The notes under the pieces: generated by a model
The model's database searches: none
What the model was told of the DNA's origin: nothing
The model's input: only the letters and a program-made list of their open reading frames with translations
Part shown: piece after piece, positions 1-64,000 of the stretch
How positions within the stretch are numbered: position 1 is the first letter of the stretch
How the letters are laid out: every line of letters starts with the position of its first letter
Virus record (IMG/VR): IMGVR_UViG_3300028584_001242
Strand: one strand, 5' to 3'
From: a virus
Taxonomy: Duplodnaviria > Heunggongvirae > Uroviricota > Caudoviricetes
DNA length: 64,000 nt
Translations under genes and position numbers: made by a program

Positions 1-1214
1 TTGAGTTTTCACCAACAGGTGAAATAATAACAGCCAATGAGAAGTTTTTAAATTTAATGGGATACTCCCTAAATGAAATAGTAGGGAAAAAACATTCTAT
101 ATTGTGTGACAAACTATATGCAAACAGTGCTGATTACAAAAAGTTTTGGAATAAGTTAGAAGCGGGTGAATATATATCTGATATGTTTAAAAGACTTGAT
201 TCAAAACAAAAAGAAATATGGCTAGAAGCTTCTTACAATCCTATATTTGATAATAACAACAAAGTAGTAAAAGTAATAAAATTTGCAAACGATATTACTA
301 GATATGTAGAGGAAAAAAATGAAGATAAAAGTAAATTAGATGCCCTTAATTCATCTATGGCTGTTATTGAGTTTACACCTGAAGGTATTATTTTAAATGC
401 AAACAATAACTTTTTATCAACAACTGGTTATACATTAAAAGAAATAGTGGGTAAACATCATAATATATTTTGCGAAAAAGCGTATAGTCTTCATTCAGAA
501 TATAAAAGGTTTTGGCAAGATTTAAAAAATGGGCAATTTTTTAATGGTCAATTTAAAAGATTAAATAAACAAGGTAATGATATATGGCTTGAAGCAACTT
601 ATAATCCAATAAGAGACGAAAATGGAAACGTAGTTAAAATTGTTAAATTTGCAAGTGACACCACAAAATTAGTTAACCAATTAGATGCTCAAAAGAAAAG
701 TGCAGAACTTGCATTTTCAATATCAAATAATAATAAAGAAACAGCACAAATCTCAGTAACTACAATAAATGAAACAAATAATGAAATGACAAACATTATA
801 AAATCAGTCAGTGCCACAGAGATTCATTTAAAGTCATTAGAAAAACAATCTGAAAAGATTAAAATGATATTAAATGCTATATATAAGATTGCAACACAAA
901 CTAATTTGTTAGCGTTAAATGCTGCAATTGAAGCCGCCAGAGCTGGAGATGCTGGAAGAGGTTTTGCAGTAGTGGCTAAGGAAGTAAAAGAATTATCAGG
1001 CAATACAAGTGACTTAGTTAAAAGTATTTCTGAAATAATAGAGGAAATTAATAAAGAAACAGAATGTGCGGTTAAACAAATGGAAAGTGTAACTCAGAAC
1101 ACAGAAAGAAGTGTAACATTAATGATTGAAGTCGAGCAGTTAGTGACTGAAATAAGTATCGGCTCTGATAAAATATTATCAGCTATTGCCCAATTATCAA
1201 AAGAGTTAAGTTAA
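1..1214 (+). CDS. methyl-accepting chemotaxis protein with tandem PAS domains (aerotaxis-like), 5'-partial
   Basis: The reading frame is open from nt 3, upstream of the listed ATG at 57. Repeated PAS blocks ([43 protein letters not shown]) precede a C-terminal MCP signalling motif [32 protein letters not shown] terminator follows. Confidence 0.8.
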
Positions 1215-1215
1215 T

Positions 1216-1240
1216 AAAAAACCAGCCGAAGCTGGTTTGG
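1216..1240 (+). terminator. rho-independent terminator (ccagc-cgaa-gctgg plus T-run)
   Basis: GC hairpin then TTT directly after the MCP stop codon. Confidence 0.6.
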
Positions 1241-1246
1241 GGTTGT

Positions 1247-1269
1247 CTTGCATGAATTAATCATGCAAG
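1247..1269. repeat. perfect 23-nt palindrome cttgcatga-attaa-tcatgcaag between convergent genes
   Basis: 9-bp stem with a 5-nt loop, read directly from the sequence. Confidence 0.5.
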
Positions 1270-1287
1270 TACAAACTGGTAAGTCAT

Positions 1288-1461
1288 TTATTTAGTTTTG
1301 ACACGGTACTCAAGGCTGTTACGAAATTCAACTTCATCACGGTCGAGAGTAATCCAACCGACAACAGTTTCGCTGTTGACTTGAAGTTCACCACCAGCAT
1401 TAACTGCTGCCATGAAATCAGGGGACATTACGCCATCTTCTTTGCAAATTTCTTTCAACAT
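1288..1461 (-). CDS. hypothetical 57 aa protein
   Basis: Hand-translated: MLKEICKEDGVMSPDFMAAVNAGGELQVNSETVVGWITLDRDEVEFRNSLEYRVKTK. A weak AAGGT RBS is present. It is below the cutoff of the ORF track. Confidence 0.3.
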   Translation of the reverse strand: MLKEICKEDGVMSPDFMAAVNAGGELQVNSETVVGWITLDRDEVEFRNSLEYRVKTK

Positions 1462-1565
1462 TTTAAGTTACCTTGTTCTGTTTGGGAAGGTGTCCATTAT
1501 ATCAAAAAATGAACACATTATCAATCTTTTTTAAATTTAAGTACACATTCAAAATTAAGAATTTT

Positions 1566-1598
1566 AGACAACAAAAAAAAGATCCGAAGATCTATTTT
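1566..1598 (-). terminator. terminator hairpin agatc-CGAA-gatct flanked by A and T runs
   Basis: Inverted repeat, with a T-run when read on the minus strand. Confidence 0.45.
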
Positions 1599-1739
1599 TG
1601 TTATTGCTTCCCTTTGGGTAGATACAGCGTTTCGATTCCACTGTATGCCCACTGGAATTGTTACGAAGGTCAACATCACCTACTAAAGCCCGAGAAGGAC
1701 GCTAATAATATAACAATAAGGCCGAGATGTCAACACATT

Positions 1740-1997
1740 TTAGATATTTTGAGGGACTGGCTTACGTTCAACAAAACCAATAATCAAGCCATCTTCGTTG
1801 GTCATATGGACATGAATAGAAGAATACACCCAGAAGGCTTTTACTCGGAAGGCAGTAGACCACTTGTTCGATTCTATAAAATCAAAAAGGGCACCCATTT
1901 GATCAACACATTTAACAGCATTTCGTTCAAGCAGTTTGACCAACTCTTCTTTGCTAGATACCGTTGATTCAAAAGCAGGTTGCTGAGCGTTATTCAT
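1740..1997 (-). CDS. hypothetical protein, 85 aa
   Basis: A TATACT -10 box lies about 35 nt upstream on the minus strand (plus-strand 2030s). The overlapping plus-strand ORF 1473..1967 has no such signals. Confidence 0.4.
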   Translation of the reverse strand: MNNAQQPAFESTVSSKEELVKLLERNAVKCVDQMGALFDFIESNKWSTAFRVKAFWVYSSIHVHMTNEDGLIIGFVERKPVPQNI

Positions 1998-2079
1998 GAT
2001 GTTTACTCGTTTTGGTTAAGTGACTGCAGTATAGCAAAATACTGAGCCACTTGCCAATGATTTATGTAAAAACTAGTTT

Positions 2080-2433
2080 TTATTGATGTTTCAAATAAAT
2101 TCTATACAAGTCAACAAAATTGATGTCAAAAGTGTACTCTGGATAATGGGTTTCATAAAAATCTTGAACCTCATCCAGACATGATTGTCCCTTAGCATAA
2201 ATTTCCTTTGCAAAATCAATCATATCTTTTGCAGAAGCATCAGGAAACAAGATAAAGGCGATTTCATAATGTGGAGGTTCGGCAACAACCTCATCTGAAA
2301 TACAGGAACCTGTTGAAGTTACGACAAAAGATTTTTTATCGCTGCTGGCTCGATAATTGAACAAAGCTTTAAATGCTAAAAAGTCTGCTGACTTTTCATC
2401 CACTTCAATTTCTTTTACTTTTTTCTTGGTCAT
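2080..2433 (-). CDS. hypothetical protein, about 118 aa
   Basis: Internal start MGMTKKK preceded by an AGGAGA RBS. The listed 225 aa ORF runs through the next gene and is a run-on. Confidence 0.5.
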   Translation of the reverse strand: MTKKKVKEIEVDEKSADFLAFKALFNYRASSDKKSFVVTSTGSCISDEVVAEPPHYEIAFILFPDASAKDMIDFAKEIYAKGQSCLDEVQDFYETHYPEYTFDINFVDLYRIYLKHQ

Positions 2434-2458
2434 GCCCATTTCTCCTGTTTTAATGAAA

Positions 2459-2839
2459 CTAATCTGCAATAACGGCATACAATATGATTTGTCGGCCTTC
2501 AACCTTAAACGTATGATCACAAGCACACGTTTTTTTATAAGTCCAAACCCATTCATGTTCGGATTCATCCCGAGCCATATAGCCGCGATTGCATTTAGGG
2601 CAAAATACATCAGCTTCTGACGGTGCAATAACACCAGCATGTTTTTCTTTGATATAGAGTTGAGCCTCATCAACAGAATCAAAAAAATGAAACCCATTGA
2701 TATTATCAGCAACTTTCTGCCACGAAAACCCCGTTGATGGATCAAGAAGAGAACCATAAAACTTACCTTCGGCGTTCAGTTCGTAAATTTTACGTTCTTC
2801 TTTACCAAAGCTTGGTTGAAAAACAATAACATTTTTCAT
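2459..2839 (-). CDS. Cys-rich zinc-ribbon protein, 126 aa
   Basis: CPKC and CAC motifs. RBS AAAGGTGA upstream. Confidence 0.55.
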   Translation of the reverse strand: MKNVIVFQPSFGKEERKIYELNAEGKFYGSLLDPSTGFSWQKVADNINGFHFFDSVDEAQLYIKEKHAGVIAPSEADVFCPKCNRGYMARDESEHEWVWTYKKTCACDHTFKVEGRQIILYAVIAD

Positions 2840-2915
2840 AAGTCACCTTTTCTAATTGATGTGACAGTATAACAAAAAACAGATTTTAAAGCAATCTATT
2901 TTTATAATGGAAACA

Positions 2916-2947
2916 AAAAAGGCACCCTCTCGGATGCCTTTTTTACA
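2916..2947. terminator. bidirectional terminator-like hairpin aaaaaaGGCACCCTCTCGGATGCCtttttt
   Basis: Hairpin flanked by A and T runs, downstream of small basic peptide copy 1. Confidence 0.45.
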
Positions 2948-2952
2948 GGATT

Positions 2953-3087
2953 TTACTCTGCGTCTTGATGGCGATTCCGGCGACGCTTCCGAAACTCGCT
3001 ATCTTTTTTGTGATACTTCGCTTGTTCGTTGTCTTTTTTCTTGCCACCGCGAAAACGTTCTACTGCGTCACCGAAAGAGCCTTGCAT
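2953..3087 (-). CDS. small highly basic peptide, paralog 1 (44 aa, MQGSFGDAVERFRGGKKKD...RRRNRHQDAE)
   Basis: Hand-translated. AGGAGA RBS. It lies directly behind promoter-leader module A. Two paralogs are at 9019..9153 and 49687..49818. Confidence 0.5.
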   Translation of the reverse strand: MQGSFGDAVERFRGGKKKDNEQAKYHKKDSEFRKRRRNRHQDAE

Positions 3088-3140
3088 TTTGTATCTCCTA
3101 ACATTTTAGTTTGTTTGTGTTGTTTCGTTTTGATGGGATA

Positions 3141-3169
3141 AGTATATCAAGAAGCGGTTTATCGGTCAA
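3141..3169 (-). promoter_or_regulatory. sigma70-type promoter module A: TTGACC-N17-TATACT plus conserved leader TATCCCATCAAAACGAAAC
   Basis: Minus strand: -35 box at plus 3164-3169, -10 box at plus 3141-3146, 17-nt spacer. Confidence 0.6.
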
Positions 3170-3336
3170 TCATTTTTTTTCAAAAACCTTACAAACAATT
3201 TAACCTACTGTTCGTTCATATTTAACATGATATTCAATCATCGAAGCCAACATGAAAAGAATCATGCACAAGCCGAAAGAGCCAACAAGCCATAATGGAA
3301 AAGCTTCAACTGAGAACCACTCAAAAGGTTTGCACA

Positions 3337-3525
3337 TTAGAGGTCACCATCAGTGCAAAGAGAAGGTTCATCCTTTTCCATCAACGATTCTATTTCGGCT
3401 TTACTTTCCCATTTGGCGTAACCATCTGAGTTCACCAACCGCACTTTATCATCAGTTTGGTCAATAATTCGAAACCATGCACCAAGTCCATTAACGTAAA
3501 TCTGAGCATGTGGTGTAAAAATCAT
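3337..3525 (-). CDS. hypothetical protein, 62 aa
   Basis: GGAGGG RBS. Confidence 0.45.
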   Translation of the reverse strand: MIFTPHAQIYVNGLGAWFRIIDQTDDKVRLVNSDGYAKWESKAEIESLMEKDEPSLCTDGDL

Positions 3526-3633
3526 GATTAACCCTCCGATTGTGGAAATTGATTATACCATAAAACTGAATTTAGAAGCAATAAAAACCGTCACTAGGAA
3601 GGTAATTTGTGTAACATGTTATATGATTAATGA

Positions 3634-4242
3634 TTAAATTGCATACATCTTTAAAAGTTCAATATGAGCACTGTCTGTTTTTAAAAAATGTTTAAACTGT
3701 GAAAAGTAGTTGTCTTCTGGCAAAATATCTTTTAATTGAGTATTTTTCATCAAGTAGTTAAAAACATAAAAATTGGCACTATTACTATCATTCAAATTAA
3801 ATTGATCACTAATGGCAGTAGAATATAAGATGTAATTAACCTCGCTCGAACCATCTGAGCAAACAGATTGATTAAGTGTTATTTTATCAAGATTATTATC
3901 AATAAACTGAAACCACAAGTTATTTTTATAGAGATTTTTATGATTCAACTTGATTGAACTATTGATTGTATTCAAATCAATAGAATAAGGAATTCTTTTT
4001 TTACCTTCCTTTATAGAAGTTGGAATGCGATGATGCACAATATTATGAACAGATGAATAACTATCAAAATATCGTTCTTGACCATTAGGCATGGTAATAA
4101 TACAATAACAGCCTATATCATCACTAAACATAGTCATTGGTTTAAAAACAGCACTCAAATAACCTTGGAAAAAAAATGTTTCTTTTTCCAAAAGGGTTTT
4201 TGCAGACGCCAACACATGCTCAGGAATAATGAGATCGGCCAT
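3634..4242 (-). CDS. hypothetical protein, 202 aa
   Basis: GAGGTG RBS. Confidence 0.55.
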   Translation of the reverse strand: MADLIIPEHVLASAKTLLEKETFFFQGYLSAVFKPMTMFSDDIGCYCIITMPNGQERYFDSYSSVHNIVHHRIPTSIKEGKKRIPYSIDLNTINSSIKLNHKNLYKNNLWFQFIDNNLDKITLNQSVCSDGSSEVNYILYSTAISDQFNLNDSNSANFYVFNYLMKNTQLKDILPEDNYFSQFKHFLKTDSAHIELLKMYAI

Positions 4243-4345
4243 GATAACACCTCTAAAATTATTCTTAGATTATAGCACATGTCTTCAAACTAAAGCAAAA
4301 AATCCGACAACTAGGTCGGATTATTGTTAGCTACTTTTGAATATG

Positions 4346-4816
4346 TTATTGTTCTATTTTGTAGACATTATAAGGTTCAAACGATCTGAAAGAGCCTTGC
4401 TGTTTAAAGAACTTAAAATATTTTACGGCAATTTTATTGCTTGCTTTATTACTTTCATGAACAATGTAAATAAGGTTTTTGTGAATTTTAAGAAAATGTT
4501 CAACCACCTGACTGGCATAGCCATTACCCCGTTCTTTTTTCGCAATATAAATCATGCCAAGGTTGAAATACTCATGCTCTAAATCCAATCTCTTTCTAAG
4601 CGAAAAGTGAACTTCAGTGACGTTAACCACCCCAACAATTCTATCACCGTCTTTGATGACAGTAACAGGGTGAGTGGTGATAATCGACCGAACTTCTTTA
4701 AAAGTCAATCCAGCAGGGTCTGAATCAGCCGTGTATTTGTTACGCATGCATTGAAACACCAGTTTTACAATTTCTGGGTTTTCGGCTGGATTGGGATAAA
4801 GCTCGATAGAAATCAT
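4346..4816 (-). CDS. GNAT family N-acetyltransferase, about 157 aa
   Basis: Motif RIVGVVNV...AKKERGNGYASQVV (acetyl-CoA binding Q/RxxGxG/A). Start MISIELYP chosen by RBS. Confidence 0.6.
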   Translation of the reverse strand: MISIELYPNPAENPEIVKLVFQCMRNKYTADSDPAGLTFKEVRSIITTHPVTVIKDGDRIVGVVNVTEVHFSLRKRLDLEHEYFNLGMIYIAKKERGNGYASQVVEHFLKIHKNLIYIVHESNKASNKIAVKYFKFFKQQGSFRSFEPYNVYKIEQ

Positions 4817-4917
4817 GATAAACCTGTCATTTGGTTGATGAACTATTATAGCAAAAAACAAACGAATTGGCAATAAAAAACCGCCAAAATGGCGGCTTAA
4901 TAACAACAACAAACAGA

Positions 4918-5094
4918 TTAATCATTAGCGTCTTTTGCGTCTTCAAAGGATTCGTAATAGCCATCAGCCTCAAAAAAATAACAGGCTTGAAGGAAACGAT
5001 CCTGATCGGGATAGTTGTAACTACTGATCTCAGCATAGCCCATACTACCATCAGCACGCTTACGGTAATAAGTCTTACGGATTTCTTCATGCAT
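4918..5094 (-). CDS. hypothetical acidic protein, about 58 aa
   Basis: AAGAGG RBS before MHEEIRK. Confidence 0.35.
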   Translation of the reverse strand: MHEEIRKTYYRKRADGSMGYAEISSYNYPDQDRFLQACYFFEADGYYESFEDAKDAND

Positions 5095-5126
5095 GGAAAT
5101 ATAGCCTCTTAAATGGTTGACTAGAA

Positions 5127-5456
5127 TTAGCAACAAGCAAACAAATGTTTGTCGTTTTTAAGTTCGTGCAAGATAAAAAAACGATACTGACTGTCAATAC
5201 AATTGAAGAATTCAAGCAAGTTGCGACGGCACTCAATCACAAATTTTTCAGCTAAATGCTCTCCAAGTTGTTCACCAAACAAATAAACCAACAAGTTTCC
5301 ATTCATTTTATTAGAAAGTTGAATAAGTTCAACCACTTGGTCAGAATATTGAAAAGAACCATCACCTTTCAACTTCTTCTCATAATCTGAAAAATTGCCT
5401 ACTGCACGGTCTACAAATGTTTGATACCGAGACGACAATTCAACATTATTGGTCAT
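5127..5456 (-). CDS. hypothetical protein, 109 aa
   Basis: AAGGAA RBS. Confidence 0.5.
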   Translation of the reverse strand: MTNNVELSSRYQTFVDRAVGNFSDYEKKLKGDGSFQYSDQVVELIQLSNKMNGNLLVYLFGEQLGEHLAEKFVIECRRNLLEFFNCIDSQYRFFILHELKNDKHLFACC

Positions 5457-5535
5457 AGAAATATTCCTTTTTTGAATGCTGTTATGATAACAAAAAAAGC
5501 AATTAATGTAAAGATATTATATTGTAGAAACAAAA

Positions 5536-5558
5536 AACCCCTACTATGAGGGGTTTTT
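5536..5558. terminator. bidirectional terminator aaaaaCCCCtactatgaGGGGttttt
   Basis: Hairpin with A-run and T-run. It ends the tRNA transcription unit on the minus strand. Confidence 0.6.
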
Positions 5559-5666
5559 ATATCATCTTAATTAAATTCTCTGATTTAGGTTAAGGTTATA
5601 GCTGCATCGGTAGTTCACCTCGGGCACTCGATTAAATGATCTAGTGGTTAATGTTATTTTTCAATC

Positions 5667-5743
5667 TGGTGGGACTTGCAGGACTTGAACCTGCGACCTA
5701 CCGATTATGAGTCGGTTGCTCTAACCAACTGAGCTAAAGTCCC
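5667..5743 (-). tRNA. tRNA with CAU anticodon (Ile2/LAU-type or elongator Met), 77 nt, CCA encoded
   Basis: Full cloverleaf: acceptor GGGACTT/AAGTCCC, D-stem GCTC/GAGC, anticodon stem ACCGA/TCGGT with loop CTCATAA, T-loop TTCAAGT. The anticodon loop and T-stem are close to E. coli ileX as recalled from memory. Confidence 0.85.
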
Positions 5744-6033
5744 GTGGTTGGTGGCTTAGAAACGTGTCTAAACCACCCAGTATCCTCAATTATATATTCT
5801 CTATTATATTAAGAAGTAAATACCTAGCAATCTATTTCAAGCGACTTCTAATCTCTTTATCGAAGTCCCTACTTTGGATTTATTTGTATACCAAAGGTCT
5901 TAGGTTCTGCCTGAATCCGAAGGATGCCAACCTACGGAAATTTCTGTTAATCCTCTTTCTGGTTCTAGTTAAGAAGGCTCTATTTTAAGCCATCTCATCG
6001 TATTTTGCAACTATTTTTTCGTTTCTTTCAATT

Positions 6034-6118
6034 TGGTGCCCGGTGCCAGACTCGAACTGGCACTCCTTGCGGAAAGGGATTTTAAGTCCCTCGTGTCTAC
6101 CAATTTCACCAACCGGGC
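6034..6118 (-). tRNA. tRNA-Leu(UAA), 85 nt with long variable arm, CCA encoded
   Basis: Acceptor GCCCGGT/ACCGGGC. Anticodon stem AGGGA/TCCCT with loop CTTAAAA. Variable arm TTCCGCAAGGAGTG. T-arm GCCAG-TTCGAGT-CTGGC. Confidence 0.85.
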
Positions 6119-6280
6119 TTAATATGATATGGCCTACTCTATTTATATCTGCACCGAGTAGTTTTCCATACTTACAAGCTATATTGGCAACCGAAGTTGT
6201 TGTTCCAAAACAAGCCACTTGTAAGAAGTGCTAGTTCATTGTTGCAAGATTTTGTTTCTCCGTTTCGTCTTGATGGGATA

Positions 6281-6309
6281 ATTATAGAGAAAATCGGTGT
6301 AGTGGTCAA
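6281..6309 (-). promoter_or_regulatory. consensus sigma70 promoter module B: TTGACC-N17-TATAAT plus leader TATCCCATCAAGACGAAAC, driving the tRNA-Leu/tRNA-CAU unit
   Basis: Minus strand: -35 box at plus 6304-6309, -10 box at plus 6281-6286. The roughly 140-nt leader contains a C(UUCG)G hairpin (plus 6188-6199). Confidence 0.65.
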
Positions 6310-6411
6310 GCACTTTTTTCTATTATTTTACCTTTATTTTCAATAAGTTGCGTAAAAAACAGTTGACAAATTAATGAAAAGACCTACACATGCAGGTCTT
6401 GGTAACGTTCA

Positions 6412-7332
6412 TTAATGGTAGACCAATTCACCGATAGATTTCTTGACAAATCGGGCATTTTTTGGGTTACCGTGAATATGAACACCGCCAATACCAGTAG
6501 AAGATCCGACAATGGATTCGGTAGCCGTCAATTTAATACTACCAACACCAGAGGTATTCAACGTGACATTCGCTGCTTTAAAATTAACTGCTTTGATACT
6601 ACCGACACCAGAAGTTTTTAAATCAAAGGTATCGCAAGAACCTTTGAGTGATGAACTACCAACAGCGGCATTAATCATTTTAATGAACTTTGAATGCTGA
6701 CCTGAGTAATCAAACGACCCTGTACCATCAATATTGAACGTTGCTTCATTAAAGCCACCAGTCAAAATACAATCACCTGAGCTTATTTTATTGATAGTAG
6801 CGGTATCAGCAGTCACATCGGCCTGAAAGGTTCCGGTTCCCAAGACATCTAATGACAGGGTTTCGAAAACACCCTTGAACGTGCAATCACCAGCACCTGA
6901 CTTGATGACTTTCATTGTTGACTGCTTGAACTCTTTGATATCTAACTTGCCAACACCTTTATAATCGATCAAATCCAATTGTGGGGCGGTAATAATTAAA
7001 TTCAATACAGGATTAATAAGGACATTTTTTTCAATTTTAACGTCCAACATGTTATTAACGGTACTCACCTTCAAAAAAGGAATCAATTTCTCATTGATTT
7101 CAAGGGTTACATCGTGAGTATCACCTTGCTGGATAATGGTGTTGAAGGGGCCAGAAATTTTAAGCGATGAAAATGCTTTAAAGTCAATAGGATGATTAAC
7201 CACTTGACCATAATCTTCTTTTTTCATACCTTTTGCATGGATACTGCCAGAAACATTAACACCATCAATAGTGATATTGATGTCACCATGCTCTTTTTTT
7301 GCAAAAAAGTTGTTGAGAAAGTCTTTAAGCAT
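6412..7332 (-). CDS. beta-repeat protein resembling DUF2807/DUF4097 (GIN-domain putative adhesin), 306 aa
   Basis: Reiterated SG.G/TG.G blocks (VSGSIHAKG, SGAGDCTFKG, SSGDCILTGG, TSGVGSIKAVNFKAANVTLNTSGVGSIKL, GIGGVHIHGNP). GAGGAT RBS. Confidence 0.5.
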   Translation of the reverse strand: MLKDFLNNFFAKKEHGDINITIDGVNVSGSIHAKGMKKEDYGQVVNHPIDFKAFSSLKISGPFNTIIQQGDTHDVTLEINEKLIPFLKVSTVNNMLDVKIEKNVLINPVLNLIITAPQLDLIDYKGVGKLDIKEFKQSTMKVIKSGAGDCTFKGVFETLSLDVLGTGTFQADVTADTATINKISSGDCILTGGFNEATFNIDGTGSFDYSGQHSKFIKMINAAVGSSSLKGSCDTFDLKTSGVGSIKAVNFKAANVTLNTSGVGSIKLTATESIVGSSTGIGGVHIHGNPKNARFVKKSIGELVYH

Positions 7333-7393
7333 GGAAATAATCCTCTAGTTAAGTCATGGGATTATACCAAACTATTAAATTAAATACAATAAT

Positions 7394-7618
7394 TCACACC
7401 TGCCAATTAAGGATTTTAGGGGCAAATTCATTGTAAAGATGGTCACTAACAACAATAACAGGCTCACCATACTTATCAGCGGCACTCAGTTCAACAGTAA
7501 AAGTGCGAATGTCGAGTATTTTTGAAAAACCACCAAGCACACTAATAAGATTGCCAGCAGCGTCAATCTCATCAATTTTCTCAAGAAGTTCAAAAGCAGA
7601 TGCTTTGCTAATGTCCAT
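7394..7618 (-). CDS. hypothetical protein, 74 aa
   Basis: GGAG RBS. Confidence 0.45.
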   Translation of the reverse strand: MDISKASAFELLEKIDEIDAAGNLISVLGGFSKILDIRTFTVELSAADKYGEPVIVVSDHLYNEFAPKILNWQV

Positions 7619-7647
7619 TAAAAGTCTCCAAATTTATTATCAAGATG

Positions 7648-7815
7648 TCAGATGATGTCAATTTCTTCATAATCAACATGATTAAATTTCTTACTATCTT
7701 CCAATTCTTTAACCAAAGCTTTGGCATCATCTTCATTCAAACGAATGCCTTTAACCTGCTCGCAAGCGACTGCTGGATAGTAGTCATTCCACGCATATAC
7801 CATATAACCTTTCAT
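7648..7815 (-). CDS. hypothetical protein, 55 aa (MKGYMVYAWNDYYPAVACEQVKG...)
   Basis: Hand-translated. GGAG RBS. Below the ORF-track cutoff. Confidence 0.4.
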   Translation of the reverse strand: MKGYMVYAWNDYYPAVACEQVKGIRLNEDDAKALVKELEDSKKFNHVDYEEIDII

Positions 7816-7845
7816 AATATAAACTCCAAAATTACTTTTTTATGG

Positions 7846-8127
7846 TTAAACTGCAGAAAAAGTTACTTGAAACACAGAGTAAGGAACCACAAGAGTTTCA
7901 CCGTCTTTCAAGACAACAAAGTCACCATCTTCAATACGTTGCCAACCCGCAGTGGTTTTTACACCGAAAAATGCATTTTTAGGCGTGCCCATCATGTCAC
8001 CGGGAACCTTGACAACTTTGTTTTCATAACCCATATAGCATTGATGAACATGTTCTGCAGCTTCTGGGTCAGTGCCATATTGAGCTGCTTGGCAGGTGAT
8101 GTTTTCGTTACTGATATACGTTTTCAT
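7846..8127 (-). CDS. hypothetical protein, 93 aa
   Basis: Listed ORF with a weak RBS. Confidence 0.5.
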   Translation of the reverse strand: MKTYISNENITCQAAQYGTDPEAAEHVHQCYMGYENKVVKVPGDMMGTPKNAFFGVKTTAGWQRIEDGDFVVLKDGETLVVPYSVFQVTFSAV

Positions 8128-8145
8128 AAATTTTAATTCCTATTG

Positions 8146-8535
8146 TTAACCAATGGTGAAAATACAAGCCAATTTTTTATCTGGTTCGATTTCGTTGTCC
8201 CAAATGTTTTCATTGTCAAAATGTTTGACATTTTTCTTTTTCAACAAAGCATGAAGTTCTGTAAAATTGAACTGATAAGGCTTATCGAGTTCTGGTTCAA
8301 CACAAAACTGTTCACCATCCAAATGATAGATGAAGAAATAACCGGGCAAAACAGCCACAAAGGTAATCGTCCAAACCCGCTCATCACCCATAGGTTCATC
8401 ACAATGAGGATCAACCTCAGACATGTAGGCATACTCGACGCCATTCACCGTCAGGCGTTCTGTGTAAGCAGAAGCCTTACGCTCTTTGCAACGTTCTACA
8501 ATGGCATTAACGATTTTCTGATTGTTGGTCTTCAT
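8146..8535 (-). CDS. hypothetical protein, 129 aa
   Basis: A TTTACT-N17-TATAAT promoter with extended TG lies upstream at plus 8556-8590. Confidence 0.55.
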   Translation of the reverse strand: MKTNNQKIVNAIVERCKERKASAYTERLTVNGVEYAYMSEVDPHCDEPMGDERVWTITFVAVLPGYFFIYHLDGEQFCVEPELDKPYQFNFTELHALLKKKNVKHFDNENIWDNEIEPDKKLACIFTIG

Positions 8536-8700
8536 GATGAGACACCAAGGCTAACTGATTTGTGTGCATTATATCAAGTTCGCCTTGTCGAGTAAAGTAA
8601 AAACTCATTTTTGATGACTTAAATCACCTGTCGGATCATAGACCAGAAGAATACGTGTTCCGGGTGGAATTTTAAAAATAAAATTCCTCAAATAATTGGC

Positions 8701-8949
8701 TTAATCGCTGATAAGGTCGTTAACATTATCCAACGTCTTAAACAGTTGAACAATAGCATTACAGTAGCATACGACGAAAGCCTCAACCACCACAACAACA
8801 CTCAAAGCAACGGCCATAAGGTGAGTGCCCAACCAAATTTGATAAACAACACCAGCCGAAGTGGACAGAATCAAGATGCTTGCCAAAACGGTCAAGGCAA
8901 GTTTAAGGTATTTCTGATTGCCGGGAACGCTTTCCGATTGATTTTTCAT
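8701..8949 (-). CDS. small membrane protein, 82 aa (2 TM)
   Basis: Hydrophobic segments. GAGG RBS. Confidence 0.5.
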   Translation of the reverse strand: MKNQSESVPGNQKYLKLALTVLASILILSTSAGVVYQIWLGTHLMAVALSVVVVVEAFVVCYCNAIVQLFKTLDNVNDLISD

Positions 8950-9018
8950 GATGACAAACCTCGTTAAAGAAAGACTTAAGCAAGACAGCAGTAGACTGGC
9001 TACTGCTTGGCTGGTTTA

Positions 9019-9153
9019 TTACTCGGCGTCTTGATGACGATTACGGCGTTTTTTACGAAAATCGTTATCTTTTTTGTGATATTTTGCCTGTTCAGTGTCT
9101 TTTTTCTTGCCGCCACGAAAACGTTCTACTGCGTCACCGAAAGAACCTTGCAT
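9019..9153 (-). CDS. small highly basic peptide, paralog 2 (44 aa, MQGSFGDAVERFRGGKKKDTEQAKYHKKDNDFRKKRRNRHQDAE)
   Basis: Hand-translated. AAAGGAT RBS. It sits behind the promoter-leader module at 9195..9275. Confidence 0.5.
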   Translation of the reverse strand: MQGSFGDAVERFRGGKKKDTEQAKYHKKDNDFRKKRRNRHQDAE

Positions 9154-9194
9154 GTTTTGTATCCTTTTAACTGGTTATGATAAGTAAGCATTAA

Positions 9195-9275
9195 CAAGGG
9201 TAAAGACTTACTGGGTTGCTCGCCCCTTGCCGCTTCAACATGGTTATTATATCAAAGTAAATCGTCAAAAACAAT
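9195..9275 (-). promoter_or_regulatory. repeated promoter-leader module (TGaTATAAT extended -10, leader hairpin CAAGGG...CCCTTG); copy of 39608..39690
   Basis: The -10 box is at plus 9246-9251 on the minus strand. The hairpin spans 9195-9229. The block matches 39620-39672 across about 45 nt. Confidence 0.5.
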
Positions 9276-9296
9276 CTTTTTATAGCAAAATACCAT

Positions 9297-9905
9297 TTAT
9301 ATTTCAGCCAAACCAGTTTTAAAGTAATTCGAAATAAGCAAAATGCGATACAAGTCTTTGACCTGACCAGTAGGATATTTTTGAATTTCTTCCTTGATCG
9401 GTGAATAATCAAATTCATAAAATCCCATAGGTTCTTTGGACATAATAACTTTAATCCAACGATAAGCCTTTTGAGCGTCACGATCAGAAAGAAACAACAT
9501 AAGTTCATTGTCTTTGTTAAGGATCGCGTCTTTCACTTCATATTTATAAAGCTTTGAGATATCAGCCAGCGAATTTTCAGCAGCCGCATACAAACCATCA
9601 AGACCAATCATGACGCGAAGTTCTTCAAGATGACAAGCATTTTCCAGAAAAGTCTTATCATGATCCGTAAATTCAGTGTGATGTGAAATAATCGTGGTTA
9701 ATGCCGCCACTTTATTGAGCATTCCGCCCATAATAAGGATGCTAAGTTCACCTTTTATGGATTCAATACAATTGCTGAAAAAACTATTTTTGAGTGGCCG
9801 AGTAAAGAATCCATTTTTTTCAAGGATTTTCCGTGCTTCACCAATATCCATGCCAAGTTTTATGCCGTAAGAAGAGTATTGAGTCATGATATAAAAAGTT
9901 CTCAT
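9297..9905 (-). CDS. hypothetical protein, 202 aa
   Basis: Listed ORF. A -10 box (GTTATAAT) lies only about 13 nt upstream, so the mRNA may be nearly leaderless. Confidence 0.45.
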   Translation of the reverse strand: MRTFYIMTQYSSYGIKLGMDIGEARKILEKNGFFTRPLKNSFFSNCIESIKGELSILIMGGMLNKVAALTTIISHHTEFTDHDKTFLENACHLEELRVMIGLDGLYAAAENSLADISKLYKYEVKDAILNKDNELMLFLSDRDAQKAYRWIKVIMSKEPMGFYEFDYSPIKEEIQKYPTGQVKDLYRILLISNYFKTGLAEI

Positions 9906-9966
9906 TGAAAAATATGCTTGATTATAACATTATTTTTGATAAAAGAAAAGCCCATGAATGGGCTTT

Positions 9967-10533
9967 TTAATTACGATATAAATCTGTTGGTGGCTGGTAA
10001 GTTGCCTCAATGACTACAAATAAATTATAGCTGTTCATTGGGGCTTGAACTTCGACCACCACATCACCTTTTTTGTATTTAGCCCCTGATGGTTTTGTTA
10101 AGTCTTCATACCCTGCAGCAAGAAGTTCACTTTTCGCTTTGTCATAAACTGATAGAGCATTTTTATAAAGTTCTGCTTTGTCAGCTAAATAAAGATCCTC
10201 TGAACGGACTACATCACTAAATGTATAAGTGATTTTACCACTTCTTACGATACCATTAATATACTCATATTCGACTTCTGGGTTAATACGTTCGCCTTTT
10301 TCTACGACAAGTGTTTTCGACAAGATACTGTCAGTATTTGTAGAGACATCAGTAACGGTAATTTGCTTTCCATCTTCTGATGAACGGTAGACTTTGAAAG
10401 ATGGATATTTACCCACCTGTGAAGCCATCTGTGAGCCATTGACAGGGTAGTTAACAGACGCCGGGGCTTCGGCATACACTTGCGAACAAAGTGCGAATGA
10501 CAGGCCAATGAAAGCCAATAAACGATTAATCAT
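9967..10533 (-). CDS. secreted protein with signal peptide, 188 aa
   Basis: N-terminus MINRLLAFIGLSFALCSQVYA. AGGAG RBS. Confidence 0.6.
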   Translation of the reverse strand: MINRLLAFIGLSFALCSQVYAEAPASVNYPVNGSQMASQVGKYPSFKVYRSSEDGKQITVTDVSTNTDSILSKTLVVEKGERINPEVEYEYINGIVRSGKITYTFSDVVRSEDLYLADKAELYKNALSVYDKAKSELLAAGYEDLTKPSGAKYKKGDVVVEVQAPMNSYNLFVVIEATYQPPTDLYRN

Positions 10534-10566
10534 AAAAAAACACTCCTATAAGAAAATAAAATTTAG

Positions 10567-10597
10567 AAACAAAAAAGCCCCATCGCTGGGGCTTTAT
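10567..10597 (-). terminator. terminator AGCCCCA-tcgc-TGGGGCT
   Basis: Hairpin with a T-run on the minus strand. Confidence 0.55.
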
Positions 10598-10598
10598 A

Positions 10599-10865
10599 TT
10601 ACGAACTTTTTACAGTAAAAGAGTCCGATGTCACTTCTGAACCATCAAGAGAAAGTGCGATTCGATAACCAGAGTAATCGTAATCATAGTAATCTGAGCA
10701 ACTAAGCTCAAACGACACATCTTCTTTGACAATGGACACAACAGCAGCCCTCAACTCAACATCAGCTTCCATCATACCAATAATGGAATCTTTCAACAGT
10801 TCGGTAACAGCCGAACGCACATCAACATCAGTTTGTAGCAAGTGAATCAGTTCTGTTTTGGTCAT
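10599..10865 (-). CDS. acidic hypothetical protein, 88 aa
   Basis: GAGGAT RBS. Confidence 0.5.
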   Translation of the reverse strand: MTKTELIHLLQTDVDVRSAVTELLKDSIIGMMEADVELRAAVVSIVKEDVSFELSCSDYYDYDYSGYRIALSLDGSEVTSDSFTVKSS

Positions 10866-10996
10866 AATAGTATCCTCAGTAGACTATCTAAACGAAAGCT
10901 TGAGGTATTCGACTACAGAACGTTAACGGTATTGATATTAGCAAAGAAATGAAAAAACGTCAAGCTCTTTCAGTTTCTTGCTATATCAATTTCCTA

Positions 10997-11188
10997 TCAT
11001 TCGGATTTTTGTTTGTCGAGAGCTTCTTTTGCATCCATTTCTTCCGCCATACGATCATAGACATCCGCATCCTGATCGCCACAACGGCAAATACAATAGA
11101 TCACTTCATGAGCCTCGATCTGAGTGTTACAGCCGGGGCAGATACCAAATACTTCTTCAACTGGATTAGGGTTCGGGGCGAGTGGCAT
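10997..11188 (-). CDS. zinc-ribbon protein, 63 aa (CPGC...CICRCG)
   Basis: GGAGAA RBS. Four-Cys motif. Confidence 0.5.
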   Translation of the reverse strand: MPLAPNPNPVEEVFGICPGCNTQIEAHEVIYCICRCGDQDADVYDRMAEEMDAKEALDKQKSE

Positions 11189-11340
11189 AATGTTAGTTCT
11201 CCGTTATTTGATGTTTCTATTATAGCACTTTCAGCCAAATTAGACAATAAAAACTTTCAAAAATCAGCCACTTGCAATCAAAAATAACAGGAGTATACTT
11301 ATAAATTAGATAGCAAGCTAACAATATAAAAGGTGATAAA

Positions 11341-11499
11341 ATGAAGAAAGAAAACGTGAAAAAAGAAATGACTGGATTAGTTTTAAGTGTGTTTATGGGA
11401 TTATTTGGCACTGGTGTTATGGCCGAAGATAACTCAAAAACAAGTGATATAAAAAGCGAAGCGACCACCCAGATAGATTCTAAAAAGCTTCAAAAGTAA
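11341..11499 (+). CDS. small secreted peptide, 52 aa, with signal peptide
   Basis: Hand-translated MKKENVKKEMTGLVLSVFMGLFGTGVMAEDNSK... AAGGTGA RBS. Plus-strand island. Confidence 0.4.
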   Translation: MKKENVKKEMTGLVLSVFMGLFGTGVMAEDNSKTSDIKSEATTQIDSKKLQK

Positions 11500-11509
11500 T
11501 AGAAAAATC

Positions 11510-11538
11510 TTGTTTTTGCTTTAAGTATTAGGTATAAT
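11510..11538 (+). promoter_or_regulatory. sigma70-like promoter TTGTTT-N17-TATAAT
   Basis: Upstream of the plus-strand gene 11569..11778. Confidence 0.45.
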
Positions 11539-11568
11539 AGCCACACAAACCAAAGAGGCTTTAATATC

Positions 11569-11778
11569 ATGGCAAAGAATCAACTGAACGAACATCCGGT
11601 AACAGAACAGATGTTGGAAGGTTTTGAAGTAGGCCAACCGATTGCCCGCTATTGCTTTTTCGTCAACCTGACATTTAAAGGCATTGAAGACGGTAATGTC
11701 GTCATTGCCGACTGCAATGGTGATACCAAGAAACATCCAAAATGGCTCTTTTTGAAGCACGCCCGAGTGGCTAAGTAG
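11569..11778 (+). CDS. hypothetical protein, 69 aa
   Basis: AAAGAGG RBS, followed by a plus-strand terminator. Confidence 0.5.
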   Translation: MAKNQLNEHPVTEQMLEGFEVGQPIARYCFFVNLTFKGIEDGNVVIADCNGDTKKHPKWLFLKHARVAK

Positions 11779-11800
11779 TTTTTCCAACAGTAATAAAAAA

Positions 11801-11824
11801 GGCCCGCAGAAGCGGGCTTTTTGT
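11801..11824 (+). terminator. terminator GCCCGC-agaa-GCGGGC plus T6
   Basis: Hairpin with T-run. Confidence 0.6.
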
Positions 11825-11871
11825 TATCTATAATATTAGTAGTGAAAAGTGATTATTATTCAAAATTAAGA

Positions 11872-11898
11872 AAACAAAAAACCGCCAAGAAGGCGGTT
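11872..11898 (-). terminator. terminator ACCGCC-UUCUU-GGCGGU plus U-run (minus strand)
   Basis: It ends the tRNA-like transcription unit. Confidence 0.55.
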
Positions 11899-11917
11899 CG
11901 TTTGTATCTTAAATTAG

Positions 11918-11990
11918 GAGGACCGACTGGGACTCGAACCCAGAATTCATCCGGTTAAGGACGCTTGTTCCCGTTAAACACCACCGGCCC
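11918..11990 (-). tRNA. tRNA-like gene with a contracted 6-nt anticodon loop (possible non-canonical tRNA or pseudo-tRNA)
   Basis: Acceptor GGGCCGG/TCGGTCC with two G-U pairs, D-arm TGTT-TAACGGG-AACA, canonical T-arm CTGGG-TTCGAGT-CCCAG. The anticodon arm folds only as CGTCC-TTAACC-GGATG. It has its own consensus promoter and terminator. Confidence 0.5.
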
Positions 11991-12036
11991 ATATATTACA
12001 TGTATCAAGATTTAGTTGCTTCGTCTTGATGTGATT

Positions 12037-12065
12037 ATTATATAGAAAACAGGCGTAGCTGTCAA
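12037..12065 (-). promoter_or_regulatory. consensus sigma70 promoter module C: TTGACA-N17-TATAAT plus leader AATCACATCAAGACGAAGC
   Basis: The -35 box is at plus 12060-12065 and the -10 box at plus 12037-12042. It drives the tRNA-like gene. Confidence 0.65.
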
Positions 12066-12121
12066 CAAGATCATCAATTATTTTGAAAAGAAAATAGTCT
12101 TTTTATGATGATAAAAAGGTT

Positions 12122-12150
12122 GCATTTAACTGACAAATTTGATAGTATAG
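12122..12150 (+). promoter_or_regulatory. sigma70-like promoter TTGCAT-N17-TAGTAT, divergent from module C
   Basis: Read from the sequence. Confidence 0.4.
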
Positions 12151-12156
12151 CTTTGG

Positions 12157-12331
12157 AGATGCGGGATGAGAAGAAACTCATCTTTCAGGGTTGTTGTTTA
12201 GCATCCGATGACCATTCAGAGGCTCTGCCGACATGGTAGCTCGTCATACGCTGGTGATGTATGATGGAAAACCGCACCGCATAAAAGGAGTCCAATCTTC
12301 TTTTTGGGAGAGGCTAAATGCCTCTTTTTTT
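12157..12331 (+). ncRNA. candidate small RNA N1 (about 170 nt, GC-rich island between promoter and terminator)
   Basis: No ORF longer than 26 aa. Terminator GAGAGGC-taaat-GCCTCTT plus T8. Contains GCATCCGATGACC and UUUUUGGGAGAGG motifs shared with N2 and N3. Confidence 0.4.
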
Positions 12332-12384
12332 TCGTCTATGAAAAACTAATAAGCATAAAAAAGCCACCGAAGTAGCTTTAATCA

Positions 12385-13158
12385 TTATGGTAAAGGCGTG
12401 TAATAGCGATCTGGATGAATCATATCGATCAAAAAGATGAACTCTTTCTTATTTGCAGACTCACTAGCTTTGAACTCAACCAGTAAGGCGTTATAGAAAG
12501 ATTTATAGTCAGCCAACGAAACAAAACCACCTGTATCACTCAACATCTTTTTAAAAGATCCTACTGATTGTGGAAGTGGAAGTAGATCGACAATCTCAAT
12601 GATCTTAGTCGATTTGAAATCCATTAACTTTAAGGCATCCAAGTTATTGGAGATTTCTTTCAATGTTGAATAATCATGAGTTGCGAGAGCTTTTGAGAAT
12701 TTAACGCCAATAGGTGACTGTGCAAAATTTGGGTTTGCTTTTACTGAACTATCATAAAGACGACTAATAGGAGCATACATGAACTCATCAGTGCTTTGGT
12801 ATTGGTAAGCAATCATTCCAACTGGAATAAGTGAAACCACTGTATATAAAATAGATCTTGACCAGCTTATTCTATTTATCCAAGAAAAAATCGTATATAA
12901 AATAAGAAAACAATATAAAATACCAAACATCATCATAATATAAAAGAAAGACTGATCTACACTAAATGGGGCAACTTTCGCATATTGATAATCACTAGTT
13001 AAAGCCACTTTATGATTGATTAACGCCACTACTGTACTGGTGGATGTATATAATAAAAACATTGTTACAAGAACAAAAACAGCTCCTGTCATATAAATTT
13101 GAAAATTAGAATGTTTTCGTTCAATAGTGGTTTTATCAACTTCTTTTGAATTATCCAT
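12385..13158 (-). CDS. polytopic membrane protein, 257 aa
   Basis: Multiple hydrophobic helices. AGGAG RBS. AT-rich. Confidence 0.6.
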   Translation of the reverse strand: MDNSKEVDKTTIERKHSNFQIYMTGAVFVLVTMFLLYTSTSTVVALINHKVALTSDYQYAKVAPFSVDQSFFYIMMMFGILYCFLILYTIFSWINRISWSRSILYTVVSLIPVGMIAYQYQSTDEFMYAPISRLYDSSVKANPNFAQSPIGVKFSKALATHDYSTLKEISNNLDALKLMDFKSTKIIEIVDLLPLPQSVGSFKKMLSDTGGFVSLADYKSFYNALLVEFKASESANKKEFIFLIDMIHPDRYYTPLP

Positions 13159-13263
13159 GATTATGCTCCTATTTTAGTTCTTTAAATACTCGCATGAAAT
13201 AGAAAAAAGTCAAATAATAGACAACAAAAAACCCGCCGAAGCGGGTCTATTTAAGTGTTATTA

Positions 13264-13605
13264 TTAGCAACGACGCCCATTACGATGGTCTTTGCCATAA
13301 GGCTGTGTAAACTTGTGGTAGTAGCGTGCTGCTGGGTTTGGTTTTGCCCGAAGGTCGAAAGCATGACGTTGATAAGCTTCCATTTCAAGGCATTCATGAA
13401 TAAGAATGCTGTTGATTTCATCAATTTTCATTGGTCTGCAAAGTTCAGCAAAAAAATCACCAACAGGGCATGCATGCTCATCAACCAATAAGATTTGCTT
13501 ATGAGCTTCACGCTCAGTCACAGCAACAATTTTATGATCGGGTAGGCGTTCCTGCAGAACACGAATAACATCAATATCACCACCAACAACAAGAATTTTA
13601 CGCAT
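13264..13605 (-). CDS. hypothetical protein, about 113 aa
   Basis: Start MRKILVVGG... after a GGAG RBS. TGTTATAAT -10 box upstream. Confidence 0.5.
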   Translation of the reverse strand: MRKILVVGGDIDVIRVLQERLPDHKIVAVTEREAHKQILLVDEHACPVGDFFAELCRPMKIDEINSILIHECLEMEAYQRHAFDLRAKPNPAARYYHKFTQPYGKDHRNGRRC

Positions 13606-13702
13606 TTTTAAAGCTCCGTTCGATGATTTGTTGAAGTAATTATAACACAATGAGAATCAAAAAAAAAGCCTATCAAGCGATAGGCTGTAAAAAATGTTCA
13701 TT

Positions 13703-13927
13703 TTAAACCGAAGCGGAAAGCTCAGCGATATGCAAATCAAGAGCTTTCTTGGCCTTATTGAAGTCGTCCCACAAGATCGCCAACTTTTGAGCTTCTGGTG
13801 TGTCTACCAACAGATCTTTGGTGGGATAAGCAGGATCGATATGCAGCAAACCACCGGCTTCATGAAGACGCAAAACTTTCGCAATGCTCATTTTGTCAGG
13901 AACGTTAGTGTGAACAGGCTGGCTCAT
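13703..13927 (-). CDS. hypothetical protein, 74 aa
   Basis: AGGAG RBS. Confidence 0.5.
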   Translation of the reverse strand: MSQPVHTNVPDKMSIAKVLRLHEAGGLLHIDPAYPTKDLLVDTPEAQKLAILWDDFNKAKKALDLHIAELSASV

Positions 13928-13992
13928 GGTGCAAACTCCTACAAGGTGGGAAGGTCTTCATTATACAACAAAGACCTTGATATTGAAAGCTT

Positions 13993-14595
13993 TTATTCTG
14001 CTGGCACCAAACCTTTTGCAATTGCCATCGAAACGCCGATGATGGCACTGCAAGTGCGGATTTCACCACTTTCAATCATCTTCATGGTGTCTTCACGACT
14101 GATTTTGATAATTTGAATGTCTTCATCATCAATACCATGCGAACGGGTCAGATCAAAAGAAGAAGAGTCCACATAGGCGAAGTAGGTATGGTGCATTTCG
14201 TTGGAGATACCCGCACTGGTGTAGCCTTTGCACAGGTAGCGAATATCTTCCATCTTAATCAGCATATTGGTTTCTTCTTGGCCTTCACGCTGAGCCGCTA
14301 CCATCGGATCTTCTTTTGGATCGATGTGACCAGCTACAGGCTCAATAACCCAAGCGTCAGTTTCATCAGGATGTTTGAAAGCACCCATGCGGAATTGTTT
14401 AACAAAAATAAACTCATCAGTCGCTTTATCATACAGGGTCAGGCAAATAGCCGACGCCTTGCAAACAACAAAATGATTGATATCCTTGGTGCCACCAAAA
14501 ACACTTTCATACGAACCTTTCACTTGTTCAAGCCGAAGGAAAGAACGCTCAAAGTGAGAGATGATGTCAGTAGTGTTAAAAACTGGAATGGTCAT
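13993..14595 (-). CDS. Nudix hydrolase (ADP-ribose pyrophosphatase-like)
   Basis: Nudix box GHIDPKEDPMVAAQREGQEETN. AAGGAG RBS. Confidence 0.85.
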   Translation of the reverse strand: MTIPVFNTTDIISHFERSFLRLEQVKGSYESVFGGTKDINHFVVCKASAICLTLYDKATDEFIFVKQFRMGAFKHPDETDAWVIEPVAGHIDPKEDPMVAAQREGQEETNMLIKMEDIRYLCKGYTSAGISNEMHHTYFAYVDSSSFDLTRSHGIDDEDIQIIKISREDTMKMIESGEIRTCSAIIGVSMAIAKGLVPAE

Positions 14596-14653
14596 AAAGT
14601 TGTAACTCCTTGGTCATTTTATGTCTTGCGAACAGCGTTATTATAAATGAATC

Positions 14654-14857
14654 TTACTGACAAAAGAAGACTCTTTGTTCTTCTTTAAATTCTCGTTGAA
14701 CGGGCATTAAAAATGGTTCATCATCAACATGCCCGCCAAAACCACCACGCGGAAAATCAAAATGAAGATCGCTCGAAACAGAAAACTTAACAGGAGCAAT
14801 TTTGCCATCTGGGGTGATATGGACAACACCTTCACGTTTAATTGTTTTATTGGTCAT
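14654..14857 (-). CDS. hypothetical protein, 67 aa
   Basis: AGGAG RBS. Confidence 0.45.
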   Translation of the reverse strand: MTNKTIKREGVVHITPDGKIAPVKFSVSSDLHFDFPRGGFGGHVDDEPFLMPVQREFKEEQRVFFCQ

Positions 14858-14927
14858 ACGATATAACTCCTGATTGATAATCTATTATACACCAAAAAAT
14901 CATGTTTTAGCAATAATTTTCTATGAT

Positions 14928-15734
14928 TTAGATCTCAATCATGTCTAAAAGAAGCTTGTCACGCTGAGTTGGAATGGTGGCAGGTTTCACGCCAGTCATA
15001 AAACCAATCAAATCGACAGTCAGATTTTTAAAAAGTTCATCTTTGGAAACAAACTTAAAAACATTCATAATTTTATCAACTTTCATCGGAGAGATATTAA
15101 AAATAATACCATCCTCTCTTGGTTGATAGTTGTAGTACAGATGGTTCTTATCATACCCAATAAAAACGTTAACGACCTCGTTCTCATAAATAGAAGAGAC
15201 TTTTACTCGACTGATAAATATGTCGTCATGGCCTTCTCGTTTCAGAATATAAGTGGAATGTTCAAAACGACTGTTTTTATATTGACTATTCCTTATGAAC
15301 TCATACTCATTGTGCAATGTGCCTTTTTTACCTTGAATCAAACCAATTGAAGCATTCAACATCCCCAGCTCATTTTTAGGGGCTGGGTAATAATAGGAAG
15401 CCATGTAAGCCACTTGCAAAACGTGATTGCTCAAATCCAAAAATTGTTCAGGAATATGGATGTTCAGGCTTTCAATATAGGAGCTATTGAACAACATGAT
15501 GCCTTTATTGTCGTCGGCAAGAATACCAATATCTTCGCCAGCATAACGAAGAAGATCATAATCACTATCAACGAAAAAACGATTCCACGTTTTTCGGTCA
15601 GGTGTGGCTTTCATCATATCTCGCATAAACCAAGCCAAACGATTATTCACAGGACAGAGAGCATTGATATAGAAACTATCAATCTTGTCTGAAAAGTATT
15701 TTCGCGTTGCGGTAATGGGATTGCTGATAGCCAT
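14928..15734 (-). CDS. hypothetical protein, about 268 aa
   Basis: Internal start MAISNPI with a perfect AGGAGGA RBS. The listed 382 aa ORF is a run-on. Confidence 0.55.
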   Translation of the reverse strand: MAISNPITATRKYFSDKIDSFYINALCPVNNRLAWFMRDMMKATPDRKTWNRFFVDSDYDLLRYAGEDIGILADDNKGIMLFNSSYIESLNIHIPEQFLDLSNHVLQVAYMASYYYPAPKNELGMLNASIGLIQGKKGTLHNEYEFIRNSQYKNSRFEHSTYILKREGHDDIFISRVKVSSIYENEVVNVFIGYDKNHLYYNYQPREDGIIFNISPMKVDKIMNVFKFVSKDELFKNLTVDLIGFMTGVKPATIPTQRDKLLLDMIEI

Positions 15735-15822
15735 AAATCCTCCTAATTTGGCGTAATTATAGCACAAAATTAAGTTTAATGGAACAAAAAACCGCCAAGA
15801 AGGCGGCTTTTGATAGTATTTT

Positions 15823-16317
15823 TTAAGCAGCTTCGGCAACCATTTCGCGTTTTTTCTTCCGTTCTTCTCTTTTTCTTGCAATGACAACAGGATCTCGACG
15901 TTCACGTTTTTTTTGCTTTTTGGCTTCCATCCTTGCCTCAAAATCGAGCATTTGGACAGCAAGTTCATCCAATGTGATAACCTGATGACCTTTTGTAGTA
16001 TTGCAGTGACAGCACATCGGCTGAAGGTTTTCAAGTTCATTGCTACCGCCATTTTTCTTAGCAGTAATATGGTCAATAGTCATCAAAACCATATCGTCAG
16101 TAAACAAGTCCCAATGCCCACCACCTTGGCTATCTCGGGAGAAAATCAACCGATTTCCGACATTCTGGCAGTTGGGCGTTACACATGCCAAGCCTTTATG
16201 GAAAAAGACACGAAGTCGTCGGTGATTTTCGAAAGCATGAATACCATTGGCTGAACGTTCACGAATAAACTTATAATTACAGCTCTGAATGTTATCACCT
16301 TTCTTGAAAGTCTTCAT
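15823..16317 (-). CDS. HNH endonuclease (homing-endonuclease-like), 164 aa
   Basis: Motif DHITAKKNGGSNELENLQPMCCHCN. Basic C-terminal tail. Confidence 0.8.
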   Translation of the reverse strand: MKTFKKGDNIQSCNYKFIRERSANGIHAFENHRRLRVFFHKGLACVTPNCQNVGNRLIFSRDSQGGGHWDLFTDDMVLMTIDHITAKKNGGSNELENLQPMCCHCNTTKGHQVITLDELAVQMLDFEARMEAKKQKKRERRDPVVIARKREERKKKREMVAEAA

Positions 16318-16329
16318 ATTCTGAATTCC

Positions 16330-16806
16330 TTAGACGGTTTCTGGAACTTCGGATTGCTGACGACGTTCAGCACGACGGTCTTCTTTGGCTTGTTTCTTGG
16401 CAATTCTTCTAGCTTCTTTGTTTTTTTTGTTCTCGACTACCAACAAGGCAAGTTCATCCAGTGTAATGTTCTGATTTTTTTTGAATGACTTGCAAACAAT
16501 ACACATTGGTTGCAAGTTGGAAAGTTCATCGTTGCCGCCATTGAATTTAGGAACAATATGATCAACAGCCATCAAAATAGCATCATCAGTGTAAACATCC
16601 CAATGCTTACCACCTTGGGGGTCAAGAGAAAAAATAAGTCGAGTGCCAACATGATTGCAATTAGGAGTTACACACGCAACACCTTTATTGACAAAGACTT
16701 TGAGACGACGATGATCTTCAAACATCTGCAAAGCAACCAAGTTACCTTCATAGACATAAGAAAAATTACAACCGGGGATTTTGTCGTCTTTTTGAAAGGT
16801 TTTCAT
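16330..16806 (-). CDS. HNH endonuclease paralog, 158 aa
   Basis: Motif DHIVPKFNGGNDELSNLQPMCIVCK. Paralog of 15823..16317. Confidence 0.8.
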   Translation of the reverse strand: MKTFQKDDKIPGCNFSYVYEGNLVALQMFEDHRRLKVFVNKGVACVTPNCNHVGTRLIFSLDPQGGKHWDVYTDDAILMAVDHIVPKFNGGNDELSNLQPMCIVCKSFKKNQNITLDELALLVVENKKNKEARRIAKKQAKEDRRAERRQQSEVPETV

Positions 16807-16859
16807 CGAAATTGCCTTGTTCTATTGAAGTTGAGTCTATTGTAACAGAAAAAAGAGGT

Positions 16860-17285
16860 TCAATCCACACATAAATCAGTTTTTTGAGTAAAAAGATAAG
16901 GCTCTGCTGTGATTTTAATGATGGTTGAATTCACCAAAAATTTTGCCGTCACTAATGAATGACGATGAACCACCACCCCTGAAATGATGGTGCCACGGTA
17001 ATTGAAGTCAACCTTTGAGCCTTTTTTCAATGTCGAAAACTCTTGTGCATAACAGGCTTTAAAATCATCTGGCATGTTATTCAATTGGCGTTTTTTAAAC
17101 TGCTGTTCATCAATACGAGTGGCATGAATAGATTCTGCTAATGGAGCACAATATTTTAAGTAATATTTACTATATGCTGTTGCCGGTTTAAAAAGAACAA
17201 TACGTTCATCTTTAGCGACAAAAGCAAGGTATGAATCACTAAATTGGTGATACTCGAAAATATCACCCACCTGCAAAAAAGTCAT
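16860..17285 (-). CDS. hypothetical protein, 141 aa
   Basis: ATGA start/stop overlap with the upstream gene. Confidence 0.5.
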   Translation of the reverse strand: MTFLQVGDIFEYHQFSDSYLAFVAKDERIVLFKPATAYSKYYLKYCAPLAESIHATRIDEQQFKKRQLNNMPDDFKACYAQEFSTLKKGSKVDFNYRGTIISGVVVHRHSLVTAKFLVNSTIIKITAEPYLFTQKTDLCVD

Positions 17286-17725
17286 TCGGACACCAGAACA
17301 GGCCGTTCAAATATTTTTCCAAACCAAAGAGCATTTTTCATGCCGGTATCAACCGATTTCATACGGCCACAAGGGCGATACATTTCACGGTTATTGAAAG
17401 TTGGACGTTTCTCATGCCAGCTCCAAAAACCATCAAGGCTACCCGTCAAGAAATTAGCCCATTCCGGGGCCGATTCCCAACTTGGACGTTGAGTGACCAT
17501 AAAGAACAATTCTGGATCAAGGTCGAAATACAAGTTGGGGTTGTTGAGTATTTTGGATGTAAACACCAAATCATTGTCGAGACAATCACGCTTAGAGCTA
17601 TGAATCAATTCATTGGTGATATCCTGATGAGGGTAATCTTCAGCCGAAACACGTTCACGCACCAGTTTTGCAATTTTGCTAATGTTGCATTCAATTTCGG
17701 AAGCGGAAATAGTAGGCTTGCACAT
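17282..17725 (-). CDS. hypothetical protein, about 147 aa
   Basis: Start MCKPTISASE after a GAGG RBS. Confidence 0.5.
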   Translation of the reverse strand: MCKPTISASEIECNISKIAKLVRERVSAEDYPHQDITNELIHSSKRDCLDNDLVFTSKILNNPNLYFDLDPELFFMVTQRPSWESAPEWANFLTGSLDGFWSWHEKRPTFNNREMYRPCGRMKSVDTGMKNALWFGKIFERPVLVSE

Positions 17726-17803
17726 GAGATTAACCTCTGTAAGTAATGACGTAATTATAACAGAATTACTGCATGTTTTCAACATCTACTCGTTTTTTAA
17801 AGA

Positions 17804-17832
17804 TTGTTTTTTGTGTTTAATTGTATTATAAT
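17804..17832 (+). promoter_or_regulatory. sigma70-like promoter TTGTTT-N17-TATAAT
   Basis: Upstream of plus-strand gene 17866..18123. Confidence 0.45.
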
Positions 17833-17865
17833 AGGTGTCCAAAACCACTTAATGGAATCTTAACA

Positions 17866-18123
17866 ATGAACACACCTGTACAAGAAATTCCTTGGCATGA
17901 AGCTCCTGCTGGTACCACACACTACGCTCCTGAAAGTGAAGACTTTCAATATGCGGAAAGCTGGTATCGTTTTGAAAACGGTGAGTGGTATTGTGTCAAC
18001 ACGTATAATGCTTGGCGTGTAGTGAATCGTGGAATTAAAGCATGGCATCATATTGGCAAGACACTCAAACGCCCAATGACTGATTTGGTTGATCGTGTTG
18101 CGTCTGTTGAATCGACAAGCTAA
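17866..18123 (+). CDS. hypothetical Trp-rich protein, about 85 aa
   Basis: Start MNTPVQEIPW downstream of the promoter. Plus-strand terminator follows. Confidence 0.5.
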   Translation: MNTPVQEIPWHEAPAGTTHYAPESEDFQYAESWYRFENGEWYCVNTYNAWRVVNRGIKAWHHIGKTLKRPMTDLVDRVASVESTS

Positions 18124-18140
18124 ATACATCAGAAATGAAA

Positions 18141-18166
18141 AGCCGGTTAATTCCGGTTTTTTTTAT
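18141..18166 (+). terminator. terminator AGCCGG-ttaatt-CCGGTT plus T8
   Basis: Hairpin with T-run. Confidence 0.55.
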
Positions 18167-18212
18167 GCCTGAAAATAGTTGGGTGTAGCCTGATTTATTG
18201 ATATATAAAAAA

Positions 18213-18245
18213 AGGCACTCCATCGCTGAAATGCCCTTTCATACC
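18213..18245. repeat. hairpin element aaaaaGGCACTCCATCGCTGAAATGCC, near-repeat of 18979..19013
   Basis: Two similar elements of about 33 nt bracket gene 18254..18901. Confidence 0.45.
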
Positions 18246-18253
18246 TGAGTGTC

Positions 18254-18901
18254 TTATTCTTTGCGAGCTTCCATTACCTGAAACAGCCCACGACCATGAA
18301 GCGGATTGGTATTGATCACACTGTTTTGGATGTAGTTCAACAACGTTGGGTATTTTTTCTGCAGATTCCTTGGCAGTTCTGCAAACAATAAATCCTTCAA
18401 GGTATTGAAGTGCCAATTATTTGGATTGTAATACACAGTATCATTTTGAGCTTTGATGGTGTAGTTACGGAAACCCAATTCACGGTATGCGGCAATTAGA
18501 GCTTCATAATCTTCCGGGTCAATGGTTTTCTTGTTGATGATCAAGGCCGCTCCCAAATCGATCTCAGGGACACGTACAGCGGCCAAAAACTCTTGGGTCA
18601 GCTTATCAACAGCGTCGTGAATACGAGCATTATTGTTTGATGTCGCAACCACTTTTTCATTGATGAGTTTCGTAAAGGTTTCCAGATCGGTGACAAGCTG
18701 CTGGTGCATTGCCAGTGCTTCCGGTGGCATCGCATGGGTTCGCAATTCCCGAACAATATCCGCAACGCTATGACTGCGATCATATTCATCGTCATAAAAA
18801 TCCGGGGTTTCTGGAACGTCTTGCAGGTTGGCCCGCAAGGCGTCTTTTGCAACAGTAAAGTCGGCCAACAAATTTTTGATTTGTTCGATAGTGAGTGTCA
18901 T
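18254..18901 (-). CDS. hypothetical protein, 215 aa; member of a 3-copy paralog family
   Basis: Shares the YxELGF.NY.I / YYNPN block with 41670..42302 and 42709..43341. Confidence 0.55.
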   Translation of the reverse strand: MTLTIEQIKNLLADFTVAKDALRANLQDVPETPDFYDDEYDRSHSVADIVRELRTHAMPPEALAMHQQLVTDLETFTKLINEKVVATSNNNARIHDAVDKLTQEFLAAVRVPEIDLGAALIINKKTIDPEDYEALIAAYRELGFRNYTIKAQNDTVYYNPNNWHFNTLKDLLFAELPRNLQKKYPTLLNYIQNSVINTNPLHGRGLFQVMEARKE

Positions 18902-18978
18902 TATTATACCTTTAAGTAAGATCGAATGTAGGAATGGAGTATACCATTAAAAAGTTTTAAAAACAAGATTAATGACAA

Positions 18979-19013
18979 AAAAGGCACCCCATCGCTGGAA
19001 TGCCTCTTGTCCA
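18979..19013. repeat. hairpin element aaaaaaGGCACCCCATCGCTGGAATGCC, near-repeat of 18213..18245
   Basis: See 18213..18245. Confidence 0.45.
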
Positions 19014-19023
19014 TCAATCGAAG

Positions 19024-19425
19024 TTAGCGAACCCAGCTATTTGCCTCGAATACCGCCATGTGCAGGGCTTGGATTTTGGCTTGGAACGAACGAACAACCA
19101 TGTCGGATTCGCCCATTTGGCAGAAGTAGGCCATCGACTTATCGAGTTCAGCGATTTGTTCAAGAACCGCCCGGTTAACGCTATGCATCTGCATCGGGTC
19201 AAGACGAACAGAACGCTCACCAGACAGTTGAGCCGAACGCATATCACAAACAAGGCCATCAAGACGATTTACAACGACTTTATGCTTAGCAAGAAGATTT
19301 TCGTTAGCCTCCTGATCCTGAGTTGCAAAATCAGTCACGCTGTCCAGAACGTGCATGTTTTTTTCGAGGCCATGAACTGCCGCAGTTACAGCACCGATGA
19401 GCAGAGCGAGAGTCGAAGTTTTCAT
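19024..19425 (-). CDS. secreted protein with signal peptide, 133 aa
   Basis: N-terminus MKTSTLALLIGAVTAAVHG. AAGGAA RBS. TCGTTGTTATAAT promoter upstream. Confidence 0.55.
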   Translation of the reverse strand: MKTSTLALLIGAVTAAVHGLEKNMHVLDSVTDFATQDQEANENLLAKHKVVVNRLDGLVCDMRSAQLSGERSVRLDPMQMHSVNRAVLEQIAELDKSMAYFCQMGESDMVVRSFQAKIQALHMAVFEANSWVR

Positions 19426-19602
19426 GTTTTTGTTTCCTTGATTGGGTTAAGTGGGATTATTATAACAACGAATAGCTTATGAAACAAGCATTTTTTTCGA
19501 ATAAAACTGAGATTTATTGTGTTTTTAATGCTTGACAGAGAAGGTTTATTTGAAGAAATAAAAAACCCGGAACCAAGTCCGGGTCTTTCTTGAGCCGTTT
19601 GG

Positions 19603-19962
19603 TTATGCGGCCATCTTTTTCAGTTGCTCAATAAAGGCTTCCGATTCGAAGCGGTCGATGTCAGCGAAGTTGTTCTGACCACCAGAATAGTCTTTCATGC
19701 CTTTGCAAGTGCGGAACAGAACCTGCAGACCACGGCCCGAAGAAGAGTCGGAGATTTGAACATAAAGGCTTTCGCTGTGCAAGGTAACTTCGCCCGACAC
19801 TGCAATGCCACCTTTGTTACTGCGAACTTCAAAACCACCTGCTGGAAGGTTAAGCTTCACAGCCAGTTCTTTCAGTGCTTTTTTACCGGCACGGTGAAAT
19901 TGATCTTTGTTGGTTTCGTTGTAGGACATTTCTTTGTTTTTCAACTGTTGAAGAGTAGCCAT
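19603..19962 (-). CDS. hypothetical protein, 119 aa
   Basis: AAGAGG RBS. Terminator downstream. Confidence 0.5.
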   Translation of the reverse strand: MATLQQLKNKEMSYNETNKDQFHRAGKKALKELAVKLNLPAGGFEVRSNKGGIAVSGEVTLHSESLYVQISDSSSGRGLQVLFRTCKGMKDYSGGQNNFADIDRFESEAFIEQLKKMAA

Positions 19963-20033
19963 GTTGATAACCTCTTAGGTATCTGTTTGTGTGAGGTAAT
20001 TATACCAATCAAAAAACACATTTACAAGGTATT

Positions 20034-20309
20034 TTAGGATTTAATCGCCAGTTTTTGATTAATGACACGAATTGTTTCGCGGGCACGGTCTGCATCACGA
20101 TCACCTTCATCGTTATCAGAATAGCGAAGGCGTTGCAAAAGTTCACGATGTTCTTTGGCGATAATTTCAAAAAACGCCAACTTTTCACGGATATCGAGCA
20201 CGTCACTTGCCAGCATAACAATAGTGGAAGTCGAAGGCATTGTTTTCTGATCAGTAATCAGTTCCAAAGCCTCTTTGGGCACAATGTATCGATCAGCCAT
20301 GATGGTCAC
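20034..20309 (-). CDS. hypothetical protein, 91 aa
   Basis: AGGTGA RBS. Confidence 0.5.
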   Translation of the reverse strand: MTIMADRYIVPKEALELITDQKTMPSTSTIVMLASDVLDIREKLAFFEIIAKEHRELLQRLRYSDNDEGDRDADRARETIRVINQKLAIKS

Positions 20310-20380
20310 CTATTTGATTAATGGGGCAAGTATACCCCATTTTTACAAGGATGTCATTTATTTCTTATGAAAACTATTTT

Positions 20381-20854
20381 TTAAGCGTCTTCAAAAGCCG
20401 TCTTAAACTTGCTGAAATAAGGCATAGGGAACATGTCTTCTGGAATGCCGATATACGCATACGCATCATCAACATAGAAGAAATAATCATGGCGTTTAGC
20501 CCATTCTTCAACCAGTTCAGTGGTTGAAGGATCAAAGCTGTGCGGATTTTTTTCATCATACAAATAATTGGGGAAATAAGCAAAACGGAAACCTTTTTTT
20601 GGAAGGTTGTTGTATCCCGTCTGCTCTGGAACGAATTGAAAGGATTCAATATTCCTGATTTCACGAATGACTTCTTGCACATTGAATAAATCATTACGAC
20701 TAAAAAATTCTTGCAAATTGAGTGAACCAAAATGGTCAAAAAAAGCAACTGCCATTTCTTCTGGGGTAGGCTCTTGTTTTGCAACAACAGGCATTGTCTT
20801 TTTTACCGACATGGGACGTTTTGGTGGGGCGGCGTTCGATTCTTCAAGATACAT
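20381..20854 (-). CDS. hypothetical protein, 157 aa
   Basis: GAGGAA RBS. Confidence 0.5.
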   Translation of the reverse strand: MYLEESNAAPPKRPMSVKKTMPVVAKQEPTPEEMAVAFFDHFGSLNLQEFFSRNDLFNVQEVIREIRNIESFQFVPEQTGYNNLPKKGFRFAYFPNYLYDEKNPHSFDPSTTELVEEWAKRHDYFFYVDDAYAYIGIPEDMFPMPYFSKFKTAFEDA

Positions 20855-20918
20855 GATGATTCCTCAACTGTAATGAATTAATGAGATATTGAATTATACC
20901 TCAAAAATTAGATTTTAA

Positions 20919-21701
20919 TCAAGCAGCTTTTGACCGATTCGCAAAAAAATTGTAAACCGACATTTTTTTCATAAATCGTTTGATTTTAAGAGAGCTTCGA
21001 TTAGCAGATGTCTCAAGCTGACCCTCAGTAATACCCAAAAGTTCATAGGTGGCTTCATAGCTGCTAGTCAATGGCGATTGTTCCAGAATGCTAACAAAGT
21101 GCCGGATACGTTTCACCATATCCATTGGGCCAAAATCGAAATATTTGTCCTGTGTTTCATTCAAACTCAAAGTAGACAAATTATACTCAGGAATTTCAAG
21201 CGATTTCAGCCAGTGAAGAATAGTGTATTTGAAAATACCAAAATCATACTCATAATTCAGAGAAAACAATAGATATTTGTAAACGGCTGGGTGTAGACCA
21301 AAGAAAACAGACATTGGGAAAAATTCATTATGAAAAGTTTCTGCTTCTTTTTGAGTAGTCGCGGCTGGTGCATAGGTCAGCTTATAAAAAGTTTTAAAGT
21401 GTGGATAAGGTTTGAGAACAAAATCACGATCATGTTTACTTTCTTTCGAAGTAATCCAAAGGCCAAGAGCATTGAATTCAGGAGTTTGTGCTGCCCATTC
21501 AACGACACTGCAGATTTCGAGACTTTCTTTACGATCCGTAGTATCATCAAAGGTTTTATGTGCTTTTTTAAAAGCCAAAGTGCCCAAGTTTTTTTCAATA
21601 AATTCTGCAAGCATATTCAGGCGAAGAATAGTTTCGCTCAAAGGAATATAATCAGCCTTGTAAAACATATCATAAATAGTTTTGGGGTTGATAGCAGACA
21701 T
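20919..21701 (-). CDS. hypothetical protein, 260 aa
   Basis: Listed ORF with RBS. Confidence 0.55.
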   Translation of the reverse strand: MSAINPKTIYDMFYKADYIPLSETILRLNMLAEFIEKNLGTLAFKKAHKTFDDTTDRKESLEICSVVEWAAQTPEFNALGLWITSKESKHDRDFVLKPYPHFKTFYKLTYAPAATTQKEAETFHNEFFPMSVFFGLHPAVYKYLLFSLNYEYDFGIFKYTILHWLKSLEIPEYNLSTLSLNETQDKYFDFGPMDMVKRIRHFVSILEQSPLTSSYEATYELLGITEGQLETSANRSSLKIKRFMKKMSVYNFFANRSKAA

Positions 21702-21720
21702 GTCATGGCACCTGTGTTAA

Positions 21721-22152
21721 TTAGGATTGAAAAAGTTTAGATTTGAGTTTGCTCGCAATTGCCTGTAATCGCAAGCTAAATTCACTGTATTCGTAAACAG
21801 TGATCAGTTCAGAAACACAATGAAACTCTTTCTGAAACAAATCCACTCGGAGTTTCTGAAAATTCACTGGAACAAACAAAGGTTTACTAGGGTAGCCACG
21901 TTTGAACGTAAACGGCTCACTCACAAATTGAGTAATTCCACCAACTTGTCGAATGACAGTTGGATTATGAAAAGCACCATCACGATAAATAAACTGGTCG
22001 AGTGTGTAGTAGACAACATTATCGGTTACGTCAAGAACCATGAATGACTGCCCTGTAATGTTCATGAATTTAAATTCTTCAACATAATCCCACAACTGAC
22101 CAACTGCTGGCATAGGATGGGAAGGGGCTTGGTGAGTTTTCATAAAATACAC
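21721..22152 (-). CDS. hypothetical protein, 143 aa
   Basis: Listed ORF. Confidence 0.5.
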   Translation of the reverse strand: MYFMKTHQAPSHPMPAVGQLWDYVEEFKFMNITGQSFMVLDVTDNVVYYTLDQFIYRDGAFHNPTVIRQVGGITQFVSEPFTFKRGYPSKPLFVPVNFQKLRVDLFQKEFHCVSELITVYEYSEFSLRLQAIASKLKSKLFQS

Positions 22153-22257
22153 TCTATGTAATAGGTGAGTAGTTTATCAAAAAATATAGGTTTTGTCTAT
22201 TGTTTGACAGCAAAAATATTGAAAATTTAAAATCTTCCCATATCATAATAAAACAAA

Positions 22258-22283
22258 AAAAGACCTATCTCTAAGTCTTTTTT
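22258..22283. repeat. terminator hairpin aaaAGACCTATCTCTAAGTCTtttttt; direct repeat of 22908..22933
   Basis: Near-identical 26-nt elements flank gene 22329..22826. Confidence 0.55.
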
Positions 22284-22328
22284 ATTAAATTTTAAATAAT
22301 TGTCTTTTGTAAACTTCTAAATTTTTAC

Positions 22329-22826
22329 TTAGCTTTTGGTATAGAAATCTTTCAATTCAGTTATAGAAGGCTCCACAATACGAATATCTTTATGCAAAGT
22401 CACACTTCTATGAACTTTTTTGAAAAACTCGTATTCAGACGCAGACTCTTTTTTAAGTTGTTCTAATACAATCAATTGAATGTCTATTGTAAAATTACTG
22501 CAATTATATAAATGAACGCTGTATGAATCAACAGTTTCTACATAGTTTTTTTCGTCATCGCTCAATGACAAAATCTTATTTTCTTTCAAAAAGCAATCGA
22601 GCTTTTCTGTATTATCAAATAATATGCTGTTGGTTCCAAAATACGCCATATCACCAGACGTATTATAACCTGAAATATCTGTTGAGCTATATTTAATTTT
22701 GTTATTATGCTTATCCTGAATGACAAATTGAGCAGTATATTGATCATTTTTATAAAGAACTAGTGAGGGCAAGCCACCGTCAGCACCTTGGCTTCTTGTT
22801 CTTATCCATTCATATTTATCGTTCAT
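22329..22826 (-). CDS. hypothetical protein, 165 aa (AT-rich cassette)
   Basis: AAAGGAT RBS. Bracketed by repeated hairpins. Confidence 0.55.
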   Translation of the reverse strand: MNDKYEWIRTRSQGADGGLPSLVLYKNDQYTAQFVIQDKHNNKIKYSSTDISGYNTSGDMAYFGTNSILFDNTEKLDCFLKENKILSLSDDEKNYVETVDSYSVHLYNCSNFTIDIQLIVLEQLKKESASEYEFFKKVHRSVTLHKDIRIVEPSITELKDFYTKS

Positions 22827-22907
22827 GGAAAAATCCTTTAAATTAGAAAAATAATGTGGAAAAAATGTAGTAATTATAGCAAAAAAATAACAATTTTAAT
22901 ACATTTA

Positions 22908-22933
22908 AAAGACCTATCACTAGGTCTTTTTTA
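22908..22933. repeat. terminator hairpin aaaAGACCTATCACTAGGTCTtttttt
   Basis: See 22258..22283. Confidence 0.55.
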
Positions 22934-22946
22934 ATGTGCTGACTGA

Positions 22947-23819
22947 TTAAACAGTCATAACCATCGGCATTTCAGCAACAACCTTCTTGTATTCATCCGT
23001 GCCATATTTCAAGAAGTAGGCTTTGCGAGTGCTACCTTTGATTTTACTAGTCACAGTTTCAACCAGAACAGCACCAGTCAAGCTGCCTTGCACTTTGTAA
23101 AGACCATCTTCAAAGCTATCCACGTCATGGCTGAACACATTACGGTCATCACGCTCAACACTGGCCGAGAACATGGTTTGTCCTTTGGGTGCCTTGTGTG
23201 GCTGGAAAGCAAACAGCTTGTGTTCGTTCACATTGACAACTTTGAACGCTGGCAGCTTGGCTTTCACTTCAAAGTATTCGTCACCGATACGAACAACATC
23301 CACAGTAGACAGTGCAGATTGGTCGCCTTTGACGTAATACAAGGCTTCTGTCTGGCTTTGGAAGTAATGAACGCCATCAATGTCTTCGGTCGTAAAAACA
23401 CTGAATACCGGGCCTTGGCTGATACGTTTTTCTGGAACGATGAAGTCAGGATTCATACTTGCTTCAAAGTTGGTATTTTTTTGCTTTGGCGGTTCCAACA
23501 ACATCTCTTTCGGAATGATATAGACATTCAACAGAGCTTCATTTTTGGAAGCTGTTTTGGTGATGTTGAACAACGTGTAGTTACCTTCACTTTTGTAGGT
23601 ATCTTCAACCGACTTCCATTCCACACGGTTGACAGTGTTCAATTTAGACAGTGCCTGTGCGAAAACCTTTTTGTCCAACAACATCGAAGCACGACTGTTG
23701 TTAACATCACGGAAATAGGTGTTTACGAAATAAACCACATCATTGAAGGTCTTACCATGATGAATGATCGCAATCGAAGCAACAGCATTAGGGCGACGGT
23801 TTCCGTTAGTGTGGAACAT
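22947..23819 (-). CDS. hypothetical protein, about 290 aa
   Basis: Start MFHTNGN after a GAGGAT RBS. Confidence 0.55.
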   Translation of the reverse strand: MFHTNGNRRPNAVASIAIIHHGKTFNDVVYFVNTYFRDVNNSRASMLLDKKVFAQALSKLNTVNRVEWKSVEDTYKSEGNYTLFNITKTASKNEALLNVYIIPKEMLLEPPKQKNTNFEASMNPDFIVPEKRISQGPVFSVFTTEDIDGVHYFQSQTEALYYVKGDQSALSTVDVVRIGDEYFEVKAKLPAFKVVNVNEHKLFAFQPHKAPKGQTMFSASVERDDRNVFSHDVDSFEDGLYKVQGSLTGAVLVETVTSKIKGSTRKAYFLKYGTDEYKKVVAEMPMVMTV

Positions 23820-23948
23820 TTTAAAATCCTCATTCGTTTTAAGATGCGATAAGTATATCAAAAATAGGTTTTAAAGGCAACAAAAAATTGATTTTTGAAT
23901 AAAAAAGCCCCTGAACTAGTCAAGGGCTTCTTGTGCTACTTCGAAGTG

Positions 23949-24569
23949 TTAGGCAGTCACTACCGAACCTTCCAGAGCGGTGGTCATGTCGGCTTCGAAG
24001 GCTTCCATTTCGCGTGGTGCAAAAGCGTCAGCAACCACTTTCACTTCGGCGTTGATGAAGGCACGAACTGCTTTGATGTTGTCGGCTACCAGAAATTTGT
24101 TGTCAAGGGTGGCAACATAGAGCTGAGTGTGGTTGATGTAGTTACGAACAGCGACCAGTTCCAGCGAGCTACCCAGCAAGAAGTCAACCGGAACGTTACC
24201 GCCGTTGCTCAGCGAGAAGCCTACAAACGAGTCGCCATTTTCGACAGTGCGTTCTTCAAGGTCAACCACCACAACTTTGCTGGCTTTCAGCGAAGTGATT
24301 GGGGTCGATTTGTTCAGGAAAATCGTGCTAGCCTTGGCACCCTTCGGTTTGGCGTAGCTGATGACGGCAAAACGGTTGTCGATGATGGTAACCGATTGAG
24401 TTTCACCGTTTTTCATGGTGAGAGTCATGACGTTTGGAGCGTCGGTTTTCGACAGTGTGAATTCTTGGGTCAGCATTTTCGAAACAGCCTTCATGTCTTT
24501 GTTGGCGGTGAAGATGCTACGCAGTTTAGCGGACATTGCGGAGTGGTTGAGAACAGTAGTCTTAGTCAT
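23949..24569 (-). CDS. hypothetical protein, 206 aa
   Basis: GAAGGAA RBS. Confidence 0.55.
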   Translation of the reverse strand: MTKTTVLNHSAMSAKLRSIFTANKDMKAVSKMLTQEFTLSKTDAPNVMTLTMKNGETQSVTIIDNRFAVISYAKPKGAKASTIFLNKSTPITSLKASKVVVVDLEERTVENGDSFVGFSLSNGGNVPVDFLLGSSLELVAVRNYINHTQLYVATLDNKFLVADNIKAVRAFINAEVKVVADAFAPREMEAFEADMTTALEGSVVTA

Positions 24570-24641
24570 TTTTGATTTCCTTCACTTCGTTGATTTGATG
24601 GGTGTAGTATACCGAAAAACTCTTATTTGGACAAGCTTTTT

Positions 24642-25217
24642 TTACAGTTTAATCAAAAGATTTTCATCTTTATCTACTGAGAAAAGGCTCGAATTTTCGA
24701 TAACGTCTTTCAAGTGTGCCAATTCAGCTTGAACACGCACTTCTGGATTTTCTGGAAGGCGGGTGACGACAATCGAAACAACATCAGTCAAATTCGACCA
24801 TGCGTTAAGGTGTTCTTGGCCGGGTTGTGCTGGCTTGATGATATGTTTTGCACGAAAACGAACATCACTGCCTTTAATAGTCAACACATCCGACTTCATG
24901 CCGTTCAGTCGGTCAGCCAACGAAACAGATTCCAGCTCAACCAGCAGATTGACCTTTTGGAAGTCAGCCAGTTCCAGTTTTTTAAGCTGTTGGCCCAAGT
25001 CGAAGGTGCCTTTGGAAAGTTCTTCCGTGTTAGGAACAACGGTGAAAATTTTGTGACCCATGCGGAAAGTGAACATGTATTCTTGTGGAACAACCACTGC
25101 AGTCTTTTCCAACTGACTCACGGCCATTTTGATGCCAGACTTGATTTGTTCAAGCTTACGTTTCAATACGACACTGGATTTGATTTCAGAGAGGTTACCA
25201 ACATTGATAGTAGACAT
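24642..25217 (-). CDS. hypothetical protein, about 192 aa
   Basis: Start MSTINVGN. Confidence 0.5.
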   Translation of the reverse strand: MSTINVGNLSEIKSSVVLKRKLEQIKSGIKMAVSQLEKTAVVVPQEYMFTFRMGHKIFTVVPNTEELSKGTFDLGQQLKKLELADFQKVNLLVELESVSLADRLNGMKSDVLTIKGSDVRFRAKHIIKPAQPGQEHLNAWSNLTDVVSIVVTRLPENPEVRVQAELAHLKDVIENSSLFSVDKDENLLIKL

Positions 25218-25323
25218 TTTTGATTTACCTGTTCGAGTTAAGATGCGGCTATTATAAAACAAAAAAGATATTTTAGCAATAAAAAACCTTTCGAAAACGG
25301 CATTTTAATGATTTGAACTGTTT

Positions 25324-26001
25324 TTATTTGGGATTGACAACCGAATCCCACATGGCCGATATATCGAGAACTGCTCGATTAGACACAGGTGGTGAAAGCT
25401 GTTCACGAACATTATGAAACTTTTCATACATGCTGGCCCAATAACCCATCCGCCAGTTTTCAGCTTTCAACGGGTCGTTTTTTTCACCGTTAAGACTTTT
25501 CGAAATAAATTTTTCATTCTTCAATGCCAAGATAACAGCCTCAACCACTTCCAGAGCCGCTTTTTTCCAACTGGCTTCAACATTGTCAGGGATATTGAAA
25601 ATGAGTGGATTACTGGCATTGGCAGTCAATACTTCTGCTTTCAATCCGGGTTGATGGGACAAGTTCTTTTTGGCATAGATATCAATGTTCTTTTCCATGA
25701 AGGAATATTGCATAATTTCAAGTTCACGCTCTACCAATCTAGCCTCATAGTAATCAGGCATCATTTCCTGAATTTCCTTGTCAATGACAAGTGGTTTCAC
25801 CAAATGATCCGGCATCGACATGACTGCTTTTCGAGGGTTCGTTTCTTTAATTTTATAAACATGAATCCGACCATCTTCACCCCAATGAGCATCAGGGTCA
25901 CGAAGAAAAATTTGCGAAAGCACAGACAAACGACTCTTTGACGTAAGCGGGCTAATCAACATGATGCGTTTAACAATGATTTCGGCGTGAGTCAGTTTCA
26001 T
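25324..26001 (-). CDS. hypothetical protein, 225 aa
   Basis: GAGG RBS. Confidence 0.55.
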   Translation of the reverse strand: MKLTHAEIIVKRIMLISPLTSKSRLSVLSQIFLRDPDAHWGEDGRIHVYKIKETNPRKAVMSMPDHLVKPLVIDKEIQEMMPDYYEARLVERELEIMQYSFMEKNIDIYAKKNLSHQPGLKAEVLTANASNPLIFNIPDNVEASWKKAALEVVEAVILALKNEKFISKSLNGEKNDPLKAENWRMGYWASMYEKFHNVREQLSPPVSNRAVLDISAMWDSVVNPK

Positions 26002-26097
26002 TTGCGTAGCCTCATGGATTTATCTATACGCCATTATACAGATTTATCAAGAGTTAGACAACAAAAAACCGCTCGAAAGCGGCTTTTTTTAAATAGG

Positions 26098-26394
26098 TTA
26101 TGCTTTGTGAGGTCGCCACATACATTGAGAAATAGGCAAACCAATTTTTTCGTGGGTGTCATTTTCATAAACATCAAGAACGGTGGAGTTAATCTGAATC
26201 TCTTTATAGATAACAACGTTTTTGTGTTCATAAGTCACCAACGATCCAGAATGGCAAATAATATCTTGTGGCCCGTAGTCACGGCTAGAAGATATAACAC
26301 GATTTTTAGGATCTTTCGCATTTGGTTGCTGACGATCAAAACCACAACCGGAGAGTGCCAATGAAATAGCTAATCCAACTAATATTTTTTTCAT
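26098..26394 (-). CDS. lipoprotein, 98 aa
   Basis: Lipobox LALSGC. GGAG RBS. Confidence 0.55.
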   Translation of the reverse strand: MKKILVGLAISLALSGCGFDRQQPNAKDPKNRVISSSRDYGPQDIICHSGSLVTYEHKNVVIYKEIQINSTVLDVYENDTHEKIGLPISQCMWRPHKA

Positions 26395-26407
26395 GAAGAC
26401 TCCAATA

Positions 26408-26695
26408 TTATTTAAGTTTATGAATGGGTGCTGGCAGTCTGGCGTTTTTGGGTGTAATCAAATCAAATTGAACACGACCTTTAACAAAACCAAACACATC
26501 AAGATCATATTGAGAAGCACGCGGATCATCAACCGTCAAATGTTCCAAGTGATCGACAAAATCATTAAACTCTTTTACAGTTTGAAAAGCTACTTCTGCT
26601 GTTTTTGGACCACCCATGTAGTAATGGCCGTGGCTGGATTTGCAGAAAGCATGGGCATAACCATGACGGTTGACAACACTGGCAATGAATGGCAT
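26408..26695 (-). CDS. hypothetical His-rich protein, about 95 aa
   Basis: Start MPFIASVV with a perfect AAGGAG RBS. Confidence 0.5.
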   Translation of the reverse strand: MPFIASVVNRHGYAHAFCKSSHGHYYMGGPKTAEVAFQTVKEFNDFVDHLEHLTVDDPRASQYDLDVFGFVKGRVQFDLITPKNARLPAPIHKLK

Positions 26696-26815
26696 TTGCA
26701 GCTCCTTAATAGAATGTTTCAATAGGTGAAGTATATCAAAAAACACAATCTTCGTAAAGTTATTTTAGCTAAAAAAAAGCCCTAGAAGACTAGGGCAATT
26801 TTATCAAACGGTGAA

Positions 26816-27937
26816 TTACTCGGGAATATCGACTTGTTTACGAGCAAACACCATGATAGCGGCTTGCTTGTAATCAATTTCATTGCCCGAATACTTACTG
26901 ATCAAGACATGCAGCAACAATGGAGCCACTTCTTTGGCTTTACGAGCGTAATCGCCACGTTCCAAACCTTTGTGTTCTTCATAGAAACTTTCAACGGTGC
27001 GAACAAGGTAGTGGTAGCTTTTACGGGCGTAGTCTTCTACTTCATCCAAGCGAGCCAGAATTTCAGCCAGTGGGAAGTTATCGCTGTGCGTCCGGTAATG
27101 ATACAGCGAACGAATTTCGTCCAAAATTTCGTGAAGAGTTGCTTCATAAATAACCTGACGCTCTTTCGACCGATCCTGAATATTGACCACTGCCGACATT
27201 TTCAGGTAAGGGATTGTTTTGACCTTATACATATCAGGGCCAAATTCAACTACATAACCCTCAATTTCAGGGTCATTAACGTTGAGTTCATTGATAGGGA
27301 TACGTTTCACCAAATGGGCCGCAATAACCGGGTATTTGGCAGCAAATTCAGCAGAACGAATATCGACATAAGCACCAGTGCTCATATCACGGGCTTTCAG
27401 GATATGAACAGAATAATCAGTGTATTCAATGAACACGCGGTTCTTGGGCGTGGTCAATTCCAAGTCAACCGAAACACCAGTGCGGGTCAACCGTTCAATA
27501 TCAGCATGCAACTCAGGGCTGATAGATTTTTCAACAAGGTCATAATTGGCAAAAGTTGGCTTCTTTTTGCTCTTGTAGTAAAGCGTATCGTTAACTGGCG
27601 AGATATAGCTGGTCAGCAGGGAACCATCTGGCTTCAAGTAAGCATGATCCGCTTCTTCGGGCTTGATCTTCTGAGTTTCTGGAGTTTCACCGAGCGAGAA
27701 GAATTTCTGCATTGGCAATGCCACCAGCACTGGCTCATCACCGCCCATGTAGAACATGACCCCACGGCAATCTTTAGCACCCGGAAGTTTGAATTCAGAG
27801 TGCTTTGGAATGTCATAGTTGAAGACACGGTAAGTCCCGCCGTCTACTGCTGAGGTTTCATCCCCGTATTTAAAAGACCCCGGATTAGTAACCAACAGGT
27901 TCATCAGTTGGGCATACAGTTCTTGTTGATAAGTCAT
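26816..27937 (-). CDS. RNA ligase, Rnl1 family (T4 gene 63-like), about 373 aa
   Basis: Motif I KPDGSLL. The N-terminal block YRVFNYDIP...CRGVMFYMGGDEP...QKFFSLGE is colinear with T4 Rnl1 as recalled from memory. Confidence 0.8.
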   Translation of the reverse strand: MTYQQELYAQLMNLLVTNPGSFKYGDETSAVDGGTYRVFNYDIPKHSEFKLPGAKDCRGVMFYMGGDEPVLVALPMQKFFSLGETPETQKIKPEEADHAYLKPDGSLLTSYISPVNDTLYYKSKKKPTFANYDLVEKSISPELHADIERLTRTGVSVDLELTTPKNRVFIEYTDYSVHILKARDMSTGAYVDIRSAEFAAKYPVIAAHLVKRIPINELNVNDPEIEGYVVEFGPDMYKVKTIPYLKMSAVVNIQDRSKERQVIYEATLHEILDEIRSLYHYRTHSDNFPLAEILARLDEVEDYARKSYHYLVRTVESFYEEHKGLERGDYARKAKEVAPLLLHVLISKYSGNEIDYKQAAIMVFARKQVDIPE

Positions 27938-27994
27938 GTGAATCTCCACAATTAAATTTGTCTGAATGTATTATATCAAAAACTGATTTTTAAT

Positions 27995-28312
27995 TCAAAC
28001 TTTTCTTCGTGCTTGCATGATTTTTCCAAGCATATTGCCTTGAATGTCGCCCTGTTTAGGCCAAGCCGACATTTCAAATTTGTTATCCATTGTGACATCA
28101 GAACCATCAAAAACAAAAACAACATCGTCAAAGCTGATTTTCTTTTCAGCAGCAGCCAAGCGGAATGCAGTGATAACACTGGCCGTCGCAGTGGTGTAAC
28201 TCACATCACCAAACTGACGAAGAGAAATAAGCTCGTCAACAAGAGACACACAAAAGCCATCTGGGGTTGCAACACCATTTTCTGGGTCATAAACAATTCG
28301 AAATTTAGTCAT
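27995..28312 (-). CDS. hypothetical protein, about 105 aa
   Basis: Start MTKFRIVYD. GAGG RBS. Confidence 0.5.
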   Translation of the reverse strand: MTKFRIVYDPENGVATPDGFCVSLVDELISLRQFGDVSYTTATASVITAFRLAAAEKKISFDDVVFVFDGSDVTMDNKFEMSAWPKQGDIQGNMLGKIMQARRKV

Positions 28313-28403
28313 AGAAACCTCTGTGTTAATCAGTTGATTATACATGAAATATTGTTTTCAAACAACGAAAAAGACAGTCAAAGACTGCCTTTTATTGTGT
28401 TCG

Positions 28404-28787
28404 TTACGATTTTGCGTCCATCGCTTCTTTCTGTTCAAGATAGAAGACATACAGGCGAGTGTATTCAATGGCTGCAGAAAAACGAGAATAGTTACGTTCA
28501 GGCTCAGAATATGCTTCTGGTTCTTCGGTTATCCACCAAGAGTTGAAAAGGCTACGCAGTTTTTGAGCCAGATCCATCATAACAACAGCAGAAACGTCTG
28601 GAAACATCATAGCAACCAGTTGAAAGTTCGGTGGACAAGCAATGGTTTCCTCAATGCCACAAGAACCATCTTCGACCAAAGACCAACAAACAACAGACGT
28701 ATCTCCTTTACGGAAACGTGCGATGAAGTTCAAAAAATCTTTGTTTGTAATATCTACATCGGCTGCTTTTTCACGAATAGTTTTCAT
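28404..28787 (-). CDS. hypothetical protein, 127 aa
   Basis: GAGG RBS. TGTATAAT -10 box upstream. Confidence 0.5.
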   Translation of the reverse strand: MKTIREKAADVDITNKDFLNFIARFRKGDTSVVCWSLVEDGSCGIEETIACPPNFQLVAMMFPDVSAVVMMDLAQKLRSLFNSWWITEEPEAYSEPERNYSRFSAAIEYTRLYVFYLEQKEAMDAKS

Positions 28788-28906
28788 TGAGTAAACCTCT
28801 GTTTTGAATGGATTGATTATACATCAAACACTCAACATTAACAACTAAAAAATAGATTATTATAAAAAAAGCCCCGCAAATGCAGGGCTTCTTTGTTCAT
28901 GCTGAG

Positions 28907-30028
28907 TTAAACGGGCGGGGACAAGTCGCCAAGCTCAATTTGTTCCAACGACCAATCCACCAGATGGTTTTTAGAGTAGTGATACAAGTAGTCGTTTTTG
29001 TGACCACGAATCGCCCCCATAACAAAACCAAAGTGTTTATGGCCTTTGAGCTGAATTGCAGCAGCTTTCACGTCAACACCTTTGAATTCAGCAGCAATAT
29101 TATCAACTTCTTTCGACAACGCTTCAATCGAAGCTTTGATAGCGTCATTGATTCGATAAATCTCACTCAAATCAGCCGTTGGCGAATTCAGCGACAAATA
29201 AGCGATGTAATCATCAAGTTTTTCTTCAACCACCAACCGAGCAATATCACGCTCCCGAACAAAGCTAACCGCATGATGGAGGTTCATATACCATTTGGTT
29301 TTGATTTTGATCATGTTACCGTTAACGAATTGAATAACATAGCCTTCAATCCCTTCAACAGTGTTCAGCGACTTCAACAGGGAAGCCAAATCAAATTCTT
29401 CACCAAACAGAGGCTTGTTAACAGGAATATCAAACAACAACGCCAGTTGGTCTTTTTCAGCAGGCATTAAGTAATCGCCTGTGATGTTGTGACGAACATG
29501 AAGCAATGTCATGTTGTCTTCGTCATAACGCAAAACGATACGATGTTTTGGCGAAGTAAATTCAAAAATAGGGGTCAGTTGGGCCTGAGAGCAATATTTA
29601 GTGAACTCGTAGTATTTCTGGTTGCGAGACACAAAGCCTTCTGCCGAAACAGCCACATCCGATTTGAACGACTTCTTGGATTTAGCAAAGAATTCGCCTT
29701 TGAACAGCCCTGTGGTAATCATGGAGCCATCCATTTTATCAAACCCGGCTACCATCGTGCTCCAATCCAAAACGGCTGGCTGGACTTCTGCCCGCTCTGC
29801 CAAGTTAAAGAATTTGTGCAATGGACGCGACAGGATTTTACCATTGTCGTCAAAAGTAATACCGCGAGCTTCTTTTTCAACCGGAGTGTTGAAAGAGTCA
29901 CCGTTGCTGATGTTGTAGCAAACGATATCGGCACCGTTATCCTGTTTATTAACAGAAATATAGGCACGGTCTTTGATATGAGGAATCATATCATCAAGGG
30001 TTTCAATACGCGGGAAGATGCTGGACAT
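28907..30028 (-). CDS. RNA ligase, Rnl1 family, second paralog, 373 aa
   Basis: Motif I KMDGSMI, block ARGITFDDNGKILSRPLHKFFNLAE. Same architecture as 26816..27937. Confidence 0.75.
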   Translation of the reverse strand: MSSIFPRIETLDDMIPHIKDRAYISVNKQDNGADIVCYNISNGDSFNTPVEKEARGITFDDNGKILSRPLHKFFNLAERAEVQPAVLDWSTMVAGFDKMDGSMITTGLFKGEFFAKSKKSFKSDVAVSAEGFVSRNQKYYEFTKYCSQAQLTPIFEFTSPKHRIVLRYDEDNMTLLHVRHNITGDYLMPAEKDQLALLFDIPVNKPLFGEEFDLASLLKSLNTVEGIEGYVIQFVNGNMIKIKTKWYMNLHHAVSFVRERDIARLVVEEKLDDYIAYLSLNSPTADLSEIYRINDAIKASIEALSKEVDNIAAEFKGVDVKAAAIQLKGHKHFGFVMGAIRGHKNDYLYHYSKNHLVDWSLEQIELGDLSPPV

Positions 30029-30155
30029 AGTTCAAATCTCTACTGGTTTGAGTTGGGCTATTATATCGAAATACAGCAGTGAAGACAAGTCAAAAATGAT
30101 ATTTTTCAAATAAAAAGCAGCCCAAAAGGACTGCTGATTAATAACCTTGTTGAGC

Positions 30156-30434
30156 CTACGCCGTAATCGTCAAATCCGAATATTTAACTTCGCGGCAATC
30201 TACGCTAACCGAAAGGTGGGAACCATCGAAAAGGGTTGGCAGTTTACTTTCGTCCACTGCACTGTGCAAGTAGAGTTCGGCAACACACACTTTACGCTCT
30301 TTATCAAAGCTCAGCACCTGAAACTCATAAACATTCTTGTGATAAATTTCAGCATCCAAGTGAAAAAAGTCGTAAGTGTCGTCACGAAGAACAGTATCCA
30401 ATTTGAAAGTGATGGTTACAGTAGTGATGGACAT
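30156..30434 (-). CDS. hypothetical protein, 92 aa
   Basis: TCGTTGTTATAAT promoter upstream. Confidence 0.5.
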   Translation of the reverse strand: MSITTVTITFKLDTVLRDDTYDFFHLDAEIYHKNVYEFQVLSFDKERKVCVAELYLHSAVDESKLPTLFDGSHLSVSVDCREVKYSDLTITA

Positions 30435-30560
30435 GATGGTAAACCCCTTTGGTTTTGATGAGCCATTATAACAACGATTGAAAACAAAAACAACATTTAT
30501 CTTATTTTAAGTCAAAAAAAAGCAGACTCGAAAGCCTGCTTTTCTAATCGTCACTACTGC

Positions 30561-30815
30561 TTAAATCTGGCGACGAAGGTTCTTCACTTCGTTATCACGG
30601 CTACCCAAAGTCAACTGATTGTCAATAGCATCCAGCAAAACAGCTTTGGCAACGACTTTACCAAGGGCAATGTGTGTCGAGGTATCTTCGGTGATGTTCA
30701 AGGCACCACATTCAACAGCTTTCAGCAATTTAGCCCGAGCGTCAGCCAGAACACGGTCGATCATGTCGGTAGCTTCTTCGATCACGCTTTCTTTTGGAGT
30801 TTGAACGGTAGTCAT
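30561..30815 (-). CDS. hypothetical protein, about 84 aa
   Basis: Start MTTVQTPKE. GAGGA RBS. Confidence 0.45.
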   Translation of the reverse strand: MTTVQTPKESVIEEATDMIDRVLADARAKLLKAVECGALNITEDTSTHIALGKVVAKAVLLDAIDNQLTLGSRDNEVKNLRRQI

Positions 30816-30872
30816 GATAAATCCTCTACATAAGTGTGGCTTGATTATACAACAAAATCTGTTAAATGGCAA

Positions 30873-31448
30873 TCAAGTTGGATAAAAACCAAAGAAAATG
30901 AACAAGCTTTGCTTTTGTTTAACCGTTTTGAAGGCCGGTTCCATTTTGAAAACATTCGCCAAGGTTGGATCGCTCAACTTCTTCGCAATATCCAGAGAGA
31001 CGGAAAAACCCAGCAAGGCTTTTTCTTTGGCAAAATCGTTAGCCGCTTGTTTGGTCGTGAAGTCTTTAGATTCTTGATTACCTTCAAAAATCTTTCGATA
31101 GGTTACGGTGAAAACGTTCACCCATTTTTTGGCACCTGTCTTGGTGTTTTTTACGGTTTTAACACCACCAATCACCGATACATTTTTAACAACTGCATTA
31201 GGGAGTTCAACATAGAACATATTTCCCCATTTATCACCATAAGCAGCCTGTTCCAGCAATTTATCAACATGATCAAAAGCCGCCGCTTCAGTCTTAACAC
31301 TAGCGGGGAGTGAAACACGGGTCAGCCCACCTTTATTGTGCAACGCATGTGGATGCAGCCCTTGATATACAGAGTCATCACTGGCTTCTTTGTAAGCTTT
31401 CTGAGCATTAAGACCATGCCAAGCTTTTTGGTAAACCTGAGCACCCAT
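30873..31448 (-). CDS. hypothetical protein, 191 aa
   Basis: GGGAGAA RBS. Confidence 0.5.
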   Translation of the reverse strand: MGAQVYQKAWHGLNAQKAYKEASDDSVYQGLHPHALHNKGGLTRVSLPASVKTEAAAFDHVDKLLEQAAYGDKWGNMFYVELPNAVVKNVSVIGGVKTVKNTKTGAKKWVNVFTVTYRKIFEGNQESKDFTTKQAANDFAKEKALLGFSVSLDIAKKLSDPTLANVFKMEPAFKTVKQKQSLFIFFGFYPT

Positions 31449-31568
31449 GACAATTCTCCCAATATTTTCGATAGGCCATTATACAACAATCTAACAGTTA
31501 TCGCAACAAAATTTAGTTTTTTAGAATAAAAAAAAAGGCCAACTAGTGGCCTTTTTCTTTGTGTTGCT

Positions 31569-32417
31569 TTACTGCTTTGGTTGAACTACGGGTTGCGGGA
31601 CTGTTACCCCTTGCGGGAGCGAACCACCCACTACGACCAGCATATTAACATTGTCTTTCTTTTTGACCACTTCAACAATTTCTTTCTGAATTTCGATTTC
31701 TCGACTTTTCAGATATTGTTCCGGTGACATGTTCATTTTAGTCATGTATTCATTGTCAGCGAGGGCTTTGTTGGTTTCAGCCTGCTTACGCTTTGTCTCG
31801 GCGTCTGCACGGGAATCTTCAGTCAAAGCTCGTTGAATTTGTGCTTCTGTTCGTGCCGTTTCAGCCAGCACTTCATCAGGAGGCATGATAGCACCGATAG
31901 TCACCGCAAGAATACGAACCGGAATGCCTTTTGCAACCACAATGTCAACCATTCGCTTGTAAACAGCATCTTCACCAGAGTCAGTAACTTCTTGTTTCGT
32001 GGTCAACTCTTTAACTGTATGTTGTCGAGCAAAGTCTCGCAGCATGTTTTGAAAGTCTTTTTTCAGGTTGTTTTCATACATGGAATCACCAAACTTCTCA
32101 TGATAGATATAAGCCTGTTCAGGGATGAGTTCATAACGAACAATCGCTTTAAAGTCTACCGGAGTCGAGTTAATGGTTGCCAAATCATTAAACGATTCTT
32201 CTTTTTGAGCAGGTTTAATGTCGTAGATATGCATTGTTGAAGTTGGTGCAATATAGTAACGATCACCACCTTTATACACTTCTTTATCAACACCACCTGT
32301 GGTAAAAATAGGGTGTTTTTCCAGAACGCCAACGAAACCAGCATCTACGGATTCAGAACACCCACTGAGGGCAACTGATGCCAGAAGAACAAGAGAAGCA
32401 AAAATCTTTTTAATCAT
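31569..32417 (-). CDS. SPFH/band-7 family lipoprotein, 282 aa
   Basis: Lipobox LSGC. Coiled-coil region TEAQIQRALTEDSRADAETKRKQAE typical of prohibitin/HflK-like proteins. Confidence 0.65.
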   Translation of the reverse strand: MIKKIFASLVLLASVALSGCSESVDAGFVGVLEKHPIFTTGGVDKEVYKGGDRYYIAPTSTMHIYDIKPAQKEESFNDLATINSTPVDFKAIVRYELIPEQAYIYHEKFGDSMYENNLKKDFQNMLRDFARQHTVKELTTKQEVTDSGEDAVYKRMVDIVVAKGIPVRILAVTIGAIMPPDEVLAETARTEAQIQRALTEDSRADAETKRKQAETNKALADNEYMTKMNMSPEQYLKSREIEIQKEIVEVVKKKDNVNMLVVVGGSLPQGVTVPQPVVQPKQ

Positions 32418-32495
32418 TGATGTGTATCCTTATTTAGTTTAAGTTAGTGAAAAAAGAGTGTAGCAAATATTACCTTTTAAAACAAGCTTTATTTG

Positions 32496-32729
32496 TTAAT
32501 AAAGCGGCGTTTGTTCATACTCATCAAGCGTCTGGTTAGCCAGATCGAGGTCAGCTTTCAGTTGTTCACTGATTTCTTTACCTTCGGTATCGGCAGTAAT
32601 GCTTTCGACAAGGCAACCCAACAGGGAAGTAAGACGCTCATTGCGAGCCATCAGCATAGCAACCGCTTTTGCTTCAACAGTGTTGTTCGATTGCGATTCG
32701 GCTTGGTCTTCTTGAAGTTGACTTTTCAT
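32496..32729 (-). CDS. acidic hypothetical protein, 77 aa
   Basis: AAGAGGTG RBS. Confidence 0.45.
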   Translation of the reverse strand: MKSQLQEDQAESQSNNTVEAKAVAMLMARNERLTSLLGCLVESITADTEGKEISEQLKADLDLANQTLDEYEQTPLY

Positions 32730-32793
32730 GGTGACACCTCTTAAATTGAAAATTGATTATAGCATTGTTTATGATACATAACAAACATTTCTG

Positions 32794-33366
32794 TTATTTA
32801 AAAGCTTTTTGAAGCTGGACAAAATCAGTCAAGAATTTGTCATAAAATTCTTCCAAGAAAACACTGTGTTCAGCAATGTTTTTGGCAACTTCCTTGAAAA
32901 ATTCTTTAAACTCTTTTTGATACATTTCGTTGCCTTCAGCACCAGTACCCATTTTGAAAGTTTGATCCAACTGGTGTTTAGCTGTGTTGGCGGCTTCGTA
33001 GATATTGATGACCGTTACCATTTTCGCATGGTTAAAGGCGAAAAGTTTATCATTTTCAACCTTTGTAGCAACAATCATCGCCATATCAAGAATGGTAGGA
33101 ACATTGTAATGATCCCACAAATCAAGAACACGGTCATAAATGCCACGTTGGTTGTCACCATAAGAATCATTCAGGTAATCATTCTCACTGTAACCAGCCC
33201 GATCAAGTTCGGTATAACCGGAATAGCCATACGAATCGTAACCCTGATTATCAAATTGAGATTCAGGCATAAGCCCATTACCAAAGCCACCACCGTTTTT
33301 CTCAAACCAGTCTTTGTCTTGACTGTAAGAGCGGCTAACAGTTGGGGAATATTTTCCAACGCCCAT
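32794..33366 (-). CDS. hypothetical protein, 190 aa (paralog pair with 33476..33913)
   Basis: Shared N-terminus MGVGKYSPTVS..W.EKNGGGFGNG..PES. Confidence 0.55.
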   Translation of the reverse strand: MGVGKYSPTVSRSYSQDKDWFEKNGGGFGNGLMPESQFDNQGYDSYGYSGYTELDRAGYSENDYLNDSYGDNQRGIYDRVLDLWDHYNVPTILDMAMIVATKVENDKLFAFNHAKMVTVINIYEAANTAKHQLDQTFKMGTGAEGNEMYQKEFKEFFKEVAKNIAEHSVFLEEFYDKFLTDFVQLQKAFK

Positions 33367-33475
33367 GTGTGTATCCTCTTTAATTAGAAGTCTATACTAT
33401 CAAAAAACTGAAAAATAAGCAACCATTAAAACAAAAAACCTAGCCGAAGCTAGGTCTTTAATCGTATTAACAAAA

Positions 33476-33913
33476 TCAATCAAGATGAAGGTCAGGATAA
33501 GCCTTGGTAATAGCGGCTTTCAAACCACGCTCAATCTCAGCAGACTTTCTGAGAATGTCTTGAACTTCTGCAAGTTGACGGAAGGCTTCTTGCATTTCTG
33601 GATTAGCAGCAGCTTCTTCACGGGCTTTACGCATAGCAAGAATACAACGCCCACCCCATTCAGATTGAACAGATTCATGCAGTGGATAATATTCAACCCC
33701 ATCATCCCAATGAAAACTAGCAGGGTAGTCATTCTCATGATGACCAGCTCGATCACGATCATCAGCGTTATAGCCATATGCATCGAAGCCATCATCATCG
33801 TAATCAGATTCAGGGTTTTTACCATTGCCAAAACCACCGCCATTCTTTTCATACCAATTTTGATCTTTACGGTATGAAGTGCTGACTGTTGGAGAATATT
33901 TACCAATACCCAT
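33476..33913 (-). CDS. hypothetical protein, about 145 aa (paralog of 32794..33366)
   Basis: Start MGIGKYSPTVS after a GAGG RBS. Confidence 0.55.
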   Translation of the reverse strand: MGIGKYSPTVSTSYRKDQNWYEKNGGGFGNGKNPESDYDDDGFDAYGYNADDRDRAGHHENDYPASFHWDDGVEYYPLHESVQSEWGGRCILAMRKAREEAAANPEMQEAFRQLAEVQDILRKSAEIERGLKAAITKAYPDLHLD

Positions 33914-33974
33914 GATGTGTAACCTCTGTAATGTAGAGAGACATTGTATCAAAAAACTGAAAAATACGCAACAT

Positions 33975-34005
33975 TAAAACAAAAGACCTAGCCGAAGCTA
34001 GGTCT
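33975..34005 (-). terminator. terminator CCUAGC-UUCG-GCUAGG plus U-run (minus strand)
   Basis: Identical stem to the terminator at 33425..33452. Confidence 0.55.
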
Positions 34006-34009
34006 TTTT

Positions 34010-34597
34010 TCAATCTTCGATGTAAAGACGTTTTAAGTAAGGTCGCACATTTTGGAAAATAACGTCAGCTTCTTCTACTGAAAAGCCTTTTTCACGAACA
34101 ACACTTTCGAGTTTTTCAATACCCTTGTTATAGACATAAAGCGGTGTGTGCAAATGATTGAAAGCGACTTTCCAGTCAAGTTCTGCAGCGTCTGGATGTT
34201 CTTGTGTGTAATTTCGTGCGAATTCAATTTCAAGGATTTCGTAAAAACGATGAAAATACTGTTTGGATTGCTCCATAATATCGTCAACGGTAAAAACAGC
34301 AACAGGCAACGATTCTGGTGAATTACTGACCAGTAGATTCCATTCAGTGAGTGCTGCAGCGGCTGTGATAGCTTGCAAAGAGGCATAGTTCAGTGGATTA
34401 GCCCTCAAATAGATAAATAACTTACTTGACGCCATTTCAGCCACGACACTACCATGCGTCTGCCAAGAGAACAAGAACGACTGATATTTAGTGTTTTGAT
34501 GGTCTTTGAACATACTGCGAGCCACCGCAATACCGACTTCTTGAGCCAATTGTTCATCTTTCGTCTTCAAAACTGAATGTTCGTTCATGGTAGGCAT
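34010..34597 (-). CDS. hypothetical protein, 195 aa
   Basis: AAAGGATG RBS. Confidence 0.55.
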   Translation of the reverse strand: MPTMNEHSVLKTKDEQLAQEVGIAVARSMFKDHQNTKYQSFLFSWQTHGSVVAEMASSKLFIYLRANPLNYASLQAITAAAALTEWNLLVSNSPESLPVAVFTVDDIMEQSKQYFHRFYEILEIEFARNYTQEHPDAAELDWKVAFNHLHTPLYVYNKGIEKLESVVREKGFSVEEADVIFQNVRPYLKRLYIED

Positions 34598-34701
34598 CCT
34601 TTAAATTTTCTCGATTATAACATAACAGAGCTTTTTTAGGAATTTATTTTTTGCAAAAAAAAGCAACCTATTGCTAGATTGCTGTCTTTAAAAAGATATG
34701 A

Positions 34702-35100
34702 TTAATCTTCTGAGTAGTTCCACTTTCCATGATAACGGCTCAGTTTTGAGGCCAGTTCTTTGAGAATAAAACCTTCACCTTCACCTTTGTAGTTAACGAG
34801 CCAAACATAGGTTGAAACCTTTGCCATTGCTTCTGCTTGCTCACGGCTCATGCCTTCATGGATGATTTCCAAATCAGGGCTGTCAGGTGAGTCAAAAAAC
34901 TCATCATCATCCAAAAACAATGGGTCAGCAGGTTCATGTTTGTAAACAGGTTCCATGTGGTAAGAAACCAGTTCATCAAGCATGTCTGGATATTGGGAGA
35001 GGGTGAATTCTTCTGCCTTATAGCTGGACGCATACACCTGTTCGGCGTAATCCATTGCAGCTTGTCCCATCGGGCTATTTAAAAATTCATTAGTAAACAT
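34702..35100 (-). CDS. acidic hypothetical protein, 132 aa
   Basis: Listed ORF. Confidence 0.5.
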   Translation of the reverse strand: MFTNEFLNSPMGQAAMDYAEQVYASSYKAEEFTLSQYPDMLDELVSYHMEPVYKHEPADPLFLDDDEFFDSPDSPDLEIIHEGMSREQAEAMAKVSTYVWLVNYKGEGEGFILKELASKLSRYHGKWNYSED

Positions 35101-35221
35101 TGTCGGTAATTCCTAATTGCGTTTGTTTATTTTAACAAAGAATGAGGTAAATTACAACAAAAAACTTAATTTTGAATCAAAAAACCTTAGTAATTACTCA
35201 CATCTTCTGAAAATTTTACAC

Positions 35222-35413
35222 TTAGTCAGCCGGTTCCTCGACTTTTGATCCCCATGCTTGAATGTCATAATAAGATGAGATTGGTTTTCGACTACCGACT
35301 TCAAGAACAAGCATTTCTTTGGACAGGTAAACAATATCTTTGCTGCCAGTCACAGCACGTTTAATCCAGTAATAACCGGGTTCTGATGGATATTCATCTT
35401 TCCATACACTCAT
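35222..35413 (-). CDS. hypothetical protein, 63 aa
   Basis: AGGAG RBS. Confidence 0.45.
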   Translation of the reverse strand: MSVWKDEYPSEPGYYWIKRAVTGSKDIVYLSKEMLVLEVGSRKPISSYYDIQAWGSKVEEPAD

Positions 35414-35469
35414 GGAAATACTCCTGTATGATAATCAAAAAACCATCCGAAGATGGTTTTTTTGATAGT

Positions 35470-35787
35470 TTAGTTGTTCTCAGCTTTCAGGAAGAAGTTT
35501 TTTTCTTCCCATTTGAATTTCATGATCATGTGCTGCATTGCAGGGACAAATTCAGCAGGAATTTCCCATGAAGAAGTCAAAGAACCATTAGAAGATTCTT
35601 CATCAACTCGGTCACGCCCGCCCCAGCAAGAAATGCAGTCCAACGCATAAAACTGAGAATTCAAAAGATCAGAGTTTTGCTTCTGGTGATATAGCATGTC
35701 TGGGGTGTATTTAACCCAAACACGTTTGGTGTTGGTCAGTGTGTCACCAACGAAAACCTGAGCTTTTTGTTGAAATTTAAAAGTCAT
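35470..35787 (-). CDS. hypothetical protein, 105 aa
   Basis: AAGGAT RBS. Confidence 0.5.
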   Translation of the reverse strand: MTFKFQQKAQVFVGDTLTNTKRVWVKYTPDMLYHQKQNSDLLNSQFYALDCISCWGGRDRVDEESSNGSLTSSWEIPAEFVPAMQHMIMKFKWEEKNFFLKAENN

Positions 35788-35890
35788 TTTTTAATCCTTG
35801 CTGATGAGTTTTGATGAACAGATTATAATGGAAAATATCATTTTTGACAACAACGTTTTTCATTAAAATGAAAAAACCGCCTAAGCGGTC

Positions 35891-36397
35891 TTATTCATTG
35901 GCCTTGACAACGGCGATAGCGTCAAAGAAACCATTGGTAGTCAGTTTTTGAAGAATGACTTCCCGCGAATCACGTTGTTCTTTCTGATCATCACGCACAA
36001 TTTGTGGTGTAGAATAACGATAAACCAGACTGGTAATTTCAGCCGGTGTCAGCTTCATGATGGCCTCAAAACGAGTATCGTTGTATTCCATCACAGCACC
36101 GAAAGGCATGACTTCTTCACCAGACACATAGTCTTTGATGACAAGATGTGGACGGTTGGCCTTGGAAATACCTTGAACAAAAAGACCAATGCCAATAACA
36201 GGATTAGACCAGTCATTGCCGACTGCAATAACAGGTTTACCCACCAATACTTCATACGCAACATGGTCAATAGCGTTTTCACGCTCACGTCGTTCTTGCT
36301 CAGCGGCCTTCACAGCAGCTTCTGACATCTTATACATCTCAGCAGGAAACAGTGCTTGAAAGGTCAGGAATACTTTTTCTTTGATTGTAGTCAGCAT
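35891..36397 (-). CDS. hypothetical protein, 168 aa
   Basis: GGAG RBS. Confidence 0.55.
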   Translation of the reverse strand: MLTTIKEKVFLTFQALFPAEMYKMSEAAVKAAEQERRERENAIDHVAYEVLVGKPVIAVGNDWSNPVIGIGLFVQGISKANRPHLVIKDYVSGEEVMPFGAVMEYNDTRFEAIMKLTPAEITSLVYRYSTPQIVRDDQKEQRDSREVILQKLTTNGFFDAIAVVKANE

Positions 36398-36461
36398 GGT
36401 AGAACTCCAAAATTTGAATGGATATTTTAACTAAAAATCATGTTTAAGTCAATCTAAATGG

Positions 36462-36632
36462 TTAATCAAACAGACCAAACATACCGCAAGAAGCAATTAA
36501 AAGGGCAATGACAAACAACCAAACCCCAAATTTTTCTTGAATATAAACAGCACCTTTCAGGGCGTACATGGTGTTCTCACACACAGTATTCTTGTCAGTA
36601 CCACCACATTTAACACATTTGCAACTAGCCAT
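36462..36632 (-). CDS. small Cys-rich membrane protein, about 56 aa (MASCKCVKCGG...)
   Basis: GAAGGT RBS. C-terminal TM segment. Confidence 0.4.
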   Translation of the reverse strand: MASCKCVKCGGTDKNTVCENTMYALKGAVYIQEKFGVWLFVIALLIASCGMFGLFD

Positions 36633-36744
36633 GATAACGACCTTCACTTGATGATTTCAGCTATTATAGCAAAGAACTGCCAAGATAAAAAGAAGTTTTT
36701 TTGCAAAAATAAATCAAAAAACGCTTTTCAAAGTATTAAAATAC

Positions 36745-36753
36745 TGGTATAAT
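36745..36753 (+). promoter_or_regulatory. extended -10 promoter TGgTATAAT
   Basis: Upstream of plus-strand gene 36800..36922. Confidence 0.4.
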
Positions 36754-36799
36754 AGCCTCACTTAAACAAGATAACCAAACTTATTATTGAGGTGACACC

Positions 36800-36922
36800 A
36801 TGAAAGTTCAAAACTTCGTAGCAAAACACATGAACACCGTCAATAAAGCGGCTACTCATGTTGACAAGAAACGCAAAGACAAAAACAAACGCGATAAGCG
36901 TGCTTACCTCAAGGAGATGTGA
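36800..36922 (+). CDS. small basic peptide, 40 aa (MKVQNFVAKHMNTVNKAATHVDKKRKDKNKRDKRAYLKEM)
   Basis: GAGGTGA RBS, own promoter and terminator. Plus-strand island. Confidence 0.4.
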   Translation: MKVQNFVAKHMNTVNKAATHVDKKRKDKNKRDKRAYLKEM

Positions 36923-36946
36923 TTCCTCCGGTAAGTTGAAAAAAGA

Positions 36947-36975
36947 AAAGGTGTCTTAGGACACCTTTTTTTGTG
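36947..36975 (+). terminator. terminator AAGGTGTC-ttag-GACACCTT plus T7
   Basis: Hairpin with T-run. Confidence 0.6.
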
Positions 36976-36990
36976 CTTGCCTTTTAATCA

Positions 36991-37557
36991 TTAGAACAGG
37001 CTAAAAAGACCTGCAACGGTGCCAGCAGTCCCGATAACATCCCAAAGGTCTATCGAACAAGATTTATCACCAGATTGGGTTCTGGTGTATTGTGTTCTAT
37101 TTGGAACTCGATATCCTAATTTACTTGGAGACAAAACAATCGCCATCCAAAGTTCTCTACCTTCTTGTTTAGGATCTTTCGATTTCCCCAAAATTACCAT
37201 GTCTCCAGCAGAATCCATTGCTCCATTAAGCAACTGAAAATCATCATCAACAGAAAACTTAGATTTAAAGTGTTCTGGCATAGGCTTCAATCCTAGTTTA
37301 AAAAAGAATTCAAGGTATTTGACATAGATGTCATTAATTTTTCCCGCTTCGAAGGATTCGCTATAAACAAACATAGCCGTTTGATTAAGGTTATTAGATC
37401 CTACCAGAATACGTTCATTATCTTTTTTTAGACTAAAAAAATTATAAAACAATCTATTCTGTGGAAGTTTCTCATAGGTGTAATTTTGATCTGTTTTTGC
37501 CCGATATATGGCTTGAACATCATCACCAAGACCTATTTTTCGAATAATAATACACAT
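36991..37557 (-). CDS. hypothetical protein, 188 aa (AT-rich)
   Basis: GGAG RBS. Confidence 0.55.
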   Translation of the reverse strand: MCIIIRKIGLGDDVQAIYRAKTDQNYTYEKLPQNRLFYNFFSLKKDNERILVGSNNLNQTAMFVYSESFEAGKINDIYVKYLEFFFKLGLKPMPEHFKSKFSVDDDFQLLNGAMDSAGDMVILGKSKDPKQEGRELWMAIVLSPSKLGYRVPNRTQYTRTQSGDKSCSIDLWDVIGTAGTVAGLFSLF

Positions 37558-37721
37558 ATTTTAAAGTCTCCAATTTTCCAAATTATACAATAAATACAGA
37601 AAAAAAACAACAGATTTTTTAAAATTAGCATAATTGCTTTCTAACATAAATTCTGTAATTATATTTTATTTAGGCGAAAAAAAGACCGAACTAGTCGGCC
37701 TTTATTGTTTTCTTATAATGT

Positions 37722-38279
37722 TTAGACGACAGTCAGAATACCTTCTTCGTCAATTGTGTAACCCAATTTTGCCACCGCATCAAAAGCTTCTTTCAGTTGA
37801 CGTTGACGAAACTCCTTGTGATCTTCATCAGTCAGTTCTAGTCGGGTCACGATGATTTGAACGGATTCTGGCAATGTCAACCAAGGATTGTGCGATGTGC
37901 GACTGGGTTTTACTTTGTAACGGATTTTAGAACCGTTGACGATCAGCTTGCCATCACGCATTTTTTCTTCAATGAGATAATCCAGCACACCATCAGTGAG
38001 TTCAGCATAAGAACCATCTTCAGCAAGCTCCATAACACCAGCCGCTTTGAGGCGAGAACCAATGTCCATGCCTTCGGTAGAAATATCATGACTACTCACG
38101 ACAATCGAATTGCCAACCGGGCCAACCATGTAATTGATGAGATATTTAAAATCAGGGGTTGCGTTGGTATGCTGCAGTGCAGCCACAATTTTTTCCAGTT
38201 TCAACTTAATAGACAGCACAGCATTCACTGCATACTGAGCATCAATTGCTTTTTTCAGGTCAATTTTAACTTGGGTCAT
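37722..38279 (-). CDS. hypothetical protein, 185 aa
   Basis: Listed ORF. Confidence 0.55.
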   Translation of the reverse strand: MTQVKIDLKKAIDAQYAVNAVLSIKLKLEKIVAALQHTNATPDFKYLINYMVGPVGNSIVVSSHDISTEGMDIGSRLKAAGVMELAEDGSYAELTDGVLDYLIEEKMRDGKLIVNGSKIRYKVKPSRTSHNPWLTLPESVQIIVTRLELTDEDHKEFRQRQLKEAFDAVAKLGYTIDEEGILTVV

Positions 38280-38340
38280 GACGTTATCCTATTTCGTTTA
38301 TGATGGGGTGATTTTACCAAGAAACTGCATTATAGTCTAG

Positions 38341-38751
38341 TTATTTCTTCGATTCATCCAAAACCCATTGTTCCCACTTCTGAACACGGGGAATGCATGA
38401 AGAAAGGGATTCTCGATAATCTTTATGAATCAATTCTTGATCGAGTCTAACATGAGCCAGATGATTTAACTCAATCACGTCTTTTTGAACGATGTTAAGA
38501 TCGATGATGTCACAACCACTGACAGTGAAAACATGCTCTTGATTGCCCACTAAACGGCCACCGAACAGGCTGCGAGCGAGCAAAGCAGCAAACTTGCAGC
38601 TACCCGACCGATCACCCGTATAATTAATCCCATGCTCGGCACAACGTTCTGCCCACATAAAATCCAATGCAATATTGGCACGAATCATGTTATGTTCGGT
38701 GTAGGCTATTTTGGCTGGGTAAACACTGCGAATATCTTTAACGGTAAGCAT
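38341..38751 (-). CDS. hypothetical protein, 136 aa
   Basis: GAAGG RBS. Confidence 0.5.
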   Translation of the reverse strand: MLTVKDIRSVYPAKIAYTEHNMIRANIALDFMWAERCAEHGINYTGDRSGSCKFAALLARSLFGGRLVGNQEHVFTVSGCDIIDLNIVQKDVIELNHLAHVRLDQELIHKDYRESLSSCIPRVQKWEQWVLDESKK

Positions 38752-38830
38752 TGCAAATCGCCTTCAACTCAATTAATGAATGAATTATACACGTTATCTC
38801 ATTAAAAGACAATAAAAACCTTAAAAATGA

Positions 38831-39130
38831 TTATGAATGAACATCCAAAATGGTTTCGCAATCTTTAACCATCAACGCCATGTCAGCCTTAATGCTTTCA
38901 ATTTTGGCGAGATCCTTTTCTTTCACTTTATCAATCCAGATTTCAAAGCTATTTCGATAACTTTTCTTCAAGCTTTCAAAACCATTCACCAGTTGAGCCA
39001 GAGAAAGACCTTTGCGATAAAGGAACAGGCGACCACTCCACTCATAAGCGGTATAACCATTAGCTTCAAAAACCAGTTTATAGGATTCATGAATAACGGC
39101 TTTGGTGGGTGCTGCAGTATGATAAGGCAT
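38831..39130 (-). CDS. hypothetical protein, 99 aa
   Basis: GGAGG RBS. Confidence 0.5.
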   Translation of the reverse strand: MPYHTAAPTKAVIHESYKLVFEANGYTAYEWSGRLFLYRKGLSLAQLVNGFESLKKSYRNSFEIWIDKVKEKDLAKIESIKADMALMVKDCETILDVHS

Positions 39131-39225
39131 GATAGACCTCCAAAATTTGTTAAATTATAACATAAAACTTAAAAAAGATAAACAAAAAACCCGCACGAAG
39201 CGGGCTTTTTTTAAGCTGTCTACTG

Positions 39226-39564
39226 TTAATAGTAGCTACGGTTATACAGGCGGTTAGTCGTGCGACGAAGCTGTTCTTCAAACACCCGACGCTGACCACT
39301 GGACAAGCAACGGTCTTTACTGGTTTCGATGCTAGCGATACGTTTCTGGAACATTTGATTGGCTCGCTGGGCTTCTTTTTGGGATTCAGCAAACCGAACA
39401 TCAGTTGCACGGCGAATATAGGCATTTTGAGCTTGCTTGTCAGCATTCACGATGCATTTGCGTTCAATTTGACGTTCTTTGTAGGAGCCATATTGAGCGG
39501 TTGACATGCAGCCGGTCATCATTACAAGGGCAAGAGCAGCAAAAACAATTTTCATTACTTTCAT
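39226..39564 (-). CDS. lipoprotein, 112 aa
   Basis: Lipobox MMTGC. Behind the repeated promoter-leader module. Confidence 0.55.
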   Translation of the reverse strand: MKVMKIVFAALALVMMTGCMSTAQYGSYKERQIERKCIVNADKQAQNAYIRRATDVRFAESQKEAQRANQMFQKRIASIETSKDRCLSSGQRRVFEEQLRRTTNRLYNRSYY

Positions 39565-39607
39565 GGTCGTATCCTTCTCGTTTCAATTAAGGTCGAATGA
39601 GCAATTA

Positions 39608-39690
39608 CAAGGGGAAAGGCTTATTTGATTGCTCGCCCCTTGCTGCTTCGATGGAGTAATTATATCAATATCGAACTAGATAATCAATGT
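39608..39690 (-). promoter_or_regulatory. repeated promoter-leader module (TGaTATAAT, leader hairpin CAAGGGG...CCCCTTG); copy of 9195..9275
   Basis: The -10 box is at plus 39659-39664. The hairpin spans 39608-39642. Confidence 0.5.
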
Positions 39691-40050
39691 TTTTGGTGAA
39701 TTTCTTCTGATAAGTTCGCAAAAGAAAGTGGTCATAAATTTGAGCTTCTTCCAAAAACCTTTTGGAGAAAATTGAGAACTATGATAGGTATACAAAGTAT
39801 TTCCTTTCCAATGATCAATCACCATACTACCGCGAAAAATCATCAGAGTAACGGAGTTATAATCATACTTATAGTAAGTTATTTTGCCAGAAACAGGATG
39901 AATAACTGGCTCACTGGTTGATTTGCTAAACTTAATTCTAGCTCCGACTCTGTTAAATTTGTCCTTACTAAAATATTCAACGGGCAAAGAATAACCAATA
40001 TTCATGCCAACCAGAAATCGCATCAACAAAATTTGAAAGAAGATTATCAT
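39676..40050 (-). CDS. hypothetical protein, 124 aa
   Basis: AAGGAA RBS. The listed extent overlaps the promoter module, so the true start may lie downstream. Confidence 0.4.
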   Translation of the reverse strand: MIIFFQILLMRFLVGMNIGYSLPVEYFSKDKFNRVGARIKFSKSTSEPVIHPVSGKITYYKYDYNSVTLMIFRGSMVIDHWKGNTLYTYHSSQFSPKGFWKKLKFMTTFFCELIRRNSPKTLII

Positions 40051-40053
40051 ATT

Positions 40054-40425
40054 TTATTCCTTAATGTAGCAACGTTTAACAATTTTAAGGGCTTTTTTAA
40101 CTTCTTTTTCCCATTCTTTATCACTGACCTCAATGAATGTTCTCACAAAGTCCAGAGCTTTGGTTTCGTCCAAACCTAACATAAGGGCTTCATCACTTTC
40201 ATCAAGTGCTACGATAGGCGGATAAGCTCCATCAATGTCGATTTGACAACCATCGAGAGACAGCCACGCATGTTCGATATTTCTTATCGACAAATCATCT
40301 TCTGTGCGAATTTGAATTTCACCGCCAAATGTTCGCCACAAAGCGACCGCCAGAAAAATAGATTTTGCAGACAGGTATTCTTCTGAGATTTCATTAGGCA
40401 CGCTATCTTTAATTTGCTTAATCAT
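40054..40425 (-). CDS. acidic hypothetical protein, 123 aa
   Basis: GGAG RBS. Confidence 0.5.
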   Translation of the reverse strand: MIKQIKDSVPNEISEEYLSAKSIFLAVALWRTFGGEIQIRTEDDLSIRNIEHAWLSLDGCQIDIDGAYPPIVALDESDEALMLGLDETKALDFVRTFIEVSDKEWEKEVKKALKIVKRCYIKE

Positions 40426-40473
40426 GGGAACACTCCAAGTAGGCTTTGATTATAGCAAAACATTAGAAATAAA

Positions 40474-40938
40474 TCAATCTTGAACATAGTTTTTGAAGGG
40501 TTTTAGCCTATCTTTTTGGTAATGTTTGAACTTCCCAATAGTAATATGGCCTTGGTCTGTCCCCAACACGTTATAGTATTCACGAATTTTAAAAAACTCG
40601 GCTGAATAACAGTTTATCCAAACATGGGAATCATTCCAGAACAATTCATGGGTGTAATGCAGTTCAACAGGTTGTTGGTCAAGCCAACCCCACGGCTTAG
40701 AAGTATCTGTATTGGTATACCCTTTCAACACCGAGCAATGAACATCCCAGTTAGGCTTATCCAAATCTATACCATACCGCTGATAAAACTGATGGCGATA
40801 GTAAGCCGCGATATCCGGTTCAATCGTGATAACAGCCCAATGTTCAATGTTTTTCTTCATGGTGCCACGGTCGGGATCGTAAACAATAGTCCCTTCCGTT
40901 TCAAACTGAAGACAACGGTGTCTAAGTTGTAAGTTCAT
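40474..40938 (-). CDS. putative 2H-phosphoesterase-family protein (two HxS/T motifs), 154 aa
   Basis: Motifs VHCSVLKG and GHITIGK lie about 70 aa apart. Confidence 0.45.
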   Translation of the reverse strand: MNLQLRHRCLQFETEGTIVYDPDRGTMKKNIEHWAVITIEPDIAAYYRHQFYQRYGIDLDKPNWDVHCSVLKGYTNTDTSKPWGWLDQQPVELHYTHELFWNDSHVWINCYSAEFFKIREYYNVLGTDQGHITIGKFKHYQKDRLKPFKNYVQD

Positions 40939-40949
40939 AATTTTATCTC

Positions 40950-40980
40950 AAAAAAAAGGAGATCCGAAGATCTCCCTTAT
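40950..40980 (-). terminator. terminator GGAGAUC-UUCG-GAUCUCC plus U-run (minus strand)
   Basis: Hairpin with A8 and T runs. Confidence 0.6.
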
Positions 40981-41010
40981 TATATAGATTTTTTACAAAA
41001 GCGTCAACCG

Positions 41011-41532
41011 TTAATCTGGCTGGCCGAAGAAGACAGCACTAACATCAAGGGTCAAACCTTTACGTTCTTTGTTAAGGTTGATGTCAACAAAATTTTCAAG
41101 CCATGCTTTGTTACAACGAGATTTTTGCTCTTGACTTGTATCAACCAAACGAGTAACCACCAATCGCATACCCAAGAAATGGGTGCAGATATAAACATTA
41201 TCAGCCGTTGCCAGTTCTCGACAGAAAATATCGTAGGCTTCTGCATAAACGGCTGGGTCAATCTTGTTGCCAACACTAGCCGCCAGCTTAACCAATTTAG
41301 GCAGCGATTTAGGCAGGTCGATTTCATCAACTTCAATAGCTGATGATTTTTCGTCTTTAATCGCCGTCAACAGATATTTACTGAGGTTGTTGGCCTTATA
41401 AGCTTGCTCGTTAATCAAAAAGCTCAAGCCTTTGATTTTGTTCGTAGCACCTGCAAACAGATCATTGAGTTCATCAACAGTGATGTTCTTGTCTTCAATG
41501 AGCAATGTTGCCTTGATTGTTTTATTAGACAT
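41011..41532 (-). CDS. hypothetical protein, about 173 aa
   Basis: Start MSNKTIKAT. GGAG RBS. Confidence 0.5.
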   Translation of the reverse strand: MSNKTIKATLLIEDKNITVDELNDLFAGATNKIKGLSFLINEQAYKANNLSKYLLTAIKDEKSSAIEVDEIDLPKSLPKLVKLAASVGNKIDPAVYAEAYDIFCRELATADNVYICTHFLGMRLVVTRLVDTSQEQKSRCNKAWLENFVDINLNKERKGLTLDVSAVFFGQPD

Positions 41533-41669
41533 GTAAAACTCCAAAAAATGTGTTTATAAGAAAGAAACCTGATTATACACCAACTACACAAAATTATCAA
41601 CAAAAACTATGTTATATTGCGGAAAAATGCAAAAAGGAGCCGAAGCCCCTTCTATAAATGGTGGTGAAC

Positions 41670-42302
41670 TTATTTCTTCAATCGAACCACATACATCAAA
41701 GCGTCTACTTGATCAATGCGAGAGTTATCACATTGCACATGAAGGCTGATCGATGGATACTTATTGCCAGTGAGGCGATGAAACTCTCTCAGGAACGATT
41801 GACGAATTTCACCCACATTTGGGTCAAAGTAGATATAGTCTGTGCGTGGGCTGATTTCACAATATTTGAAGCCAAGATTGTCATAGGCTTCTTGCAAAAA
41901 GTGAAGATCGGTTTCTTCAATGATCTTTTTACCCACCCGCATTTTTCGCGTCAACAAGCTTTCTGGAACATCACGGATGTTGTCTAACAGAGTGGCTGTC
42001 AAGCTACCAACTTCCAGATCAATCTTTTGATTGTGCAAGGCAACTTTTGCCTTTTCTGCCTCAACAAGCGTATTCATCTCGTTCATGGAAGCAATAATAG
42101 ACTTTTTCAGTTCTTCAACTCGTTTCGGAAGGTTCTGAGTATTGAACTGTGTAAATGCACACAGGATTTCTGCTGGCCCAATAACAAAACCATCTTCGGC
42201 GTAAATATCCAAAACTTCAACAACCGGAAGCCGACTCTCTTGAAGGTTGTCAATTTTAACTGCGGTGTCTTTGGCAAGTTGTTGAGCTTTTTGGGCATTC
42301 AT
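41670..42302 (-). CDS. hypothetical protein, 210 aa; paralog family member
   Basis: Block LQEAYDNLGFKYCEI...YIYFDPNVGEIRQSFLREF matches 42709..43341 and 18254..18901. Confidence 0.55.
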   Translation of the reverse strand: MNAQKAQQLAKDTAVKIDNLQESRLPVVEVLDIYAEDGFVIGPAEILCAFTQFNTQNLPKRVEELKKSIIASMNEMNTLVEAEKAKVALHNQKIDLEVGSLTATLLDNIRDVPESLLTRKMRVGKKIIEETDLHFLQEAYDNLGFKYCEISPRTDYIYFDPNVGEIRQSFLREFHRLTGNKYPSISLHVQCDNSRIDQVDALMYVVRLKK

Positions 42303-42376
42303 TTGGAAAATCCTGTTTATATTTAAGTGAAGCTATTATAGCACAAAAAATTGATTTTTAAAAATCTTTTTTCAAA

Positions 42377-42622
42377 TTACAAATTTGGAAGATCCAACTC
42401 AACTTTTTTAAACAAACCATAACCACCTCTGTCATCAGGAAAAAAGAACTGACCAGCAATCACATGCATGATGCCATTTGAAATTTTATGGATATGCAAA
42501 ATTGAAAGTTCTGCTTTAAAGTTTGGGTCGTCTTTTTTAAATGAAATATCGCCATAGAAGTAATATGAACCGACTTCTTGTGGAACAACTTCTGTCCAAC
42601 CATTAATTGTGTTATCTGACAT
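42377..42622 (-). CDS. hypothetical protein, 81 aa
   Basis: GGGAGA RBS. Confidence 0.45.
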   Translation of the reverse strand: MSDNTINGWTEVVPQEVGSYYFYGDISFKKDDPNFKAELSILHIHKISNGIMHVIAGQFFFPDDRGGYGLFKKVELDLPNL

Positions 42623-42708
42623 ACATATCTCCCATTAAGACGTGTAATATACCATAAATAAAAAATAAAAAAAAGGGCAGAAGCCCTTTAATTGATAAGT
42701 GTATTCTT

Positions 42709-43341
42709 TTATTTAACAGCGGCCTTCTGAATACGCTGCAGGTGGTTAATGAAGTCAACCGAAGTGACATTCATATAACCTTTTGGATTTACATAGTCAG
42801 GGAAACGCACCAAGAAGCGTTCGGCAATGAGATCTCGCAGATTAGGGCTTACTTTTGGGTCGAAGTAGACGACATCACGGAGTTCTTCCTTCAAGAAGTG
42901 AGTAACACCAAGTTCCAAATAAATTTCACGGAACGCCTTCATGTGTTCATCTGTAAATTTGAGGGTATTAATTTCCACTTTCCGGCTCAATACTTTCTCA
43001 GGTGCAGTTTCCACAATTTTTTCCATGTTCAACACTTCAAGATGTTCTTTGCCATGAATAGCGACATTATAAGTGCGATTTTCTTTAACACATTCTTCCA
43101 CTTCATCATTGTAAGCCTTCAACAAAGCGACAATCTCATCACGCATGTCAACAGCTTTGTCAGACAAACCAGAATCATCCGAACAACTCAGTGCTTCTGC
43201 AATTGCCAGCAAAGAAATAGTGGTATCTTCATCATCAAAGAACAACTTCTGAGCATCAGATACTGGCAGCAAATGAGAACGGATTTCTTGTTGAGTTTTC
43301 TGAGATACCTGAACAGCTTCAATGATTTGAGTAAGCGACAT
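42709..43341 (-). CDS. hypothetical protein, 210 aa; paralog family member
   Basis: Block FREIYLELGVTHF...VVYFDPKVSPNLRDLIAERF. Confidence 0.55.
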   Translation of the reverse strand: MSLTQIIEAVQVSQKTQQEIRSHLLPVSDAQKLFFDDEDTTISLLAIAEALSCSDDSGLSDKAVDMRDEIVALLKAYNDEVEECVKENRTYNVAIHGKEHLEVLNMEKIVETAPEKVLSRKVEINTLKFTDEHMKAFREIYLELGVTHFLKEELRDVVYFDPKVSPNLRDLIAERFLVRFPDYVNPKGYMNVTSVDFINHLQRIQKAAVK

Positions 43342-43436
43342 GAATGTTTTCCTTAATAAGTTTTGATAACGAAAGTATAGCAGTATTAGAGACGAAAAAA
43401 AAGCCCATTTCTGAGCTTTTGATTTTATTTTACAAA

Positions 43437-43664
43437 TCAGTCGTCTTCGCAGCCGTAAATCAAGTCCATGCCATCATTAGCCCACATGAGATCTTCACAC
43501 TCACGGCGTTCGATTTCAAGATATTCGTCTTCATCGAACCATTTAATATCGTGAGATTCAACCACTGCAATACTGACAGTTTCATCTTCTTCGATAACAC
43601 GATAAGCACCGACTGGCAGTTCGTTGCGTGCTTTATAGAATTCAAAGGAAGTCAATTCTTTCAT
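43437..43664 (-). CDS. acidic hypothetical protein, about 75 aa
   Basis: Start MKELTSFEF after an AAGGAT RBS. Confidence 0.45.
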   Translation of the reverse strand: MKELTSFEFYKARNELPVGAYRVIEEDETVSIAVVESHDIKWFDEDEYLEIERRECEDLMWANDGMDLIYGCEDD

Positions 43665-43692
43665 GGTCTTGTATCCTTGGTAGATTTCGTTT

Positions 43693-43712
43693 AAGTGAGA
43701 CAATTATAACAC
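43693..43712 (-). promoter_or_regulatory. promoter ACAGTGTTATAATTGTCTCAC, duplicated at 44368..44387
   Basis: An identical block of about 22 nt lies upstream of two neighbouring genes. Confidence 0.45.
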
Positions 43713-43809
43713 TGTTACACATCATAAACAAGTTTTTTTCTAAAAAAACTAATAATTTCGCCAAGCAGTTTCAACAACTTTAAACAAGCTGGTGATAGTT
43801 TTATTTCAT

Positions 43810-44325
43810 TTATTTTTCAATCAAATCGTCAAGTTTTATAACACGTTTATTGGATTCAATAATCATATTGAGCAATGTGATAACCATATCACTTCCCACA
43901 AAAGAAAATTCTTCAATTTTATTAATAACTGATTTCAAATCACCACTTTTACTTGCATAGTGAGACGATTCAATGGCACGCTCAAAAGAACTCGTCCAAC
44001 GGTCAGCACGAGTAAAAGCAGAAATAACAACGGTAGCCAGAGCGGCTTGTTTCTCATGCTCAACACAGATCATCACTTTCAAGAGATCTCGTTCAATTTT
44101 ATCAAACATTTGCATAATGTCTGGTTTTTTTTCAAATCGTTCAAGCGAAGCTTTCAATTCAATAATGTCATCATAAACTGCTTTGAATTCTTCTGCGGCA
44201 ATGAATGCACGCCATTTAGCAGTTTCCAGAAAGAAACCTTTGAGGCTAACGCCCTGAATGAGTTCAACAACATTGATGAGTGTCAGAATTTGATCGACAT
44301 GCTGTTGAGTTTCTTTATTAATCAT
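43810..44325 (-). CDS. hypothetical protein, about 171 aa
   Basis: Start MINKETQQ. GAGGTG RBS. Confidence 0.5.
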   Translation of the reverse strand: MINKETQQHVDQILTLINVVELIQGVSLKGFFLETAKWRAFIAAEEFKAVYDDIIELKASLERFEKKPDIMQMFDKIERDLLKVMICVEHEKQAALATVVISAFTRADRWTSSFERAIESSHYASKSGDLKSVINKIEEFSFVGSDMVITLLNMIIESNKRVIKLDDLIEK

Positions 44326-44367
44326 GAGAACACCTCTAAGGATTTTATTGGCGAAAGCTAAACAAGT

Positions 44368-44387
44368 GAGACAATTATAACACTGTC
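44368..44387 (-). promoter_or_regulatory. promoter ACAGTGTTATAATTGTCTCAC (second copy)
   Basis: See 43693..43712. Confidence 0.45.
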
Positions 44388-44421
44388 TCACTTTCTTAAC
44401 AAGTGTTTTTAAAAGCCTTTG

Positions 44422-44706
44422 TTACATATACTCGCTGTTATCTGCCAAGTCTTCGTCTTTTAGCATGTATTGACGCATATCAACAAAGTGCAGACGAATT
44501 TTGTTAGCGGCGGCTTCAAGATCTTCGATGACCAGTTTGTCAGCATAATCAGGAACAGTCTTGTCAACGGTATTCAATACCAACTGGCGAATATCTACCA
44601 TGATTTGTTGAGTATCCGACATTTCATGGAATTGTTCGCTGGAAACCTTGATAGATTTCAGTTTGGTTTGGTCAGCGTTTTCTTTGAACTTGATAGTGGT
44701 TTGCAT
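44422..44706 (-). CDS. hypothetical protein, 94 aa
   Basis: Listed ORF. Confidence 0.5.
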   Translation of the reverse strand: MQTTIKFKENADQTKLKSIKVSSEQFHEMSDTQQIMVDIRQLVLNTVDKTVPDYADKLVIEDLEAAANKIRLHFVDMRQYMLKDEDLADNSEYM

Positions 44707-44836
44707 AGTCTTTATTCCGTTTTAGTTAATGTATGAATTATATCGACAAACAATCGGATGAACAACACTTATTTTAAATATTTTGATGGTTTAGATGAAA
44801 AAAAACGCCTCGAAAGGCGTCTTCTAACCAATTAAA

Positions 44837-45241
44837 TTACAAACCGAAGTGTTCAGGGAACTTGGAAACCAGTTCTTCTGCCCACTGGTAGTCTTTGTTC
44901 GAAGGCCAAGGCGTTTCTGGGCGAGCGTCGATAACTGTGAAGCCTTCTGTCAAGTCGGCGTCATAACGTGTAGGAGCCTGTTCGGTTGGACGAACACCAT
45001 AAATATCGACAGCTTTCCCTTCTGGGTTGACCACGTAGCAATGAACAACATCACCATCAATCATTTTAGCCTTAATAGGCCACTGTGTTTTGTAGTGGAG
45101 TGCCAAAGCAAGCATGAAGCAATTGCCGCACGTAAATTCGGTTTTAACGAAGTCATCAACCCCGTTGCTGGAAACCCAAGACTCATAGTCATCAGAAACG
45201 TTGCCGTGATCTTTAATGAGTTGGGCGTCTACTGGATGCAT
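44837..45241 (-). CDS. hypothetical protein, 134 aa
   Basis: AAGGAG RBS. Confidence 0.55.
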   Translation of the reverse strand: MHPVDAQLIKDHGNVSDDYESWVSSNGVDDFVKTEFTCGNCFMLALALHYKTQWPIKAKMIDGDVVHCYVVNPEGKAVDIYGVRPTEQAPTRYDADLTEGFTVIDARPETPWPSNKDYQWAEELVSKFPEHFGL

Positions 45242-45307
45242 GGTTGTAACTCCTTAATTTGATGTCGCTATTTTAGCAAAAAGATGATTTATGAGCAAGT
45301 CTTTTTA

Positions 45308-45808
45308 TTAAGGATGAGTTCGAATGACTTGATAGATTTTATTGTAAAATGTTTTGACGACTGAGCCATCTTTCAATGTAATGAAAACGGCTTGTTCAGT
45401 TTTGTGGCCGATCAATTTTTCCCAAAAGTTTTTAGGAATGTATTTGACTTCAACAGAATCTACGACACCAACCTTCACAAAACTAGTATTGTTGACTTCA
45501 TCGAAACGATCATTCACTGCAGCCACAAAATCACCAGAATGACCAAAATAATTGCCAGATTTTAGATTTTGACTAAACTGATTACGAACAACAACAGTTG
45601 AAGGCATCAGCGAGGTCGAATTAAACAACCGTTGACTACCACCATATTGCTCATTCTCTGTCACCAAGCGTTCTGCAATCAAATCTTTAAGGACTTGAAT
45701 GGTAACAGGATACGCCCGAACGCTGGGCTGTGTGTAGTAACCTTTCCGGCGAAGATGGCTGAGCACATCGCTACGGATTTTCTGATATTCGACTGTGTTT
45801 TCTGTCAT
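45308..45808 (-). CDS. hypothetical protein, about 166 aa
   Basis: Start MTENTVEY. Confidence 0.5.
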   Translation of the reverse strand: MTENTVEYQKIRSDVLSHLRRKGYYTQPSVRAYPVTIQVLKDLIAERLVTENEQYGGSQRLFNSTSLMPSTVVVRNQFSQNLKSGNYFGHSGDFVAAVNDRFDEVNNTSFVKVGVVDSVEVKYIPKNFWEKLIGHKTEQAVFITLKDGSVVKTFYNKIYQVIRTHP

Positions 45809-45935
45809 GTTAATATTCCGTTTTAAAAGTATGCCTTTCGGCAATATTTATAGTGGATTTCAATAAGATGATTATACCTAAAAAGCATATTTTAAGCAAG
45901 AAAAAAGAAGCCGAAGCTTCTTTTTGTTTTTTCAA

Positions 45936-46604
45936 TTATGGTGCAACTGGTTCTCTGCAGACTTCATAATAATAATAGTATGAACGCAGAACGTCATAAT
46001 GTAAAGATTTTACTTTAAATGCACCGCGAGTATAAGTATAACCACCACTCACAAAAGTTGTTGCTTTAGGGTAAGTCTTAGTGGTGTTTGTTGTATCAAT
46101 TTTAGTAGAACCATCCCATTGTAACCCCATACCATAAGTTGTTGTGTATCCATCATAAGTAGCAATATCATACCATCTGTAAGCATGTCCACTAGTAGCT
46201 GAATACCCACATTCTTTAACTATTTTAGTACCAATAGAGCTAACATTATAAGTGGCATCACTTAACACCTGTGTTTCTTTGGAAGTAACTTGATTACGAA
46301 CAGCCCCAGAAACAGTGTGTCTTTCAGAAGTGGTTACAGTACGTTCTTGCGATTGTTGACAACCAGAGAATGTCTTTGTATACGTCAATCCAAGTGGTTG
46401 TGTGTTTTCAAGTGGCGAAGCACTTTGACAATCATGTGGAGTGCCTACATTAATCCAAGTAGAAATTACAGGATCAGCGGAAACCCACTGACCAAGATCT
46501 TTAAATGTGACAGGAACATCTGGATATTGTATTTGATATTCTGCGAAAGAATTCATTCCTAACAATGAAAGTACAGGAACTAAGAGTATTTTTTTAATGG
46601 ACAT
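45936..46604 (-). CDS. secreted protein with signal peptide, 222 aa
   Basis: N-terminus MSIKKILLVPVLSLLGMNSFA. Tyr-rich C-terminus. Its N-terminus resembles that of 52788..53816. Confidence 0.55.
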   Translation of the reverse strand: MSIKKILLVPVLSLLGMNSFAEYQIQYPDVPVTFKDLGQWVSADPVISTWINVGTPHDCQSASPLENTQPLGLTYTKTFSGCQQSQERTVTTSERHTVSGAVRNQVTSKETQVLSDATYNVSSIGTKIVKECGYSATSGHAYRWYDIATYDGYTTTYGMGLQWDGSTKIDTTNTTKTYPKATTFVSGGYTYTRGAFKVKSLHYDVLRSYYYYYEVCREPVAP

Positions 46605-46726
46605 GATTTTTATTATTATTGTTAATACTATAATACAAGTAATTTCATAAGTGTCAATTCAATGACGTAATACAATATACAAAAAAAAGAAGCTGAAGCT
46701 TCTCTTTTTTTATAATAACTGTCAAA

Positions 46727-47125
46727 TTAATAGCGATGAAGCCATGCTTTGATCCCTTTGATGGTTTTGCCCACTTTAACACCCTGATTACGAATGTCGA
46801 TGCACTTGTTCACAAACGTCAATTCATCACGGTTCATAGGGCGTCCAAAAAGCATTTTAGCATTATGAGCACTTTGAACATCAGAAGTGACTTTATCACC
46901 ATAGTTGGTGTTGAAAGAGTTCAAGCCTTGGACGGTCAGAGAAGCAATACCATCAACCATGATAGTCACCATGCCTTTGCGTTTCAAGTTGAGCAGAACA
47001 GCATTCACTTGTGCTTTTTGGATGATGTCAGAAATGGTGTGAATTTCCGAGGTTTTGACCGAACGATAACCCAGTTTGGCAATACTGGAGATAACTTCGC
47101 GTTCGAGCTGAGTAACTTGGTTCAT
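46727..47125 (-). CDS. hypothetical protein, 132 aa
   Basis: AAGGAT RBS. Confidence 0.5.
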   Translation of the reverse strand: MNQVTQLEREVISSIAKLGYRSVKTSEIHTISDIIQKAQVNAVLLNLKRKGMVTIMVDGIASLTVQGLNSFNTNYGDKVTSDVQSAHNAKMLFGRPMNRDELTFVNKCIDIRNQGVKVGKTIKGIKAWLHRY

Positions 47126-47177
47126 TGTAATCCTTAAAAGAGATGTGGGAGTTTAAAACTCCCAAAGAAGTAGTAGT

Positions 47178-47501
47178 TTACGCTGTTTCGAGATGAGCTT
47201 CAAGCTGCATTTTTTCGAGCAGTGGTGTGCTAGGTGTTGAGTAGTATTCTTGCCAAAACTTCATGTTCACAGTGCCTTTATCTTTAAAGACATGATTGTA
47301 AACTTTTTCAGTGACGTTAGAAGCTGTCGCCTCATCCAGCAGTTGACTGGTATGGCGGAAAATAAAGCCACCACGAACAAGGATAGTGCAGAAGAAGCGA
47401 ACAGCAACTTCTTGCTCACCATTTTTTCCATCAACCACGAACTTAGCTGAGTCGTAGTCAACAGTGATGACATCGGCAGTGACGATTGATTGAGGGAACA
47501 T
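47178..47501 (-). CDS. hypothetical protein, 107 aa
   Basis: AAGGAT RBS. Confidence 0.5.
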   Translation of the reverse strand: MFPQSIVTADVITVDYDSAKFVVDGKNGEQEVAVRFFCTILVRGGFIFRHTSQLLDEATASNVTEKVYNHVFKDKGTVNMKFWQEYYSTPSTPLLEKMQLEAHLETA

Positions 47502-47600
47502 AATTTATATCCTTGCTCTTGCTGATTGTGTAGATGTATTATAACAGAGTTTTATGAGTGTGGCTACCATTTTTACGTGAAAACCACACTAAAAAACAGT

Positions 47601-47834
47601 TTACACCTCGTAAATGTCGATATATTCACCGTAATGCTTTTCGAGCGTAGCAACAAGGTGCTCATAGTCGCTAGAAGTCATTTCTGCAGTGATAGCTTGA
47701 ATTTCTTCTGGCGTCTTTTTCAGTTGCTTACCAATGTTGGCAGCAATCCCCAGCAAGCAATGGGCATTACCCTGCTCACCGGCCAAATCAATCTGAATTT
47801 TTTTAGCTTTTTCACTACGAGAACGAATAGTCAT
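47601..47834 (-). CDS. hypothetical protein, 77 aa
   Basis: GAAGGT RBS. Confidence 0.45.
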   Translation of the reverse strand: MTIRSRSEKAKKIQIDLAGEQGNAHCLLGIAANIGKQLKKTPEEIQAITAEMTSSDYEHLVATLEKHYGEYIDIYEV

Positions 47835-47929
47835 AACAATTACCTTCTAGGTTTTGATGAGGCTATTCTAGCAAGAATATGCTTTTGGAGCAAGCAATAT
47901 CGTATTTTTTTTAATTAAGTGGAGAAATG

Positions 47930-48211
47930 TTACACAAGAGTTGTTAGAACTTTAAAGAAAAGAATAGGCAATATTAAAATCATATAAAAACACTGATAAA
48001 TACCTAACCCTAATGAAATAGCAGGATCTTTTTTCTTTAATTTCTCGTATAAAGTAACAAAGATTCTACCTTTCATAATTAATATCATCATGATAAGATT
48101 AACAGCAACCAAATAAAATGAAGCATAATAGTCATAATAAACGATACTTAATATAAAACTTCCTATTAAATAGAGTGTTAAAAATATAGAAAGAAACAAC
48201 GAAAGAAACAT
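47930..48211 (-). CDS. small membrane protein, 93 aa (AT-rich)
   Basis: GGAG RBS. Three hydrophobic segments. Confidence 0.45.
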   Translation of the reverse strand: MFLSLFLSIFLTLYLIGSFILSIVYYDYYASFYLVAVNLIMMILIMKGRIFVTLYEKLKKKDPAISLGLGIYQCFYMILILPILFFKVLTTLV

Positions 48212-48268
48212 AATACTCCAAAATGTTATTAAATATAGCTTAATTTAATTTGTTAAAAAGTCAATAAA

Positions 48269-48724
48269 TTAACGTTTTTCCTTAATGATAAATCCAAAAT
48301 GTTGGTTAATCCAAGAAACATCCAGTGTCCACTGATATTTTGATCGGTCATTAAACAAGTTGAAGGCTTTTTCAATGTAGCGTTCTGTTTGTCGCATAGG
48401 GACTTTATTGATAGCCGAAAAATGAGATTTAGCATGATTGTAACGACCAGTCACCATCGCCATGCCGATATGTTTAACTTGATGACAAGAAGGACAAAGG
48501 GCAATCGTTCTAACCAGACGCTGTACCTTATTGTTATCGTCATAAGCCCAAACCTCATGGCATTCAACCGGCCATTTGTCACCAACACCCTGACAGATTT
48601 CACAACGATTACCTGCAGCTTTAAACGTGCTGAGTTTGACTTCTTTCCATTGAGCGTCTGTAAGGTGGTCCCTCAAATTAGAAAACCAGCAAGATTTAGG
48701 TACAAGTTCGATAGTTAAAATCAT
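48269..48724 (-). CDS. HNH-like zinc-finger nuclease, 151 aa
   Basis: Motifs CEICQ...ECHEVWAYDDNN...LCPSCHQVKH (CxxC / H-N / CxxCH..H). No clear SD. Confidence 0.5.
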   Translation of the reverse strand: MILTIELVPKSCWFSNLRDHLTDAQWKEVKLSTFKAAGNRCEICQGVGDKWPVECHEVWAYDDNNKVQRLVRTIALCPSCHQVKHIGMAMVTGRYNHAKSHFSAINKVPMRQTERYIEKAFNLFNDRSKYQWTLDVSWINQHFGFIIKEKR

Positions 48725-48903
48725 TAGACAGCCACATGTTGATTTAAAAATATTTTAGCCCAAAAGGTTCAATAACGCAACTTCAGACAAAAAAATAAGA
48801 GATTTGGCGAAAATGCCTTATTCAAAATGGTTGAGAATTCAAGATCTCAATCATTTTGGTTGTTGTTTCAGACAACACTTTTTCAAATTTGTCAAGCTTT
48901 TTC

Positions 48904-49048
48904 TTACCACTGTGGTGTAAACTGACAACCATTACTAGACTTTGGTGGCGTGTACCATGAAGGCCATTTTGTTTTTGCGTCATACAAAATATTTGTTAAA
49001 TCGACATTATTAAAAAATGAATTAGTAAGGTCTGCTCCAATAATATTA
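48904..49048 (-). pseudogene. pentapeptide-repeat-like gene remnant (no start codon)
   Basis: Hand-translated C-terminal fragment GANIIGADLTNSFFNNVDLTNILYDAKTKWPSWYTPPK..., preceded in frame by a stop codon. It lies in a 370-nt gap. Confidence 0.25.
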
Positions 49049-49094
49049 GCACCTTGTTAAATTTGCATTAACAAAAAGTTAAGTGATTAACATT

Positions 49095-49406
49095 TTAAAA
49101 ACCTACCTGATCACCCATAGCCTCTTTTTTCTCGGCCATAATAATTTCAAATGTATCTTTTTGATCATCATTCAAGACTTCTTTAATTTCAGTCGTAAGA
49201 CCTTCATCGGTTGTTCTGATTTTTCTAACAATGGTGGTGTATTGTTCGGGAGTCAAGTTCAAACGAGACACATCAGAGTAAAATGAATCTTTAACCAATG
49301 TGGCTAATTGATCATTTCGTTCTTTAATAACATCAGTGGTATTAGCAATGACTGCAATAGATGTTAATGGGACTGCAAGTAAACATGCAAACATAATCTT
49401 TTTCAT
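49095..49406 (-). CDS. secreted protein with signal peptide, 103 aa
   Basis: N-terminus MKKIMFACLLAVPLTSIAVIA. AGGAGA RBS. Confidence 0.5.
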   Translation of the reverse strand: MKKIMFACLLAVPLTSIAVIANTTDVIKERNDQLATLVKDSFYSDVSRLNLTPEQYTTIVRKIRTTDEGLTTEIKEVLNDDQKDTFEIIMAEKKEAMGDQVGF

Positions 49407-49562
49407 TATCGTATTCTCCTAATATTTAGTTGTTAACAACACAATCTAGATTGCATTAGTTGCTTTAATTATAATGACATAAAGTATTAATAATTTACCA
49501 CAGTGATGTAAAAAGTCAATAAATAATGAGAATAGTTATCATTACACCACAAAAAATAGTAT

Positions 49563-49590
49563 AAAAAAACCACTCGAAAGTGGTCTTAGT
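49563..49590 (-). terminator. terminator ACCACU-UUCG-AGUGGU plus U7 (minus strand)
   Basis: It ends the unit formed by basic peptide 3 and the tRNA-like gene. Confidence 0.6.
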
Positions 49591-49597
49591 GTATAAA

Positions 49598-49670
49598 GGC
49601 TGTATGATGGGACTCGAACCCACGACTACCGTTTTTCGACGGAGTTCTGCCGACTGAACTACAAACAGCC
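49598..49670 (-). tRNA. tRNA-like gene with a contracted 6-nt anticodon loop, CCA not encoded
   Basis: D-arm GTTC-AGTCGGCA-GAAC (A14, G18/G19), T-arm GTGGG-TTCGAGT-CCCAT, 6/7-bp acceptor. The anticodon arm folds only as CCGT-CGAAAA-ACGG. It lies immediately downstream of basic-peptide gene 3. Confidence 0.45.
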
Positions 49671-49686
49671 AAAACTGTAAAATTCT

Positions 49687-49818
49687 TTATTCGTTAATGT
49701 GACGATCACGACGCTTCTTTCGCCAGTTCTTGTCTTGCTCATGAGTTTTTGCTTTTTCTGTGTCACGTTTTTTACCACCACGGAAACGTTCTGTTGCGTC
49801 ACCAAATGAACCTTGCAT
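49687..49818 (-). CDS. small highly basic peptide, paralog 3 (43 aa, MQGSFGDATERFRGGKKRDTEKAKTHEQDKNWRKKRRDRHINE)
   Basis: In-frame internal ATG of listed ORF 49687..49869. A TGTATAAT -10 box lies about 30 nt upstream. Confidence 0.5.
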   Translation of the reverse strand: MQGSFGDATERFRGGKKRDTEKAKTHEQDKNWRKKRRDRHINE

Positions 49819-49928
49819 AATATAAATACCTTTGTTTATTAGACTTTTATTATACATCAAAAAGCACATTAAGTAAATAGCAAAAATGATATTTTTTAAA
49901 AACTTTTTAATGGTCTAAAAATATCCCA

Positions 49929-50219
49929 CTATTTCATGTATTTTTCAAGCTCATGGCACATTGCCACACCTTTATCAGTCAAGTCAATAGACGGTGTAAA
50001 TTCGGTACCATCTGGCATCGGATCTTCAATGGTTTCATAGCACAGATCTTTCTTGATCAGCTTATTGAAAATACTACGACCGGGAATGATGGTGTTCATG
50101 CAATCAACATACGATTTGGCCTCAATCTTGTCGATAGAGATGGACTGTTTTTGACGCAGAATGCACATTGCGTTGTATTCAGATTCGGTCAACAGTGGGA
50201 ATTCGTATACTTGGCTCAT
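49929..50219 (-). CDS. hypothetical protein, 96 aa
   Basis: AGGTGA RBS. Confidence 0.5.
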   Translation of the reverse strand: MSQVYEFPLLTESEYNAMCILRQKQSISIDKIEAKSYVDCMNTIIPGRSIFNKLIKKDLCYETIEDPMPDGTEFTPSIDLTDKGVAMCHELEKYMK

Positions 50220-50329
50220 AAGTCACCTATCGGGTTGATGGACTATTATACCAAAATTAATCATTAAAAACAACATTTTTAAGAAACAAAAAAGGCCACC
50301 GAAGTGACCTTTTTAGAAAATTGACTTAA

Positions 50330-50782
50330 TTACATGAATTTTACTCGAAGTGCAGCTTCAAAAGCAGCAGTTGCAGCTTTAATAGCAGCATCATTACCCT
50401 TCATTTGATGATTAACCCGTGAAGTGCTCAGTTCAGTTTCGCGGGGATAGTCATCATCCAGAAAAGTATCTGCAGCATACTGAGCCAGTTTGTTGAGTTC
50501 AGTGGATTCAAGAGCCACTTTATCAAAAATGATTACATGGTCAATTTCCATGATGAATTCAATCAGGTTTTGCAAATGTTCTTTGCAAGGGTCAGAGATA
50601 TAGGCTTCCGATACTTCTTCAAGATCAGCCTTAATTAAGTCTTCACCCGTATCTGGCAGCAAAGAAGTCAAGCGTTCAATAAAGCCTTCGGGGCTTTCTT
50701 CCAATGCTCGTTTCAGTTTGTTGACGTTTACAATGCAAGCATAGACGTTGGTAGCAGTAATCAGATTTTGATGTTCTTTCAT
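50330..50782 (-). CDS. acidic hypothetical protein, 150 aa
   Basis: AAGAGG RBS. Confidence 0.5.
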   Translation of the reverse strand: MKEHQNLITATNVYACIVNVNKLKRALEESPEGFIERLTSLLPDTGEDLIKADLEEVSEAYISDPCKEHLQNLIEFIMEIDHVIIFDKVALESTELNKLAQYAADTFLDDDYPRETELSTSRVNHQMKGNDAAIKAATAAFEAALRVKFM

Positions 50783-50906
50783 GGGTAAAGCCTCTTTAAA
50801 TTATGAAATAAGTATAACACAAAATGTTTTCAAACAAAAAGGATTTAATTCATCTGACTAAAAAAACCTCCGAAGAGGTTTCTAAATATAGCCTATTACT
50901 GTGCTT

Positions 50907-51494
50907 CTACTTCACAAAAAAGAACTCTTCATAGATTTTGTATTCGGCAATTGACTCTTTAATATCTTCAAGTCCACGGTGTTTTTCTTGCTTCTTAACC
51001 ATCATGCCCACTTCTGGTTTCACCCGCCATACGATTTCCTTGATGGTGCTTACGTCAATAATACGGTAATGCAAGATGCTGGCAAAGGTTGGCATTTGGG
51101 CCATGATAAAGTTGCGATCCAGCGAAACACTGTTACCACAAATAGGGCTAGAGCCGGGAGCAATGTTGAATTGAGCGATATACGCCAAAATCATTTTTTC
51201 TGCTTCGGTCAACGAAAAAGGCGAAGCCTCAACACGATCCCACAACCCACTGGTGATGTGCATGTTACGAACGTAATCATTAGCCAGTGCTTTGGCTTCT
51301 TCAACGTCATGATGAATAACCACTTCAAAGCCTTCATCAATGATATTGAATTTCGAATCGGTAATGTGAATACCGATTTCAAGGATTTTGTGATACTGAG
51401 CACCCGACAACTTGTCAGCAATATCCAAGCCAGTTGTTTCAAGATCCACCCAAATAAGGAGATCTTTCCGTAGTTCAATAGCCGTCATAGTCAT
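50907..51494 (-). CDS. orn: oligoribonuclease (DEDDh 3'-5' exoribonuclease)
   Basis: Motifs LIWVDLETTGLD, PICGNSVSLDRNF, HYRIIDVSTIKE and H.GLEDIKESI are colinear with E. coli Orn as recalled from memory. AGGAGTGA RBS. Confidence 0.85.
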   Translation of the reverse strand: MTMTAIELRKDLLIWVDLETTGLDIADKLSGAQYHKILEIGIHITDSKFNIIDEGFEVVIHHDVEEAKALANDYVRNMHITSGLWDRVEASPFSLTEAEKMILAYIAQFNIAPGSSPICGNSVSLDRNFIMAQMPTFASILHYRIIDVSTIKEIVWRVKPEVGMMVKKQEKHRGLEDIKESIAEYKIYEEFFFVK

Positions 51495-51550
51495 TACCTG
51501 TCACTCCTAATTAGATTTAAGAAACCCCAATCAAGGGGTTTTTTCCGTTA

Positions 51551-52312
51551 TCACTTTACCAAACTGAGGTTGCACAATGGTTTGATATGACTGATGAACT
51601 CTGCAATACCGTTTTCAGTGCCTGCATTGAATTCAAACACAAAGTCATTCAAGCCAGCTTCTTTAGCAGCGTCAAAGTATTCATACATTTGTGGCACGTT
51701 GGTGCCAGTGGTGTATACATGAACAATCGAACCGCCATTTTCTTTGAATTCAGTAAACACCTTGATCAAATCGTCTTTACTGAACTTGTGAAGGTTCAAG
51801 ATATAAGAGTAATTCGGATCTCGTTCACCCAAATATTGGCGTGTGCGTTCTTCCAGTTCTGGATCATTTTCCAGATTGATATATTGAGTGTTTTCGTTGA
51901 CAGTATAAGTCAACTGAAAGCCTGTTTCAAAGGTTTCTTCGGACAGAATGGAAATATCTTCTGTCATGTAGCAATAGCCGCCCAATGGGTTGACCAGAAG
52001 CTTTTTGCCTTGGGAAATATTATTAGCCATGTTCAAAAACTTTTGCTGAATGATTCCATCCATTTCAATCAATGGGCTTTTGCCGTGAGCTTGGCAATAG
52101 ATGATGGAAGCTGCCAAGATACTACCTTCTGGTGTGCGAGTAATCATGTGATCCCAACGCTCAGGGCTGACCTTGCTTCTCAACAGGCGAGTGATTTGTT
52201 CAACCACACGGCCCGAAGTGAACTCCATGTATTCAGTCAACTCATTGAATGATTCCAAAAGCAGCCAAGTGCCTTCAATGTATCTGCCCTGAATGGTTAC
52301 GTTACGAAGCAT
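51551..52312 (-). CDS. hypothetical protein, 253 aa
   Basis: AGGAGA RBS. Confidence 0.55.
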   Translation of the reverse strand: MLRNVTIQGRYIEGTWLLLESFNELTEYMEFTSGRVVEQITRLLRSKVSPERWDHMITRTPEGSILAASIIYCQAHGKSPLIEMDGIIQQKFLNMANNISQGKKLLVNPLGGYCYMTEDISILSEETFETGFQLTYTVNENTQYINLENDPELEERTRQYLGERDPNYSYILNLHKFSKDDLIKVFTEFKENGGSIVHVYTTGTNVPQMYEYFDAAKEAGLNDFVFEFNAGTENGIAEFISHIKPLCNLSLVK

Positions 52313-52341
52313 GATAAGTCTCCTAATAAAATGATTACTGA

Positions 52342-52644
52342 TTAGCTCGGGTTATGATTACTCAACCAGTTGTTGATGTTGACGATGGCTGACTCGACGC
52401 TATCGAATTCTTTAACAATGTCACTGTTACCATTGCTACCGATAACCAAAACATGGTTCTGCTGAATGGGCTTATTATACCCGATAGTGGAGAACGAAAT
52501 CAAGTGTCCACGGTAAATGAAGCTAGCGTTAGCTTCAACAAAACCGGCGTTGTCACAAATGCTGTAGTGTTGACTGTTTTGAAAAGCGTCTTCTGATGTG
52601 CGGGGCATTTTGCTGTATCCTGTGTTTTTTAGTCGGTTAATCAT
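52342..52644 (-). CDS. hypothetical protein, 100 aa (start uncertain; alternative MPRTSED at 52608)
   Basis: No SD at the first ATG. A CAGGAT RBS precedes the internal ATG. Confidence 0.4.
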   Translation of the reverse strand: MINRLKNTGYSKMPRTSEDAFQNSQHYSICDNAGFVEANASFIYRGHLISFSTIGYNKPIQQNHVLVIGSNGNSDIVKEFDSVESAIVNINNWLSNHNPS

Positions 52645-52787
52645 ATCAAAAAACAGATTTTATGTAAAGTTATTTTTTTATTTTTTCCTCAATATTAAAG
52701 AAAATAAATAAATATATATACTATAATACTTGAAATGTTTCGTTAAAAATATTAAGATATGTATAAATAATAAAATAAAAGACTAAT

Positions 52788-53816
52788 ATGAATATAACAA
52801 ACAAGAAGGTAAAAATATTATCAATGGCTTCACTTGCTCTTTTCTGTGGATTATCCTATGCAAAATACGAAGTGATAATGGGTACAGTAGAAGTAAAATT
52901 CAAACAAGTTGAGTGGTTGGAAATTGATCCTAAATCATTAGGTTTAGTTGATTTGCCAAAAGACGATCCATTATATAGATATGGCTGTACAAACTGGGCA
53001 CCATTGCCAGCAGATGAGTTGATCAACACTACGTACACTCAGACAGCAACAAACTGTAAGGGTATGCAATATGAAAGTTATATTAAACAAGAGAAGAATG
53101 CTGTAACAGGTGAAGTTCGTGATAAAGGTGTTGCTTATAATGATGAAGCTTCTGGTAAAGAGATGAGTAATTTGACCAATACACAAGAAGCTGTGGGAAC
53201 ATCTACAAGTTATCTAATGATTGTTAATCCAGTCGCTGGACAAAGTGGTATTTATGATATTACTGATGGTTTAGGTAACAAAGCTAAGGCTTATGTTGAT
53301 ATGAACACTGCAGGAGGTAACTGGATATTGGTAGGTCGTTGGACACAATTACCAGCCGGTTCGGCTAAACGTAACTTCCAAGATGTGGCAATGAAAACGG
53401 GTAAAATACTCAGTTATTCAAACGACACAACAACTTATCCAGTAATACCAAGTGGTTCTGTGAATATAAGTTCTGCGATGATGGTTAAGAGTTCTAACGC
53501 AACATGGACTAGTATGTTTGGAGCATGGCAAACATTCAGCACCTTTAACAAAGGTCAAAACATTGGGGGTGGGTTCACAGTCAATACCCCTATTGGGTCT
53601 AAAAAAATCTATCCAGAAGCCGCTGGTTGGCCGGGACAAAGAGCAACAGACATGACGGATACGTTTGGATTATGGCCTGTATACGGTGCTGGTGGGCCTT
53701 GTGGTGGTGCTGGTATAGCTGGCTCAAATAGAATTTGCCCAAGCTTCTCTTATGCAACCGCTCCACACTTCGATGTGAGCAGTTTGAAAGAAATTTATGT
53801 GAAGTCAAAAAACTAA
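52788..53816 (+). CDS. secreted protein, 342 aa, signal peptide, Gly-rich C-terminus
   Basis: N-terminus MNITNKKVKILSMASLALFCGLSYA. Plus-strand gene after a very AT-rich 140-nt spacer. The motif AGGNWILVGRW faintly recalls fibrinogen-related domains, but this is unsupported. Confidence 0.55.
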   Translation: MNITNKKVKILSMASLALFCGLSYAKYEVIMGTVEVKFKQVEWLEIDPKSLGLVDLPKDDPLYRYGCTNWAPLPADELINTTYTQTATNCKGMQYESYIKQEKNAVTGEVRDKGVAYNDEASGKEMSNLTNTQEAVGTSTSYLMIVNPVAGQSGIYDITDGLGNKAKAYVDMNTAGGNWILVGRWTQLPAGSAKRNFQDVAMKTGKILSYSNDTTTYPVIPSGSVNISSAMMVKSSNATWTSMFGAWQTFSTFNKGQNIGGGFTVNTPIGSKKIYPEAAGWPGQRATDMTDTFGLWPVYGAGGPCGGAGIAGSNRICPSFSYATAPHFDVSSLKEIYVKSKN

Positions 53817-53828
53817 AAGATTAAAACA

Positions 53829-53858
53829 ACAAAACCAGCATAAGCTGGTTTTTTTACA
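53829..53858 (+). terminator. terminator ACCAGC-ataa-GCTGGT plus T7
   Basis: Hairpin with T-run. Confidence 0.6.
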
Positions 53859-53867
53859 ACTGGACTA

Positions 53868-54182
53868 TCATTCGCCATCTGTAAACATAAACTCATATTT
53901 AGGATTGATTTTGCTCAATTTAAAACGAGCCTCATTGCGTTTACTGCAAACCCGAGGCATCATTTCTTTGCCTTTGTTTCGGAGTTTGTGACTAAAATTC
54001 AGCCAACGATCTTTCTTTTCAGCCGCTGCAGTAATCATGGCAAGTTCATTAAGAAACGACTCCATTTCTTCGGCGGTAATGCTACCAGAACGATCAATAT
54101 CAATTAAGACACCGGGTTTTGACAACAATGAAGACAATGCCGACTTGTCTTCTAATTCTAAAATTTCGGTCAACTGAGTCAT
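53868..54182 (-). CDS. EF-hand-motif protein, about 104 aa
   Basis: Start MTQLTEIL after a GGAGTG RBS. Canonical 12-residue Ca-binding loop DIDRSGSITAEE. Confidence 0.5.
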   Translation of the reverse strand: MTQLTEILELEDKSALSSLLSKPGVLIDIDRSGSITAEEMESFLNELAMITAAAEKKDRWLNFSHKLRNKGKEMMPRVCSKRNEARFKLSKINPKYEFMFTDGE

Positions 54183-54230
54183 GTTTGAACACTCCACTTT
54201 TTTGAATGTAATGTAGTATAACACAAGCAC

Positions 54231-54480
54231 TGTTTAAGAACAATGATTGTTAAAAATTTTACCCATCGACCTGATTCCGCAGGTGCGTTTAACTGGCGGG
54301 ACGCCAGAGCCATTTGTCTCAACAGAGTTACACAAGGCGTATTGTCCTTGTGACATATCATTGGGATTCGATACCCAACTCCCAACTCCCTTCACAGTAG
54401 TCCTCGGCCAACGAGGTGGAATTTCGCCACCACTTCGAAAAATTACTTCTCAATAAGTTTTCGAAGAAGTGTTGAAATAC
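54231..54480 (-). ncRNA. candidate structured RNA N2 / roughly 300-nt 5' leader of the EF-hand gene (GC-rich island)
   Basis: Starts about 7 nt downstream of the consensus promoter. No credible ORF. Contains hairpin GGUGGCGAAAUUCCACC, tandem GGGAGUUGGGAGUUGGG and AUCGAAUCC. Confidence 0.35.
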
Positions 54481-54486
54481 ATGATG

Positions 54487-54515
54487 AGTATAGCTTAAAA
54501 ATAGACGTATGCAAA
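54487..54515 (-). promoter_or_regulatory. sigma70 promoter TTTGCA-N17-TATACT
   Basis: The -35 box is at plus 54510-54515 and the -10 box at plus 54487-54492. Confidence 0.5.
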
Positions 54516-54549
54516 CAAAAATATGCCCACATACGTCATGAATGAAAGC

Positions 54550-54858
54550 CTAAACGACCAGCAAAGGCTCCTGATCAACACGTTCAAGCATTAATTCATC
54601 ACGGGCACACATTTCAACAATACGGCCATTCTTAAATTTAATAGCAATAGGTTGATCACTGTCAAGACAACCTTGAAGTGATTGTGAAGTTGACAAAAAA
54701 GCCGTCATACCTTCACTGTATTTGATGAAAGCCTCATTGTCGCCATCATCTTCTTTGTTGAAACAAAGGTAGGCTTCTTCAACGATATCACCAAAAACAG
54801 ATTTTGCACGCTGAGTGAGTTCTTCATTTACAAACAAGTGACGAATAATTGCAGCCAT
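54550..54858 (-). CDS. hypothetical protein, about 102 aa
   Basis: Start MAAIIRHLF after an AAGAGGA RBS. A TTGTGG-N17-TATAAT promoter lies about 40 nt upstream. Confidence 0.5.
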   Translation of the reverse strand: MAAIIRHLFVNEELTQRAKSVFGDIVEEAYLCFNKEDDGDNEAFIKYSEGMTAFLSTSQSLQGCLDSDQPIAIKFKNGRIVEMCARDELMLERVDQEPLLVV

Positions 54859-54946
54859 TTCTGTAATCCTCTTGATTTGAGCCATGATTATACCATCAAT
54901 GAAAACCAACCACAATTAAAAACTGTGATTAGTTATTCCATTTCTG

Positions 54947-56188
54947 TCAAACAGCCATCATTTTAAAAACTTCAATCTGTCGAGCGGTTAGCTCATCAGG
55001 GGTAGTAGCAATCGTCTCTGTAATAACTGTTCTGATTTCATTTAAAACAGTATTGTAAACGAAATCAATATTGTTAGTAAAGTATTGAACCAACTTAGTG
55101 TCAACATCGTTTTTATTACCAATATAACTTTTAAATTGATATTGGTAACCATTTTCGCTTTCGCCATCAACACACTGTTCATAGAGAGAGTCAATATTAT
55201 CGTTTGGCTTTAATTGATTACCAAGAGTAAGTAGCAACGATCCACCAAATAACGCAAAATGACAATATTCTGAATTAATTCCAGATGAAGGAGCTAACTC
55301 ATGTTTTCCATAATTTTTGAAGCTGATTGAAACGTCATGTGTCGTTGAACGTAAATCAGCATAAAAAGACATAAGGTTAATAAACTGCTTAAATTTCGTT
55401 TCAGAATCTTTATCTTTCGAAAGCTGCTTGATGATTTTAGGCAAAAGTGCTGTCATGTGATGAGGTATTTTCACATGTTTATGCGGCTCTTTAACCTCTT
55501 TGTTGTGTTCCAAAAGATCATCAACGTGAATAACTAATTCAGCACATGCTTTTGCAATTAAATCGTCTTTATGAATATAGTTAAAATCAAATTTTTCAAA
55601 ATGTTCAACAAGCAAATCCTGAGTTGATTTATTCATGAACGTAATAACTTCTTCTGAATGTTCAGTGTATCCATCAAAACCAAGAATATTTAATACCTTT
55701 GGGTTTACAAGAGACAGTGCTTCATTAAGTTTTTGTTCAAAGTCATCACTCAATGAATAGTCAACACTCACAGTATTCCCGTATAGCCAAGAAACCCGAA
55801 TCTCAGTGGCTGTTAATTTAATTCGAAGAGATGGTAGACAATCACCAAAAATAGTAAAGTCAATATTTTGTTCTTTTTCATAGTTAACTTTTAAACATTT
55901 TTGCTTACGATCATCAGGAATAGCATAAACGCCATAGAGAAATGATCGAATATTCTCTATTTTCATCATGGTTTCAGCAGTTAAATCAAAATGTTTTTCA
56001 AATAAGTTAACATCATCATGTGAAACAAGATATATAAAAGAGTTCTTCAGCGTAGCAAATAAACATTGGTTTTCATCTTCCAAAGAAAGTCCGCTGTGTG
56101 TGTTTGGCGATAGGATCGTCATATTTTTAGAGTCGGCAAACGCCAAAATAGATTTCTGAAGCTCATAAAAACGGTCAGTTAAATTCAA
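54947..56188 (-). CDS. hypothetical protein, 413 aa, TTG start, very AT-rich; tandem paralog of 56215..57441
   Basis: GAGGAA RBS 5 nt before TTG. Shared C-terminal block NIDFVYNTVLNEIRTVI...FKMMAV. Confidence 0.55.
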   Translation of the reverse strand: MNLTDRFYELQKSILAFADSKNMTILSPNTHSGLSLEDENQCLFATLKNSFIYLVSHDDVNLFEKHFDLTAETMMKIENIRSFLYGVYAIPDDRKQKCLKVNYEKEQNIDFTIFGDCLPSLRIKLTATEIRVSWLYGNTVSVDYSLSDDFEQKLNEALSLVNPKVLNILGFDGYTEHSEEVITFMNKSTQDLLVEHFEKFDFNYIHKDDLIAKACAELVIHVDDLLEHNKEVKEPHKHVKIPHHMTALLPKIIKQLSKDKDSETKFKQFINLMSFYADLRSTTHDVSISFKNYGKHELAPSSGINSEYCHFALFGGSLLLTLGNQLKPNDNIDSLYEQCVDGESENGYQYQFKSYIGNKNDVDTKLVQYFTNNIDFVYNTVLNEIRTVITETIATTPDELTARQIEVFKMMAV

Positions 56189-56214
56189 AATAAATTCCTC
56201 GTTATGGTATGTGT

Positions 56215-57441
56215 TTAAAATACAGCCATGTTATAGACTTCAAGATCTTTGAAGCTAATACCATCATCATCATCTTTATGCAACACTTTCTTAACAATAT
56301 TGCAAAGGTCAGTTAAAACTTCATTATAAACGTAATCAATATCATTGGTAACATATTCTTTATACTCATAGGTATCTATATTTTTTAAATAGATAAATGA
56401 AAAAAACTTATTGTCATCATTAGGCTGGACATACACAGCATCATCCTTTGCATTTGGCATGATGTTGTGGCCTATTTTAATGATTAATGTATCACTAATA
56501 TTAAGCCGATAAAAAGATCTGTCACTTGACTGGCCCTTAAAGAAATCTCGTTTTTTCACAGGCATGAAAGATACAGAAAATTTCGTTTTTTTATGGGTGA
56601 TTAAATTATAAAGAACAATAAGACTAATCAACTGATCAATTTTTGATTTAATTCCATCTTTTTTAACAATATGTTGAGCCATTGAAGATATCATGGTTGT
56701 CAAATTGTTTGGAATGTGAAGATTCGAAAAGGTGTCATTATTTTTAGCATTCAAAGCTTTAAGCACAACATTGACATTCAACTTTAAATCAGTGCAAACC
56801 AAATGAACAAGTTCAAGGGGCTGTAAATAGTTAAAAATCGGATTAACACCTTTTTCGAAAAACATTTCATCTGCAGTCTTTTTAATAAAATCAACAACCT
56901 CTGGTGAGTTTTGGTCTGTTGATTTAAATCCATTATAATTCAAAAAAGAGGGGATAACTTGATGGGTAGCCCTATTAACAATACTATCAATATCATCATA
57001 ACAATCAATCAGGTGTGACTCACTTTTAAATTTTTGATCAGCAACAGTCACATAAAGATGGGAGTTGTTGATAACAATCCTAAAACTAGAAAGACCACTA
57101 CCAATAATAGAGAATTCAATCTCTTCTGGTTTTATTTTTACCTTATGCAATGCATGTGGGATTATCATTTCTTCTGGATCAATGTTTGAAATTAATGTCC
57201 GAGTATTTTCAATATTTTGAAGAGTCTCTGGTGAGAGTTTTAGAAAGTCATAGATCACCCTAACATCTTTATGAGCAAGTAAATAAAGACTGACTGGGCC
57301 AATATGCGAATAATTAAATTGATTGTCACTCTCCAACTTAACATTGCGGTTTAAAAATATGTCCAATGGTGCCAAGTTTAAAAGTTCAGCCGACTGTAAG
57401 ACTAGTTTTTTTAAGTCACCTGCGAGTGTATCAATGTCCAA
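56215..57441 (-). CDS. hypothetical protein, about 408 aa, probable TTG start, very AT-rich; tandem paralog
   Basis: No in-frame ATG near the 5' end. AGAGGAT plus 7 nt then TTG (LDIDTLAG...). C-terminus DIDYVYNEVLTDLCNIV...VYNMAVF. Confidence 0.5.
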   Translation of the reverse strand: MDIDTLAGDLKKLVLQSAELLNLAPLDIFLNRNVKLESDNQFNYSHIGPVSLYLLAHKDVRVIYDFLKLSPETLQNIENTRTLISNIDPEEMIIPHALHKVKIKPEEIEFSIIGSGLSSFRIVINNSHLYVTVADQKFKSESHLIDCYDDIDSIVNRATHQVIPSFLNYNGFKSTDQNSPEVVDFIKKTADEMFFEKGVNPIFNYLQPLELVHLVCTDLKLNVNVVLKALNAKNNDTFSNLHIPNNLTTMISSMAQHIVKKDGIKSKIDQLISLIVLYNLITHKKTKFSVSFMPVKKRDFFKGQSSDRSFYRLNISDTLIIKIGHNIMPNAKDDAVYVQPNDDNKFFSFIYLKNIDTYEYKEYVTNDIDYVYNEVLTDLCNIVKKVLHKDDDDGISFKDLEVYNMAVF

Positions 57442-57559
57442 AAAAAAATCCTCTAAATGTTTGGGGCATGATATCACAAATTCAAAATAAATGACAGGTC
57501 TATTTTAATACAGGAACAAAAAAAAGGGCCGAAGCCCTTTTCTATGTAGTTCGCAATTA

Positions 57560-57913
57560 TTACTGAATGCCTGTCCAGCGAATGGTCTTGCCTTCAAGTT
57601 CAAACACATTGCCGCGAGCAAAGTTTTTGGCTGGGCCAAGGCGACCAGCAGACTTCAACAAATCACCAAATGCAAACTTTTTGTTATCACGTTCAATGCA
57701 AATCCACCCGGCACAGCTCCCACTTTTGCTTTTGCCATCGGTATGAATAAGGCGAATGTATTTTTGGCGGAATTCAAACTCAACATTATAACCAAGTGTG
57801 AAACCATCACGGTTGTAATCATTCACCATCATTTGGCGAAGAGTTTCAAGAGCATTGGTCAGATCTTCGGTAGTACGTTCGGTGTTTGCAACAGCTACTT
57901 GTGAAGTGGTCAT
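57560..57913 (-). CDS. hypothetical protein, about 117 aa
   Basis: Start MTTSQVAVA. GGAG RBS. TCGTTGTTATAAT promoter. Confidence 0.5.
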   Translation of the reverse strand: MTTSQVAVANTERTTEDLTNALETLRQMMVNDYNRDGFTLGYNVEFEFRQKYIRLIHTDGKSKSGSCAGWICIERDNKKFAFGDLLKSAGRLGPAKNFARGNVFELEGKTIRWTGIQ

Positions 57914-58111
57914 CTTGTGAAGCTCCGTCTCTGTTTGTGTGGGGTAATTATAACAACGAAACACCTCAATGACAACACTTTATTCAATCATTTTTAAGTT
58001 TTTTCAAAAAACGCTACGAATAAATATTGATCCTTAATTATCTCACAAAATTCAAAGCTTGTAAATCCACCAGAATAGGGTTTTAGTTATTTTTGATGAA
58101 AAAAGAGTAAT

Positions 58112-58144
58112 AAAAAACCCTAATGGCTCTCACCAAAAGGGTTT
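58112..58144. terminator. bidirectional terminator AAACCC-N18-GGGTTT with flanking A and T runs
   Basis: It ends candidate RNA N3 on the minus strand. Confidence 0.5.
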
Positions 58145-58433
58145 ATGTTTTTTTAGAATTAATGAAATTGCATTAAAGAAAACTTCATTGAAGGATTTCT
58201 CTAATACAATCTGATCAAGTCAGATTGCAGAGCAGTCGCTACCTAACTCAAGTGCCGAAGTCTTGCGATCCTTTCTGCTAAGAAAGTTAACGGCGTTTTC
58301 CCCTTGCAGTCCCCAATGGTCGAGGCCAATCCCATCAGAATGAGTGTCCGCACAAAGACCTCCCAATGCTCCCAATGTCAAAAATATGACAACAGTTGTG
58401 CCTTACGAGAACATAAATGGATCTCGTATCGGA
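58145..58433 (-). ncRNA. candidate small RNA N3 (about 320 nt including terminator, GC-rich island)
   Basis: Between the perfect consensus promoter and the terminator. The longest ORF has no SD. Contains GCAUCCGAUAC, CAUUGGGAGCAUUGGGAGG, and hairpin CAAUCUGA-ucaag-UCAGAUUG. Confidence 0.45.
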
Positions 58434-58440
58434 TGCCACA

Positions 58441-58469
58441 ATTATACGACAAAATGAGAAAGGTGTCAA
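58441..58469 (-). promoter_or_regulatory. perfect consensus sigma70 promoter TTGACA-N17-TATAAT
   Basis: The -35 box is at plus 58464-58469 and the -10 box at plus 58441-58446. Confidence 0.65.
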
Positions 58470-58482
58470 AGCTTTTCAACAA

Positions 58483-58506
58483 AAAAGGAGCCGAAGCTCC
58501 TTGATA
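58483..58506 (-). terminator. terminator GGAGC-UUCG-GCUCC plus U6 (minus strand)
   Basis: It ends gene 58528..59016. Confidence 0.6.
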
Positions 58507-58527
58507 ACGAGTGTTTGTTGCTAGATG

Positions 58528-59016
58528 TCAGAGTTTCAATTGAGCCATAACAGCCTTCACGCATTCGTCATGGTGTTCACGAACGGTTTGTTTCGAAGTC
58601 AATGGACGCTTACCAGCATACAGGTCATTCAATTTCTGTTGAAGTGCTGCAATTTGATCTTCGAGATCATCAATGGCTTCTTTATCGTCCGCTTTGAGCT
58701 TGTGATAACCTGCGTCAAAACAGGCATTCACACGGTAAAGAATACTTTCTGGGTGTTTGGTCAGGTTATAGCGAAAAGATCCTGAGTCACCAAGGCAACG
58801 ACCATCGGCTTGACGAAAAATTCGTTGGGCGTCCATGCTTTTATCCGAAACATGGCTATCAAGAGATTGTGTCTTGTCAGTGGTAAACAGATCATCACTG
58901 GCCGAAGTAACGGTTTCTCGCATCAACGAAATAAAACGCTTGGAATGATAAGTGTTGTTCCAAAGATGAAGGTCATTCAAATTAACAACAATATCACCGA
59001 CTTCGAAATTTGGCAT
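58528..59016 (-). CDS. hypothetical protein, about 162 aa
   Basis: Start MPNFEVGD after a GAGGGA RBS. Confidence 0.5.
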   Translation of the reverse strand: MPNFEVGDIVVNLNDLHLWNNTYHSKRFISLMRETVTSASDDLFTTDKTQSLDSHVSDKSMDAQRIFRQADGRCLGDSGSFRYNLTKHPESILYRVNACFDAGYHKLKADDKEAIDDLEDQIAALQQKLNDLYAGKRPLTSKQTVREHHDECVKAVMAQLKL

Positions 59017-59087
59017 GTCTGTATCCCTCAATAATTTGAACAAGTATACCATTAAAAATGATATTTATCTATTTTTTTTACTGAAAG

Positions 59088-59537
59088 CTAGAAGTAGTTC
59101 GACAAAGATTCTTCTTTAATTTTCGTCGCAAGACTTTTATTGAACAAGATTTGTTTGCGACCAAACCGAACTTCATCGCGTGGAACTTTATAGGTAACAA
59201 GCTTAACACCTTTTGAATCAAAAGCCCGACGCCAGTAAGGATTGAACAACCAATTGCGGTATTGTTCCAAATTGGCAAATCCACAAAAAAGTTCCTGCCA
59301 GTAGTCAAGTTCAATTCCGAATTCTTGACAAGGGTTCGGATGCACTGATGAATCCTGAAAGTTATTCGTGACTTGGCACCAAAGGGATTCCTCAGTTGTC
59401 GTCATGTTCAAACAAAACGCTGATGAGTTCTTGGGGTTGCTCTTATAGATACCACACCCATCAACAGTTTCCAAACGAAGAACTTCAACGCTTGGTGGTT
59501 CTGGAAGTGTAAACTTCGGTTTAGTCTTCTTAGCCAT
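59088..59537 (-). CDS. hypothetical protein, 149 aa
   Basis: Listed ORF. Weak RBS. Confidence 0.45.
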   Translation of the reverse strand: MAKKTKPKFTLPEPPSVEVLRLETVDGCGIYKSNPKNSSAFCLNMTTTEESLWCQVTNNFQDSSVHPNPCQEFGIELDYWQELFCGFANLEQYRNWLFNPYWRRAFDSKGVKLVTYKVPRDEVRFGRKQILFNKSLATKIKEESLSNYF

Positions 59538-59559
59538 GTTTGATAATCACTACTGAGGT

Positions 59560-59814
59560 TTAGTAAGGTGCTTTGATGGCCGCATGTTTGCTATATTCAT
59601 TAGCATAATGAGCAGCCAATTTAATCATAGCGTCAGCTTCACTGGAACAAGCTACGATTTCATCTTCAATATCAATAGAAGGAGTGAGGCAAGTATCACC
59701 GAGTTCTTCGCTATCCTGCCAAGCAGTGTCAATCACCGTGAGATCATAAAATTTTGCAATCTGCAGAAACCATTTACCATCATTGTTACGATAGATTTGA
59801 GCGAAACGAATCAT
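59560..59814 (-). CDS. hypothetical protein, 84 aa
   Basis: AAGGAA RBS. Confidence 0.45.
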   Translation of the reverse strand: MIRFAQIYRNNDGKWFLQIAKFYDLTVIDTAWQDSEELGDTCLTPSIDIEDEIVACSSEADAMIKLAAHYANEYSKHAAIKAPY

Positions 59815-59962
59815 GTGTATATTCCTTTTCTTTGTTTATGGTGCCAATTATACACAAAAATAAGATTTTAGACAACTCTTTTCTAGACTGTCAAAATAAA
59901 AAAGACAATTTTTAGAAATAAAAAGCCCCACATCTGTGAGGCTCATTTTAAAGCATTTTGGA

Positions 59963-60409
59963 TCAAGTGATTACATAATCACCTTTGACCTTGAAAGCCG
60001 TCTCAATCGGCTCAAAAGCGGCCTTCTTTTCGATGACAACAGCTTCTGGCACGTTGTGGGTGTTGGCGAAATCGTTTTCCATTTCGAAAATTCGAATATC
60101 AATACCCAGTTCTTTGGCGAAAGAAACCAGCGAATCCATTTCAACCACTTTGGTAAAAGTGTTACTCACTACTACCGAATCACCATCCAGCAAAGCTTGA
60201 ACCGCTTTCTTGACACACTCGTCTTTGGCAACCTGATGGAAAGCGAAGTCGAATTTGTAAACGCCATCTTGACCAACAAAGAAACTATCGTTTTCAAAAT
60301 GCTTGTAGCCGAAAGGAACAAAAGAACCCGCGAAAGTGGATTTGCCACTGCCCGAGTGACCACGTACCAAAACCAGTTCTTGATTGGTTGCTACTTTGAT
60401 AGTTTGCAT
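59963..60409 (-). CDS. P-loop NTPase, polynucleotide 5'-kinase-like (kinase-only module), 148 aa
   Basis: Walker A motif VRGHSGSGKSTFA followed by ENDSFFVGQDG, which resembles the T4 Pnk kinase-domain N-terminus as recalled from memory. No phosphatase domain. Confidence 0.6.
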   Translation of the reverse strand: MQTIKVATNQELVLVRGHSGSGKSTFAGSFVPFGYKHFENDSFFVGQDGVYKFDFAFHQVAKDECVKKAVQALLDGDSVVVSNTFTKVVEMDSLVSFAKELGIDIRIFEMENDFANTHNVPEAVVIEKKAAFEPIETAFKVKGDYVIT

Positions 60410-60435
60410 GATTAAGAGAGCCTTTTCAAAAGTGG

Positions 60436-60918
60436 TTATAGGTCAACTGTTAAGAATTTTACCAACTTTTCGGTCGCAAGTCTAGCAAAATATGCCTGAA
60501 TTGCTGTTCTTTCTTCCAAATGGGTGCATGACATAAAGAAGCTGTGCAATTTGCGATCTTGGCGTGAGTAGATGGCGAAATAAGCATGGACCATTCCTTT
60601 CGAGTTGTCTTTATCCACATAACCCGTGGTCGCAACACCATAATCAGTATCAAAAAGCTCAACAACGCCTTTCGCCATTTCAATGGCTGTTTGTTCACTG
60701 ACGCAATCGCATGTTTCAGCGTTCGCTCGATCAACATTCAAAAACTTGACTTTCATGTCGATGTTGTAGGCAGTAATACCACCTGCGAAATACTTTGAAG
60801 ATCCTGCAACTGCGGACATATGAGCCTGCAGATAGCCACTGGTGAGGCTTTCAGCAACCGAGATGGTTTCACCTCGTTTCAACATAAATTCTTTAATTAC
60901 TGATGCCAATTCTTGCAT
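60436..60918 (-). CDS. CinA C-terminal domain protein / NMN deamidase PncC-like, 160 aa
   Basis: Motifs TISVAESLTSGYLQAHMSAVAGSSKYFAGGITAYNIDMK and AKGV..LF.TDYGVATTG. AGGAG RBS. Confidence 0.8.
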   Translation of the reverse strand: MQELASVIKEFMLKRGETISVAESLTSGYLQAHMSAVAGSSKYFAGGITAYNIDMKVKFLNVDRANAETCDCVSEQTAIEMAKGVVELFDTDYGVATTGYVDKDNSKGMVHAYFAIYSRQDRKLHSFFMSCTHLEERTAIQAYFARLATEKLVKFLTVDL

Positions 60919-60977
60919 TTTATACTCCTAATGTGTTCGACAATTATAGATCAAAATGTTGTTTTCGTCAATGGCGA

Positions 60978-61793
60978 CTACATTTTAATTGCGTCCATAA
61001 GTTGAACCGTAGACCACAAATCAATGCCATCCAGTTGAATATCATCATCATAATATCGGTCAAATTGCTTTTTGAAATTGGAATAAAAGACCCGATGCCT
61101 ATACCGTTCATGAATGAGTTTATAGATATCAGCTTGTGCCTGTTCACCTTCAAAAACAAACGTTTCATTCTCTGGGTGTTGAACTTCTTTTGATTCTTTC
61201 GGTACCGAGAGGTAGAACCTTTGATTCAGCTCGTAAAGCATAATATCAAAGGGCTTATAACGAGTAGGCACTGTAAATTTTGCTTGAACAAAAGAACCTT
61301 CACGGCATACACCCAATTCAAAATTCAAATGCATACTCAGCATTCGTTTACGTTTCTCATGCTCTTGAATGCGAAGAAGCCCATAATGCTTGACTGCAAA
61401 ATCATAGCAAGACTTCATACCTGAAAAAAATGAATCTTTCATCGTCAAATAACTTTTAAACTGATGATCACCTTCCGAAAATATGCAGCATTCAATCCCC
61501 GAGGTAATCAACACATCTAGAACATTTTGAATGTTCGAAAAATCTGTTTTTTGAATGTCTTTGAAAAGCTGAATAGCAGGCAAATAAAGTTCAGTGCGAT
61601 TCAGATAAGCCACAGGGGTGATGGCACTGAATTCATTCTCAAGACAAGGATGACTAACGCGAGTTGAGTTATAGAACATGGTGTCAGCATTAATATTACG
61701 CATACGACGAAGCTCTACCACAGCGGCAGAGCTATTCAAGTCTTCACCAAACGCACGATAGGCTTCCGTAAGTGATTTATGATTTGCAATCAT
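60978..61793 (-). CDS. hypothetical protein, 271 aa
   Basis: Listed ORF. Confidence 0.55.
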   Translation of the reverse strand: MIANHKSLTEAYRAFGEDLNSSAAVVELRRMRNINADTMFYNSTRVSHPCLENEFSAITPVAYLNRTELYLPAIQLFKDIQKTDFSNIQNVLDVLITSGIECCIFSEGDHQFKSYLTMKDSFFSGMKSCYDFAVKHYGLLRIQEHEKRKRMLSMHLNFELGVCREGSFVQAKFTVPTRYKPFDIMLYELNQRFYLSVPKESKEVQHPENETFVFEGEQAQADIYKLIHERYRHRVFYSNFKKQFDRYYDDDIQLDGIDLWSTVQLMDAIKM

Positions 61794-61794
61794 A

Positions 61795-61995
61795 TCAGCT
61801 CAAAGACTCTGGAAGATTCACTAATTCTTTCAATTCTGATGTGAAAACATGATGTTCACGACCATCAACAACAATGAGAGACAAGTGAGTATCAAGGGGT
61901 TGGCGACTTGAAATAGACATGACATTCACATCGAAATTAGCATCCTTGAAATTGTCAGGATCAACGGTTCGTAGAAAATTAGGTTTTAAACGCAT
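61795..61995 (-). CDS. hypothetical protein, 66 aa
   Basis: AGGAG RBS. Confidence 0.4.
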   Translation of the reverse strand: MRLKPNFLRTVDPDNFKDANFDVNVMSISSRQPLDTHLSLIVVDGREHHVFTSELKELVNLPESLS

Positions 61996-62010
61996 AGTAA
62001 AGATTAACTC

Positions 62011-62169
62011 CTATTTTTTAAGTTTGGAACGGAGTTCACTGACCATTGAATTAACCCGAGTCAGATACTCAGGATTTTCCGAAAGCCAAATAGCATGGGC
62101 CGGATCGTTGAGTTGTTCTTGCAAAGATTTCAACAAGGACACGGCTTCAGCATGTGTAGAAATGGGCAT
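62011..62169 (-). CDS. hypothetical protein, 52 aa
   Basis: Hand-translated MPISTHAEAVSLLKSLQEQLNDPAHAIWLSENPEYL... Weak RBS. Confidence 0.3.
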   Translation of the reverse strand: MPISTHAEAVSLLKSLQEQLNDPAHAIWLSENPEYLTRVNSMVSELRSKLKK

Positions 62170-62175
62170 CAATGA

Positions 62176-62292
62176 TTACTCGAAATAATTTTGGCTGAAT
62201 TTGTAGCTACTGTCTTGGACAGGGGTGAGAGCTTTTTTGACCGACTTACAGGTTTTAACAAGACGAACAATCGTTGCGTTAAGATTTTTCAT
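62176..62292 (-). CDS. small basic peptide, about 38 aa (MKNLNATIVRLVKTCKSVKK...); alternative longer ORF to 62394
   Basis: GAGGTG RBS before the internal ATG. Confidence 0.3.
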   Translation of the reverse strand: MKNLNATIVRLVKTCKSVKKALTPVQDSSYKFSQNYFE

Positions 62293-62408
62293 GTTACACC
62301 TCATCGTTGGTTTGTGAGGTATATTATACCAAACAATGCGGAAAGTGTAAAGAAAAAAGCCCAAAACCAAGATGGAATTAGGCTGTAAAAACATCCTTTT
62401 ATCGGATT

Positions 62409-62930
62409 TTAATAGCTTGGTGTAGGAGTCATATCAACCACACGCAATTCTTCCCGATGAACAGCGTTGTAATTGATACGGTCATGCCTCACCCAACCAT
62501 CAGCCATTGGTAGCCCTTTAAAAATAACAGGCACTGCAACAGCGATATAGTGACGTTCCATCCAGAATCCAAGACTAATACGTTCTGCTTGTGCCTTAGC
62601 CTCTTCTGCTGTGGCATACAAACCCACTTGCCCCGCCACAAAGCTATCGGGCTGAATGTGGTTAGGTCGCTCTACGTTCATAAAACGAACAATACACCCT
62701 TCTGGAACAGTGTATCCTTCTGGGATTGTATAAACCGTTTCATCATAATCCGCCGTCCACTCAACTTGAATGCAATCATGCATCAGCCGCCCTTCTTTCA
62801 TGCCATTAATAGCCATATTAATAGACTTTTCTGCTGTCTCATGCAGATGGGGCTGACTAATAGCATAAACATCGCCACCCATATAGGCTGGATGATAGAT
62901 GTGGACAAAGCGGACTGTTTTTTCGGTCAT
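62409..62930 (-). CDS. hypothetical protein, 173 aa
   Basis: GAGG RBS. Confidence 0.55.
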   Translation of the reverse strand: MTEKTVRFVHIYHPAYMGGDVYAISQPHLHETAEKSINMAINGMKEGRLMHDCIQVEWTADYDETVYTIPEGYTVPEGCIVRFMNVERPNHIQPDSFVAGQVGLYATAEEAKAQAERISLGFWMERHYIAVAVPVIFKGLPMADGWVRHDRINYNAVHREELRVVDMTPTPSY

Positions 62931-62980
62931 GGCGAAAACCTCAATTTTGATGAAGCATTATACCACAAAAGCTTCTGGAA

Positions 62981-63388
62981 TTAAAGTCCTTTGACCTTAA
63001 CGACATGACTGTCAAAATAAATTTCTGTGCCAACGAGCGATTGAAGGTTTTCGACCAACTCTGGTGACGAAGATTTCAACAGGGTGATGTGCGGGAAATG
63101 CGGCAAGTCCTCAATAGCCCCTTTGGATTTGAAATGAGCATTCAGCACCGTGCTCCAACCACAATCCGACAACTCAGCAATAACATAAACACCATAAGGG
63201 GTTAAACGTTCAGTGATTTTGGAGATAACTGCCGACTTATAAACAATATCAATGTTGTCAGAGGGCTTGATCGTGGCTGTGGTGTCGAAGCAAGTGGTCA
63301 TGTGGAGTTTACCTTTTTCCACACCAAGATCTTCGAAAAGTTTATTCGAACCGTGAGAGAGATAAGCGGCTGAGTAGGCGAATGCCAT
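62981..63388 (-). CDS. 2H-phosphoesterase superfamily protein (LigT/cyclic-phosphodiesterase or Acb1-like), about 135 aa
   Basis: Two H-x-T-x motifs (LHMTTCF and PHITLL) about 70 aa apart. GAGGAA RBS before MAFAYSAAYL. Confidence 0.55.
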   Translation of the reverse strand: MAFAYSAAYLSHGSNKLFEDLGVEKGKLHMTTCFDTTATIKPSDNIDIVYKSAVISKITERLTPYGVYVIAELSDCGWSTVLNAHFKSKGAIEDLPHFPHITLLKSSSPELVENLQSLVGTEIYFDSHVVKVKGL

Positions 63389-63622
63389 AAATAAATTCCT
63401 CAATACATGTATGGATTAGATTAAAGCTATTATACAACAAATGGAAAAAACTCACAATTGACTTCTCAAATTTTAGGCACAAAAAACCCCTTAGAGCGTC
63501 CAATAAGGGGTAAGGTGTTTGAAGCATAATGGATACACCGTCAATGATTAACATCATCATGATAGGATGTAACGCTGTTGAGACTATGTTAATGCAAACA
63601 ACAAGAATTGTCAACGCATTTT

Positions 63623-63805
63623 TTAATATTCATCACCGAATCGATCACCGCTACGCAAACCAATCCACACAGCCAAGATCAGACAGGCAATCAAAGCCGG
63701 AGCATAGCCCATCACAAAGGCAACAAACAGAGAAACTGCCTGAGCTGTCCACAATGTCCATCCAATACGACGATGTTTTTTGATGTCAGCAGTGTTAGTA
63801 ATCAT
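63623..63805 (-). CDS. small membrane protein, 60 aa
   Basis: GGAG RBS. Two hydrophobic helices. Confidence 0.45.
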   Translation of the reverse strand: MITNTADIKKHRRIGWTLWTAQAVSLFVAFVMGYAPALIACLILAVWIGLRSGDRFGDEY

Positions 63806-63830
63806 CTAAAAATCTCCAAGTTATACTGGA

Positions 63831-64000
63831 TTATGCAAAAGAAAAATATTCATCCTCGCCACGCAACAGGAATATATCGTTATCTAGAACCCGGCCAGCA
63901 ATGAGAATACGACCATCATTGATGAGTTCATAATCAACTGGTTTGACTGTATACTTGCCTGTTTCCGAGAACTTTGACGCTACAGTTTTCTGACGACGAT
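63831..64000 (-). CDS. hypothetical protein, 3'-terminal part (continues beyond the window)
   Basis: Open frame to the window edge, ending ...LLRGEDEYFSFA*. Confidence 0.4.
   Translation of the reverse strand, partial: RRQKTVASKFSETGKYTVKPVDYELINDGRILIAGRVLDNDIFLLRGEDEYFSFA

Follow-up and report, generated by a model that had tools for sequence, protein, structure and literature searches.

Tandem TTG-initiated paralogs occupy a polymorphic cassette slot in the DNA of an uncultured phage

Two adjacent genes, A and B, make up a single unit headed by a PeSL-like element, a terminator plus a sigma-70 promoter, in a 64,000-nucleotide stretch of viral DNA, the whole of which is called the window here, and the slot that they fill is a polymorphic cassette for which close relatives differ in deep type and copy number (Table 1). 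Each is a genuine coding gene subject to purifying selection, and both are translated from TTG codons behind good Shine-Dalgarno sequences. Their setting is best explained as a hyperplastic region of early genes in a large, uncultured T4-like phage (or a replicon resembling a phage). As to function, we tentatively propose, while putting the chance at somewhat less than even, that A and B are early-expressed, non-enzymatic binding proteins in phage-host conflict whose paralogs and alleles represent specificity variants.

Table 1. Features of the A-B array and its borders, in window coordinates.
Feature	Position	Strand	Details	Basis
Gene A, first copy of array, type A	56215..57441	-	408 aa, TTG start	ORF and sequence
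Gene B, second copy of array, type B	54947..56188	-	413 aa, TTG start	ORF and sequence
Shine-Dalgarno AGAGGA, gene A	57449..57454	-	7-nt T run, then TTG (57441)	sequence
Shine-Dalgarno GAGGAA, gene B	56195..56200	-	6-nt spacer, then TTG (56188)	sequence
Sigma-70-like early promoter of array	57468..57497	-	CTGTCA, 18-nt spacer, TATCAT, TG extended -10	consensus scan
Terminator stem-loop AAAAGGGC-TTCG-GCCCTTTT plus T run	57515..57541	-	stem-loop 57541-57522	
Conserved 3' block, gene B	55038..55086	-	encodes TNNIDFVYN..L	direct repeat D1
Conserved 3' block copy, gene A	56309..56357	-	78% nucleotide identity to B copy	direct repeat D1
Small downstream ORF	54550..54915	-	about 102-121 aa, start uncertain	ORF list
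Terminator-like hairpin at the end of the A-B-small ORF unit	54504..54537	-		

BLASTP aligns the two proteins over their full length (26% identity over 412 aa, E=1e-34), which bears out the description of A and B as tandem paralogs in an earlier note on this DNA and removes the concern that proper alignment might find them non-homologous. Two conserved blocks quoted in that note, TN[DN]ID[FY]VYN..L and the C-terminal [LI]EV[FY].M, prove to belong to the three segments that the family conserves best, and all three segments are helices of the C-terminal domain in the structural models. The C-terminal motif, [QDH][LI][ED][VLI][FY].M, lies three residues from the end, and its Met is invariant and always equally far from the end. 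Across an alignment of 22 diverse members, the residues that vary little or not at all are for the most part hydrophobic or Gly, and a single His and a single Gln complete the list, in agreement with the earlier statement that no catalytic motif is recognisable. Values of dN/dS are 0.14 for gene A (against L007, one of the related loci) and 0.32 for gene B, and sliding-window analysis of close alleles yields no window in which dN exceeds dS. Residues 216-251 of gene B contain a cluster of substitutions, but dS is raised there as well, so a patch of recombined sequence seems a better description of the cluster than adaptive point change. Comparison of the N-terminal, middle and C-terminal parts with hhalign gives probabilities below 1% for an internal duplication.

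The proposed TTG starts are strengthened by the presence of the same TTG codons in four independent assemblies (L005-L008), which also have an identical gene B Shine-Dalgarno sequence, GAGGAA, within the 26-nt spacer between A and B. For gene A, the Shine-Dalgarno sequence and its spacing are kept in L001, L010 and L015, where the start codons are TTG, ATG and GTG, respectively, and the called length of gene A orthologs is mostly 408 aa. Such a motif precedes 23 of the 41 ATG-start ORFs in the window, compared with a background of 5%. Neither gene has an in-frame ATG near its 5' end, as had been noticed earlier, the first being M23 in gene B and about residue 93 in gene A. The gene A frame stays open upstream to a GTG at 57477; this codon has no Shine-Dalgarno sequence and lies directly upstream of the predicted -10 hexamer, within the promoter, and the matching upstream frame of the L001 ortholog is closed by a stop codon. 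No upstream ATG was found in other isolates: L005-L008 share the TTGs, and more distant alleles start at the same codon, be it ATG, GTG or TTG, and at equal Shine-Dalgarno spacing, not further upstream.

Reading towards gene A, the order of elements is stem-loop and T run, promoter, Shine-Dalgarno sequence and TTG, and the stem-loop and promoter together make up the PeSL-like composite at which the variable block begins on its upstream side. The array promoter matches the consensus at only 9 of 12 positions, but it has an extended -10, and this extended -10 followed by CCAAACATTT is kept in L001 and L010. The AAAAGGGC-loop-GCCCTTTT form of the stem fits the nt-1/KVP40 consensus A3-4G3-loop-C3T3-4, which is taken, like the PeSL concept, from PMC4122927. 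Elements of this type are strand-specific in the window, in that 14 hairpin-plus-promoter composites are present on the coding strand whereas none of the 23 hairpins on the other strand belongs to one. The coding strand likewise has 57 promoter-like sites against 10 on the other strand, and 16 near-consensus sigma-70 sites against 1. Promoter-like sites are not enriched within 54000-58500, where 17 were found and 15.6 were expected from shuffles. The T4-type late promoter motif, TATAAATA, is absent before A and B; it occurs five times elsewhere in the window and precedes an opposite-strand ORF at 52788. At the other end of the unit, the small downstream ORF is found in all syntenic loci, has no family match, and is probably co-transcribed with A and B because no terminator separates it from gene B.

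Comparison with syntenic relatives shows how sharply the variation is confined to these genes. The flanks are 90-96% identical, and identity drops to 50-72% over A and B exactly. Neighbouring genes have 80-98% amino acid identity to L001 and L010, whereas gene A has 54% and 31%, and gene B 46% and 43%, respectively, making the slot the most divergent locus of a neighbourhood that is otherwise 80-98% conserved. Against L007 the pattern is opposite to that seen with L001 and L010. The trough in nucleotide identity extends from 57600 to 55000. Its upstream boundary and the BLAST HSP breaks fall within 57518-57600, at the PeSL-like element, with the breaks against L001, L005 and L007 located at 57518-57519. 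The downstream boundary, at about 55000, is the conserved 3' end of gene B and not a PeSL; sliding identity to L001 and L010 rises here from 55-60% to 83-84%, and this recovery at about the same position marks the conserved 3' block of gene B as a candidate site of recombination. The earlier note had proposed looking at the distribution of the pair in related genomes, and the slot proves to be polymorphic, with one to three copies drawn from at least six deep types. Roughly 30 or more assemblies contain the locus. No further copy of the family is present within the 64-kb window.

The family is rare and, in the searches made here, confined to phages. Its members fall into 18 clusters among 1.84e9 representatives, with close matches numbering 7 and 14, and A and B have no match in 50,697 phage records searched by megablast and tblastn. 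The family profile gave no match in scans of IMG/VR or GTDB genomes, for which the wider family alignment was too divergent to use as query, and no relatives were found among 185,579 bacterial and archaeal species represented by one GTDB genome each. A scan of GTDB genomes with a chemoreceptor gene of the window, aimed at the host, also gave no match. No consistent family was assigned by Pfam, PHROGs or PADLOC to A, to B or to all 22 members, PADLOC returning only three single-member matches among the 22, with E of 0.0085 or weaker. The single match in a sequence profile search of the PDB (E=0.46) was rejected, and we found nothing relevant to this protein family in the literature. Both proteins are predicted to be soluble, with a pI of about 5 and no transmembrane segment. 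Structure prediction, which the earlier note had recommended, gave AF2 models of A (pLDDT 79.8, pTM 0.72) and B (pLDDT 80.9, pTM 0.72) that have a common architecture, and no structural relative was found among solved or viral-predicted structures. The variable segments lie in loops and beta-hairpins of these models; in B, the variable loops span residues 26-35, 88-95, 132-146, 224-237, 328-343 and 359-366. The family is new in sequence and apparently new in fold.

The T4-like affiliation of the surrounding DNA depends on accessory markers only, namely two Rnl1-type RNA ligases, Phage_T4_Y00F and one TATAAATA motif; T4 core genes are absent from the window, and the best cultured match has 42% identity to jumbo phage RsoM2USA. 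Orthologous loci are located deep inside contigs of 1.3-1.9 Mb, the three megabase contigs being JGI Ga0370506_000001, JGI Ga0308158_10000001 and ENA ERZ27247443 k141_1011963. These may represent giant phage-like genomes, integration into a small bacterial chromosome or chimeric assembly, and a literature search on megabase-sized phages yielded nothing relevant. These megabase contigs leave a small doubt about the non-prophage context. Base composition was another part of the earlier description. A GC content of about 28% had been given for the pair, whereas the values are 31.3% for gene A and 32.6% for gene B; the genes are nonetheless AT-richer than their surroundings, lying 1.5-1.8 sd below the mean of the 76 ORFs (39.4%, sd 4.4) and among the seven lowest. 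All family members have a GC content 4-10 points under that of their own locus, and the most distant members come from phages of 30-33% GC. Low GC is therefore a family trait, and that of A and B is not evidence of recent transfer into this genome, although an AT-richer donor, as the earlier note had it, would be a plausible source.

In the mechanism that we propose, A and B would be made early by host RNA polymerase as soluble, mildly acidic, non-enzymatic proteins built in three parts, with alpha+beta domains at the N- and C-termini and a helical stretch between them. They would bind a polymorphic partner stoichiometrically, most likely some host factor involved in defence or in another process, with the variable loops setting specificity on a scaffold formed by the conserved C-terminal-domain helices. 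Two or three divergent copies would then widen the range of partner variants covered, and cassettes would be exchanged, duplicated and lost when PeSL elements, or the conserved 3' blocks of the copies, recombine with one another. The decoy, target or anti-defence role suggested in the earlier note fits a divergent slot with at least six types and one to three copies in an early-promoter-rich region, but finds no sequence or fold match to known defence or anti-defence proteins. Pairwise dN/dS of close alleles, which is purifying and not positive, counts against a role in conflict. We consider it rather unlikely that the conclusion can be taken further, to an unrecognised and structurally novel family of counter-defence (or host-factor-capturing) proteins that is PeSL-shuffled between giant phages, each type being matched to a host immune variant, and, separately, to a replicon that is a phage-like genome of 1.3-1.9 Mb.

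High divergence and variable copy number are also typical of dispensable, weakly constrained ORFans, and A and B might be filler of this kind, with a minor or redundant intracellular role, evolving under relaxed selection in a recombination-prone region where no arms race takes place. The non-ATG starts (TTG and GTG), which suggest low expression, the copy number of 1 to 3, the very narrow distribution of the family and the many PeSL-like elements, which make the whole region plastic, are all consistent with this explanation. We regard it as unlikely, however. The dN/dS values of 0.14-0.32 and the full length of 376-429 aa in 18 of 18 clusters indicate real constraint, every syntenic locus seen has the slot filled, and divergence is confined to A and B even though neighbouring ORFans that are equally anonymous are 80-98% identical. 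Less probable is a phage-borne exclusion or defence module, Abi-like or acting in superinfection exclusion, that is directed against competing phages or mobile elements. Polymorphic cassette loci of variable copy number are typical of defence islands too, and expression of A and B looks early, but the proteins have no nuclease, NTPase, SIR2/TIR or membrane signatures and PADLOC gives nothing at E below 0.001. The family has no relatives in bacterial genomes or prophages, and the context, a T4-like early region, is not that of a prophage. The Abi-in-prophage reading offered earlier is not supported, given the PADLOC result and the lack of a relative among the GTDB species scanned.

T-even internal proteins (IPI-III and the Alt type) carry an N-terminal capsid-targeting sequence that ends in an L/I-x-E cleavage site, and we think it very improbable that A and B are virion-packaged, injected proteins that neutralise host restriction in the same way. 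Their N-termini are variable and have no L/I-x-E capsid-targeting or cleavage motif, no TATAAATA late promoter precedes either gene, and the sigma-70-type promoter places them among early-type units. These findings outweigh the acidic and soluble character of the proteins and the precedent of the T-even IP locus as a classic polymorphic cassette locus tied to host range (PMC4122927). Most doubtful of all is a conserved host-takeover factor, or an accessory factor in replication or transcription, that would dock on a ring- or clamp-like partner by means of its C-terminal motif. This motif resembles clamp-binding motifs of the QL[SD]LF type, it belongs to one of the three best-conserved segments, that with the invariant Met, and the C-terminus is modelled with low AF2 confidence (pLDDT 47-60). 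The segment is predicted to be helical and amphipathic, however, and co-varies in conservation with the two other helices of the C-terminal domain, and the low probability that we assign is due to its looking like part of that fold; moreover, one would not expect a core takeover factor to diverge more than every other gene around it.

Taken alone, A and B are one more uncharacterised ORFan pair, of a sort that specialists expect in phage hyperplastic regions. It is the population pattern, with deep types, one to three copies and sharp boundaries in near-identical genomes, that makes the pair a candidate phage-host conflict factor, and the value of the finding is that it points to an experiment; it overturns nothing.

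Phage anti-defence proteins such as Ocr, Arn, Gad1, Tad1/2 and Acb1/2 are encoded in early or accessory regions, and A and B resemble them in their early-region location, their lack of a housekeeping function, their rapid turnover and their probable action by non-enzymatic binding, but have no similarity to known examples in sequence, profile or fold (Pfam, PHROGs, PDB). Jumbo phages contain paralog expansions, which are multi-copy, fast-diverging, function-unassigned families confined to one lineage. The A/B family is similarly multi-copy, fast-diverging and restricted to one lineage of large phages, although its copies lie within one syntenic slot as alleles or cassettes and are not dispersed. 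The polymorphic T-even IP locus, for which a role in adjusting host range or countering host restriction has been proposed (Repoila 1994, as relayed in PMC4122927), is likewise one slot that holds alternative divergent cassettes in closely related phages. T-even IP genes, however, are late and encode small, packaged proteins with an N-terminal capsid-targeting sequence, whereas A and B are about 410 aa long, early-looking and without a targeting signal or late promoter. The closest parallel to the arrangement at this locus is provided by the PeSL-flanked ORFan cassettes in the hyperplastic regions of T4-type phages (Arbiol 2010, PMC2839356; Comeau 2014, PMC4122927). There, the phages are cultured, the headed genes are unrelated small ORFs and a second PeSL forms the downstream edge; here, neither the phage nor any close relative of it is cultured, the genes are homologous, 400 aa long and present in 1-3 tandem copies, and the downstream edge is the conserved 3' end of a gene. 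In both, nevertheless, a stem-loop terminator leads directly into a sigma-70-like early promoter, then a Shine-Dalgarno sequence and a start codon, the elements are frequent and strand-specific, the element sits where identity to relatives collapses, and the ORFans headed by it differ between close relatives through replacement, gain or loss. PeSL-type shuffling, known in cultured T4-type phages, would thereby be extended to uncultured, very large phages of sewage and wastewater.

Genes A and B form a polymorphic cassette, which is the main new result of this analysis, in a slot that is hypervariable, changes in copy number and has sharp recombination boundaries. Syntenic loci recovered from other metagenomes retain the same neighboring genes, the products of which are 80-98% identical to those in two such loci, L001 and L010, against values of 54% and 31%, respectively, for A and 46% and 43% for B. 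At the nucleotide level (200-nt windows, compared with L001 and L010), both flanks show 90-96% identity and a trough of 48-72% over ~57600-55000 coincides exactly with genes A and B. The pattern is reversed when the comparison is made with L007, a sewage-metagenome relative, which is 95-100% identical over 59200-55000 and 65-88% elsewhere, and so the A/B alleles have a history that differs from that of their flanks. Because the near-identical block lies amid such divergent flanks, it indicates a probable and very recent import by recombination, covering orf174, orf134, A and B; the segment 59200-58400 is 100% identical in L007. Upstream, BLAST HSPs break at 57518-57519, at the foot of the stem-loop preceding gene A, and downstream identity is regained where B reaches its conserved 3' end, which contains a 49-nt block repeated in A at 78% identity. 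A tree of all family members resolves at least six deep sequence types. The window, L007 and L001 carry types A and B; L016 and L017, two further loci with the same slot, carry types A and C; L010 and L011 have three copies (types D, C and B); and L015 has a single E-type gene. Moreover, every member of the family has a GC content 4-10 points below that of its own locus. When B is aligned with a 92%-identical allele, the differences concentrate at residues 216-251 and, since dS is also raised there, this segment points to a probable intragenic recombination patch rather than to point-wise positive selection.

Both A and B are genuine genes under constraint, paralogous to each other and starting at TTG. 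Their products align over the whole length (26% identity, E=1e-34), and therefore the paralogy proposed in the earlier note from a few conserved blocks is real and extends beyond the blocks quoted there. Comparison with L007 (dN/dS of 0.14 for A and 0.32 for B) places both genes under purifying selection. The TTG codons that had been suggested as starts are preceded by GAGGAA, 6 nt upstream, in gene B and by AGAGGA, 7 nt upstream, in gene A. An identical Shine-Dalgarno and TTG layout is present for both genes in four independent assemblies (L005-L008), and more distant alleles keep the spacing and start at the equivalent codon, which reads ATG in the B-type copies of L001 and L010 and in copy 1 of L010, GTG in L015, and an in-frame TTG in L001 copy 1. 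On these grounds the start positions are confirmed, with the identity of the start codon drifting between alleles, and the sequencing error raised as a possible source of the TTGs is ruled out. Three observations speak against a GTG at 57477 as the start of gene A: it has no Shine-Dalgarno sequence, it lies within the promoter spacer directly 5' of the -10 hexamer, and a stop codon closes the matching upstream frame in the 54%-identical L001 ortholog. For this genome A and B have typical translation signals, because a Shine-Dalgarno motif precedes 23 of the window's 41 ORFs that start with ATG, compared with a background of 5%. As to the low GC content claimed for the pair, both genes do stand out clearly as AT-rich against the window, in which 76 ORFs average 39.4% GC (sd 4.4) and a GC3 of 0.38, but the values are 31.3% for A and 32.6% for B (GC3 of 0.28 and 0.26) instead of 28%. 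An exact 15-nt repeat, ATTTATTTTGAATTT, is found at the gene B start codon and, 1297 nt away, in the spacer of the gene A promoter; by a rough estimate ~0.05 exact 15-mer repeats are expected by chance in 4.5 kb, and the repeat may be the relic of a duplication junction.

Coordinates of features in the window
Feature	Position	Strand	Remarks
Gene A ORF	56215-57477 (open frame)	minus	TTG start at 57441; 408 aa
Gene B ORF	54947-56188	minus	TTG start at 56188; 413 aa
Sigma-70-like promoter of A	57497-57468	minus	CTGTCA, 18-nt spacer, TATCAT, extended -10 TG
Example PeSL-like composites (hairpin + sigma-70-like promoter)	58502-58441, 57541-57468, 46703-46630, 35889-35822, 4895-4845	minus	
Terminator hairpin closing the apparent unit A-B-small downstream ORF	54537-54504	minus	
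15-nt repeat ATTTATTTTGAATTT	56181-56195, 57478-57492		minus-strand sense
T4 Rnl1-type RNA ligase paralogs, ~1 kb apart	26816-27949, 28907-30028	minus	PF09511, E=2.8e-8 and 7.3e-27
PAS-domain methyl-accepting chemotaxis protein gene	57-1214	plus	385 aa; GC 28.9%, GC3 0.18
Opposite-strand ORF	52762-53816	plus	342 aa
RNase_T/oligoribonuclease-like gene	50907-51494		195 aa, intact
tRNA-like genes	11917-11990, 49598-49668	minus	ARAGORN, two-base 'aa' anticodon
tRNA-Met, normal	5667-5743		
tRNA-Leu(UAA), normal	6034-6118		

Word-indexed searches returned 7 relatives of B and 14 of A, all of them unnamed and without Pfam domains, and an exhaustive search of 1.84 billion representatives with a profile gave 18 clusters, 16 of which are full-length (376-429 aa) and two fragments. 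Searches of Pfam, PHROG, PADLOC and PDB sequences gave nothing significant or recurrent among 22 family members. The family has no described relative or recognizable fold and is therefore new as a protein family. From sequence, both proteins are soluble and mildly acidic and lack a transmembrane segment. AF2 models computed from a 17-sequence alignment are confident for both paralogs (pLDDT 80.9 for B and 79.8 for A; pTM 0.72 for both) and share one architecture, in which an N-terminal alpha+beta domain (~1-170, gene B numbering) is followed by a helical middle (~180-256) and a C-terminal alpha+beta domain (~262-413), with no detectable sequence relationship between the two terminal domains. 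When conservation is read against the model of B, the best-conserved segments, QFINLM (268-273), NNIDFVYN (372-379) and QIEVFK (404-409), all fall in helices of the C-terminal domain, and the most variable ones (26-35, 88-95, 132-146, 224-237, 328-343 and 359-366) fall in loops or hairpins. The invariant or near-invariant residues (L272, Y378, M410, H57, G170, F184, Y204, Q268, L269, Y276, G323, L382 and I389) suggest a structural core rather than a set of catalytic residues. In the most distant carriers (L009 6254-9441 and L012 2368-5553), the family is represented by one copy, arranged tail-to-tail beside a phage HSP70/DnaK-like gene (630-641 aa), and L009 also has an ADP-ribosylglycohydrolase gene close by.

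ORFs are densely packed in the window, most of them anonymous and most on the minus strand. CinA, AAA_33, Phage_T4_Y00F and RNase_T adjoin A and B; elsewhere in the window, few of the 62 ORFs that were scanned have Pfam domains (the two RNA ligases, NUDIX, GNAT, Band 7, DUF2807 and the chemoreceptor). Neither A nor B matches any of 50,697 phage records by megablast or tblastn, and no close cultured relative was found among these records: the better-scoring RNA ligase is 42% identical to a protein of the Ralstonia jumbo phage RsoM2USA, and the Y00F-like protein shares 31% identity with a Pseudomonas phage protein. The chemotaxis gene, on the minority strand of this phage-like region, is the most AT-skewed large ORF and has no close relatives in a GTDB genome scan. 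A sequence resembling a signal peptide, MNITNKKVKILSMASLALFCGLSYA, stands at the N-terminus of the opposite-strand ORF, which has no family match and shows 91-92% conservation among relatives; because TATAAATA, the T4 late-promoter motif, begins 26 nt 5' of the ATG, this ORF may be a late gene within an early region. In L010 (15252-15839) and L011, the RNase_T-like ortholog is broken into two ORFs, of 98 and 95 aa, and the tRNA-like gene at 49598 scores above the Rfam tRNA gathering score (42.9 bits).

Orthologous, fully syntenic phage-like loci also lie 0.26-1.0 Mb from the nearest end of very long contigs in three independent assemblies: L002 (JGI Ga0370506_000001, 1,917,244 bp), L017 (JGI Ga0308158_10000001, 1,859,102 bp) and L016 (ENA ERZ27247443 k141_1011963, a MEGAHIT-style name, 1,281,823 bp). 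Viewed as 10-kb flanks around the locus, these contigs could represent a giant phage-like replicon, a small bacterial chromosome with the phage-like DNA integrated, or a chimera produced in assembly. L002, the one contig checked, is not a simple concatemer because P0006 is listed at one place, with no similar places besides. Other assemblies have the locus on contigs of 163-320 kb, and our literature search found no paper describing a phage larger than 1 Mb.

Upstream of gene A, a stem-loop, AAAAGGGC-TTCG-GCCCTTTT, is followed by the promoter. Composite "promoter-early stem-loop" (PeSL) elements are cassette-shuffling sites in T4-type phages (Comeau et al., PMC4122927). At 10 or more matches out of 12, sigma-70-like sites are strongly skewed toward the coding strand (57, compared with 10 on the other); at 11 or more the figures are 16 and 1. 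The coding strand also has 34 terminator-like hairpins, many with a UUCG-type tetraloop between A and T runs, and 14 of these have a promoter (9 or more matches of 12) no more than 60 nt downstream, compared with none of 23 on the other strand. Judged by their layout, these 14 composites are PeSL-like elements, and the window appears to be organized like an early, hyperplastic region of a T4-type phage, with A, B and a small downstream ORF forming one apparent transcription unit behind such an element.

We infer that A and B would be expressed early by the host RNA polymerase, that the cassettes would be exchanged, duplicated or lost through recombination at the PeSL and the conserved 3' blocks, and that the proteins may be non-enzymatic binders with specificity set by the variable loops. 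A polymorphic partner is the tentative target, most plausibly a component of host defence, and the anti-defence or decoy role envisaged in the earlier note seems compatible with the data. The other idea offered there, Abi-type proteins in a prophage, found no support in the PADLOC-model search or in a search of bacterial and archaeal genomes, and we doubt that the pair is a phage-borne exclusion or defence module. That two genes under purifying selection are dispensable filler ORFans is unlikely, if somewhat easier to entertain. Packaged internal-protein-like factors are improbable, and a clamp-docking takeover factor is the most far-fetched of these readings. The family is a clean, experimentally tractable candidate and not a surprise, the shuffling of ORFan cassettes in hyperplastic regions of T4-type phages being already known. 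The element 5' of gene A, comprising the stem-loop and promoter, fits the published description of the PeSL of T4-type phages, the stem consensus of which is A3-4G3-loop-C3T3-4 in the nt-1/KVP40 pair (Comeau et al., PMC4122927).

Follow-up and report, generated by a model that had tools for sequence, protein, structure and literature searches.

The minus strand of the viral DNA analysed here (64,000 nucleotides, referred to as the window) contains a segment, N3, that begins at a consensus promoter and ends at a rho-independent terminator, and the question it raises is whether the segment encodes a peptide, controls its neighbours in cis, or specifies an RNA that functions in its own right. As judged from sequence, the best explanation of the whole locus is probably that N3 is a structured non-coding RNA gene, carried as an optional cassette by an uncultured group of T4-like phages.

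Small minus-strand genes, most of which fall into no family, follow one another in a long run across the window. The window also encodes two Rnl1-type RNA ligases, a protein of the T4 Y00F family, CinA, an AAA_33 kinase-like protein, RNase T and several tRNAs. The best cultured-phage match to the window ligase shares 42% identity and belongs to a Ralstonia jumbo phage, and cultured relatives of the Y00F protein are almost lacking. When 40 neighbouring ORFs were annotated with Pfam and PHROG, most proved to be ORFans and no RNA-binding partner emerged, and a scan of the 64 kb window against Rfam at gathering thresholds returned three tRNAs and nothing else. The run of ORFans, the gene content and the database nulls together indicate that N3 comes from an uncultured T4-like phage and lies within its early hyperplastic region.

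The N3 promoter, a sigma-70 consensus promoter, is an exact TTGACA-17-TATAAT at 58469..58441 (minus strand). Only two perfect matches to this pattern occur in the 64 kb window, where shuffled sequences lead one to expect 0.03, and the second copy (12065..12037) drives a tRNA-like gene with a non-functional 6-nt anticodon loop; both perfect-consensus promoters of the window precede non-coding RNAs. The N3 start site was placed 5-7 nt past the -10 hexamer, near 58436-58434 at GCAUCC, with GCAUCCGAUAC as the predicted 5' end from 58436. The 3' end is assigned to the U-run of the terminator (58112..58144, minus strand), in which an A-rich tract precedes the hairpin AAACCCUUUUGGUGAGAGCCAUUAGGGUUUUUU and a U6 tail follows it. 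The predicted RNA spans 58112..58436 (minus strand) and measures approximately 325 nt from promoter to terminator, which fits the ~320-nt transcript proposed in the initial annotation; the promoter, terminator, sequence motifs and 8-bp hairpin described there were all found where it had placed them. The same annotation had portrayed N3 as a GC-rich island of about 50% against a background of about 33%, a contrast that does not hold, as the GC fraction is 0.44-0.48 in 150-nt windows across N3, 0.40-0.47 in neighbouring coding DNA and 0.38 over the entire window. Upstream, a 174-aa minus-strand gene ends at 58528 and has a terminator of its own at 58502..58485. Downstream, two promoter-like sites (58065..58037 and 57975..57947) are located about 200 nt ahead of the next gene. 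On the strength of sequence comparison, N3 is very probably a stand-alone, independently transcribed gene for a structured non-coding RNA of ~325 nt.

Homologous loci were gathered by exact look-up of the flanking proteins and their relatives. This yielded 39 contigs of the same phage group (L001-L032 and L041-L047; the unrelated L033-L036 were left out, and L040 is a locus without N3). N3 recurs in about 40 metagenomic contigs, all from one uncultured T4-like sewage phage group, at 75-100% identity, and is found in all lineages but one. Several of the source contigs carry the label MUNK22, which we take to denote a global sewage survey. Each N3-bearing locus has exactly one copy, as determined with both an nhmmer profile and a covariance model. 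Identity to the window N3 is 96-99% in L001-L020, 92-94% in L026-L028 and L031/L032, 86% in L025, 80-83% in L021-L024 and 77.5% in L030; L044-L046 also carry N3 (nhmmer E ~1e-87), with a core 83% identical to that of the window. With the exception of L021, the N3 core equals or exceeds the flanking genes in nucleotide conservation. Thus, the nucleotide identities of the N3 core, Y00F and g117 to their window counterparts are 99%, 83% and 72% in L031, 87%, 78% and 68% in L030, and 83%, 76% and 70% in L044. The -35 and -10 hexamers are invariant across all lineages, whereas the 17-nt spacer between them is almost wholly different in L010, L025, L021, L030 and L044. Hexamers that stay fixed while their spacer is scrambled provide direct evidence of selection on promoter function.

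The more distant DUF7717 loci (L033-L036) contain no N3. N3 DNA had no BLAST match among INPHARED phages, PLSDB plasmids or E. coli genomes, and pattern scans of IMG/VR together with a protein-based search gave no real one, the pattern matches L048-L050 being chance occurrences in coding sequence of GC-rich phages. A single three-block pattern scan of each of the JGI metagenome and GTDB genome collections likewise returned only chance matches within coding regions (L037-L039). No Rfam 15 family reaches its gathering threshold over N3; the best sub-threshold match, trpB, scores 33 bits against a gathering threshold of 59 and involves the terminator region only. Gathering-threshold and E-value scans of N3 and of two other candidate RNAs in the window, N1 and N2, identified no relevant Rfam family. 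N3 is a putative new RNA family with no described relative among the Rfam, phage, plasmid and E. coli collections searched.

RNAalifold, run on 13 and then on 15 distinct sequences, returned a row of hairpins in which 6 and then 12 pairs, respectively, are changed on both sides with pairing kept. H7 and the lower part of a long 3' hairpin are mutually exclusive pairings, and the invariant 8-bp H7 was retained during curation. Long-range helices broken in L030, L044 or L045 were removed, including the closers suggested by RNAalifold (5' GCAUCC/GGxAxUGC, or GCA/UGC). The curated fold, the helices of which are independently recovered by RNAalifold, comprises 79 pairs in 12 helices, with 98.8% of cells paired (alignment A2, 15 distinct sequences). 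It contains 10 double-changed pairs compared with 4.9±1.4 after shuffling, a value that 0/500 shuffles reach, and relatedness may inflate this control because the homologues all come from a single phage group and are at least 75% identical, with approximately 5-6 independent lineages; the covariation therefore rests on few events. When the 3' partners were slid by 1-3 columns, only 0-4 double-changed pairs were obtained. The single-sequence fold of N3 has a z of -2.6, and all 1-nt indels map to unpaired positions, namely the H5 loop, the H3-H4 linker, the H6 bulge and the H2 loop. N3 is predicted to fold as a row of about nine hairpins, at least five of which are backed by compensatory substitutions, and these point to selection on RNA pairing. 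The claim of a structured non-coding RNA is thereby upheld by the compensatory changes and the placement of the indels, together with the lack of a conserved frame discussed below.

The best-supported helices are H3, H4, H6, H8 with its tip, H1 and the terminator (coordinates in this paragraph refer to the minus strand). In the 5' hairpin H1 (UACGAGA/UCUCGUA, 58404..58428), one pair changes from G-C to A-U in L044/L045 and another from A-U to G-U, and two sequences have a G·G mismatch. A tandem 9-nt repeat follows, two copies of CAUUGGGAG at 58360..58377, of which the first is unpaired and the second pairs its UGGG with CUCA at 58344..58341; this helix (UGGG with CYCA) occurs with G-U, A-U and G-C variants. 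H3 (58313..58338) is a 7-bp stem, CUGAUGG/CCAUUGG, that is 100% paired and closes a nearly invariant 12-nt loop, GAUUGGCCUCGA. Double changes affect two of its pairs, one going from C-G to U-A and the other, in 5 sequences, from A-U to C-G; a further two pairs go from wobble to Watson-Crick. The loop holds a palindromic GGCC, which in principle could mediate self-association. A pseudoknot of the loop segment GGCCUC with GAGGUC of the second repeat was dropped, as it is broken in L016 and L023 and uncompensated. H4 (GCCG/CGGC) surrounds H5 (CUUUCU-UAGC-AGAAAG) and a conserved 13-nt internal loop, GAUCGCAAGACUU, at 58254..58294. H4 has 2 double-changed pairs, with G-C replaced by A-U in 5 sequences, and the 1-nt insertions of L025, L021 and L023 sit in the H5 loop. 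H6 (GAGUU-AG/CU-GCUC with the 7-nt loop GUAGCGA, 58230..58249) has two pairs switched from A-U to U-A, in 2 and 4 sequences. H7, the 8-bp hairpin CAAUCUGA-CUUGA-UCAGAUUG at 58207..58227 (strands 58227..58220 and 58214..58207), has a stem that is invariant in 15/15 sequences and a loop in which 3 of the 5 positions vary. In the A/U-rich H8 (UAUUAGAGAAA...UUUCUUUAAUG, 58171..58206), G-U becomes U-A in 3 sequences, and its tip helix changes from C-G to A-U in L030, where an A-U pair of the terminator is also replaced by G-C.

The contigs L040-L043 reveal that the entire unit is optional. Promoter, RNA and terminator (58087..58478, minus strand) are replaced there by the 9 nt TAATACTAT, such that the junction reads from the upstream terminator, ...CTCCTTTTTTGTT, through TAATACTAT into CTAAAACCTATTCTG, the latter corresponding to window position 58087 onward. 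The missing segment amounts to ~390 nt with clean boundaries, and the covariance model of the N3 core finds no match in these four contigs, whose Y00F protein is 76% identical to that of the window. N2 is missing along with N3 in L040. The surroundings of N3 vary as well. The upstream gene of 162/174 aa is absent in L030 and L044, where terminator, promoter and N3 come directly after Y00F, and the gene downstream of N3 in L044 is a different one, of 211 aa. The upstream terminator stem-loop, AAGGAGCUUCGGCUCCUU plus a U-run (58485..58502, minus strand), also precedes N3 in L030 and L044 despite the different upstream gene, and constitutes the 5' half of a PeSL-like element that travels with N3.

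In T4-type phages, PeSL (promoter-early stem-loop) cassettes comprise non-essential cargo flanked by strong early promoters and terminator stem-loops, and the PeSL elements mediate modular insertion and deletion of that cargo (Arbiol et al. 2010, PMC2839356). N3 exhibits the same organization: a terminator coupled to an early sigma-70-like promoter on both sides of the cargo (the downstream sites being promoter-like), a location within a hyperplastic ORFan region, gain or loss between close relatives exactly at the flanking elements and, according to its predicted signals, transcriptional insulation. It differs in that the described PeSL cargo consists of protein-coding ORFans, whereas the cargo here is a structured RNA without a conserved frame. 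Its clean absence from L040-L043 shows that N3 behaves like a PeSL/moron-type cassette with RNA cargo, and N3 thus belongs to a known kind, that of phage-encoded non-coding RNAs on moron/PeSL-type cassettes.

The most likely role of such a unit would be that of an abundant early trans-acting RNA. Presumably, host RNA polymerase transcribes N3 at a very high level immediately after infection, and the RNA may then work in trans at stoichiometric levels, engaging an RNA-binding protein or nuclease of the host or the phage as a decoy or sponge would. The likely contact surfaces would be the invariant unpaired elements, namely the H3 loop, the linker AAGGGGAAAA, UUAA and the internal loop GGAUCG-AAGA around H5, GGCACA, and GCGA of the H6 loop. 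N3 would be an accessory aid to host takeover or counter-defence and not essential. The protein-decoy mechanism is a tentative suggestion, guessed from context. It is favoured because N3 is a large RNA with numerous hairpins, because no protein gene is constantly next to N3 across the homologous loci, and because, in a genome rich in RNA-repair genes, the second perfect promoter serves a tRNA-like RNA whose 6-nt anticodon loop is non-functional. A broader version, in which N3, N2 and the tRNA-like gene are all optional, highly expressed RNA decoys directed against host RNA-targeting defences or RNA-binding proteins, is rather unlikely; if true, it would describe an RNA-based counter-defence toolkit next to the RNA-repair genes (the two Rnl1-like ligases, the AAA_33 kinase-like protein and RNase T).

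A base-pairing regulator is less likely than a protein decoy and, taken alone, doubtful. According to this proposal, the ribosome-binding region of an mRNA, from the host or from the phage, would be targeted by the H3 loop, which includes an anti-SD-like CCUC, or by some other stretch left unpaired; Hfq might assist by binding the A-rich tract and the terminator with its U tail. N3 does combine a conserved unpaired candidate seed, the 12-nt H3 loop that is nearly invariant while its stem covaries, with a rho-independent terminator, a U6 tail and an A-rich tract. Most described phage sRNAs are prophage-borne, 60-150 nt long and act through a short seed. N3, with 325 nt and nine hairpins, is much larger than typical seed-type sRNAs, and the phage that carries it is T4-like and seemingly virulent. 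A search for targets within the 64 kb gave no complementarity above chance (the best is 12 nt, E ~1), and a search for N2-N3 pairing also gave nothing above chance. Base-pairing sRNAs of phages are documented (for example PMC12197685), and N3 resembles the trans-acting kind in being phage-encoded, in having its own promoter and terminator and in its accessory position.

That N3 is instead a small-protein gene, with the ORF encoding a short early peptide and the RNA structure being incidental, is quite unlikely. The sole coding rival is a GUG ORF of 36 codons (58243..58353, minus strand) opened by GGGAGG-UCUUU-GUG, that is, GGGAGG-N5-GUG. The initial annotation had reported no ORF with a Shine-Dalgarno sequence and so missed this one, and comparison argues against its frame being conserved. 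The GUG itself is invariant in 15/15 sequences, preceded in the window by the SD-like GGGAGG 5 nt away, and some ORF is open in every lineage, which leaves room for a small translated product. Moreover, the 9-nt repeat expansion of L023 keeps the frame, and L025 and L030 arrive by different indels at a common C-terminus, ...ELGSDCSxI (...GSDCSAI ends the ORF in L025, L030 and L044). AUG-started ORFs of 62-74 codons are present in L025, L021 and L030, and one of 77 codons in L023, the upstream AUG of the L025, L021/L023 and L030 ORFs being without a Shine-Dalgarno sequence. The rest of the comparison runs counter to a protein. From the GUG, the ORF extends over 36 codons in the window (ending ...ERIARLRHLS), 45 in both L025 and L030, 57 with another tail in L021, and 44 in L044, and three independent 1-nt indels inside ~45 codons shift its frame. 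Variable columns in the shared N-terminal 16 codons, counted by hand in alignment A2, are distributed 3/5/5 over codon positions 1/2/3; the substitutions are mostly non-synonymous and include the coupled H3 changes. A frame conserved in length, with an excess of synonymous or third-position change, was looked for and not found. L016 has lost the Shine-Dalgarno sequence, and in L044/L045 the distance between it and the GUG is 14 nt. Compared with dinucleotide shuffles, the stop-free length is ordinary (P = 0.42 in the window, 0.12 in L025, 0.08 in L030 and 0.05 in L021), the exception being L044 (P = 0.011), whose long frame is not the same one. Finally, gene callers left the sense strand of the N3 core without a gene in all of the ~45 contigs. 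As the reading frame is not kept across lineages, a conserved protein is unlikely.

A role in cis, either as a leader or attenuator of the downstream gene, as a transcribed origin of the T4 oriF/oriG type, or as a decayed ORFan stranded between PeSLs, is very improbable. N3 has its own terminator, followed by two promoter-like sites ahead of the next gene, and that gene differs between lineages, contrary to the constant partner of a riboswitch or leader. The mutually exclusive pairing of H7 and the lower long 3' hairpin speaks for a role in cis. Origins of the oriF/oriG type consist of a promoter and then an AT-rich unwinding region, and the strong N3 promoter is indeed followed by a tract of 27% GC at 58200..58000; the compensatory changes, in contrast, point to selection on RNA pairing, and N3 is dispensable in L040. 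A decayed ORFan would be at home in a hyperplastic region full of ORFans, but decay does not fit an N3 that is more conserved than its neighbouring genes.

The least probable of the elaborated alternatives, to the point of being hardly credible, is the one put forward in the initial annotation, namely that N1, N2 and N3 form one RNA family whose GGGAG or GGA sites sponge CsrA or ribosomes. GGGAG does occur twice in N3 against 0.37 expected (P ~0.05), with the copies 9 nt apart, a single unpaired GGAG is kept in all lineages, and N2 is also a conserved, structured RNA (7 double-changed pairs) that disappears together with N3 in L040. The sharing of motifs with N1 and N2 is nevertheless at chance level, as TTGGGAG is found 8 times in the window against 6.2 expected; GCATCCGAT is found twice against 0.21 expected, which for a 9-mer chosen post hoc is suggestive only. 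The tandem in N2, GGGAGUUGGGAGUUGGG, is a 7-nt duplication confined to this window, and the AUCGAAUCC loop of N2 is not conserved. Both the N3 nhmmer profile and the covariance model of the H3-H6 core miss N1 and N2, and the sole match of covariance model R1 of the N3 core in the window is N3 itself. As for a sponge, GGA is not enriched in N3 (7 against 6.6±1.8 expected; AGGA 1 against 1.5). The tandem UUGGGAG, noted in the initial annotation, is not conserved: CAUUGGGAG is present in 3 copies in L023, L020 and L016 carry GAGAG or GAGAU in the second copy, and in L044/L045, which have CAUUCGGAGGCUUGUGCC instead, neither copy is intact. Nor is the second copy an exposed site, its UGGG being helical in the supported fold. 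Without GGA enrichment, and with a repeat that degenerates and is partly paired, the CsrA or ribosome sponge model is not supported. N3 resembles CsrB, RsmY and RsmZ in measuring several hundred nt, in its multiple hairpins, in its strong promoter and intrinsic terminator and in its presumed stoichiometric action, and differs from them in that GGA is neither enriched nor displayed in hairpin loops; the Rfam check recommended at the outset returned neither CsrB/Rsm nor any other family over N3.

Several established RNA classes were also considered and rejected: 6S RNA, tmRNA, RNase P RNA and Y-RNA (no Rfam match, and no Ro-like gene among the annotated ORFs), a retron msr-msd, a CRISPR-like array or a type III antitoxin (no Rfam match, and no reverse transcriptase, Cas or toxin among the annotated ORFs), the ToxI-like antitoxin additionally because it has repeats of ~34-36 nt and a toxin operon, in contrast to the 9 nt x2 repeat, own terminator and variable downstream gene of N3. 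N3 is similar to GOLLD and ROOL, large phage-associated structured RNAs (bioRxiv 10.1101/2024.12.08.627333), in being phage-borne, of unknown function and in having a structure supported by covariation; it is two to three times smaller, matches neither of them in Rfam and gives no indication that it multimerises or adopts an intricate multi-junction fold.

The non-coding RNAs that virulent phages encode have been little charted, and N3, read as a structured RNA gene on an optional cassette, offers a clean testable case, with predicted but well-defined ends, a supported fold, natural relatives that lack it and a promoter fit for any sigma-70 host. It indicates that, in T4-like phages, RNA as well as ORFans can be the cargo of PeSL/moron-type cassettes. 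The two strongest promoters of the window both drive RNAs, which suggests an investment by the phage, early in infection, in RNAs that are stable and abundant. Should the partner of N3 turn out to be a defence factor or an RNA-binding factor of the host, N3 would count as an RNA-based device for takeover or counter-defence.

The N2 locus (window 54245..54500, minus strand) is both conserved and structured, with 83-94% identity across the metagenomic loci L011-L046 and compensatory double changes at seven pairs of the structure. Lacking its own terminator and positioned directly ahead of an approximately 100-amino acid gene, N2 may be a long leader. The tandem GGGAGUUGGGAGUUGGG, which the initial annotation took as a motif common to N2 and the N3 RNA, proved to be a 7-nt duplication present in this window only. 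Both N2 and N3 are missing from L040, a locus of the lineage that lacks the N3 cassette.

The proposed kinship of N1 (window 12157..12331, plus strand, terminator at 12306..12328) with N3 was not borne out, as the two show no resemblance. N1 is a candidate RNA gene with no Rfam match, and the promoter scan placed no plus-strand promoter directly before it, the nearest (12083..12112) scoring 9/12. The second of the two perfect TTGACA-17-TATAAT promoters in the window (12065..12037) drives a minus-strand tRNA-like gene at 11919..11990, which is followed by a terminator at 11899..11879. The anticodon loop of this gene comprises 6 nt, ARAGORN reports it as 'tRNA-???', and its score of 26.4 bits with the Rfam tRNA model is below the gathering score of 29. 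The gene could encode a decoy or a non-decoding tRNA. A second aberrant tRNA (49598..49668, minus strand, 42.9 bits) carries mismatches in the anticodon stem, and its anticodon could not be named by ARAGORN.

Among the N3 copies of related loci, those of L023 and L024 (~735..1085 in L023) carry the 9-nt unit CATTGGGAG three times, which indicates that this short tandem repeat expands and contracts among phages that are otherwise near-identical (compare L021). The phage region of another locus, L022, resides on a contig (JGI 3300034157, Ga0370506_000001) reported as 1.9 Mb, an odd length for a T4-like phage; possible explanations include assembly as a concatemer or chimera.

Downstream of N3 are two to three tandem paralogous genes encoding proteins of 405-438 amino acids (54947..57477 in the window, minus strand, and in related loci), none of which matched a Pfam or PHROG family. 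DUF7717-like paralogues (116-121 amino acids; at most three) likewise lie downstream of N3, in numbers that differ from lineage to lineage. Elsewhere in the window, the 385-amino acid product of a plus-strand gene (57..1214), oriented opposite to most genes, combines PAS domains with a signalling domain of the methyl-accepting chemotaxis type (Pfam E = 3e-32), an uncommon phage cargo.

In L044-L046, a gene encoding 136 amino acids (positions 1629..2039) with a weak Pfam match to the anti-CBASS protein Acb1 is located ~3.5 kb upstream of N3, and CinA and AAA_33 genes occupy the interval between them. This region may hold many counter-defence genes.

Follow-up and report, generated by a model that had tools for sequence, protein, structure and literature searches.

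Polynucleotide kinases of the T4 Pnk/PNKP type carry a 3′-phosphatase domain fused to the kinase: a HAD domain in T4 Pnk and PNKP, a metallophosphoesterase in bacterial Pnkp. In jumbo phages, Rnl1/Rnl2, polynucleotide kinases, 2H/HAD/calcineurin phosphoesterases and tRNAs have been described as a means of overcoming host defences that cleave tRNA (Iyer et al., 2021; PMC7824862), so that the idea of an RNA-repair kit built from ligases, a kinase, 2H enzymes and tRNAs is already published for such phages; CinA and PncC have no occurrences in that survey. Repair of tRNA and destruction of nucleotide immune signals by phages are two established counter-defence strategies, and genes of both kinds are found together in the one uncultured phage considered here.

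The window (the whole 64-kb stretch of DNA that was analysed) covers a portion of the accessory genes, of early type, in a very large phage with T4-like genes, and is part of what is probably a much larger genome. It shows no nucleotide similarity to known phages by megablast or blastn; its phage nature is indicated by a T4 Y00F family neighbour, Rnl1, PHROG matches, and promoter and terminator repeats. Dozens of small genes on the minus strand make up the region, and many of them have a sigma-70-type promoter and a hairpin terminator to themselves; every ORF given below lies on the minus strand. The many small co-oriented ORFs, together with a bacterial-looking MCP gene, prompted the idea of an integron cassette array; this was rejected, as there are no attC-like repeats and the repeats between genes resemble sigma-70 promoters and terminators. 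What the analysis establishes are folds, motifs, family assignments, transcription-unit layout and gene neighbourhoods, and they describe accessory genes that are separate from one another and of kinds already known, rather than a single new repair machine. As an explanation of the whole, a set of independent accessory genes (a PNK-like kinase, an Rnl1 pair, an Acb1-like protein, an orphan 2H protein and CinA) is the best available, and we hold it with somewhat better than even confidence. The preliminary description had read the kinase, the ligases, the 2H proteins and the tRNAs as a modular counter-defence kit, and here it does not stand: the parts lie in different transcription units with separate promoters, up to 36 kb apart, and in other genomes neither 2H family keeps company with kinase or ligase genes (see below).

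A stand-alone kinase and its neighbours in other phages

The gene at 59963..60409 (minus strand) encodes a 148-aa P-loop protein (VRGHSGSGKST) which, judged by sequence, is polynucleotide-kinase-like and kinase-only, and the earlier comparison with the kinase half of T4 Pnk without its phosphatase half is borne out on both counts. The protein matches Pfam AAA_33 (PF13671) with 37.5 bits (gathering cut-off 27; E 3.7e-9), phrog_505 “polynucleotide kinase” at 2.3e-7, TIGR01663 at 6.6e-7, and phrog_2071 at 1e-21, the last over positions 14-140 only of a 282-position profile. It is a single domain: Pfam detects no second one, and a fused 3′-phosphatase domain is absent. Against the PDB, the profile of the kinase family (A4) finds the kinase domain of CthPnkp at 2e-7, T4 Pnk at 3.2e-7, mammalian PNKP at 4.7e-7 and Pnkp1 at 9.8e-6, with nicotinamide riboside kinase at 0.08 (profile positions 7-75 of 135 only). 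Identity as a dNMP or shikimate kinase, named beforehand as the outcome that would count against the assignment, was rejected by these profile comparisons.

Conservation within the family is strong around the expected active site. In the Walker A motif (G17-H-S-G-S-G-K23-S-T), residues G17, G20, S21, G22 and K23 do not vary among 32 homologues; across these diverse members Walker A, E39, D41 and an N-x-H-N-V-P motif are all strongly conserved. The invariant D41 is the putative general base: a profile alignment places it opposite D35, the general-base Asp that follows strand 2 in T4 Pnk. T4 Pnk residues R38, D85 and R126, which contact acceptor and ATP, have no equivalents (F44, N83 and A115 stand in their places), and the family motif V-S-N-T places S-N-T at a site that is acidic in known polynucleotide kinases. 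Because of these differences, kinase activity and substrate are not assured.

The stand-alone kinase family is phage-wide, and its gene neighbourhoods are informative. In 33 of 80 other viral contigs (IMG/VR loci), an Rnl1-type ligase, a metallophosphoesterase or both are encoded no more than 5 kb from the kinase homologue (ligase in 18, metallophosphoesterase in 29, both in 14), and many of these genes are directly adjacent to it; neither is near the kinase in 47. A 2H or CinA gene was found within 5 kb in none of the 80. In one locus (L016) the Rnl1, Metallophos and kinase genes overlap, another (L015) holds a phosphatase-like gene, the kinase, Rnl1 and an RF-1 gene, and an rV5-like phage carries RNA ligase, polynucleotide kinase and phosphoesterase beside tRNAs. 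The usual healing partner of the kinase family is a metallophosphoesterase, not a 2H enzyme. Since homologues sit in Rnl1-phosphoesterase-kinase cassettes elsewhere, a role in RNA healing and sealing is the best reading for the kinase. The stand-alone family is widespread and habitually found with Rnl1 and a metallophosphoesterase, and this offers a usable functional label for hundreds of genes that so far bear no annotation beyond “AAA ATPase”.

The substrates, and any cooperation among the parts, are what we infer from these data. As a stand-alone 5′-OH polynucleotide kinase, the protein would use ATP to phosphorylate the 5′-OH ends that host anticodon nucleases, or other RNases that need no metal, leave behind. 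The 2′,3′-cyclic or 3′-phosphate would have to be removed first, for which the enzyme in related phages is a metallophosphoesterase, and two Rnl1 ligases encoded 30 kb from the kinase could then seal the break.

Ligases, tRNAs and two 2H-fold proteins unrelated in sequence

Both Rnl1 ligases and the phage tRNAs noted earlier were recovered. The two Rnl1-type paralogs, each of 373 aa, are encoded at 26816..27937 (A) and 28907..30028 (B), both on the minus strand, and share 28% identity. Each keeps nucleotidyl-transferase motifs I, IV and V (KxDGS, EGYV, KxKT): KPDGS, EGYV and KVKT in A; KMDGS, EGYV and KIKT in B. They match TIGR02308 at 1.8e-42 and 3.1e-43 and Pfam RNA_lig_T4_1 at best at 7.3e-27. 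As their scores of 146 and 148 bits fall under the NCBIfam equivalog cut-off (242), they are not strict T4 RnlA orthologues. Three tRNA genes, all on the minus strand, have Rfam support: tRNA-Met (CAT) at 5670..5743 (78.2 bits), tRNA-Leu (TAA) at 6037..6118 (57.8 bits), and an atypical tRNA-like gene at 49599..49668, which passes the Rfam tRNA threshold with 42.9 bits and receives no anticodon assignment from ARAGORN. A fourth ARAGORN prediction (11917-11990) was set aside for want of Rfam support.

The search for the missing 3′-phosphatase that the preliminary description had called for came back empty within the window. None of its 96 ORFs matches the HAD, Metallophos or HD families at E<=1e-4 (Pfam) or a phosphatase PHROG, and an HMM of the kinase-linked phosphoesterases was likewise negative against them (best E 0.038). 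The phosphatase is probably encoded elsewhere in the genome.

Two separate 2H proteins are present, as previously described: the fold and the Hx(T/S) motifs occur in both. A common origin of the two families was rejected (hhalign probability 0.9%), and the proteins are unrelated at the sequence level; PDB searches with the two sequences gave no matches. The second (40474..40938, minus strand) is a divergent protein of 154 aa that belongs to the jumbo-phage family phrog_12204, with H67-C-S-V and H131-I-T-I on a 2H fold, and is best taken as an orphan 2H enzyme that would act on some phosphodiester substrate. The first, a 135-aa protein (62981..63388, minus strand) with H29-M-T-T and H100-I-T-L, is recognised as an Acb1-like 2H phosphodiesterase by its homologues, fold and motifs. 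Its start is taken as the ATG at 63388 rather than the TTG at 63403, since all homologues are about 135 aa long. The gene is a separate transcription unit, preceded by a sigma-70-like promoter (TTGTGA-17-TATAAT; 63429..63457, minus strand) and running on into a 173-aa ORF (62409-62930); neither this ORF nor one of 271 aa, both of which lie between the Acb1-like gene and CinA, matches anything in Pfam, PHROG, NCBIfam or the PDB.

The AlphaFold2 model of the 135-aa protein (pLDDT 92.7) has the compact 2H fold with an HxT/HxT tetrad (H29-M-T31, H100-I-T102); HMTT and HITL are invariant in 16 homologues, and both catalytic His residues in 40 more distant family members. The window protein itself has no match to Pfam Acb1 (PF23474; gathering threshold 27 bits) at E<=1, and its 72%-identical homologues score 24.4-25.9 bits, below the threshold; a 53%-identical relative (P0148) exceeds it with 35.2 bits, and 16 of 40 family members match, the best at 3e-19. 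A profile of the family reaches Acb1 in the PDB only at E 0.5-1.3. LigT/ThpR (PF02834, PF13563) is neither a family-model match nor the closest fold, and the protein resembles Acb1 more than it does cyclic phosphodiesterases. Of the two identities first suggested for the 2H proteins, the Acb1 type survives for this one and the LigT or cyclic phosphodiesterase subfamily does not. By analogy with Acb1, its His-x-Thr pair would cleave the 3′-5′ bond of a nucleotide immune signal via a 2′,3′-cyclic intermediate. R61 and L95 occupy the places of W74 and F107, two stacking residues of FBB1 Acb1 (HMMER; a soft result from a low-identity alignment), and because the base-stacking residues differ, the target may not be 3′3′-cGAMP. 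The protein ends 35 residues past the second His, in a tail without aromatic residues and with no C-terminal lid. Within the family, an RF-1 domain is fused to one protein and a PTH2 gene adjoins another, which hints at a role related to RNA or translation. In three 2H-family loci (L099-L101) the neighbours are uninformative (RecT, DUF3268 and otherwise genes without matches), and no kinase, ligase or phosphoesterase gene was seen close to any of the 2H loci examined.

These observations bear on the idea that the genes form a Trl1-like heal-and-seal system split over several loci, in which either of the 2H enzymes opens the 2′,3′-cyclic phosphate, replacing the Pnk phosphatase, the kinase acts on the 5′-OH and Rnl1 seals. 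An Rnl1-like ligase, a P-loop kinase and a 2H fold, matching the activities of fungal and plant tRNA ligases, do all occur in the window, no other phosphatase was found within its 64 kb, relatives of the first 2H protein are PTH2-linked or RF-1-fused, and exactly such a role has been proposed for phage 2H enzymes in the jumbo-phage review (PMC7824862). We nevertheless consider it rather unlikely: 29 of the 80 kinase loci have a metallophosphoesterase within 5 kb and none a 2H gene, the examined 2H loci lack kinase and ligase genes, and the genes here are in separate transcription units. In addition, the first 2H protein is nearer to Acb1 than to cyclic phosphodiesterases, Acb1-type cleavage leaves a 3′-phosphate that would still block Rnl1 (PMC9117128), and no Tpt1/KptA was found in the window to remove the junction 2′-phosphate.

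The CinA-kinase bicistron

The only tight partner of the kinase here, missed in the preliminary description, is a CinA/PncC-family amidohydrolase of 160 aa (60436..60918, minus strand; Pfam CinA 1.1e-30), with which it is co-transcribed. CinA is the first gene of the bicistron and lies directly upstream of the kinase, with a gap of 26 nt. A sigma-70-like promoter (TTGACG-17-TATAAT; 60943..60971, minus strand; a consensus match only) precedes the pair, and an intrinsic-terminator-like hairpin and T-run (59923..59944, minus strand) follows 19 nt past the kinase stop codon. CinA scores 97.3 bits against TIGR00199 PncC_domain (cut-off 68.9) and matches the deamidase domain of T. thermophilus CinA at 1.2e-12, the ESLT-x-G and Y-x(4)-K stretches aligning with that domain. 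Such amidohydrolases are rare in phages. CinA and the kinase are adjacent in L001 and within 3 kb of each other in a 59%-identical relative (L009); the bicistron is conserved in this very-large-phage lineage and almost absent from other phages. Given ligases 30 kb away and no phosphoesterase partner here, the kinase may serve some other job with CinA.

One way to combine these results is to regard the bicistron as a new two-enzyme module, in which either a PncC-type enzyme replaces the metallophosphoesterase beside an RNA-end kinase or the kinase has been recruited to pyridine-nucleotide salvage against an NAD-depleting defence; separately, the Acb1-like enzyme may target a signal other than a CBASS nucleotide. 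Taken as a whole this is an unlikely proposal, but if true, a PncC-family amidohydrolase beside an RNA-end kinase would represent a new end-processing chemistry. A narrower version holds that the pair has nothing to do with RNA ends: the kinase would act on nicotinamide riboside or a related nucleoside, the PncC-type enzyme would convert NMN to NaMN, and together they would feed host NAD synthesis or remove NMN during infection. The shared promoter and terminator, the short gap and the linkage in L001 and L009 (≤3 kb in the latter) are consistent with this, CinA passes the PncC_domain cut-off with an NMN deamidase domain as its nearest solved relative, and P-loop nucleoside kinases are known in jumbo-phage NAD modules (PMC7824862). 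The kinase profile, however, prefers polynucleotide kinases (about 1e-7) to nicotinamide riboside kinase (0.08, part of the profile), homologues in the 80 viral loci recur with Rnl1 and phosphoesterase and never with CinA, and the window yielded no match to a Nampt or Nmnat family, so that a pyridine-nucleotide module appears distinctly improbable. A NUDIX gene considered as a member of a CinA-linked NAD cluster was rejected, being 46 kb away. Finally, the kinase-like protein might have no part in RNA repair here, having lost its activity or taken on another task (as a DNA-end kinase, say, or a regulator that binds ATP), with no pathway common to the listed genes; this we regard as very unlikely. 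The SDT/DxT motif does lack its acidic residue and the T4 Pnk Arg residues are absent, repair genes do not neighbour the bacterial homologue of Vibrio kyushuensis, and 47 of the 80 viral loci have neither a ligase nor a phosphoesterase close by, but the conservation of Walker A, E39, D41 and N-x-H-N-V-P in 32 members argues for an active enzyme, and a ligase/phosphoesterase linkage of 41%, a figure that stands without a background rate, looks high for an unrelated protein.

Comparison with known systems

Independent accessory genes, the reading preferred here, can be set against four described systems. Fungal and plant Trl1 unites ligase, kinase and 2H cyclic phosphodiesterase, and the same three enzyme classes occur in one genome here; in the window, however, they are separate unlinked genes, the 2H proteins are not of the cyclic phosphodiesterase/LigT subfamily, and Tpt1 was not found. 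Acb1 (T4 gene 57B; Erwinia phage FBB1; Burkholderia phage BCSR5) is an anti-CBASS 2H nuclease with a C-terminal Trp lid that the window protein lacks; its base-stacking aromatics Y12, W74, F107 and W147 and lid residues 145-152 are not reproduced there either, as far as a low-identity alignment can be read. T4 Acb1 is 152 aa long, against 135 aa for the window protein. The lid numbering in the Acb1 paper extends to residue 152 (PMC9117128).

Among solved structures, the kinase is matched best by the kinase domains of T4 Pnk (PseT), C. thermocellum Pnkp and mammalian PNKP: they share its P-loop fold family, and Walker A and the general-base Asp align. These enzymes differ in having a fused phosphatase and S-D-T or D-x-T where the window kinase has S-N-T, and equivalents of R38, D85 and R126 are missing from the latter. 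The stand-alone polynucleotide kinase found in rV5-like phages (such as bas48_0218 of Escherichia phage CarlMeissner) is about 38% identical and shares both the single-domain build of 125-150 aa and the conserved motifs. In rV5-like phages and the cassettes of uncultured phages, this kinase is flanked by RNA ligase and phosphoesterase, whereas in the window CinA flanks it and the ligases lie 30 kb off.

The kinase and the gene neighbourhoods of its family

The 148-aa P-loop protein at 59963-60409 (minus strand) has many homologues, which make up a large single-domain family with lengths of 125-150 aa. It scores 37.5 bits against Pfam AAA_33 (cut-off 27) and spans the N-terminal half alone of phrog_2071 (positions 14-140 of 282), with further matches to phrog_505 ("polynucleotide kinase") and TIGR01663 (PNK-3'Pase). 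When a family profile built from 32 homologues was searched against solved structures, the best relatives were the kinase domains of C. thermocellum Pnkp (2e-7), T4 Pnk (3.2e-7) and mammalian PNKP (4.7e-7), with PSTK (2.5e-6) and Pnkp1 (9.8e-6) behind them. The preliminary description had named an unrelated kinase, such as a dNMP or shikimate kinase, as an identity that would refute its reading; neither of these two is among the solved matches of the profile. D41 is invariant and aligns with D35, the general base of T4 Pnk. There are two distinguishing characteristics: in the profile alignment the family has no equivalents of T4 Pnk R38, D85 and R126, and S-N-T takes the place of the S-D-T or D-x-T of polynucleotide kinases. 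From its matches and these differences, the protein is a member of a distinct clade of polynucleotide-kinase-like proteins and not a T4 Pnk orthologue.

Gene neighbourhoods are the strongest evidence that the family acts as the 5'-kinase of a heal-and-seal triad. An rV5-like phage has the order RNA ligase, polynucleotide kinase (136 aa), phosphoesterase (184 aa) and then tRNAs; a 184-kb uncultured phage has overlapping Rnl1, Metallophos and kinase genes as an operon; and a 338-kb contig clusters a phosphatase-like gene, the kinase, Rnl1 and an RF-1 gene. We surveyed 80 IMG/VR loci with a kinase homologue (29-46% identity), searching their ORFs locally. Within 5 kb of the homologue, 18 loci have an Rnl1-type ligase and 29 a metallophosphoesterase (14 have both, 33 either), many of them directly adjoining, while CinA and both 2H families were found at 0 of the 80. 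The survey shows that a metallophosphoesterase is the normal healing partner of this kinase family. No 3'-phosphatase was detected in the window, where the preliminary description had proposed to look for one: HAD, Metallophos and HD families are absent from the Pfam sweep of 96 window ORFs, as are RtcB and Tpt1, the PHROG sweep agrees, and an HMM of the kinase-linked phosphoesterases picked out none of the window's ORFs (best E 0.038).

The CinA-kinase pair

In this window the kinase is paired with a CinA/PncC-family amidohydrolase gene. A promoter (TTGACG-17-TATAAT, 60971-60943), CinA (60918-60436), a 26-nt gap, the kinase (60409-59963) and a hairpin with a T-run (59944-59923) follow one another on the minus strand, so the two genes look like a bicistron. 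This is the ground for an alternative reading, in which the pair would be a pyridine-nucleotide module for NAD salvage, and for a more speculative one, in which it would be a novel two-enzyme module. The CinA protein scores 97.3 bits against PncC_domain (cut-off 68.9), and among solved structures it comes closest to the NMN-deamidase domain of T. thermophilus CinA (1.2e-12). Against NAD salvage, nicotinamide riboside kinase reaches only 0.08 with the kinase family profile. Among relatives of the window, CinA adjoins the kinase in a 773-kb contig and lies 3 kb off where the kinase is 59% identical. Curated phage genomes are practically without the CinA family, and a pattern scan of IMG/VR for it returned one contig only.

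Make-up and origin of the window

The window has a G+C content of 38%, and its minus strand carries about 91 of the 113 candidate ORFs. The Pfam sweep gave RNA_lig_T4_1 twice and one each of CinA, AAA_33, NUDIX, RNase_T, Band_7, DUF2807, GNAT, HNH and an MCP/PAS protein. Interspersed with the small ORFs are a NUDIX hydrolase (13993-14595, minus, 9.6e-10), an RNase_T/DEDD exonuclease (50907-51494, minus, 5.3e-19) and a DUF2807 adhesin-head-like protein (6412-7332, minus, 1.2e-30). At a distance of 1.5 kb from the Rnl1 pair is a Band_7/SPFH protein (31569-32417, minus, 4.4e-16; phrog_200 "lipoprotein"). The PAS and methyl-accepting-chemotaxis signalling protein at the window edge (57-1214, plus; MCPsignal 3.4e-32, PAS_3 6.7e-27, phrog_8572 1.5e-32) is unusual as phage cargo and could instead mark a junction with host DNA. 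Two adjoining minus-strand ORFs (54947-56188, 413 aa, and 56215-57477, 420 aa), without match in Pfam and PHROG searches, look like paralogs because both match the same ORF (5.5e-32 and 2.5e-109) of L001, the 773-kb relative in which CinA adjoins the kinase.

Repeats of two sorts lie between the genes, promoter-like elements of sigma-70 type (TTGAC-17-TATA[A/C]T, minus strand) and GC-hairpin terminators; integron attC sites were considered for them and rejected. The promoter-like families and near-identical hairpins recur between genes (e.g. 3122-3179, 6262-6319, 43693-43739, 44364-44410), which suggests many short independent transcription units. There is also a 147-nt direct repeat in three copies (2953-3099, 9019-9165 and 49684-49830, the latter two 85% and 63% identical to the first), the third of which overlaps a 60-aa ORF (49687-49869) with homologues in relatives L097 and L101. 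Three tRNAs have Rfam support and a fourth ARAGORN call (11917-11990, minus) does not; one of the three, a tRNA-like gene at 49599-49668 (minus), passes Rfam at 42.9 bits, with a two-base "anticodon" in ARAGORN.

The window has no nucleotide match among 50,697 phage records. A 773,483-bp ENA metagenome contig (k141_708015) is collinear with its 2H-to-Y00F stretch at about 77% nucleotide identity (2H, 173 aa, short ORF, 271 aa, CinA, kinase, 84 aa, T4-Y00F-family gene), and there are more distant relatives on two further contigs (604 kb and 1.54 Mb). These large contigs, together with the Rnl1, Y00F and PHROG matches, point to a very large phage with T4-like accessory genes as the source. The 1.54-Mb JGI contig shares 2,925 bp, at 100% identity, with a 290-kb IMG/VR contig (UViG_3300024308_000302), so what had been classed as viral is apparently a segment of the longer contig; this relative may be proviral, chimeric or a very large element.

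The proposed kit and the 2H proteins

The preliminary description had joined the kinase, two 2H proteins, two Rnl1 ligases and tRNAs into one counter-defence kit. The parts are real: all its ORFs were found where it had placed them, both Rnl1 paralogs (26816-27937 and 28907-30028, minus; 28% mutual identity) retain the KxDGS, EGYV and KxKT motifs, and each part fits a known counter-defence role. Their integration is not supported, as the parts are spread over separate transcription units, as much as 36 kb from one another, and the comparative data tie the kinase to a ligase and a metallophosphoesterase instead of to 2H enzymes. The general RNA-repair idea has been published before for jumbo phages (PMC7824862), and we regard the description as right in its list of parts but over-integrated in its interpretation. 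The two 2H proteins, 135 aa and 154 aa long, are predicted enzymes.

The 135-aa 2H protein (62981-63388, minus) has its start codon fixed at 63388, since its homologues are all about 135 aa. H29-M-T-T and H100-I-T-L are invariant among them, and AlphaFold2 models the protein with high confidence (pLDDT 92.7). With 45 cluster representatives among 1.84 billion the family is small, and it grades into Acb1: 16 of 40 members match Pfam Acb1, at best with 3e-19, and one relative at 53% identity exceeds the threshold, the window protein itself giving no match. One member (P0162) carries a fused RF-1 (peptidyl-tRNA hydrolase) domain and another (L003, 7030-7866) directly follows a PTH2 gene, a hint that tRNA or translation rescue may be the role of some members; the remaining neighbourhoods gave no informative partner. 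Compared with the published features of Acb1 (PMC9117128), the protein keeps the catalytic tetrad, but R61 and L95 align with W74 and F107 and the C-terminal lid is absent. We read it as an Acb1-clade phosphodiesterase with a substrate that may differ from that of canonical Acb1.
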